Shown here: one piece after another, positions 1 to 15,216 of the stretch
How positions within the stretch are numbered: position 1 is the first letter of the stretch
Layout: each line of letters begins with the position of its first letter
Origin: a virus
Taxonomy: Duplodnaviria; Heunggongvirae; Uroviricota; Caudoviricetes
DNA: 15,216 nt
Virus record (IMG/VR): IMGVR_UViG_2582581022_000009
Reading direction: 5' to 3' (one strand)
Program-made: the position numbers and the translations under genes
The notes under the pieces: generated by a model
Seen by the model: only the letters and a program-made list of their open reading frames with translations
Told to the model about the DNA's origin: nothing
Database searches by the model: none

Positions 1-2
1 AC

Positions 3-779
3 CTTGCAGCCGGCAAGGCGCCCGTCAGCCACACTCACCCGTGGAGTCAGATAACGGGAGTGCCTGCTGCCTCGCTGACGGCAAAAGGCACCGTACAATT
101 GAGCAGTGCCATCAACAGCACGTCTGAAATACTGGCCGCCACACCGAAAGCGGTCAAGGCTGCATACGATCTGGCAAACGGAAAACAACCGGCAGATGCC
201 ACGCTCACTGCTCTGGCAGGACTTGCCACTGCAGCAGATCGGTTGCCTTATTTTACCGGAGCAGACCGCGCAGAGCTGGCAACCCTTACAGCTATTGGTC
301 GCGCTATTATCGCTAAGGGCAGTATAAAAGATGTCCTCAATTACCTTGGTTTGGGGGAAGGCTCGGCGCTGCCCGTTGGTGTACCTGTTCCGTGGCCCAC
401 TGCCACACCGCCAGCAGGCTGGTTACAGTGCAACGGAGCTACGTTCACCAAAGAACAATATCCTGTTCTGGCCAGAGTCTACCCGACCCTCCGTCTTCCC
501 GATTTGCGCGGTGAGTTTATCCGTGGATGGGACGACGGGCGAAAAGTGGATACAGGGCGCGATCTGCTTTCACGGCAGGATGGTACAAGTTTTTCTCATT
601 ACGCAGGTAATTTTGACATTGGGTCTGGTCATTCAATCAATAACTATGACCAAATCCTTGACAACCAACCTGGATTCTCCCGTTTTTCATTTGCAGGTCC
701 TTCGCGAGGCGATGGGGTTAATTATGTGACCATTCGTCCCCGTAACATTGCGTTTAATTACATCGTAAGGGCGGCATAG
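3..779 (+). CDS. Side tail fibre protein, C-terminal part (5' end outside window); constant region fused to variable cassette Sv1
   Basis: Frame is open from window start (codon phase 3) to TAG at 777-779; the GTG at 60 in the ORF track is not a real start. C-terminus ...RPRNIAFNYIVRAA. Gene context (invertase, tfa, alternative cassettes) is typical of Mu G-segment / e14 P-region fibres. Confidence 0.8.
   Translation, partial: LAAGKAPVSHTHPWSQITGVPAASLTAKGTVQLSSAINSTSEILAATPKAVKAAYDLANGKQPADATLTALAGLATAADRLPYFTGADRAELATLTAIGRAIIAKGSIKDVLNYLGLGEGSALPVGVPVPWPTATPPAGWLQCNGATFTKEQYPVLARVYPTLRLPDLRGEFIRGWDDGRKVDTGRDLLSRQDGTSFSHYAGNFDIGSGHSINNYDQILDNQPGFSRFSFAGPSRGDGVNYVTIRPRNIAFNYIVRAA
334..570 (+). 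repeat. Tail-fibre cassette 5' homology block, copy A, with putative 26-bp invertase crossover site at 334-359
   Basis: Encodes GLGEGSALPVGVPVPWPTATPPAGWLQCNGATFTKEQYPVLARVYPTLRLPDLRGEFIRGWD, repeated at 787 and inverted at 2387. Homology begins exactly at GGTTTGGGGGAA (348-359), preceded by TCCTCAATTACC-TT, resembling gix/hix 12-2-12 sites (AAACC-NN-GGTTT core). Confidence 0.55.
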
Positions 780-1009
780 AAACGTTGGTTTGGGGGAAGG
801 CTCTGCATTGCCTGTTGGTGTACCGGTTCCATGGCCCACCGCCACACCGCCAGCAGGCTGGTTACAGTGCAACGGAGCTACGTTCACCAAAGAACAATAT
901 CCTGTTCTGGCCAGAGTCTACCCGACCCTCCGTCTTCCCGATTTGCGCGGTGAGTTTATCCGTGGATGGGACGGTGGTCGCAAGGTTGATACCGGGCGTG
1001 CGCTACTTT
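773..1009 (+). repeat. Tail-fibre cassette 5' homology block, copy B (direct repeat of A), with putative crossover site at 773-798
   Basis: GGCATAGAAACG-TT-GGTTTGGGGGAA at 773-798, then ~135 bp near-identical to copy A (offset 439 bp); lies immediately after the Sv1 stop codon. Confidence 0.55.
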
Positions 1010-1251
1010 CATTTCAGGAAGGGACTATCGTATCCGGTTTTGATGATAATGATACCGGAGATATCAGTTCGCTCGGCTCTACACAATACGGATTTGGTGA
1101 CGCTTTAACCTCTAATCAACTGGGGGTCTTAAATGGCAAAAAGTGGATATTTGATGCATCCTCTAAAGGTGCACAAAGATATGACTGGTGGGCTTATGTA
1201 TCAGCTCGCCCCCGCAATATCGCATTTAACTATATCGTGAGGGCGGCGTGA
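790..1251 (+). CDS. Silent alternative tail-fibre variable C-terminal cassette (Sv2); no independent start
   Basis: ORF begins at the crossover block (TTG is an ORF-finder artefact), shares the N-terminal 70 aa and C-terminal RPRNIAFNYIVRAA with Sv1 but has a different central segment; in a different frame from the upstream fibre. Confidence 0.6.
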   Translation: MGEGSALPVGVPVPWPTATPPAGWLQCNGATFTKEQYPVLARVYPTLRLPDLRGEFIRGWDGGRKVDTGRALLSFQEGTIVSGFDDNDTGDISSLGSTQYGFGDALTSNQLGVLNGKKWIFDASSKGAQRYDWWAYVSARPRNIAFNYIVRAA

Positions 1252-1257
1252 TACCGT

Positions 1258-1872
1258 TCAGCCGGCAAGCGCCAGTGGCGCTTCCGGCCAGCTGATTTCA
1301 GGTGCCTTGCTGATATCCAGTGCGTTCAGCTCGTCGATATAATCCAGCACGGCGTTCAGTTTTGCCGTTTCTTCTGGTTTCAGACTGCGACCAGCACGCA
1401 GTTTGAGGTTGATAAGATCGACGGACGCCATCGCCTGTTTCACCCGTTGCTGGCGTTGCTGTCTGGCAACCTCCAGTTCTGCGGCTCGCTGCCGTTCAGT
1501 ATCGGTTACCCACGCCTCACCGTTCCAGGTATCCCATGGCGTGGCTGGCTGTTTTGTGGTGGTGTCCGCCGGGTAATCACCCGGTTGGGTAATCAGAACG
1601 GGGTTACCGTTCTCCGTGCTGTATACCGTCTCGCCGCGGTGATCAGGCACATGCTCCCACCCGTTCAGCGTGGCAGTCCGGCAAACCACGTAACCCGAAA
1701 TTGCTTCCGGCGGTGCATCGGCGCACGAATGTGCCGGAGTACCCACCCCAAGGGCGAGATACTCCACAGAGGATGAGGTGTATTCCCGGGTTTCCTCGTC
1801 ATAGTGATATACAGTGATATCGCCCGCTACAGTGGCGATACCGTTTTCATCCAGAACTGCAGTGTTACTCAT
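1258..1872 (-). CDS. tfa: Tail fibre assembly protein (Tfa / Mu U family)
   Basis: 204 aa starting MSNTAVLDENG...; ATG overlaps the TAA of the upstream Sv3 cassette (TAATG coupling); position between fibre cassette and convergent cassette matches G-segment architecture. Confidence 0.8.
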   Translation of the reverse strand: MSNTAVLDENGIATVAGDITVYHYDEETREYTSSSVEYLALGVGTPAHSCADAPPEAISGYVVCRTATLNGWEHVPDHRGETVYSTENGNPVLITQPGDYPADTTTKQPATPWDTWNGEAWVTDTERQRAAELEVARQQRQQRVKQAMASVDLINLKLRAGRSLKPEETAKLNAVLDYIDELNALDISKAPEISWPEAPLALAG

Positions 1873-2402
1873 TAAACTGCCCTCACAATGTAATTAAGTG
1901 CAATGCTACGGGGTCTGACAGTGATACCCTTCGCATACCCGCTTCTGATAGAGGTCAGAATAGTAGCCTGCATACCATTGTCTGACATTGCCACGACAGG
2001 ATCGCTGAATGTTGTCCCGTCCGGCATTTTAAAGCTGCCCTCACGAAGGTCTGTAATGGAATCTTCATTGTTGAATCCCATGCCGACTATCCCCGAGGTT
2101 CCCGTAGTGTCCTGGTTATAATAATCCAGCATTGCTGTTCTTAACAGCGTTGCCCCTTGTGCGGACAGCAACTTACGTCCTGTATCAACTTTGCGCCCGT
2201 CGTCCCATCCACGGATAAACTCACCGCGTAAATCGGGAAGACGGAGGGTCGGGTAGACTCTGGCCAGAACAGGATATTGTTCTTTTGTAAAGGCGCGCCC
2301 GTCGCACTTTAACCAGCCTGCTGGCGGTGTGGCGGTGGGCCACGGAACAGGCACACCAACGGGTAGCGCCGAGCCTTCTCCTAAACCACGTTTATCTCTC
2401 AA
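1872..2402 (-). CDS. Alternative tail-fibre variable C-terminal cassette (Sv3), inverted orientation, currently not fused to the constant region
   Basis: Shares the conserved junction block and C-terminal RPRSIALNYIVRAV with Sv1/Sv2, with a unique middle; the only cassette followed in cis by tfa. Confidence 0.65.
   Translation of the reverse strand: MRDKRGLGEGSALPVGVPVPWPTATPPAGWLKCDGRAFTKEQYPVLARVYPTLRLPDLRGEFIRGWDDGRKVDTGRKLLSAQGATLLRTAMLDYYNQDTTGTSGIVGMGFNNEDSITDLREGSFKMPDGTTFSDPVVAMSDNGMQATILTSIRSGYAKGITVRPRSIALNYIVRAV
2165..2401 (-). repeat. Tail-fibre cassette 5' homology block, copy C (inverted), with putative crossover site at 2376-2401
   Basis: Minus strand reads TGAGAGATAAAC-GT-GGTTTAGGAGAA then the same GLGEGSALPVGVPVPWPTATPPAGWL... 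coding block; inverted relative to A and B and adjacent to the invertase gene. Confidence 0.55.
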
Positions 2403-2454
2403 ATCCTCCCCACATTATCTCAGTACTTTAACCACTCAAAAGGGAGTATTTTTA

Positions 2455-3027
2455 ATGCTGATTGGCTACATACGTGTGTCAACAAATGACCAAAACACAG
2501 ATTTGCAACGCAATGCATTAATGTGCGCAGGATGTGAACAGATTTTTGAGGACAAAATGAGCGGAACCAAGTCGGAACGACCAGGCCTGAAACGCGCTTT
2601 AAAGTGCCTTAAAAGAGGGGATACATTGGTGGTCTGGAAGCTGGATCGGTTGGGTAGAAGAATGAAACACCTCATTGCTCTCACAGAAGAGCTACGCGCA
2701 AAAGGTGTCAATTTTCGCAGTCTGACGGATTCAATCGATACCAGCACTCCGATGGGAAGGTTCTTTTTTCATATGATGGGTGCACTGGCAGAAATGGAGC
2801 GTGAACTGATAGTTGAGCGCACGCTGGCTGGACTGGCTGCTGCGCGAGCACAAGGAAGAGTTGGAGGACGTCGCCCGAAACTGACGAAGGAGCAGCATGA
2901 GCAGATCGCAAGATTGCTCCAGAAAGGGTATGACAGAAAGCGGCTGGCAATTATCTATGATATTGGACTGTCAACGATCTACCGCTATCACCCTGTTGGG
3001 ACTGTCATAACGCAACCTGAAATGTAA
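2455..3027 (+). CDS. pin: Site-specific DNA invertase, serine recombinase (Pin/Gin/Cin/Hin family)
   Basis: 190 aa MLIGYIRVSTNDQNTDLQRNALMCAGCEQIFEDKMSG...GRRPKLTKEQHEQIARLL: resolvase/invertase catalytic N-domain with active-site Ser in VST and C-terminal HTH. True ATG at 2455 with AGGGAG RBS (ORF track start 2329 is upstream in-frame read-through). C-terminal ~25 aa differ from my recollection of K-12 PinE. Confidence 0.9.
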   Translation: MLIGYIRVSTNDQNTDLQRNALMCAGCEQIFEDKMSGTKSERPGLKRALKCLKRGDTLVVWKLDRLGRRMKHLIALTEELRAKGVNFRSLTDSIDTSTPMGRFFFHMMGALAEMERELIVERTLAGLAAARAQGRVGGRRPKLTKEQHEQIARLLQKGYDRKRLAIIYDIGLSTIYRYHPVGTVITQPEM

Positions 3028-3182
3028 TTCTTTTTCAAATAATGAAACGCCGCGTGGATGCCATTTATCGCACAAGATAGAGTGCATTTATCGCGCGGCG
3101 CATCACCTTTTGTTGATCCACTCAAATCGGCGGTGGCAATCATGAGTTGCTCACGAACAAACTGTAAATACTGGTTATTCAT
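2988..3182 (-). CDS. Small hypothetical protein (64 aa), translationally coupled to rusA; possibly a remnant at a deletion junction
   Basis: ATG overlaps the rusA stop as ATGA (3179-3182); 3' end overlaps the pin 3' end by 40 nt (convergent). No recognisable domain. Confidence 0.35.
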   Translation of the reverse strand: MNNQYLQFVREQLMIATADLSGSTKGDAPRDKCTLSCAINGIHAAFHYLKKNYISGCVMTVPTG

Positions 3183-3538
3183 GCATACTCCAGTTCTGTG
3201 ATTTTTATCCCCAACCGCCCACCAGGAACAAGCTGACCGCGCACAATATTAATTTCATCAAACTGCTCGTCGTCTATGAGCAGCCCCGCATGCGTCAGTA
3301 CATCCAGTGGTGCCTTCAGGATATTGTCCAGGTCACGACGGCGCTTATCCGGTGGCTCTGCAATAATTTCTATTGCCGGCCTTCCGGACAGGTTTAATTT
3401 CAGTTGCTGCTGGCGAACAATAAGCGCCACATCACGGCGATAACGCTCACCGACTTTTGATACAAAATATGTGCTGCCACGGCGTCGCCAGTAAGTGTTC
3501 ACCGTCGGCGGGTAAGGTAAAACCAAATCTATGAGCAT
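3179..3538 (-). CDS. rusA: Holliday junction resolvase RusA
   Basis: 119 aa with ...PPDKRRRDLDNILKAPLDVLTHAGLLIDDEQ..., matching the RusA catalytic Asp cluster (DRRRRDLDN...DD.Q in E. coli RusA); GAGGTG RBS; nin-region position. Confidence 0.8.
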   Translation of the reverse strand: MLIDLVLPYPPTVNTYWRRRGSTYFVSKVGERYRRDVALIVRQQQLKLNLSGRPAIEIIAEPPDKRRRDLDNILKAPLDVLTHAGLLIDDEQFDEINIVRGQLVPGGRLGIKITELEYA

Positions 3539-3550
3539 CAGTCACCTCTT

Positions 3551-4600
3551 TTACCCAAGCACGCCAGTTGCAAAGGCGTGATCAAGAAAACGAAAAATTA
3601 AATCAACCTGAGAACCATGCTTTTCTTCGAACGCCAGCGGATCCGCATGAAGCTCGTTGTGATGCTCCCGACACAGCGGTAGCGTGAAAATATCGTGAGA
3701 TTTTGTCCCCATTCCGCCCTGACCATGACCAATCAGGTGATGGGGATCGTCGGCTGGCTTACCACAACACGCACACGGCTGTGTCTTCACCCAGCGTGTG
3801 TATTTCTCGTTAACCCAGCGGCGACGTTTAGGTCGTTTCATGAAAGATTCCGGAGACTCAGGATCAACGGCAATGCTGACCACCGTCTTTTCCTGTGGTG
3901 GGTTCTGTTGCTGGTGGGCGTGAGGCAGCGGCGCAAGATTTTTTGTGCGCTGTTTCAGTATGCTGGTGGAGGTCTGCTCTCCCGGTACGATGTCGCTTTC
4001 ACGGTACATTGAGCGGATTTTTTCCGCACGCAACCCCAGCGAACGACGTAATACCGCTTCCGGTAGCGCGTCCGCCACCTGATTGCGGACCGCCCACCAG
4101 GATAATTCAGCCAGCGATAATTCCCGTTCCTGCGAGCCATTCATTGCATGGCGTATGACGTCAATCATCCATGCAGACAGGTTTTGGTGAGCAAGTTGCC
4201 CGAGTGATTCGGAGGTCTGGTCGCGCAGCTGGTTGTCGCAGTGCCAGCACAACACCATTGCGCCGGTACCATAACGGTGAATGACGGTTTCACTGTGGTG
4301 ATAATCACCGTGTGGCCACTGGCAGGATTTAACATGGCGCAGTAACCAATCAGACAATGCGCCAGCGCCACCAGCAGCACGAATCACTCGTTCGTCGCTG
4401 AAAAATGGCAGTAATGATTTATCCTCCGCCAGCGGCTGGCGAACGGCAGGAACGACCCCGGACGGCAGATTACGCATGCTTTTCGGTTCCGGCTCCACCA
4501 GTACCCGGGTATTGTGGAATACCGGCATGGATTCACGGCCCGGCTTAACGATCACCAGCCCGAGTTCCGGTACCAGAACAGGTCGAAGTAATACCCGCAC
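3551..4600 (-). CDS. DUF968-family (YdfU-like) lambdoid nin-region protein with C-terminal HNH-like Cys/His motif
   Basis: 349 aa; C-terminus RPKRRRWVNEKYTRWVKTQPCACCGKPADDPHHLIGHGQGGMGTKSHDIFTLPLCREHHNELH. GTG start with GGAGG RBS; upstream stop adjacent to start (operon coupling). Confidence 0.7.
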   Translation of the reverse strand: MRVLLRPVLVPELGLVIVKPGRESMPVFHNTRVLVEPEPKSMRNLPSGVVPAVRQPLAEDKSLLPFFSDERVIRAAGGAGALSDWLLRHVKSCQWPHGDYHHSETVIHRYGTGAMVLCWHCDNQLRDQTSESLGQLAHQNLSAWMIDVIRHAMNGSQERELSLAELSWWAVRNQVADALPEAVLRRSLGLRAEKIRSMYRESDIVPGEQTSTSILKQRTKNLAPLPHAHQQQNPPQEKTVVSIAVDPESPESFMKRPKRRRWVNEKYTRWVKTQPCACCGKPADDPHHLIGHGQGGMGTKSHDIFTLPLCREHHNELHADPLAFEEKHGSQVDLIFRFLDHAFATGVLG

Positions 4601-4601
4601 G

Positions 4602-4874
4602 TTACCTCCAGATGCGTTGCTGGAATGTGCGGGACGGACGCGGTGGGCGTTCGGAATAAGGGAGTCTGACGTAGATTATCCAGTGACGATAATCGAGGGT
4701 GAGGGCTTTCCTAAACTCATATCCACGTCTGCGGTAGTTATGAATCAGCCATTCGGCCTGTTCTTCAGTACAGGGATCGTGCTGATACCAGTCATATTTG
4801 AATGCGTGAGAACGCCACCCGTGCCTGCTGGCAAAGGCAGAATCAGAATTGCGAAATTTGAAATTATGCGCCAT
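4602..4874 (-). CDS. Hypothetical phage protein (about 90 aa)
   Basis: ORF MAHNFKFRNSDSAFASRHGWRSHAFKYDWYQHDPCTEEQAEWLIHNYRRRGYEFRK...; GGAG RBS 7 nt upstream of ATG at 4874; stop abuts the start of the DUF968 gene. Confidence 0.5.
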   Translation of the reverse strand: MAHNFKFRNSDSAFASRHGWRSHAFKYDWYQHDPCTEEQAEWLIHNYRRRGYEFRKALTLDYRHWIIYVRLPYSERPPRPSRTFQQRIWR

Positions 4875-4933
4875 TGTCATCTCCAATGGCGCTGCAGGTT
4901 GCCAGTTGTTCAGGCTGGCTCACGTATTATAAC

Positions 4934-5107
4934 TTATTCCCGAACTACCTTGAAACCGAGTCTTTCCAAGTATTCAATGAATGCCTCAACAGATAACACT
5001 ACATGATCATCAGGAATTAACGCTGTGTAGGTAATACCCCCATTCTCAACGCGCACAGCATAGAGGCCATCTTCACTAAAAATTTCACGTAATTCTTCGA
5101 TTTTCAT
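4934..5107 (-). CDS. Small hypothetical protein (57 aa; alternative start at 5155 gives 73 aa), in a Rem-like position
   Basis: MKIEELREIFSEDGLYAVRVENGGITYTALIPDDHVVLSVEAFIEYLERLGFKVVRE; GGAAGGA RBS before ATG 5107; AGGGAG before ATG 5155 as well. Confidence 0.45.
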   Translation of the reverse strand: MKIEELREIFSEDGLYAVRVENGGITYTALIPDDHVVLSVEAFIEYLERLGFKVVRE

Positions 5108-5226
5108 CAACAGAATCCTTCCAGATAAATAGCACTCCCCCTGTTCGGGGTCCATCCCTCTTCTCCCTGCGCGCTACTTAAGTATTTTTGATTCTATTCT
5201 GGCACCGTCCAAAACTTCAAACACGT

Positions 5227-5260
5227 TGAAAATAAAAACAAAAAACCCGCCGAAGCGGGT
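5227..5260 (-). terminator. Rho-independent terminator (minus strand) downstream of the HTH-peptidase gene
   Basis: Hairpin ACCCGC-cgaa-GCGGGT (5245-5260) followed on the minus strand by TTTTTTGTTTTTATTTT. Confidence 0.6.
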
Positions 5261-5264
5261 ATAC

Positions 5265-6368
5265 TCAAACAATCTGGAAAATATTTCTTGGATTTGTAAT
5301 AGGTCTGTTGATGGAGAACAACTCACGAATTAAATCTTGGCTCAAGCCAGTTTTCATAAGAATTCTTAGCCAGGTTGCATCATCCAGCATTTCAATCGCC
5401 TCGGCCAGCATGCCGGGTTCTTCAGGGCGCAAAAGTTCATCACCAGGTTCAACTCTCGTATACCCTCTGGAATTAAGATGCATATAGCCAGTTCTTGCCT
5501 GTTCCTGGGTCAATAAGCCTAATGCGCTGGCTCGATAAATACACATTTTAAGGCTGATTTTCCATCTAAGTTTAAATTCAACCAGAGCATTCCAGTCGAA
5601 TTGCTTACCTCGTATTCGTGGAAATTCTTTAATGAAAGATAACCTGGGAACTAATAAGGCGCTCGAAAAGTGATCGGCTTGTGATTCCGTAAGTTTATCA
5701 CCTGTCGTTATGCCCTCATGCATTACTAAATGCCCTAATTCATGACCTAAATCAGAGCGAAATCTACATATGCTTTTTTTAACATTGTTCCTGATGATAA
5801 CAGGCCTGTTATTGTGAACAGTAAAAGCATCAACACGATCATCGACTCCCGTAACATGCGCAACGATTACCCCTAAACTCTCCGCCAATTTAACCATTGA
5901 TGATATAGGGCCAAGACCTAAATTCCAGGCACGGCGACAATCTTCTGCCACTCGCTCAATATCATTCGGAGTAAGTAATTCAGCCCCTGGGTGCTCCGGT
6001 ATGTTAACGTCAGGAAATTCGATTTCACCTTCAACAGCAGAAATTATAATATTAAGAATCTCAGCCCTGGCCAATACACTATTAGTCAGCGTTTGAGTCC
6101 TGGACTTCTTACTCCGAAAATGGCAGACATCACTTTCCAGAGCGTATTTTCGTTCAGTAAAAAGAAAACTGGACTTAATCATAAGCGCTGAAGATATTAA
6201 CTCAAGACATTGCTCCGATGGCCTGCACCCCTTCTCCAGTTTGCTAACGAATTGCTTTGTCTTGCCAATTTTTTCGGCTAACTCTTCACAAGAAAGCCCA
6301 ACAGCCATTCTCGCTAGTTTGAGCTTATCACCCCGATACTCAGTGAAGTTATTCACCTGATGTTCCAT
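5265..6368 (-). CDS. Fusion protein: N-terminal XRE-family HTH + ImmA/IrrE-type (M78, COG2856-like) zinc metallopeptidase domain
   Basis: HTH: LKLARMAVGLSCEELAEKIGKTKQFVSKLEKGCRPSEQCLELISSAL; peptidase motif HEXXH as SDLGHELGHLVMHEG (HELGH, as in IrrE/ImmA). Overlaps the upstream gene by ~20 nt; sampled 60-bp stretches are ~30-35% GC versus >50% in flanks. Confidence 0.75.
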   Translation of the reverse strand: MEHQVNNFTEYRGDKLKLARMAVGLSCEELAEKIGKTKQFVSKLEKGCRPSEQCLELISSALMIKSSFLFTERKYALESDVCHFRSKKSRTQTLTNSVLARAEILNIIISAVEGEIEFPDVNIPEHPGAELLTPNDIERVAEDCRRAWNLGLGPISSMVKLAESLGVIVAHVTGVDDRVDAFTVHNNRPVIIRNNVKKSICRFRSDLGHELGHLVMHEGITTGDKLTESQADHFSSALLVPRLSFIKEFPRIRGKQFDWNALVEFKLRWKISLKMCIYRASALGLLTQEQARTGYMHLNSRGYTRVEPGDELLRPEEPGMLAEAIEMLDDATWLRILMKTGLSQDLIRELFSINRPITNPRNIFQIV

Positions 6369-6999
6369 CACTGCTCACATCCAAATCTTTATCCTTCGTA
6401 CGCCGACGAAGAGGCACCTTATTAATCTCCGCTTCGTCAGGGAGTGTGTTATAATCAAGAGGCATAAGCGGCATCGATGCTGTAGATTGATGAGAAACTA
6501 TACTAATCTGAGCACCATAAGTATTAAATCCAACAAGAGCTACCTCCCAACGAGGCAGTGTGGACTCTAATTCACCATCGCCCTCTTCGGATAAAAAAGG
6601 CTCAGCTATGACTCGCCATGTAATATCTTGCTCAGCCTCAACATCACCAAACAATGAGAGCTGCTCATACTCTACTTTATTTCGACGCAGACGATGTTTC
6701 TTTTTGGGGTTATTAATGCAATCTTTGGTAAATTGTAGCGGAACTTTATTTAAAGCAACTACATAGTCCAACCCCTTGGAAATCATCTCAAGGCCAGGAA
6801 TTGCATCTTCATTTTGAATAAGATGATTTCTGACCCAATCATAAGCCCTTACACCTTCAGACCAGTTGCTGTCTAATGCGTGCTTATGATAGTACAGCTG
6901 CTCAAGTACGTTAGCGATCTCCGCCAACAAGTGGCGAACATAGTTTTCAGCAAGATAAGGTTGAAATTCCCAACAAGGAGCTAACTGATTTTCATTCAT
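6349..6999 (-). CDS. Hypothetical protein (216 aa), first gene of the AT-rich cassette; no recognisable domain
   Basis: MNENQLAPCWEFQPYLAENYVRHLL...; basic patch KKKHRLRRNK mid-protein, acidic C-terminus; co-oriented and overlapping with the HTH-peptidase gene. Confidence 0.6.
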   Translation of the reverse strand: MNENQLAPCWEFQPYLAENYVRHLLAEIANVLEQLYYHKHALDSNWSEGVRAYDWVRNHLIQNEDAIPGLEMISKGLDYVVALNKVPLQFTKDCINNPKKKHRLRRNKVEYEQLSLFGDVEAEQDITWRVIAEPFLSEEGDGELESTLPRWEVALVGFNTYGAQISIVSHQSTASMPLMPLDYNTLPDEAEINKVPLRRRTKDKDLDVSSDGTSGE

Positions 7000-7034
7000 T
7001 TCAAGTTTCGCTTTTTTTAGAATTCGTAAACCAC

Positions 7035-7063
7035 ATATTTTCGCATTTTTCTATTTTTGTCAA
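7035..7063 (-). promoter_or_regulatory. Putative sigma70 promoter for the two-gene cassette
   Basis: Minus strand: TTGACA (7063-7058), 17-bp spacer, AAATAT, about 35 nt upstream of the 6999 start codon. Confidence 0.35.
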
Positions 7064-7071
7064 CCAGACTA

Positions 7072-14223: not shown

Positions 14224-14352
14224 ATGGATTTCGACACAATCATGGAAAAGGCTTACGAAGAATACTTCGATGGTCTTGCCGAAGGCGAAGAAGCTCTCAG
14301 CTTCAGTGAATTTAAACAGGCGCTTTCCAGTTCGGGAAAATCTAACGGCTGA
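14224..14352 (+). CDS. Small hypothetical protein (42 aa), not in the supplied ORF track
   Basis: ATG 1 nt after the preceding stop; MDFDTIMEKAYEEYFDGLAEGEEALSFSEFKQALSSSGKSNG; RBS-like GGTGAG upstream. Confidence 0.45.
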   Translation: MDFDTIMEKAYEEYFDGLAEGEEALSFSEFKQALSSSGKSNG

Positions 14353-14381
14353 TAAGCGAAACAGCACCGCGAGGAATCAGT

Positions 14382-14600
14382 ATGCAGAAACGAGAACCCG
14401 TCATCATCGCGCCAGACTATACCGATGATGAACTTTATGAGTGGATGCGCCAGAAAATTAATGCAGTGCAGGATCTGAAATGGGCCAATGAAGCCAGGAC
14501 TAAGCAGGCTGAAAATCTGTCCGCTCTGGAGCAGGATATCACCAGGCTGGAAAAAGCAGCGGCATTAAGCATTGCCAGAATGGTTACATACCCACGTTAA
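14382..14600 (+). CDS. Hypothetical early protein (72 aa)
   Basis: GAGGAA RBS 7 nt upstream; MQKREPVIIAPDYTDDELYEWMRQKINAVQDLKWANEARTKQAENLSALEQDITRLEKAAALSIARMVTYPR. Confidence 0.55.
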   Translation: MQKREPVIIAPDYTDDELYEWMRQKINAVQDLKWANEARTKQAENLSALEQDITRLEKAAALSIARMVTYPR

Positions 14601-14622
14601 TAGCTAACCAACGAGGCTAATA

Positions 14623-15024
14623 ATGGAATTTAAAGATTTACCAATGCCATTCCAGGAAATGGCAGCGAATGTGATTCGCTCTCAACTGGCGACTCTTGAC
14701 CTGAGTACTGTAGAAAAGGAAACCATCGATACTATATCCGGTAACGTGCGTCGTGCCTTTATAGGTCTGTATGAAGAGAAGCGCCTATTCGGCGGACAGA
14801 ATTCGCCTGAAAACAAGAATCAAGCAAATGATGAGAAGCTGAAACACATTATCGCCTTACTTTTGGAAGACGCAAAACGTCTACAGCAACTGGAACCAAA
14901 TGCAGGCACAGAGGCCCGCATTTGGATTGCCATGAAATCACTCAAATGTGAAAGCAGTGATTATTTCAAAACAACAATTAAAACTACTCAACTTTCGGGA
15001 GAGCTACTGAAGAAATTGCCATAA
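14623..15024 (+). CDS. Hypothetical early protein (133 aa)
   Basis: ACGAGG RBS upstream of ATG 14623; no recognisable domain. Confidence 0.55.
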   Translation: MEFKDLPMPFQEMAANVIRSQLATLDLSTVEKETIDTISGNVRRAFIGLYEEKRLFGGQNSPENKNQANDEKLKHIIALLLEDAKRLQQLEPNAGTEARIWIAMKSLKCESSDYFKTTIKTTQLSGELLKKLP

Positions 15025-15216
15025 GAGCATGGTCTTTCTCTTGTTCTGCAAGATGAGCATTAATACCTGGTATGGTTTTTTCAAATTTATCTATCTGTTG
15101 AATAACAACTTCGCGGTATACGTTTGTTTTTGTACCACCAAGCGCAGCCGTTAATGCAGAAAGCATATTTAGTATCATATCAGTGCGATATGAAAGAATC
15201 CTGATAGCTTCATCTT

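What the first reader, a model, noticed from the sequence alone, without database searches (positions are those of the whole stretch)
1..3027. Three-site tail-fibre inversion switch with two tandem direct cassettes plus one inverted cassette
The conserved junction block occurs three times: 348-570 (+, fused to the constant region), 787-1009 (+, silent, right after the Sv1 stop) and 2387-2165 (-, next to pin), each followed by a different variable middle and a shared C-terminal ...NYIVRAA end. Classical Gin/Cin/Pin systems have two inverted sites; three sites with one invertase resemble multiple-inversion systems (Min of p15B, shufflons). Inversion A x C would express Sc-Sv3 with tfa in cis; a subsequent inversion could place Sv2 at the expression site, giving three potential host ranges.
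Basis: partly seen in the sequence, partly recalled or inferred. Interest (0 to 1): 0.7.

Follow-up and report, generated by a model that had tools for sequence, protein, structure and literature searches.

The report
Three-site Pin tail-fibre inversion switch
This is a real phage tail-fibre switch in which one Gin/Pin-type invertase shuffles three alternative fibre tips through four DNA arrangements; all four occur about equally often in over 1,000 E. coli genomes, but it belongs to a known kind and this copy has a damaged site.

Summary
A ~230-bp block occurs three times: 340-571 (+), 786-1010 (+) and 2164-2395 (-). Each begins with a 26-bp Gin-family crossover site: A 334-359, B 773-798, C 2376-2400. 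An intact invertase gene (2455-3027, 77% identical to Gin) lies next to site C.

The three-site interpretation is supported. I built the three other arrangements predicted by inversion at the central TT. Each occurs in 250-275 of 5,426 complete E. coli genomes, against 268 for the window's arrangement. All match at ~99.6% identity as single pieces, at the same chromosomal site in ST131. Near-identical isolates differ in arrangement. The junctions swap within 7 bp.

The locus is prophage Phi2 of ST131. Forde et al. 2014 saw it invert in PacBio reads but listed only two sites. The host element is a Mu/BcepMu-like transposable prophage that ends at 3105.

One caveat applies to this window. Its site C has lost one base of the 2-bp core, which should block recombination at C. 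This copy may therefore be frozen expressing Sv1.

I rate it a new member of a known kind (Min-like multiple inversion), of moderate interest.

The parts
1..346 (+). Sc: constant part of the tail-fibre gene. The ORF is open from the window edge and the gene starts upstream of the window.
   Evidence: Open frame 3..779. Contains a Phage_fiber_2 repeat, PF03406. In JJ1886 the full ORF is intact at 416 aa, starting MGNLNETEKW.
334..359 (+). Crossover site A: TCCTCAATTACC TT GGTTTGGGGGAA, centre TT at 346-347. It lies at the constant/variable junction.
   Evidence: The left half is identical to the Phi2_5prime site of EC958 in Forde 2014, Table 3.
347..785 (+). Segment X: the Sv1 cassette (collar block 348-571, variable part, stop codon at 777-779). 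It is expressed in the window's arrangement.
   Evidence: It moves as a unit in arrangements Y'X' and YX'.
773..798 (+). Crossover site B: GGCATAGAAACG TT GGTTTGGGGGAA, centre TT at 785-786. It is in direct orientation to A, and its left half includes the Sv1 stop codon.
   Evidence: Its use is shown by arrangements XY' (b joined to the Sv3 block) and YX'.
786..2388 (.). Segment Y: invertible unit carrying Sv2 (+), tfa (-) and Sv3 (-).
   Evidence: Found in both orientations, at both positions, in real genomes.
786..1251 (+). Sv2 cassette, silent here. Collar block, variable part and C-terminal ...NYIVRAA.
   Evidence: ORF 790-1251, Collar domain. It fuses in frame to Sc in arrangement YX'.
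1258..1872 (-). tfa: the only tail-fibre assembly (chaperone) gene of the switch, 204 aa.
   Evidence: PF02413 Caudo_TAP, E = 5.6e-27. Its start overlaps the Sv3 stop (TAATG). Annotated as tail fiber assembly protein WP_000072165.1 in ST131.
1872..2388 (-). Sv3 cassette, silent here. Collar block 2164-2387, variable part and C-terminal ...NYIVRAV.
   Evidence: ORF 1872-2402, Collar domain. It fuses in frame to Sc, with tfa in cis, in arrangement Y'X'. That is the state of EC958, phage 503046 and others.
2376..2400 (-). Crossover site C next to pin. On the + strand it reads TTCTCCTAAACC A CGTTTATCTCTC. It is only 25 bp because one base of the AA/TT core is missing.
   Evidence: JJ1886, EC958, e14 and Mu all have a 2-bp core here. 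The same deletion occurs only in strains M9682-C1 and B36 among 5,426 genomes.
2455..3027 (+). pin: serine DNA invertase of the Gin/Cin/Pin/Hin (Din) family, 190 aa, with the catalytic Ser9 motif RVSTNDQ.
   Evidence: Resolvase PF00239 (8e-51) plus HTH_7 PF02796. 77% identical to Gin and 76% to PinE.
3028..3105 (+). Right end of the transposable (Mu/BcepMu-like) prophage, ending ...GCGCATCA. Beyond it lies unrelated lambdoid prophage DNA.
   Evidence: Homology to JJ1886, M9682-C1 and B36 stops at the same base, and the flank differs in each genome. The prophage has a DDE transposase, a MuB-like ATPase, Gam and Mor.

Best explanation
Window 1-3105 is the right end of a Mu/BcepMu-like transposable prophage, the one called Phi2 in E. 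coli ST131. It carries a multiple-inversion host-range switch. One Gin-family serine invertase (Pin, 2455-3027) recombines three 26-bp sites that lie at the start of three alternative C-terminal tail-fibre cassettes. Sites A and B are direct and site C is inverted. Pairwise inversions (A x C, B x C and, once B has flipped, A x B) cycle the locus through four arrangements: X-Y (the window), X-Y', Y'-X' and Y-X'. These place Sv1, Sv1, Sv3 and Sv2 respectively in frame behind the constant fibre shaft. The single chaperone gene tfa points the same way as the fibre gene only in X-Y' and Y'-X'. Shown by sequence comparison: the three sites, the in-frame fusions, an intact invertase, all four arrangements in nature at near-equal frequency, and crossover confined to the site core. 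Shown by others: a single EC958 culture contained both orientations of the A-C segment (PacBio, Forde 2014). Inferred: Pin is the catalyst, Fis and an enhancer inside the pin gene are needed, and the three tips give different receptor specificities. For this particular copy, the 1-bp deletion in the core of site C should prevent ligation of recombinants at C. Only the direct pair A/B would then remain usable, so this copy is probably locked expressing Sc-Sv1. My confidence in that last point is about 0.5.
For: Repeats and sites.
Invertase: Resolvase plus HTH_7 domains, and 77% and 76% identity to Gin and PinE.
Arrangement census in 5,426 complete E. coli genomes: 268 (XY), 275 (XY'), 270 (Y'X') and 250 (YX'). 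Top hits cover 100% of the query in one piece at about 99.6% identity with identical bit scores (5653).
Near-identical isolates differ in arrangement. U14A is XY and U13A is XY'. They share coordinates 1002575-1005675 and their genome lengths differ by 1 bp. Swedish isolates 4/4 (XY) and 4/1-1 (Y'X') also differ.
Junctions: in JJ1886, U13A, 4/1-1, AR_0055 and EC958 the three left halves (a, b, c) are joined to the three cassette blocks in exactly the predicted permutations. The switch point lies inside TTGGTTT.
All three fusions are in frame.
Forde 2014 (PMC4134206) reports a PacBio alternative contig and 26-bp sites TCCTCAATTACCTT|GGTTTAGGAGAA and GAGAGATAAACGTT|GGTTTGGGGGAA for Phi2.
Three-site loci in several states also occur in metagenome and viral contigs.
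Core requirement: a single base change in the hix core prevents ligation in the inverted orientation, and cleavage is a 2-bp stagger (PMC4817059).
Against: No experiment was done on this sequence, and arrangements in assemblies are snapshots.
The recombinational enhancer could not be demonstrated. Fis-motif scanning was inconclusive.
The locked inference is weakened by two other prophages with the same core deletion, M9682-C1 and B36, which are in opposite orientations. Either the deletion recurs after inversion or it is tolerated.
The first ~30 nt of the blocks are mosaic in some metagenome loci, and a 24-nt patch differs between the window and JJ1886. Homologous exchange between blocks therefore also happens.
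Sv1 and Sv2 have no cognate tfa in cis. It is unknown whether all states give working fibres.
Confidence: 0.88

Rival explanations
1. The arrangements arise by RecA-dependent homologous recombination between the ~230-bp repeats, not by site-specific recombination. The invertase would be irrelevant or dead.
For: The repeats are long enough (225-244 nt at 86-90% identity). Patchy mosaicism of the blocks shows that some homologous exchange or gene conversion does occur.
Against: In all five ST131-type loci inspected, the exchange point falls within the 7-bp TTGGTTT at the extreme edge of the repeat. Synthetic arrangements built with exchange at TT score exactly as well as the parental one (5653 bits). 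The four states are near-equally frequent and differ between near-identical isolates, which implies a much higher rate than homologous recombination on 88%-identical 230-bp repeats. The invertase is intact and 77% identical to Gin. EC958 reads showed mixed orientations within one culture.
Confidence: 0.04
2. It is a classical two-site switch (A x C only). Copy B is a silent duplication that never recombines.
For: Forde 2014 described only two sites and one 2067-bp invertible segment for this prophage. The left half of B matches the family consensus poorly (GGCATAGAAACG).
Against: Arrangements XY' (275 genomes) and YX' (250 genomes) cannot be made without B. Real loci show b joined to the Sv3 block and c joined to the Sv2 block (U13A, AR_0055). 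An ST131 study also reported a 'translocation' in this prophage.
Confidence: 0.02
3. In this window the switch is a dead relic. The site C core deletion has frozen the locus, so what is seen is a fixed Sc-Sv1 fibre gene with two silent cassettes.
For: Site C is 25 bp, with one base of the 2-bp core missing. Serine invertases cut with a 2-bp stagger, and even a single core substitution blocks ligation of the inverted product (PMC4817059). The allele is rare: 2 of about 870 related loci, and 0 hits in metagenome, viral and GTDB scans. That is what one expects of a defective variant.
Against: The same allele is seen with Sv3 next to pin (M9682-C1) and with another cassette next to pin (B36). A single-base sequencing error in the window cannot be excluded. 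An invertase might process a 25-bp site at low efficiency.
Confidence: 0.5
4. The alternative arrangements in databases are assembly artefacts caused by repeats.
For: Short-read metagenome contigs often break exactly at the sites.
Against: The census used complete, mostly long-read genomes, and 230-bp repeats are easily spanned. Four arrangements at 250-275 genomes each with exact reciprocal junctions are not what random misjoins would give. EC958 authors excluded adapter and hairpin artefacts.
Confidence: 0.01

Closest known systems
Prophage Phi2 of E. coli ST131 strain EC958 (Forde et al. 2014, PLoS One, PMC4134206)
   Same: It is the same element. Identity is 99.6% over 1-3100, with the same site sequences, invertase (WP_000904922.1), tfa and three cassettes. 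Inversion of the A-C segment was seen directly in PacBio reads.
   Different: The paper lists two crossover sites and one 2067-bp invertible segment. The internal site B and the four arrangements are not described. In ST131 the prophage sits between aroA and ycaL. Here it is inserted in a lambdoid prophage, and site C has a core deletion.
Min multiple-inversion system of plasmid p15B (Iida, Sandmeier, Arber et al. 1990-1992; from my own knowledge and as cited)
   Same: One Din-family serine invertase acts on more than two crossover sites inside a tail-fibre gene region, shuffling alternative C-terminal cassettes.
   Different: From memory, Min has six sites and hundreds of possible arrangements on a P1-like plasmid prophage. 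This system has three sites and four arrangements in a transposable Mu/BcepMu-like prophage, and only one tfa gene. I did not compare Min sequences directly.
Gin/G segment of phage Mu, Cin/C of P1 and Pin/P of e14
   Same: The invertase is 76-77% identical. Sites are 26 bp with a 12+2+12 layout at the constant/variable junction. The invertase gene lies immediately beside the outer site. The switch sits at the right end of a transposable phage, as in Mu.
   Different: Those systems have two sites, two arrangements and a tfa (U/U') for each fibre. Here there is a third, direct site, a tandem silent cassette and a single tfa. The core is TT/AA, not GA as in Mu.
R64 shufflon (Rci)
   Same: Formal resemblance only: several sites and multiple inversions select one of several C-terminal ends of an adhesin.
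   Different: The shufflon uses a tyrosine recombinase, different sites and a pilus gene (own knowledge). The recombinase here is serine-type.

Membership tests
Gin/Cin/Pin/Hin (Din) invertase switch | Small serine recombinase with an N-terminal resolvase catalytic domain, a C-terminal HTH, and close similarity to Gin/Pin | tested here: met
   PF00239 8e-51 and PF02796 1e-12. 77% identity to Gin (PDB 4M6F/3UJ3 and Mu) and 76% to PinE. Ser9 in RVSTNDQ is present.
Gin/Cin/Pin/Hin (Din) invertase switch | 26-bp imperfectly symmetric crossover sites with an identical 2-bp core in all partners | tested here: inconclusive
   Sites A and B are 26 bp with a TT core. Site C in the window has a 1-bp core (25 bp). 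In JJ1886, EC958 and more than 590 other genomes site C has the full TT core. The feature is met for the family and not met for this copy's site C.
Gin/Cin/Pin/Hin (Din) invertase switch | Sites placed at the constant/variable junction of a tail-fibre gene, so that inversion swaps in-frame C-termini | tested here: met
   All three predicted fusions are in frame and complete. Collar domains are present in all cassettes.
Gin/Cin/Pin/Hin (Din) invertase switch | Inversion actually occurs, so both or all arrangements are found | tested here: met
   Four arrangements occur in 250-275 complete genomes each, with exact junctions. PacBio evidence comes from EC958. This was not tested for the window's own source strain.
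Gin/Cin/Pin/Hin (Din) invertase switch | Fis-dependent recombinational enhancer in cis, within the 5' part of the invertase gene about 100 bp from a site | tested here: inconclusive
   The 5' part of pin aligns well with gin and pinE (81% mean column identity). One Fis-like 15-mer at +94 is conserved in window pin and Mu gin, and the aligned e14 15-mer also fits the motif. No convincing pair 48 bp apart was found with a degenerate motif. Fis dependence is not testable here.
Min-type multiple DNA inversion system | More than two crossover sites served by one invertase, with several site pairs used | tested here: met
   There are three sites. Products of A x C, B x C and A x B(flipped) are all observed.
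Min-type multiple DNA inversion system | Sequence relatedness to Min/mix of p15B specifically | not tested
   No p15B sequence was fetched. The relation is by family (Din) only.
Shufflon (R64-type) | Rci tyrosine recombinase and sfx sites acting on pilV | tested here: not met
   The recombinase is serine-type and the target is a tail-fibre gene.
Mu/BcepMu-like transposable prophage (host element) | DDE transposase, MuB-like ATPase, Gam and Mor, with different insertion sites sharing identical ends | tested here: met
   The JJ1886 prophage gene content fits. The same right end ...GCGCATCA abuts aroA (ST131), gspL (M9682-C1), yfaL (B36) and a lambdoid Q gene (the window). The left end and the target duplication for the window were not seen.

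The most novel reading that the evidence does not exclude
The direct pair A/B may make the cassettes mobile units. Pin-mediated excision between direct sites and re-integration of the circle would add or remove whole fibre-tip cassettes, somewhat like an integron. Forms without X but carrying the same Sv2 and Sv3 cassettes exist: L041 matches the synthetic A x B deletion product at 99.7% in one piece. Other phages carry different cassettes behind a b-like site. Two further points go with this. With one tfa, the four arrangements could be four functional states: Sv1 or Sv3 with co-oriented tfa, and Sv1 or Sv2 without. The recurrent 1-bp core deletion at site C, seen on at least two haplotype backgrounds, could be a scar of abortive cleavage that naturally locks a switch.
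Probability: 0.2. Interest if true: 0.6.

Novelty: new member of a known kind. Interest (0 to 1): 0.4.

Why it matters
Tail-fibre inversion switches set phage host range. They are also a classic model for serine-recombinase control. This locus sits in a prophage of ST131, a pandemic multidrug-resistant E. coli clone. There it causes routine assembly and annotation problems: PGAP marks the intact fibre gene as pseudogene pieces, and isolate comparisons have reported a 'translocation'. Recognising three sites and four arrangements explains those observations. It also gives a compact natural multi-state switch (3 sites, 1 enzyme, about 2 kb) that could be useful for synthetic biology and for engineering phage or tailocin host range. 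The census shows that public genomes can stand in for a population experiment. The core-deleted site C offers a natural test of what locks such a switch.

Tried and rejected
1. Homologous recombination as the source of the arrangements. Rejected because exchange maps to 7 bp at the site core.
2. Site B as an inert duplication. Rejected by arrangements XY' and YX'.
3. Search for the Fis/enhancer. Alignment with gin and pinE plus a degenerate Fis-motif scan was inconclusive.
4. Sigma-70 promoter scan for an independent tfa promoter. Nothing was found in 1-3100, and the scan does not cover phage late promoters.
5. Search for the core-deleted site C in metagenome, viral and GTDB collections. There were 0 hits, so the 'locked' idea could not be tested on more examples.
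6. Search for the window's full context in complete E. coli genomes. No genome has the pin locus joined to this lambdoid region, which is explained by transposition.
7. Johnson's review of serine invertases (PMC4384473) is not held. I used PMC4817059 instead.
8. First attempts to translate pin used a start coordinate that was off by one.
9. I did not run the large protein-homology, structure-prediction or fold searches. The domains were already clear from Pfam and PDB sequence hits (T4 gp37 collar 2XGF; Mu S 5YVQ).
Full report
**1. Observation**

The repeat finder reports a 244-nt direct repeat (343-586 / 782-1025, 90%). It also reports two inverted repeats: 340-571 x 2164-2395 (232 nt, 88%) and 786-1010 x 2164-2388 (225 nt, 86%). 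A three-way alignment has 86% mean column identity.

The ORF map and Pfam give the following layout.
- A tail-fibre ORF is open from the window edge to 779. It contains a Phage_fiber_2 repeat and then a Collar domain.
- A second, promoterless Collar cassette lies at 790-1251 (+).
- A tail-fibre assembly gene (Caudo_TAP) lies at 1258-1872 (-).
- A third Collar cassette lies at 1872-2402 (-).
- A serine recombinase (Resolvase plus HTH_7) lies at 2455-3027 (+).

Sv1 and Sv2 end ...NYIVRAA, and Sv3 ends ...NYIVRAV.

**2. Crossover sites**

Each block begins with a 12+2+12 site of the Gin family.
- Site A, 334-359: TCCTCAATTACC TT GGTTTGGGGGAA.
- Site B, 773-798: GGCATAGAAACG TT GGTTTGGGGGAA. Its left half contains the Sv1 stop codon.
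- Site C, 2376-2400, read on the minus strand: GAGAGATAAACG T GGTTTAGGAGAA.

Alignment with the e14 pix site and Mu gixR, and with JJ1886, shows that site C in the window lacks one base of the 2-bp core. The relatives have TT.

**3. The invertase**

The 190-aa protein is 77% identical to Mu Gin and 76% identical to e14 PinE. It keeps the catalytic serine motif.

**4. Does the three-site system actually switch?**

I defined four pieces: Sc = 1-346, X = 347-785, Y = 786-2388 and P = 2389-3100. I then built the three other arrangements reachable by inversion at the central TT and searched each against 5,426 complete E. coli genomes.

| Arrangement | Genomes with at least 80% coverage in one place |
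|---|---|
| X-Y (the window's state) | 268 |
| X-Y' | 275 |
| Y'-X' | 270 |
| Y-X' | 250 |

- In each search the top hits cover 100% of the query in a single piece at about 99.6% identity, and most have the same bit score (5653).
- A four-state cycle with reversible steps predicts about 25% per state, which is what is seen.
- Near-identical isolates differ in arrangement. U14A is X-Y and U13A is X-Y'. They share coordinates 1002575-1005675 and their genome lengths differ by 1 bp.
- Swedish isolates 4/4 and 4/1-1 also differ.

I fetched one example of each arrangement and read the junctions. The three left halves (a, b, c) stay in place. The three cassette blocks are permuted exactly as predicted:

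| Arrangement | Junctions |
|---|---|
| X-Y | aα, bβ, cγ |
| X-Y' | aα, bγ, cβ |
| Y'-X' | aγ, bβ, cα |
| Y-X' | aβ, bγ, cα |

The first polymorphic base of the block lies 6 nt into the right half-site. The exchange point is therefore confined to TTGGTTT. That is the signature of site-specific recombination, not homologous recombination. Arrangements X-Y' and Y-X' cannot form without site B.

All three fusions (Sc-Sv1, Sc-Sv2, Sc-Sv3) are in frame and complete, and Sv3 is followed by tfa.

**5. What was already known**

The locus is prophage Phi2 of ST131. Forde et al. 2014 (PMC4134206) found a separate PacBio contig with this region inverted. They listed two 26-bp sites, identical to a+γ and c+α here, flanking a 2067-bp invertible segment. 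They did not list a third site. EC958's reference sequence is in state Y'-X'.

A preprint on ST131 wound isolates reported an unexplained 'translocation' affecting fibre genes in a 'Burkho_phiE255'-like prophage. Two successive inversions in a three-site system would look like that.

Multi-site Din-family systems are known from Min of p15B (cited; the details are from my own knowledge).

**6. The host element**

The JJ1886 prophage encodes a DDE transposase, a MuB-like ATPase, Gam and Mor, together with myovirus tail genes. Its right end...GCGCATCA, corresponds to window 3105.

That same end abuts different host DNA in each genome:
- the aroA side of the aroA-ycaL interval in ST131;
- gspL in M9682-C1;
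- yfaL in B36;
- a lambdoid prophage in the window.

Comparison with strain ML35 places the window's insertion 77 bp inside the antiterminator Q gene. This explains why no complete genome shares the window's full context.

**7. Spread of the architecture**

An exact-match scan with the wild-type c half-site found 34 metagenome loci, 14 viral loci and 1 GTDB locus.
- Where the whole region is on one contig, most loci have three sites. Some have the same cassettes in various states (L037, L051, L054, L055). Others have different cassettes behind a b-like site, CGCATAAAAACG (L013, L014, L016, L024, L025, L028).
- Two-site forms also exist (phage 503046, M9682-C1, B36, L048, L050).
- L041 matches the synthetic Sc+Y+P product, the result expected from A x B deletion, at 99.7% in one piece. 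L031 is its inverted form.

**8. This copy**

Over 1258-3105 the window is 100% identical to JJ1886 apart from the missing core base. Serine invertases make 2-bp staggered cuts, and a single core substitution in one hix site already prevents ligation of the inverted product (PMC4817059). A 1-bp core should therefore block recombination at C. That leaves only the direct pair A/B, which wild-type invertases disfavour.

The allele is rare. Among complete genomes only M9682-C1 and B36 have it, and it has no hits elsewhere. It sits on different SNP backgrounds, and those two prophages are in opposite orientations. It therefore appears to recur. It could be a scar of abortive cleavage, but that is speculation. 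A sequencing error in the window cannot be excluded.

**9. Open points**

- The enhancer could not be shown.
- There is only one tfa. It is co-oriented with the fibre gene only in Y'-X' and X-Y', so it is unclear whether Sv1 in state X-Y and Sv2 get a chaperone. No sigma-70-like promoter was found for tfa.
- Receptor specificities are unknown. The Collar block resembles the collar domain of T4 gp37 (2XGF), and the shaft repeat resembles Mu S (5YVQ).

**10. Verdict**

The thing is a Min-like, minimal multiple-inversion switch of the Gin family. Its inversion was already published as a two-site event, so it is a new member of a known kind and of moderate interest. The window's own copy probably carries a disabling lesion in site C.

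Noticed in passing
window 2388 (site C core, 2376-2400): One base of the 2-bp crossover core is missing. The same deletion occurs in only two of 5,426 complete genomes (M9682-C1 and B36), on different SNP backgrounds and in opposite switch orientations. It has no hits in metagenome, viral or GTDB scans. It may be a recurrent scar of abortive recombination that locks the switch.
   Followed up: partly
window 3028-3105 and 3105-15216: The switch lies at the extreme right end (...GCGCATCA, 3105) of a Mu/BcepMu-like transposable prophage. The rest of the window is a lambdoid (Qin-like) prophage with rusA, DUF968, hokD, replication genes and ydfA-C. Comparison with strain ML35 places the insertion 77 bp inside the antiterminator Q gene. 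No complete E. coli genome has this junction.
   Followed up: partly
window 426-449 (block A): A 24-nt patch of block A is B-type in the window but C-type in JJ1886, with 10 clustered differences. In some metagenome loci (L041, L031, L013, L016) the first ~30 nt of the blocks are reassorted relative to the variable parts. Both point to gene conversion between the three blocks.
   Followed up: partly
L041 (metagenome OBRO01000687.1) and L031: Two-site forms that lack the Sv1 cassette but carry the same Sv2, tfa and Sv3. L041 aligns at 99.7% in one piece to the synthetic product of deletion between direct sites A and B. L031 is the inverted form. Whole cassettes are therefore gained or lost at the sites.
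   Followed up: partly
window 1258-1872 (-): There is only one tail-fibre assembly gene for three fibre tips. It is co-oriented with the fibre gene in only two of the four arrangements. No sigma-70-like promoter was found for it. The two-site relatives also have a single tfa.
   Followed up: partly
L001 13514-14779 (JJ1886), also L004-L007: RefSeq/PGAP annotates the tail-fibre gene of this prophage as pseudogene fragments ('missing N- and C-terminus'). The 416-aa ORF from MGNLNETEKW to the Sv1 stop is in fact intact. The silent cassettes are annotated as separate 'phage tail proteins'.
   Followed up: yes
window 1-184; L001 13760-14016; L008 11543-12099: The fibre shaft contains tandem repeats (HTHPWSQITGVPAASLTAKGTVQLSS...) whose copy number varies between prophages. 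The fibre is 416 aa in ST131 and 530 aa in M9682-C1.
   Followed up: no
window 1240-1270: After the Sv2 stop the sequence GGCGTGATACCG TT CAGCC resembles the left half of site B plus the TT core, but it has no right half. It may be a relic half-site from an earlier cassette junction.
   Followed up: no
L046 (CAXORL010000041.1, Moraxella osloensis assembly): A 1,268-bp contig in a Moraxella osloensis genome assembly is 99.9% identical to the E. coli prophage's Sv1-site C-pin junction. This is most likely contamination of that assembly.
   Followed up: no

What the first reader, a model, noticed from the sequence alone, without database searches (positions are those of the whole stretch)
2376..2401. 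Pin-proximal crossover site has a 1-bp shorter core and a different central dinucleotide
Aligned on the conserved half-site: A = TCCTCAATTACC-TT-GGTTTGGGGGAA, B = GGCATAGAAACG-TT-GGTTTGGGGGAA, C (minus strand) = TGAGAGATAAAC-GT-GGTTTAGGAGAA. Site C looks like B with one T deleted from ...AAACGTT. For Gin/Hin invertases the two central crossover bases must match between partner sites, so C may be incompatible with A and B and the switch could be locked in the Sv1-expressing orientation. This rests on my placement of the crossover by analogy with gix/hix.
Basis: inference. Interest (0 to 1): 0.5.

Follow-up and report, generated by a model that had tools for sequence, protein, structure and literature searches.

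The report
One-base deletion freezes tail-fibre switch
A known phage DNA switch that swaps tail-fibre tips has lost one of the two bases where its enzyme cuts at one site, and genomes carrying this loss appear never to flip, so the switch is most likely frozen.

Summary
Sites A (334-359) and B (773-798) read 12 bp - TT - GGTTTGGGGGAA. Site C (2376-2401, minus strand) reads TGAGAGATAAAC-GT-GGTTTAGGAGAA. Orthologous loci, such as E. coli ST131 prophage Phi2, carry GAGAGATAAACG-TT-GGTTTAGGAGAA at C. The window has therefore lost one T of the 2-bp core, leaving a 25-bp site.

From window position 912 to the prophage end at 3105, this deletion is the only difference from JJ1886. The pin gene is identical.

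With the TT allele the switch flips freely. Among 5,426 complete E. coli genomes, 268 have the window's arrangement, 296 have Sv1 next to pin, and 241 have Sv2 next to pin. The hybrid sites place the exchange within TTGGTTT. Both orientations also occur within single insertion lineages and within one culture.

The deleted allele is rare: about 29 contigs, against at least 998 for the wild type. Every lineage that carries it shows a single orientation (11, 3, 3 and 9 contigs).

C is the only site inverted relative to A and B, so losing it should freeze the whole switch with Sv1 expressed. No experiment has tested this.

The switch itself is already published; the locked allele is a minor new variant. 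Why the same deletion appears on several phage backgrounds is unexplained.

The parts
3..345 (+). Constant 3' part of the tail-fibre gene (Sc). It runs off the window start and ends with the outer half of site A.
   Evidence: In frame with Sv1. Pfam Phage_fiber_2. Matches the 415-543-aa tail fibres of related loci.
334..359 (+). Crossover site A: TCCTCAATTACC TT GGTTTGGGGGAA (26 bp, core TT at 346-347).
   Evidence: Identical to Phi2_5prime in PMC4134206 apart from the inner-half markers.
348..779 (+). Sv1, the tail-fibre C-terminal cassette currently fused in frame to Sc (stop at 777-779).
   Evidence: ORF 60-779. Pfam Collar.
773..798 (+). Crossover site B: GGCATAGAAACG TT GGTTTGGGGGAA (26 bp, same direction as A).
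   Evidence: B is used in nature: the U15A B x C recombinant and 241 genomes with Sv2 next to pin.
787..1251 (+). Sv2, a silent cassette.
   Evidence: Pfam Collar. The Sc-Sv2 fusion protein is seen on at least 1000 contigs in relatives.
1258..1872 (-). Tail-fibre assembly gene (tfa), co-oriented with Sv3.
   Evidence: Pfam Caudo_TAP, E 5.6e-27.
1872..2387 (-). Sv3, a silent cassette. Its first 12 bases are the inner half of site C.
   Evidence: Pfam Collar. The Sc-Sv3 fusion is seen on at least 1000 contigs in relatives.
2376..2400 (-). Crossover site C, the deleted allele: outer half GAGAGATAAACG, a single core T, inner half GGTTTAGGAGAA (25 bp). The only site inverted relative to A and B.
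   Evidence: 1-nt gap against JJ1886 and E41-1 at 2387/2388. Wild-type TT in 15 related loci.
2455..3027 (+). pin, a Gin-type serine DNA invertase of 190 aa with Ser9.
   Evidence: Pfam Resolvase + HTH_7. Mu Gin PDB 4m6f, E 2e-93. DNA identical to the ST131 gene.
3041..3105 (+). Right end of the Mu-like transposable prophage. It ends ...GCGCGGCGCATCA and holds two CATTTATCGC repeats.
   Evidence: Homology to all related loci stops at 3105, and the flanks then differ (more than 20 insertion sites).

Best explanation
Window 1-3105 is the right end of a Mu-like transposable prophage. It carries a three-site, Gin-type invertible tail-fibre segment. The same switch has been described as prophage Phi2 of E. 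coli ST131.

Pin normally inverts A x C or B x C. It makes staggered cuts at the central TT of the 26-bp sites, and this brings Sv1, Sv2 or Sv3(+tfa) behind the constant fibre part.

In this window the pin-proximal site C has lost one T of that core. The two half-sites now sit 1 bp closer together. Whichever half-site sets the register, the overhang (GT or TG) no longer matches the TT of A and B. Recombinant ligation should therefore fail, and cleavage may fail as well.

C is the only site in inverted orientation, so both possible inversions are lost. The fibre gene stays fused to Sv1.

Shown: the deletion, the intact and identical pin, the flipping of the TT allele, and the absence of flipped forms of the deleted allele. 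Inferred: the biochemical block.
For: Deletion and its polarity:
-. The only difference from JJ1886 over 912-3105 is the 1-nt gap.
- The window's source contig was identified (L009).

Known switch:
- PMC4134206, Table 3 and text. Both orientations were present in one EC958 culture.

Wild type flips:
- Genome counts of 268, 296 and 241 for the three arrangements.
- Reciprocal hybrid sites.
- Sc-Sv1, Sc-Sv2 and Sc-Sv3 fusion proteins are each on about 1000 contigs.
- Matched controls: both orientations occur within the same insertion, L025 vs L031/L036 and L028 vs L037, all with TT.

Deleted allele does not flip:
- FHIPEP-context lineage 11 contigs, gspL 3, aroA 3, and the B36-type phage 9 contigs at 5 insertion sites with 3,851 bp identical. 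Each group shows one arrangement only.
- Proteins predicted for the flipped state, and for core-conversion products (MRDKL......NYRGLGEG...), are absent.

Other components intact:
- Pin and its 5' region are identical to the flipping ST131 element.
- Ser9 is present, and Pin matches Mu Gin over residues 1-181 at E 2e-93.

Mechanistic precedent:
- One base change in a hix core blocks ligation in the inverted orientation (PMC4817059).
Against: - No experiment or read-level data exist for this strain.
- The deleted outer half-site lies next to different inner halves in different phages: A-type with Sv3, G-type with Sv4 or Sv1, and G-type with Sv3 in L010. That requires either several independent deletions or occasional recombination of the deleted site.
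- Samples within a lineage may not be independent.
- Homologous recombination between the ~230-bp inverted repeats (86-88% identical) could still invert the segment rarely.
- The exact-protein look-ups would miss flipped forms that carry any extra substitution.
Confidence: 0.75

Rival explanations
1. The deleted site still works, perhaps slowly. Either Pin tolerates the 25-bp site, or the true exchange point lies in the TGGTTT shared by all sites, so the switch is not locked.
For: - The deleted outer half is joined to three kinds of inner half or cassette in different phages.
- Two phages with the same cassette pair and the deleted allele are in opposite states: the B36-type expresses Sv3 and the M9682-type expresses Sv4.
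- Natural recombinants only narrow the exchange to 7 bp, TTGGTTT.
Against: - The dyad TAAAC-G TT G-GTTTA is centred on TT.
- Every deletion lineage is monomorphic, while matched TT lineages are not.
- Flipped-state and conversion-product proteins are absent.
- In every deletion locus where site A lies within the fetched sequence, A is still 26 bp with TT. That is not the simple segregant expected from a 25 x 26 bp exchange.
Confidence: 0.15
2. The missing base is a sequencing or assembly error in the draft contig, and the real site is the normal 26-bp TT site.
For: - It is a single-base indel in a draft assembly.
- Mixed-orientation cultures can confuse assemblers (PMC4134206).
Against: The identical deletion occurs in about 29 contigs from unrelated projects and sequencing platforms. 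It is inherited consistently within insertion lineages.
Confidence: 0.03
3. The switch is frozen for a different reason, such as an inactive invertase or a lost enhancer, and the core deletion is a neutral later change in a decaying prophage.
For: The prophage lies inside another prophage, and in ST131 the same element sits right next to aroA, with its fibre gene annotated as fragments in some records.
Against: - From site C to the element end, the DNA is identical to ST131 copies that flip in culture.
- The deleted allele is carried by phages that have recently inserted at 5 and 2 different sites, so they are not decaying.
Confidence: 0.03

Closest known systems
E. coli ST131 EC958 prophage Phi2 invertible tail-fibre segment (Forde et al. 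2014, PMC4134206)
   Same: It is the same element. The pin gene, the cassettes and sites A and B are identical. The published sites are TCCTCAATTACC TT GGTTTAGGAGAA and GAGAGATAAACG TT GGTTTGGGGGAA, flanking a 2,067-bp invertible segment.
   Different: - The window lacks one T of the core at the pin-proximal site.
- It is inserted in a lambdoid Q gene rather than next to aroA.
- The paper describes two sites only; B x C inversion is shown here.
Phage Mu G segment / Gin
   Same: - Transposable phage with the invertible fibre segment and the invertase at the right end.
- Pin matches Gin at E 2e-93 over residues 1-181 with Ser9.
- 12-2-12 crossover sites.
   Different: - Three sites and three cassettes rather than two.
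- Core TT rather than the gix core (from my own knowledge).
- The early region points the opposite way from Mu's.
- One site is mutated.
Hin/hix substrates with a single base change in one core (pRJ862; PMC4817059)
   Same: Partner sites have non-matching cores. Ligation in the inverted orientation is prevented, so only the parental orientation is recovered.
   Different: - That is an engineered substitution that keeps the 26-bp length.
- This is a natural 1-bp deletion, which also changes half-site spacing.
- Whether the 25-bp site is cleaved at all is unknown.
P1 Cin/cix quasi-sites and localized conversion of the central dinucleotide (Iida & Hiestand-Nauer 1986, 1987; listed in the reference list shown, content recalled from memory)
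   Same: Natural sites with deviant central dinucleotides recombine poorly. When they do, the core is converted.
   Different: No conversion products were found for the deleted allele. The lesion here is a deletion, not a substitution.
Multiple-inversion systems (p15B Min, Shigella boydii B segment; Sandmeier 1994, as cited in PMC4134206)
   Same: More than two crossover sites shuffle several fibre cassettes behind one constant part.
   Different: Here there are only three sites, and a single one is inverted. One mutation therefore disables the whole system.

Membership tests
Gin/Hin/Cin/Pin (Din) DNA inversion systems | Small serine recombinase of about 190 aa with a resolvase catalytic domain, a C-terminal HTH and a catalytic Ser near position 9-10. 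| tested here: met
   Pfam Resolvase E 8e-51 and HTH_7 E 1e-12. Mu Gin structures 4m6f and 3uj3 at E 2e-93 over residues 1-181, with RVS(9)T conserved.
Gin/Hin/Cin/Pin (Din) DNA inversion systems | 26-bp crossover sites: two 12-bp imperfect inverted half-sites around a 2-bp core. | tested here: not met
   A and B fit 12-2-12. C in this window is 12-1-12 (25 bp). Orthologous C sites in 15 related loci fit 12-2-12.
Gin/Hin/Cin/Pin (Din) DNA inversion systems | Identical core dinucleotide in the partner sites. | tested here: not met
   A and B have TT. C has a single T, read as GT or TG in a 2-nt register. The rule itself is from PMC4817059.
Gin/Hin/Cin/Pin (Din) DNA inversion systems | Partner sites in inverted orientation flanking the segment, with the invertase gene adjacent. 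| tested here: met
   A and B are on the + strand and C is on the - strand. pin starts 54 bp beyond C.
Gin/Hin/Cin/Pin (Din) DNA inversion systems | The segment is found in both orientations. | tested here: inconclusive
   Met for the TT allele (PMC4134206). Not seen for the deleted allele in about 29 contigs. No reads are available for this strain.
Gin/Hin/Cin/Pin (Din) DNA inversion systems | Fis-dependent recombinational enhancer, usually inside the 5' part of the invertase gene. | not tested
   Only indirect evidence: the pin 5' region is base-for-base identical to ST131 copies that flip. A crude G-N13-C scan gave candidates but no test.
Gin/Hin/Cin/Pin (Din) DNA inversion systems | The segment carries alternative C-terminal tail-fibre parts, with a fibre assembly gene. 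| tested here: met
   Sv1, Sv2 and Sv3 each have a Collar domain. tfa matches Caudo_TAP. Sc matches Phage_fiber_2.
Mu-like transposable phages | DDE transposase, MuB-like ATPase, Gam and Mor; insertion at many unrelated chromosomal sites, with the element ending in CA. | tested here: met
   Annotation of the M9682-C1 copy, which splits gspL. Homology ends at ...GCATCA (window 3105), followed by more than 20 different flanks. The left end and the target duplication were not examined.

The most novel reading that the evidence does not exclude
The same one-base loss at the invertase's cutting point may have arisen several times independently in this phage family. Two explanations would fit. It could be a scar of the invertase's own cleavage, for example trimming of the 2-nt 3' overhang before religation. 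Or locking the fibre type could be repeatedly favoured in phages that are still spreading. Natural core deletions would then be a recurrent route by which phase-variable host-range switches turn into fixed ones.
Probability: 0.25. Interest if true: 0.55.

Novelty: new variant of a known kind. Interest (0 to 1): 0.35.

Why it matters
The switch is a textbook type, and this very one is already published for ST131, so there is no new mechanism here.

What the finding adds is a natural null allele of a crossover site, with matched flipping and non-flipping lineages already present in public genomes. That amounts to a natural test of the core-matching rule for serine invertases.

It also shows that in a three-site switch with a single inverted partner, one base can fix a phage's receptor-binding tip. 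This matters when predicting host range from prophage sequence.

If the deletion proves to be recurrent, it would point to invertase-linked mutagenesis or to selection for locking.

Tried and rejected
- Exact-pattern scans for the deleted junction, including possible core-converted forms (GAGAGATAAACNTGGTTTRGGRGAAGG), found nothing in IMG/VR, GTDB representative genomes or JGI metagenomes. These collections do not hold the allele at all, so the scans say nothing about flipping.
- A search of the phage collection gave only partial matches.
- 89-nt BLAST queries for a matching 1-bp deletion at site A found none in about 590 complete genomes. Two C-site cases among complete genomes are too few to show an asymmetry.
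- A simple promoter scan found no pin promoter overlapping site C.
- I considered that B36 shows flipping of the deleted allele. I rejected this as proof, because B36 carries a different cassette (Sv4) and belongs to a lineage fixed in one state at five insertion sites.
- I considered de novo origin of the deletion in the ST131 aroA copy. Gene conversion from a co-resident deleted phage cannot be excluded, because the flanking DNA is identical.
- Sequencing error is rejected; see the rival explanations.

Full report
**1. What is in the sequence**

The window starts inside a phage tail-fibre gene. Its constant part (Sc, 3-345) is fused in frame to a C-terminal cassette, Sv1 (348-779). Next come a second cassette, Sv2 (787-1251), and then on the opposite strand a tail-fibre assembly gene (1258-1872) and a third cassette, Sv3 (1872-2387). 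A 190-aa serine recombinase gene, pin, follows at 2455-3027.

Each cassette begins with a ~230-nt block that is 86-90% identical among the three. At the outer edge of each block lies a crossover site:
- A: 334-359 (+), TCCTCAATTACC TT GGTTTGGGGGAA.
- B: 773-798 (+), GGCATAGAAACG TT GGTTTGGGGGAA.
- C: 2401-2376 (-), TGAGAGATAAAC GT GGTTTAGGAGAA.

**2. Site C carries a derived one-base deletion**

The first 3.1 kb of the window matches a prophage of E. coli ST131 at 99.6%. In JJ1886 and E41-1 the pin-proximal site reads GAGAGATAAACG TT GGTTTAGGAGAA.

A base-by-base alignment shows 12 differences between the window and JJ1886, all but one of them upstream of position 912. From 912 to 3105 the only difference is a 1-nt gap at 2387/2388. 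The window has therefore lost one T (an A on the + strand) of the two-base core. The true site is 25 bp: 2376-2387 inner half, 2388 core, 2389-2400 outer half.

The pin gene, the spacer before it and the DNA up to the end of the element are identical to ST131.

**3. The switch is known, and the normal allele flips**

The EC958 genome paper describes this element as prophage Phi2. It reports a 2,067-bp invertible segment bounded by TCCTCAATTACC TT GGTTTAGGAGAA and GAGAGATAAACG TT GGTTTGGGGGAA. Alternative-orientation contigs were assembled from a single culture (PMC4134206).

Synthetic junction queries against 5,426 complete E. coli genomes gave these counts:
- 268 genomes with the window's arrangement.
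- 296 with Sv1 inverted next to pin.
- 241 with Sv2 inverted next to pin.

EC958 carries the reciprocal A/C hybrids, and U15A carries the reciprocal B/C hybrids. The inner-half markers (GGTTT**G**GG**G**GAA versus GGTTT**A**GG**A**GAA) confine the exchange to TTGGTTT. Site B is therefore a working site, and the system has four arrangements and three expressed fibres.

The fusion proteins Sc-Sv1, Sc-Sv2 and Sc-Sv3 are each recorded on about 1,000 contigs, which is the counting cap.

**4. The deleted allele is real, rare and scattered**

An exact look-up of the ORF that the deletion creates (TTG at 2402 in frame with Sv3) identified the window as contig JICH01000084.1 of GCA_000691085.1. It also found the same allele in other assemblies.

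Across all look-ups the allele is on about 29 contigs: 5-7 window-type, 14 M9682-type, 9 B36-type and 1 other. The wild-type Sv3 ORF is on at least 998.

Among complete genomes only M9682-C1 and B36 carry the deletion. These assemblies come from Illumina, PacBio, hybrid and metagenome data, so a sequencing error is excluded.

**5. The host element is a transposable phage**

In every locus, homology ends at window 3105 (...GCGCGGCGCATCA), and the sequence beyond it differs. I saw more than 20 insertion sites. The complete copy in M9682-C1 splits gspL and encodes a DDE transposase, a MuB-like ATPase, Gam and Mor.

In the window the phage sits 77 bp inside a lambdoid Q antiterminator gene.

**6. 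Does the deleted site still recombine?**

C is the only site inverted relative to A and B, so every inversion needs it. I compared lineages defined by their insertion site.

TT-allele lineages are polymorphic:
- ST131 next to aroA shows all arrangements.
- The insertion with flank GCGACAGGCG... has L025 in one state and L031 and L036 in the other.
- The insertion with flank AAAAACAGCC... has L028 and L037 in opposite states.
- All of these carry TT and reciprocal hybrids.

Deletion-allele lineages are each monomorphic:
- 11 contigs at a FHIPEP-gene insertion and 3 at gspL.
- 3 at aroA.
- 9 contigs of a phage whose last 3,851 bp are identical at five different insertion sites.

The proteins predicted for the flipped state of each deleted lineage are not in a collection of about 15 billion proteins. 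Neither are the products expected if a mismatched core had been converted (MRDKL......NYRGLGEG...).

If deleted elements flipped like wild-type ones, and samples were independent, this pattern would have a probability of roughly 1e-6 to 1e-7. That is my rough estimate, not a formal test.

**7. Mechanism**

Pin matches Mu Gin over residues 1-181 at E 2e-93 and has the catalytic Ser9. For this family, cleavage is staggered by two bases at the centre of the 12-2-12 site, and the overhangs of the two partners must pair. A single base change in one hix core prevents ligation in the inverted orientation (PMC4817059).

The dyad in the wild-type site (TAAAC-G TT G-GTTTA) is centred on TT. Losing one T does two things. 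It brings the half-sites 1 bp closer, and it leaves an overhang (GT if the inner half sets the register, TG if the outer half does) that cannot pair fully with the AA of a TT partner. Either defect should block inversion. Which of them acts is not known. This step is inference.

**8. What remains unexplained**

The deleted outer half lies next to different inner halves in different phages:
- A-type with Sv3: the window, L005, L007, L008 and the M9682-type.
- G-type with Sv4: the B36-type.
- G-type with Sv1: L012.
- G-type with Sv3: L010.

The deletion also sits on at least two pin-side haplotypes, each shared with TT loci of the same architecture. In the ST131 aroA copy it is the only change from JJ1886.

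Three explanations remain open. The deletion may arise repeatedly. It may move between co-resident phages by homologous recombination. Or the deleted site may still recombine very rarely. My data cannot separate these.

No equivalent deletion at site A was found in about 590 complete genomes, but the numbers are too small to show an asymmetry.

**9. Verdict**

The system is a known kind and this very switch is published. The new element is a natural locked allele. Interest is moderate to low. It would rise if the deletion proves to be a recurrent product of invertase activity or of selection for a fixed host range.

Noticed in passing
window 3041-3105 and 2988-3182: The prophage ends at 3105 with ...GCGCGGCGCATCA, preceded by two CATTTATCGC repeats 23 bp apart, which may be transposase binding sites. 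It is inserted 77 bp into a lambdoid Q antiterminator gene, so ORF 2988-3182 (-) is a hybrid (Pfam PF06323 positions 1-24).
   Followed up: partly
window 3106-15216: The rest of the window is a lambdoid prophage early region: RusA 3179-3538, DUF968 3551-4600, Rem 4934-5155, HTH/Peptidase_M78 5265-6371, hok 7165-7377, QueH 7558-8244, then DUF977, DUF1627, lambda P and DnaT. An IS3-family element (orfA/orfB, 8326-9593) is inserted in it. No complete E. coli genome holds this junction with the Mu-like phage.
   Followed up: partly
window 426-449: Sv1 carries a patch (QCNGATF, as in Sv2) where the ST131 copy has KCDGRAF (as in Sv3). Inner-half markers also move between cassettes in other loci (L023, L010). 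This points to gene conversion or homologous exchange within the ~230-bp shared cassette heads.
   Followed up: partly
window 1258-1872 versus 348-1251: Only Sv3 has a co-oriented tail-fibre assembly gene; Sv1 and Sv2 have none. In the locked state of this window, and of the M9682-type phage, the expressed fibre tip has no assembly gene downstream on its own strand.
   Followed up: no
window 1872-2402 (-): The deletion puts a TTG at 2402 in frame with Sv3. Annotation pipelines then call a 176-aa 'phage tail protein' (WP_064735262.1) that starts in the outer half-site. This ORF is a convenient exact-match marker for the allele.
   Followed up: yes
L011, L013-L017 (B36-type) and L018-L020 (M9682-type): Phages carrying the deleted site have inserted at five and at two different chromosomal sites. 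The five B36-type insertions have identical right-end sequence. The locked phages are therefore still mobile rather than decaying remnants.
   Followed up: partly
L003, L005, L006, L013 tail-fibre genes: The constant fibre part varies in length (fibres of 415, 487, 530 and 540 aa) through gain and loss of ~56-aa Phage_fiber_2 repeat units.
   Followed up: no
L021 (M9682-C1, NZ_CP024275.1 3631000-3658000): The early operon (transposase, MuB-like ATPase, Gam, Mor) reads outward toward one end, and the late genes read toward the pin end. This layout differs from Mu and resembles, from memory, BcepMu-like phages.
   Followed up: no

What the first reader, a model, noticed from the sequence alone, without database searches (positions are those of the whole stretch)
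2988..3182. Invertase abuts the nin region: Q antiterminator, lysis and morphogenesis genes missing, with an orphan small ORF at the junction
RusA (3179-3538) is separated from the convergent pin gene only by a 64-aa ORF that overlaps the pin 3' end by 40 nt. In intact lambdoid phages rusA is followed by Q, lysis, terminase, head and tail genes before the tail fibre. This suggests a large internal deletion and a cryptic, non-inducible prophage. The 64-aa ORF may be the N-terminal stub of a truncated gene such as Q, and the unusual pin C-terminus may also reflect the junction.
Basis: inference. Interest (0 to 1): 0.45.

Follow-up and report, generated by a model that had tools for sequence, protein, structure and literature searches.

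The report
Transposable phage inserted into prophage Q gene
The invertase/RusA junction is not a deletion scar: it is the exact right end of a Mu-like (BcepMu-type) transposable prophage that jumped into codon 26 of the Q antiterminator gene of a resident lambdoid prophage, which is an ordinary event.

Summary
The anatomy is as described: invertase (2455-3027, +), convergent rusA (3179-3538, -), and a 64-aa ORF between them (2988-3182, -). The deletion interpretation is wrong.

- **Left side.** Window 1-3105 is the last 3,105 bp of a ~37-kb BcepMu-like transposable myophage. It is 99.6-99.7% identical to a prophage of ST131 strains, which is 100% identical over its 12.6-kb early half to phage PhiKM.
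- **The terminus.** Homology stops at 3105 (...GCGCGGCGCATCA) in five independent insertions (ycaL, gspL, zraS, malE, a P1/D6-like plasmid).
- **Right side.** From 3106 the sequence is the first 77 nt of Q, then rusA and DUF968, of an ompW-type lambdoid prophage. It is 99.6% identical to E2348/69, where Q is intact.
- **The ORF.** It is Q residues 1-26 fused to 38 read-through residues.
- **The invertase.** It is 190/190 identical to the copy in strain 4/4 and is not affected by the junction.
- **Source.** The window is a whole 15.2-kb Velvet contig of EPEC S6995, so the other phage end lies off-contig.
- **The rest of Q.** A 194-aa Q starting at M36, with the exact E2348/69 sequence, occurs on one 35.5-kb NCBI contig. 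This suggests the rest of Q survives.

The event is ordinary, and the lambdoid prophage is probably defective because Q is disrupted.

The parts
1..779 (+). 3' part of the tail-fibre gene of the BcepMu-like prophage. It runs off the left contig edge.
   Evidence: Phage_fiber_2 and Collar domains. The gene call runs to the contig end. Window 1-3105 is 100% covered at 99.6-99.7% by the ST131-type prophage.
334..359 (-). gix/cix-like crossover site A (TTCCCCCAAACCAAGGTAATTGAGGA)
   Evidence: Lies at the edge of inverted repeat I1. Sequence read.
773..798 (-). gix/cix-like crossover site B (TTCCCCCAAACCAACGTTTCTATGCC)
   Evidence: Lies at the edge of inverted repeat I2. Sequence read.
790..1251 (+). 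Alternative tail-fibre C-terminal segment
   Evidence: Collar domain. Member of direct repeat D1.
1258..1872 (-). Tail-fibre assembly protein
   Evidence: PF02413 Caudo_TAP, E 5.6e-27
1872..2402 (-). Alternative tail-fibre C-terminal segment in inverted orientation
   Evidence: Collar domain. Arm of inverted repeats I1 and I2.
2376..2401 (+). gix/cix-like crossover site C (TTCTCCTAAACCACGTTTATCTCTCA)
2455..3027 (+). Gin-family serine DNA invertase, 190 aa, intact
   Evidence: Resolvase and HTH_7 domains. Mu Gin structures 4M6F and 3UJ3, E about 1e-93. 190/190 identical to WP_000904922.1 of strain 4/4.
3028..3105 (.). Right terminus of the transposable phage. It carries two CATTTATC repeats (3062-3069 and 3085-3092) and the terminal ...CATCA-3'.
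   Evidence: Five independent insertions share sequence up to 3105 and diverge after it. The spacing and sequence pattern match both ends of BcepMu.
3106..3111 (.). Target hexamer CCTTTT (Q nt 72-77). This is the predicted copy of a 6-bp target-site duplication.
   Evidence: Three relatives show 6-bp duplications: GAAGAA, CCCAGG and TCTTCG. The second copy lies off-contig, so this is inferred.
3106..3182 (-). First 77 nt (codons 1-26) of the lambdoid Q antiterminator gene
   Evidence: Matches E2348/69 Q from exactly 3106. 26/26 aa identical.
2988..3182 (-). Chimeric 64-aa ORF: Q residues 1-26 plus 38 read-through residues. The read-through crosses the phage end and runs antisense to the invertase 3' end.
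   Evidence: It is a singleton in a collection of about 15 billion proteins.
3179..3538 (-). rusA
   Evidence: PF05866. RefSeq annotation of relatives.
3551..4600 (-). DUF968 (YdfU-like) nin-region gene
   Evidence: PF06147, E 7.5e-77
3106..15216 (-). Early and nin region of an ompW-type (PPompW-like) lambdoid prophage. It is collinear with ML35 apart from an IS2-like insertion.
   Evidence: 89% coverage at 99.5% in 25 genomes. The ML35 map runs int-xis...Q-lysis-terminase-head-tail next to ompW.

Best explanation
A ~37-kb BcepMu-like transposable (Mu-type) temperate myophage transposed into the Q antiterminator gene of a resident ompW-type lambdoid prophage in EPEC isolate S6995. Its DDE transposase joined the phage's invertase-side terminus (...GCGCGGCGCATCA, window 3105) to Q after nucleotide 77.

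Shown:
- The last 3,105 bp of the transposable phage are in the window: tail-fibre 3' end, multi-site invertible segment, Gin-like invertase, and a 78-bp terminus with two transposase-site-like repeats.
- These abut Q codons 1-26, rusA and the rest of the nin and early region.
- The 64-aa ORF is an accidental fusion of Q(1-26) to read-through sequence.
- It keeps Q's native translational coupling to rusA.

Inferred:
- The other (Mor-side) phage end, a second copy of the hexamer CCTTTT, the remaining 613 nt of Q and the lambdoid late genes lie about 34 kb further left, on other contigs.
- Splitting Q leaves the lambdoid prophage unable to antiterminate its late operon, so it is defective for lysis and virion production.
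- The transposable phage itself may be intact.
For: 1. Window 1-3105 matches the chromosomal prophage of ST131 strains (JJ1886, 4/4 and others) and EcPF7 in one piece, with 100% coverage at 99.6-99.7%. Every match ends at 3105.
2. In strain 4/4 that prophage is 37,045 bp. It carries an rve/DDE transposase, an ExeA/MuB-like ATPase, Gam, Mor, a Mu-type portal and F-like and G-like proteins, and a P2-type tail. Its early and late arms diverge, as in BcepMu.
3. Its 12.6-kb early half (L003 26000-38597) is 100% identical to Escherichia phage PhiKM. Its transposase is 68% identical to those of BcepMu and phiE255.
4. In alignment A1 the window and five independent insertions (ycaL, gspL, zraS, malE, plasmid pGF60-C) are identical up to ...GCGCATCA and unrelated immediately after. 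Host genes are split at the insertion point.
5. Three insertions where both ends were read have 6-bp target duplications.
6. The termini share TGA..G....G.GATA..T, twice and at the same spacing, with both ends of BcepMu.
7. From 3106 the window is 99.6% identical to E2348/69 Q-rusA-DUF968, starting at Q nt 77. Q is intact (690 nt) in E2348/69, which serves as the empty site.
8. The source, S6995, is an O127 isolate of the EPEC1 lineage, the same lineage as E2348/69.
9. The product a gene caller would give for the displaced 3' part of Q (M36 to the end, 194 aa, exact E2348/69 sequence) exists in the protein collection. It is on a single NCBI contig of 35,543 bp. That is close to my estimate for the rest of the phage plus Q' (33.9 kb + 0.6 kb + a short tail; the arithmetic is inference).
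Against: The partner junction was not seen. The window is the whole contig, and the 35.5-kb contig could not be retrieved, so its assignment to S6995 is inferred. The target duplication and the survival of the late genes are therefore untested for this insertion. Transposable phages can also create adjacent deletions or inversions through intramolecular replicative transposition, and this junction alone cannot exclude that.
Confidence: 0.85

Rival explanations
1. The transposable-phage end is joined to Q, but with an accompanying rearrangement. Intramolecular replicative transposition, or later recombination between phage copies, deleted or inverted the DNA between an earlier phage site and Q. 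The rest of Q and the lambdoid late genes would then be lost or relocated.
For: The junction is equally compatible with this. Adjacent deletions and inversions are established outcomes of Mu-type replicative transposition (textbook knowledge of Mu). Only one phage end is visible in the contig.
Against: A 5'-truncated Q product with the exact E2348/69 sequence exists on one 35.5-kb NCBI contig. This argues that the 3' part of Q was not deleted. All three relatives examined are simple insertions with 6-bp duplications.
Confidence: 0.1
2. One reading: one lambdoid prophage suffered a large internal deletion from Q to the tail genes. This brought its own tail-fibre/pin module next to rusA, as in cryptic K-12 prophages.
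For: No Q body, lysis or head genes are in the window. K-12 cryptic prophages do carry pin-type invertases next to remnants (general knowledge).
Against: The left block is 99.6-99.7% identical to the terminal 3.1 kb of a BcepMu-like phage and stops at its last base. It is convergent with the nin genes, which a simple deletion within a collinear late operon cannot produce. Intact relatives of the lambdoid (ML35) have lambda-type siphovirus tail genes rather than this P2/Mu-type module.
Confidence: 0.02
3. Assembly artefact: Velvet mis-joined two unrelated loci at 3105/3106.
For: The source is a short-read Velvet draft with many contigs.
Against: A misjoin needs a shared repeat at the joint, and none exists. 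The flanks are unrelated on either side of a single base step. The step also coincides exactly with a genuine transposon terminus, which is what a real insertion predicts.
Confidence: 0.03

Closest known systems
Burkholderia phage BcepMu (Bcepmuvirus) and its enterobacterial relatives (Escherichia phage PhiKM PQ738613, Klebsiella phage KP12, the ST131 prophage between aroA and ycaL)
   Same: - rve/DDE transposase, 68% identical to that of BcepMu. The early half of the ST131 prophage is 100% identical to PhiKM.
- Mor at one end, with early and late arms diverging.
- P2-type contractile tail.
- Termini TGA...TCA with two subterminal GATA(A/T)(A/T)T repeats at the same spacing.
- Insertion at unrelated sites inside genes.
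   Different: BcepMu ends with an acyltransferase gene after the tail fibre. The E. coli phage ends with an invertible tail-fibre segment and a Gin-like invertase. The window holds only its last 3.1 kb.
Phage Mu insertional mutagenesis (Mu G segment and Gin)
   Same: A transposable temperate phage inactivates a gene by inserting into it. A Gin-family invertase and an invertible tail-fibre segment lie next to the right end. The invertase matches the Mu Gin structures at E about 1e-93.
   Different: Mu makes 5-bp duplications, has collinear early and late genes, and carries com/mom beyond gin. This phage shows 6-bp duplications, has divergent arms, and has nothing beyond the invertase except a 78-bp terminus.
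Cryptic K-12 prophages with pin genes (e14 pin, Rac pinR, Qin pinQ)
   Same: A pin-type invertase and tail-fibre fragments sit beside lambdoid early genes in a defective prophage.
   Different: Here the invertase module is not a remnant of the lambdoid prophage. It is the end of a second phage of full-length type, and the join is a transposition junction rather than a deletion scar.

Membership tests
BcepMu-like transposable phage (right terminus) | The sequence is collinear with, and ends at, the terminal base of a phage that encodes a DDE transposase, a MuB-like ATPase and Mor | tested here: met
   Window 1-3105 is 100% covered at 99.6-99.7% by the ST131-type prophage, with all matches ending at 3105. 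The transposase is 68% identical to that of BcepMu.
BcepMu-like transposable phage (right terminus) | Terminal TG...CA with subterminal transposase-binding-type repeats like those of BcepMu | tested here: met
   Alignment A2 has invariant TGA, G, G.GATA..T and G.G.GATA..T at the same spacing in the window end, two E. coli Mor-side ends and both BcepMu ends. Transposase binding was not tested.
BcepMu-like transposable phage (right terminus) | Insertion at many unrelated sites, with a short target-site duplication | tested here: met
   Insertions in ycaL, gspL, zraS, malE and a plasmid. 6-bp duplications GAAGAA, CCCAGG and TCTTCG.
BcepMu-like transposable phage (right terminus) | This particular insertion has the second end and a duplicated CCTTTT | not testable with these tools
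   The other end lies outside the contig. Junction searches in genome contigs and viral contigs found nothing. The contig carrying the 194-aa Q' could not be fetched.
Phage antitermination protein Q (PF06323) | A full-length Q domain of about 220 residues | tested here: not met
   Only residues 4-27 match profile positions 1-24 of 220. The score is 19.7 bits, below the 25-bit cut-off. Identity to Q stops after residue 26. The ORF is a fragment of a Q gene, not a Q protein.
Gin/Pin/Cin/Hin DNA invertases | A serine-recombinase catalytic domain plus a C-terminal HTH, about 190 aa, next to an invertible segment bounded by inverted crossover sites | tested here: met
   PF00239 at 9e-51 and PF02796 at 1e-12. 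Mu Gin structures at E about 1e-93. Inverted repeats and three gix/cix-like sites. Inversion activity was not tested.
   The module belongs to a different phage. It is convergent with rusA and Q. Intact relatives of the lambdoid have a lambda-type tail.

The most novel reading that the evidence does not exclude
The insertion may not be a random hit. BcepMu-like transposable phages might preferentially land in, and so silence, the late-gene regulator of resident lambdoid prophages, as a form of inter-prophage competition. Alternatively, the new arrangement might couple the two phages. Induction of the lambdoid pR transcript would read through rusA and the Q stub into the transposable phage's end, antisense to its invertase. 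That could alter tail-fibre switching. My evidence shows one such insertion among insertions in many unrelated genes, so it neither supports nor excludes this.
Probability: 0.04. Interest if true: 0.45.

Novelty: already known. Interest (0 to 1): 0.15.

Why it matters
The practical value is for annotation. A prophage caller, or a reader, would merge two phages into one odd "cryptic" prophage and infer a deletion that did not happen. Recognising the exact terminus (...GCGCGGCGCATCA) and the 6-bp duplication of this common E. coli transposable phage allows clean delimitation of nested prophages. For strain biology, it predicts that the ompW-type lambdoid prophage of EPEC S6995 cannot complete a lytic cycle because Q is split, while the transposable phage may still be active. 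Nothing here challenges current understanding.

Tried and rejected
- **Junction searches.** An exact 45-mer across the junction found nothing in genome contigs or viral contigs. The predicted partner junction also found nothing in viral contigs. The source is a draft EPEC assembly that these collections do not hold.
- **Complete E. coli genomes.** None of the 5,426 carries the junction: 0 places covered at least 80% of window 2300-3700.
- **N-terminally truncated Q among cluster representatives.** The shorter representatives checked (P0002, P0012, P0080, P0082, P0106) are C-terminal truncations. P0026 and P0083 lack the first ~13 residues but have full-length-type bodies. None starts near M36.
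- **Exact look-up of guessed partner products.** The M36-start form with the E2348/69 sequence is present (P0122, one contig of 35,543 bp), but the look-up of encoding contigs has no position record for it. Guessed longer forms are not in the collection: MYLKSNQKG..., MSDQKG..., MSNQKG..., MIYLKSNQKG... and the M36 form of a second Q allele.
- **Literature.** A search for PhiKM returned only unrelated phiKMV and phikm18p papers. The KS10 paper gave no BcepMu duplication length.
- **P1-type cin module.** I considered that the left block might be a P1-type cin module, because P1/D6-like plasmids match up to window 3117. I rejected this. The 12 extra bases are a chance partial match after the same terminal CA. 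Chromosomal BcepMu-like prophages match the whole 3,105 bp better.
- **Promoter and terminator scan of 2900-3300.** Nothing above background.

Full report
**Observation.**
- A DNA invertase gene ends at 3027 on the + strand. Its real start is 2455, giving 190 aa with Resolvase and HTH_7 domains.
- rusA is at 3179-3538 on the - strand.
- A 64-aa ORF at 2988-3182 (-) lies between them. It overlaps the invertase 3' end by 40 nt and the rusA stop by the 4-nt ATGA.
- The window contains no Q body, no lysis genes and no lambdoid morphogenesis genes.

**What lies to the left of the junction.**
- A megablast of 2300-3700 against 5,426 complete E. coli genomes found no genome that spans the junction. 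The left-hand matches all stopped at about window 3105, and the sequence beyond them differed between genomes: aroA/ycaL, gspL, zraS, malE.
- The whole of window 1-3105 matches, in one piece and at 99.6-99.7%, a prophage of ST131 strains (JJ1886, 4/4 and others) and of EcPF7. The match always ends at 3105.
- In strain 4/4 this prophage is 37,045 bp. It encodes an rve/DDE transposase, an ExeA/MuB-like ATPase, Gam, GemA and Mor, Mu-type portal and F-like and G-like morphogenesis proteins, and a P2-type contractile tail. After the tail come the invertible tail-fibre segment and the invertase.
- Its early arm and late arm diverge from a central repressor region, exactly as in Burkholderia phage BcepMu.
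- Its 12.6-kb early half (L003 26000-38597) is 100% identical to Escherichia phage PhiKM. Its transposase is 93% identical to that of Klebsiella phage KP12 and 68% identical to those of BcepMu and phiE255.

**The terminus.**
- In alignment A1 the window and five independent insertions (ycaL, gspL, zraS, malE, and the P1/D6-like plasmid pGF60-C) are identical through ...CATTTATCGCGCGGCGCATCA. They are unrelated from the next base on.
- Both ends were read for three insertions. Each is a simple insertion inside a gene with a 6-bp target duplication: GAAGAA in ycaL, CCCAGG in gspL, and TCTTCG in zraS.
- Read inward, the two ends of the E. coli phage and the two ends of BcepMu share TGA..G....G.GATA..T, followed by a second G.G.GATA..T at the same spacing.
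- Window 3028-3105 is therefore a genuine transposable-phage terminus, with two transposase-site-like repeats at 3062-3069 and 3085-3092.

**What lies to the right of the junction.**
- From exactly 3106 the window is 99.6% identical to E2348/69 over Q(5' end)-rusA-DUF968.
- In E2348/69 Q is an intact 690-nt gene that overlaps rusA by ATGA. Only its first 77 nt are present in the window.
- The rest of the window (3106-15216) is collinear at 99.5% with the early region of an ompW-integrated lambdoid prophage found in 25 complete genomes. The only difference is an IS2-like insertion.
- In ML35 that prophage continues past Q into tRNAs, lysis genes, terminase, portal, head and a lambda-type tail. 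This shows what an uninterrupted relative looks like. It also shows that the lambdoid's own tail module is unrelated to the P2/Mu-type module in the window.

**The 64-aa ORF and the invertase.**
- The ORF's first 26 residues are 26/26 identical to Q. The other 38 come from reading through the phage terminus and the antisense strand of the invertase 3' end.
- Pfam sees only Q profile positions 1-24, below threshold.
- The exact protein is a singleton among about 15 billion sequences. It is a junction artefact, not a conserved small gene.
- The invertase is 190/190 identical to the copy in strain 4/4. It aligns to Mu Gin over residues 1-181 of 193. Its C-terminus has nothing to do with the junction, which lies 78 nt beyond its stop codon.

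**Source and the missing half.**
- The window is the entire contig JICH01000084.1 of GCA_000691085.1.
- That assembly is typical EPEC isolate S6995 (O127), a Velvet draft. The isolate belongs to the EPEC1 lineage together with E2348/69.
- The left contig edge falls inside the tail-fibre gene, so the rest of the transposable phage and whatever follows it cannot be seen.
- I predicted the product a gene caller would give for the displaced 3' part of Q: the first canonical start is M36, giving 194 aa with the E2348/69 sequence. That exact protein is in the collection, from NCBI, on one single contig of 35,543 bp.
- That length is close to my estimate for the remaining 33.9 kb of phage plus 0.6 kb of Q' plus a short tail (inference).
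- The contig could not be fetched, and guesses for longer start variants failed. The partner junction therefore remains inferred.

**Mechanism.**
- Shown: the phage terminus is joined to Q after nt 77. Relatives of this phage insert by transposition with 6-bp duplications.
- Inferred: the DDE transposase inserted the whole ~37-kb phage into Q and duplicated CCTTTT (AAAAGG in the Q sense). Q is split, so the lambdoid prophage cannot antiterminate its late operon and is defective.
- I put about 0.95 on the core claim that this is a transposition junction of a BcepMu-like phage in Q.
- I put about 0.8-0.85 on it being a simple insertion with the rest of Q and the late genes still present beyond the phage.
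- The main rival is a transposition-associated adjacent deletion or inversion (about 0.1).

**Novelty.** Gene disruption by a transposable phage is textbook, and nested prophages are a known kind of arrangement. The phage is essentially identical to a widespread, already deposited one. The finding is ordinary. Its value is in correcting the annotation: two phages rather than one deleted prophage.

Noticed in passing
L008 (pGF60-C, NZ_CP172188.1) about 3001-3810; corresponds to window 2300-3105: P1/D6-like phage-plasmids carry the same invertase and the BcepMu-like terminus up to its very last base. D6-like sequence (holin side, overlapping the end of D6's own invertase gene) begins immediately after it. 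This looks like a fossil of a transposition into the plasmid, followed by recombination in the tail-fibre genes. That would mean a host-range module was captured between unrelated phage types.
   Followed up: partly
window 334-359 (-), 773-798 (-), 2376-2401 (+): There are three gix/cix-like crossover sites: two in direct orientation and one inverted. They bound three alternative tail-fibre C-terminal segments that share a ~230-nt repeat. This is a multi-site inversion system rather than a simple two-site G-segment.
   Followed up: partly
window 5265-6999 (-): Two overlapping genes in the lambdoid nin region match the PADLOC RmrA model (HTH plus M78 peptidase, E 6e-105) and the RmrT model (E 5e-25). 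They form a candidate toxin-antitoxin-type defence pair. They are also present in ML35 but absent at this position in E2348/69.
   Followed up: partly
window about 8300-9600 (+): An IS2-like (IS3 family) element lies between QueH and DUF977 of the lambdoid prophage. It has orfA at 8326-8754 and orfB at 8712-9593. It is absent from the closest complete relatives and accounts for the 11% of the query they do not cover. Its exact ends were not determined.
   Followed up: partly
L003 38557-38597 (Mor-side end of the strain 4/4 prophage): The last ~40 nt of the Mor-side end contain an open frame reading outward into the flanking DNA. In strain 4/4, RefSeq annotates the disrupted ycaL as starting at an ATT inside the phage end. 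In isolate 131 the end variant ...CTCATGTCTGATCA supplies an in-frame ATG. Insertions in the right frame could therefore re-express the downstream part of the target gene as a fusion.
   Followed up: no
window 1 and 15216 (contig edges): The window is a complete Velvet contig. Its left edge falls inside the tail-fibre gene, which is repeat-rich and invertible. Its right edge falls in the lambdoid early region, around the point matching ML35 locus position 29757, between ydfC and dicB. Absence of genes beyond either edge carries no information.
   Followed up: yes
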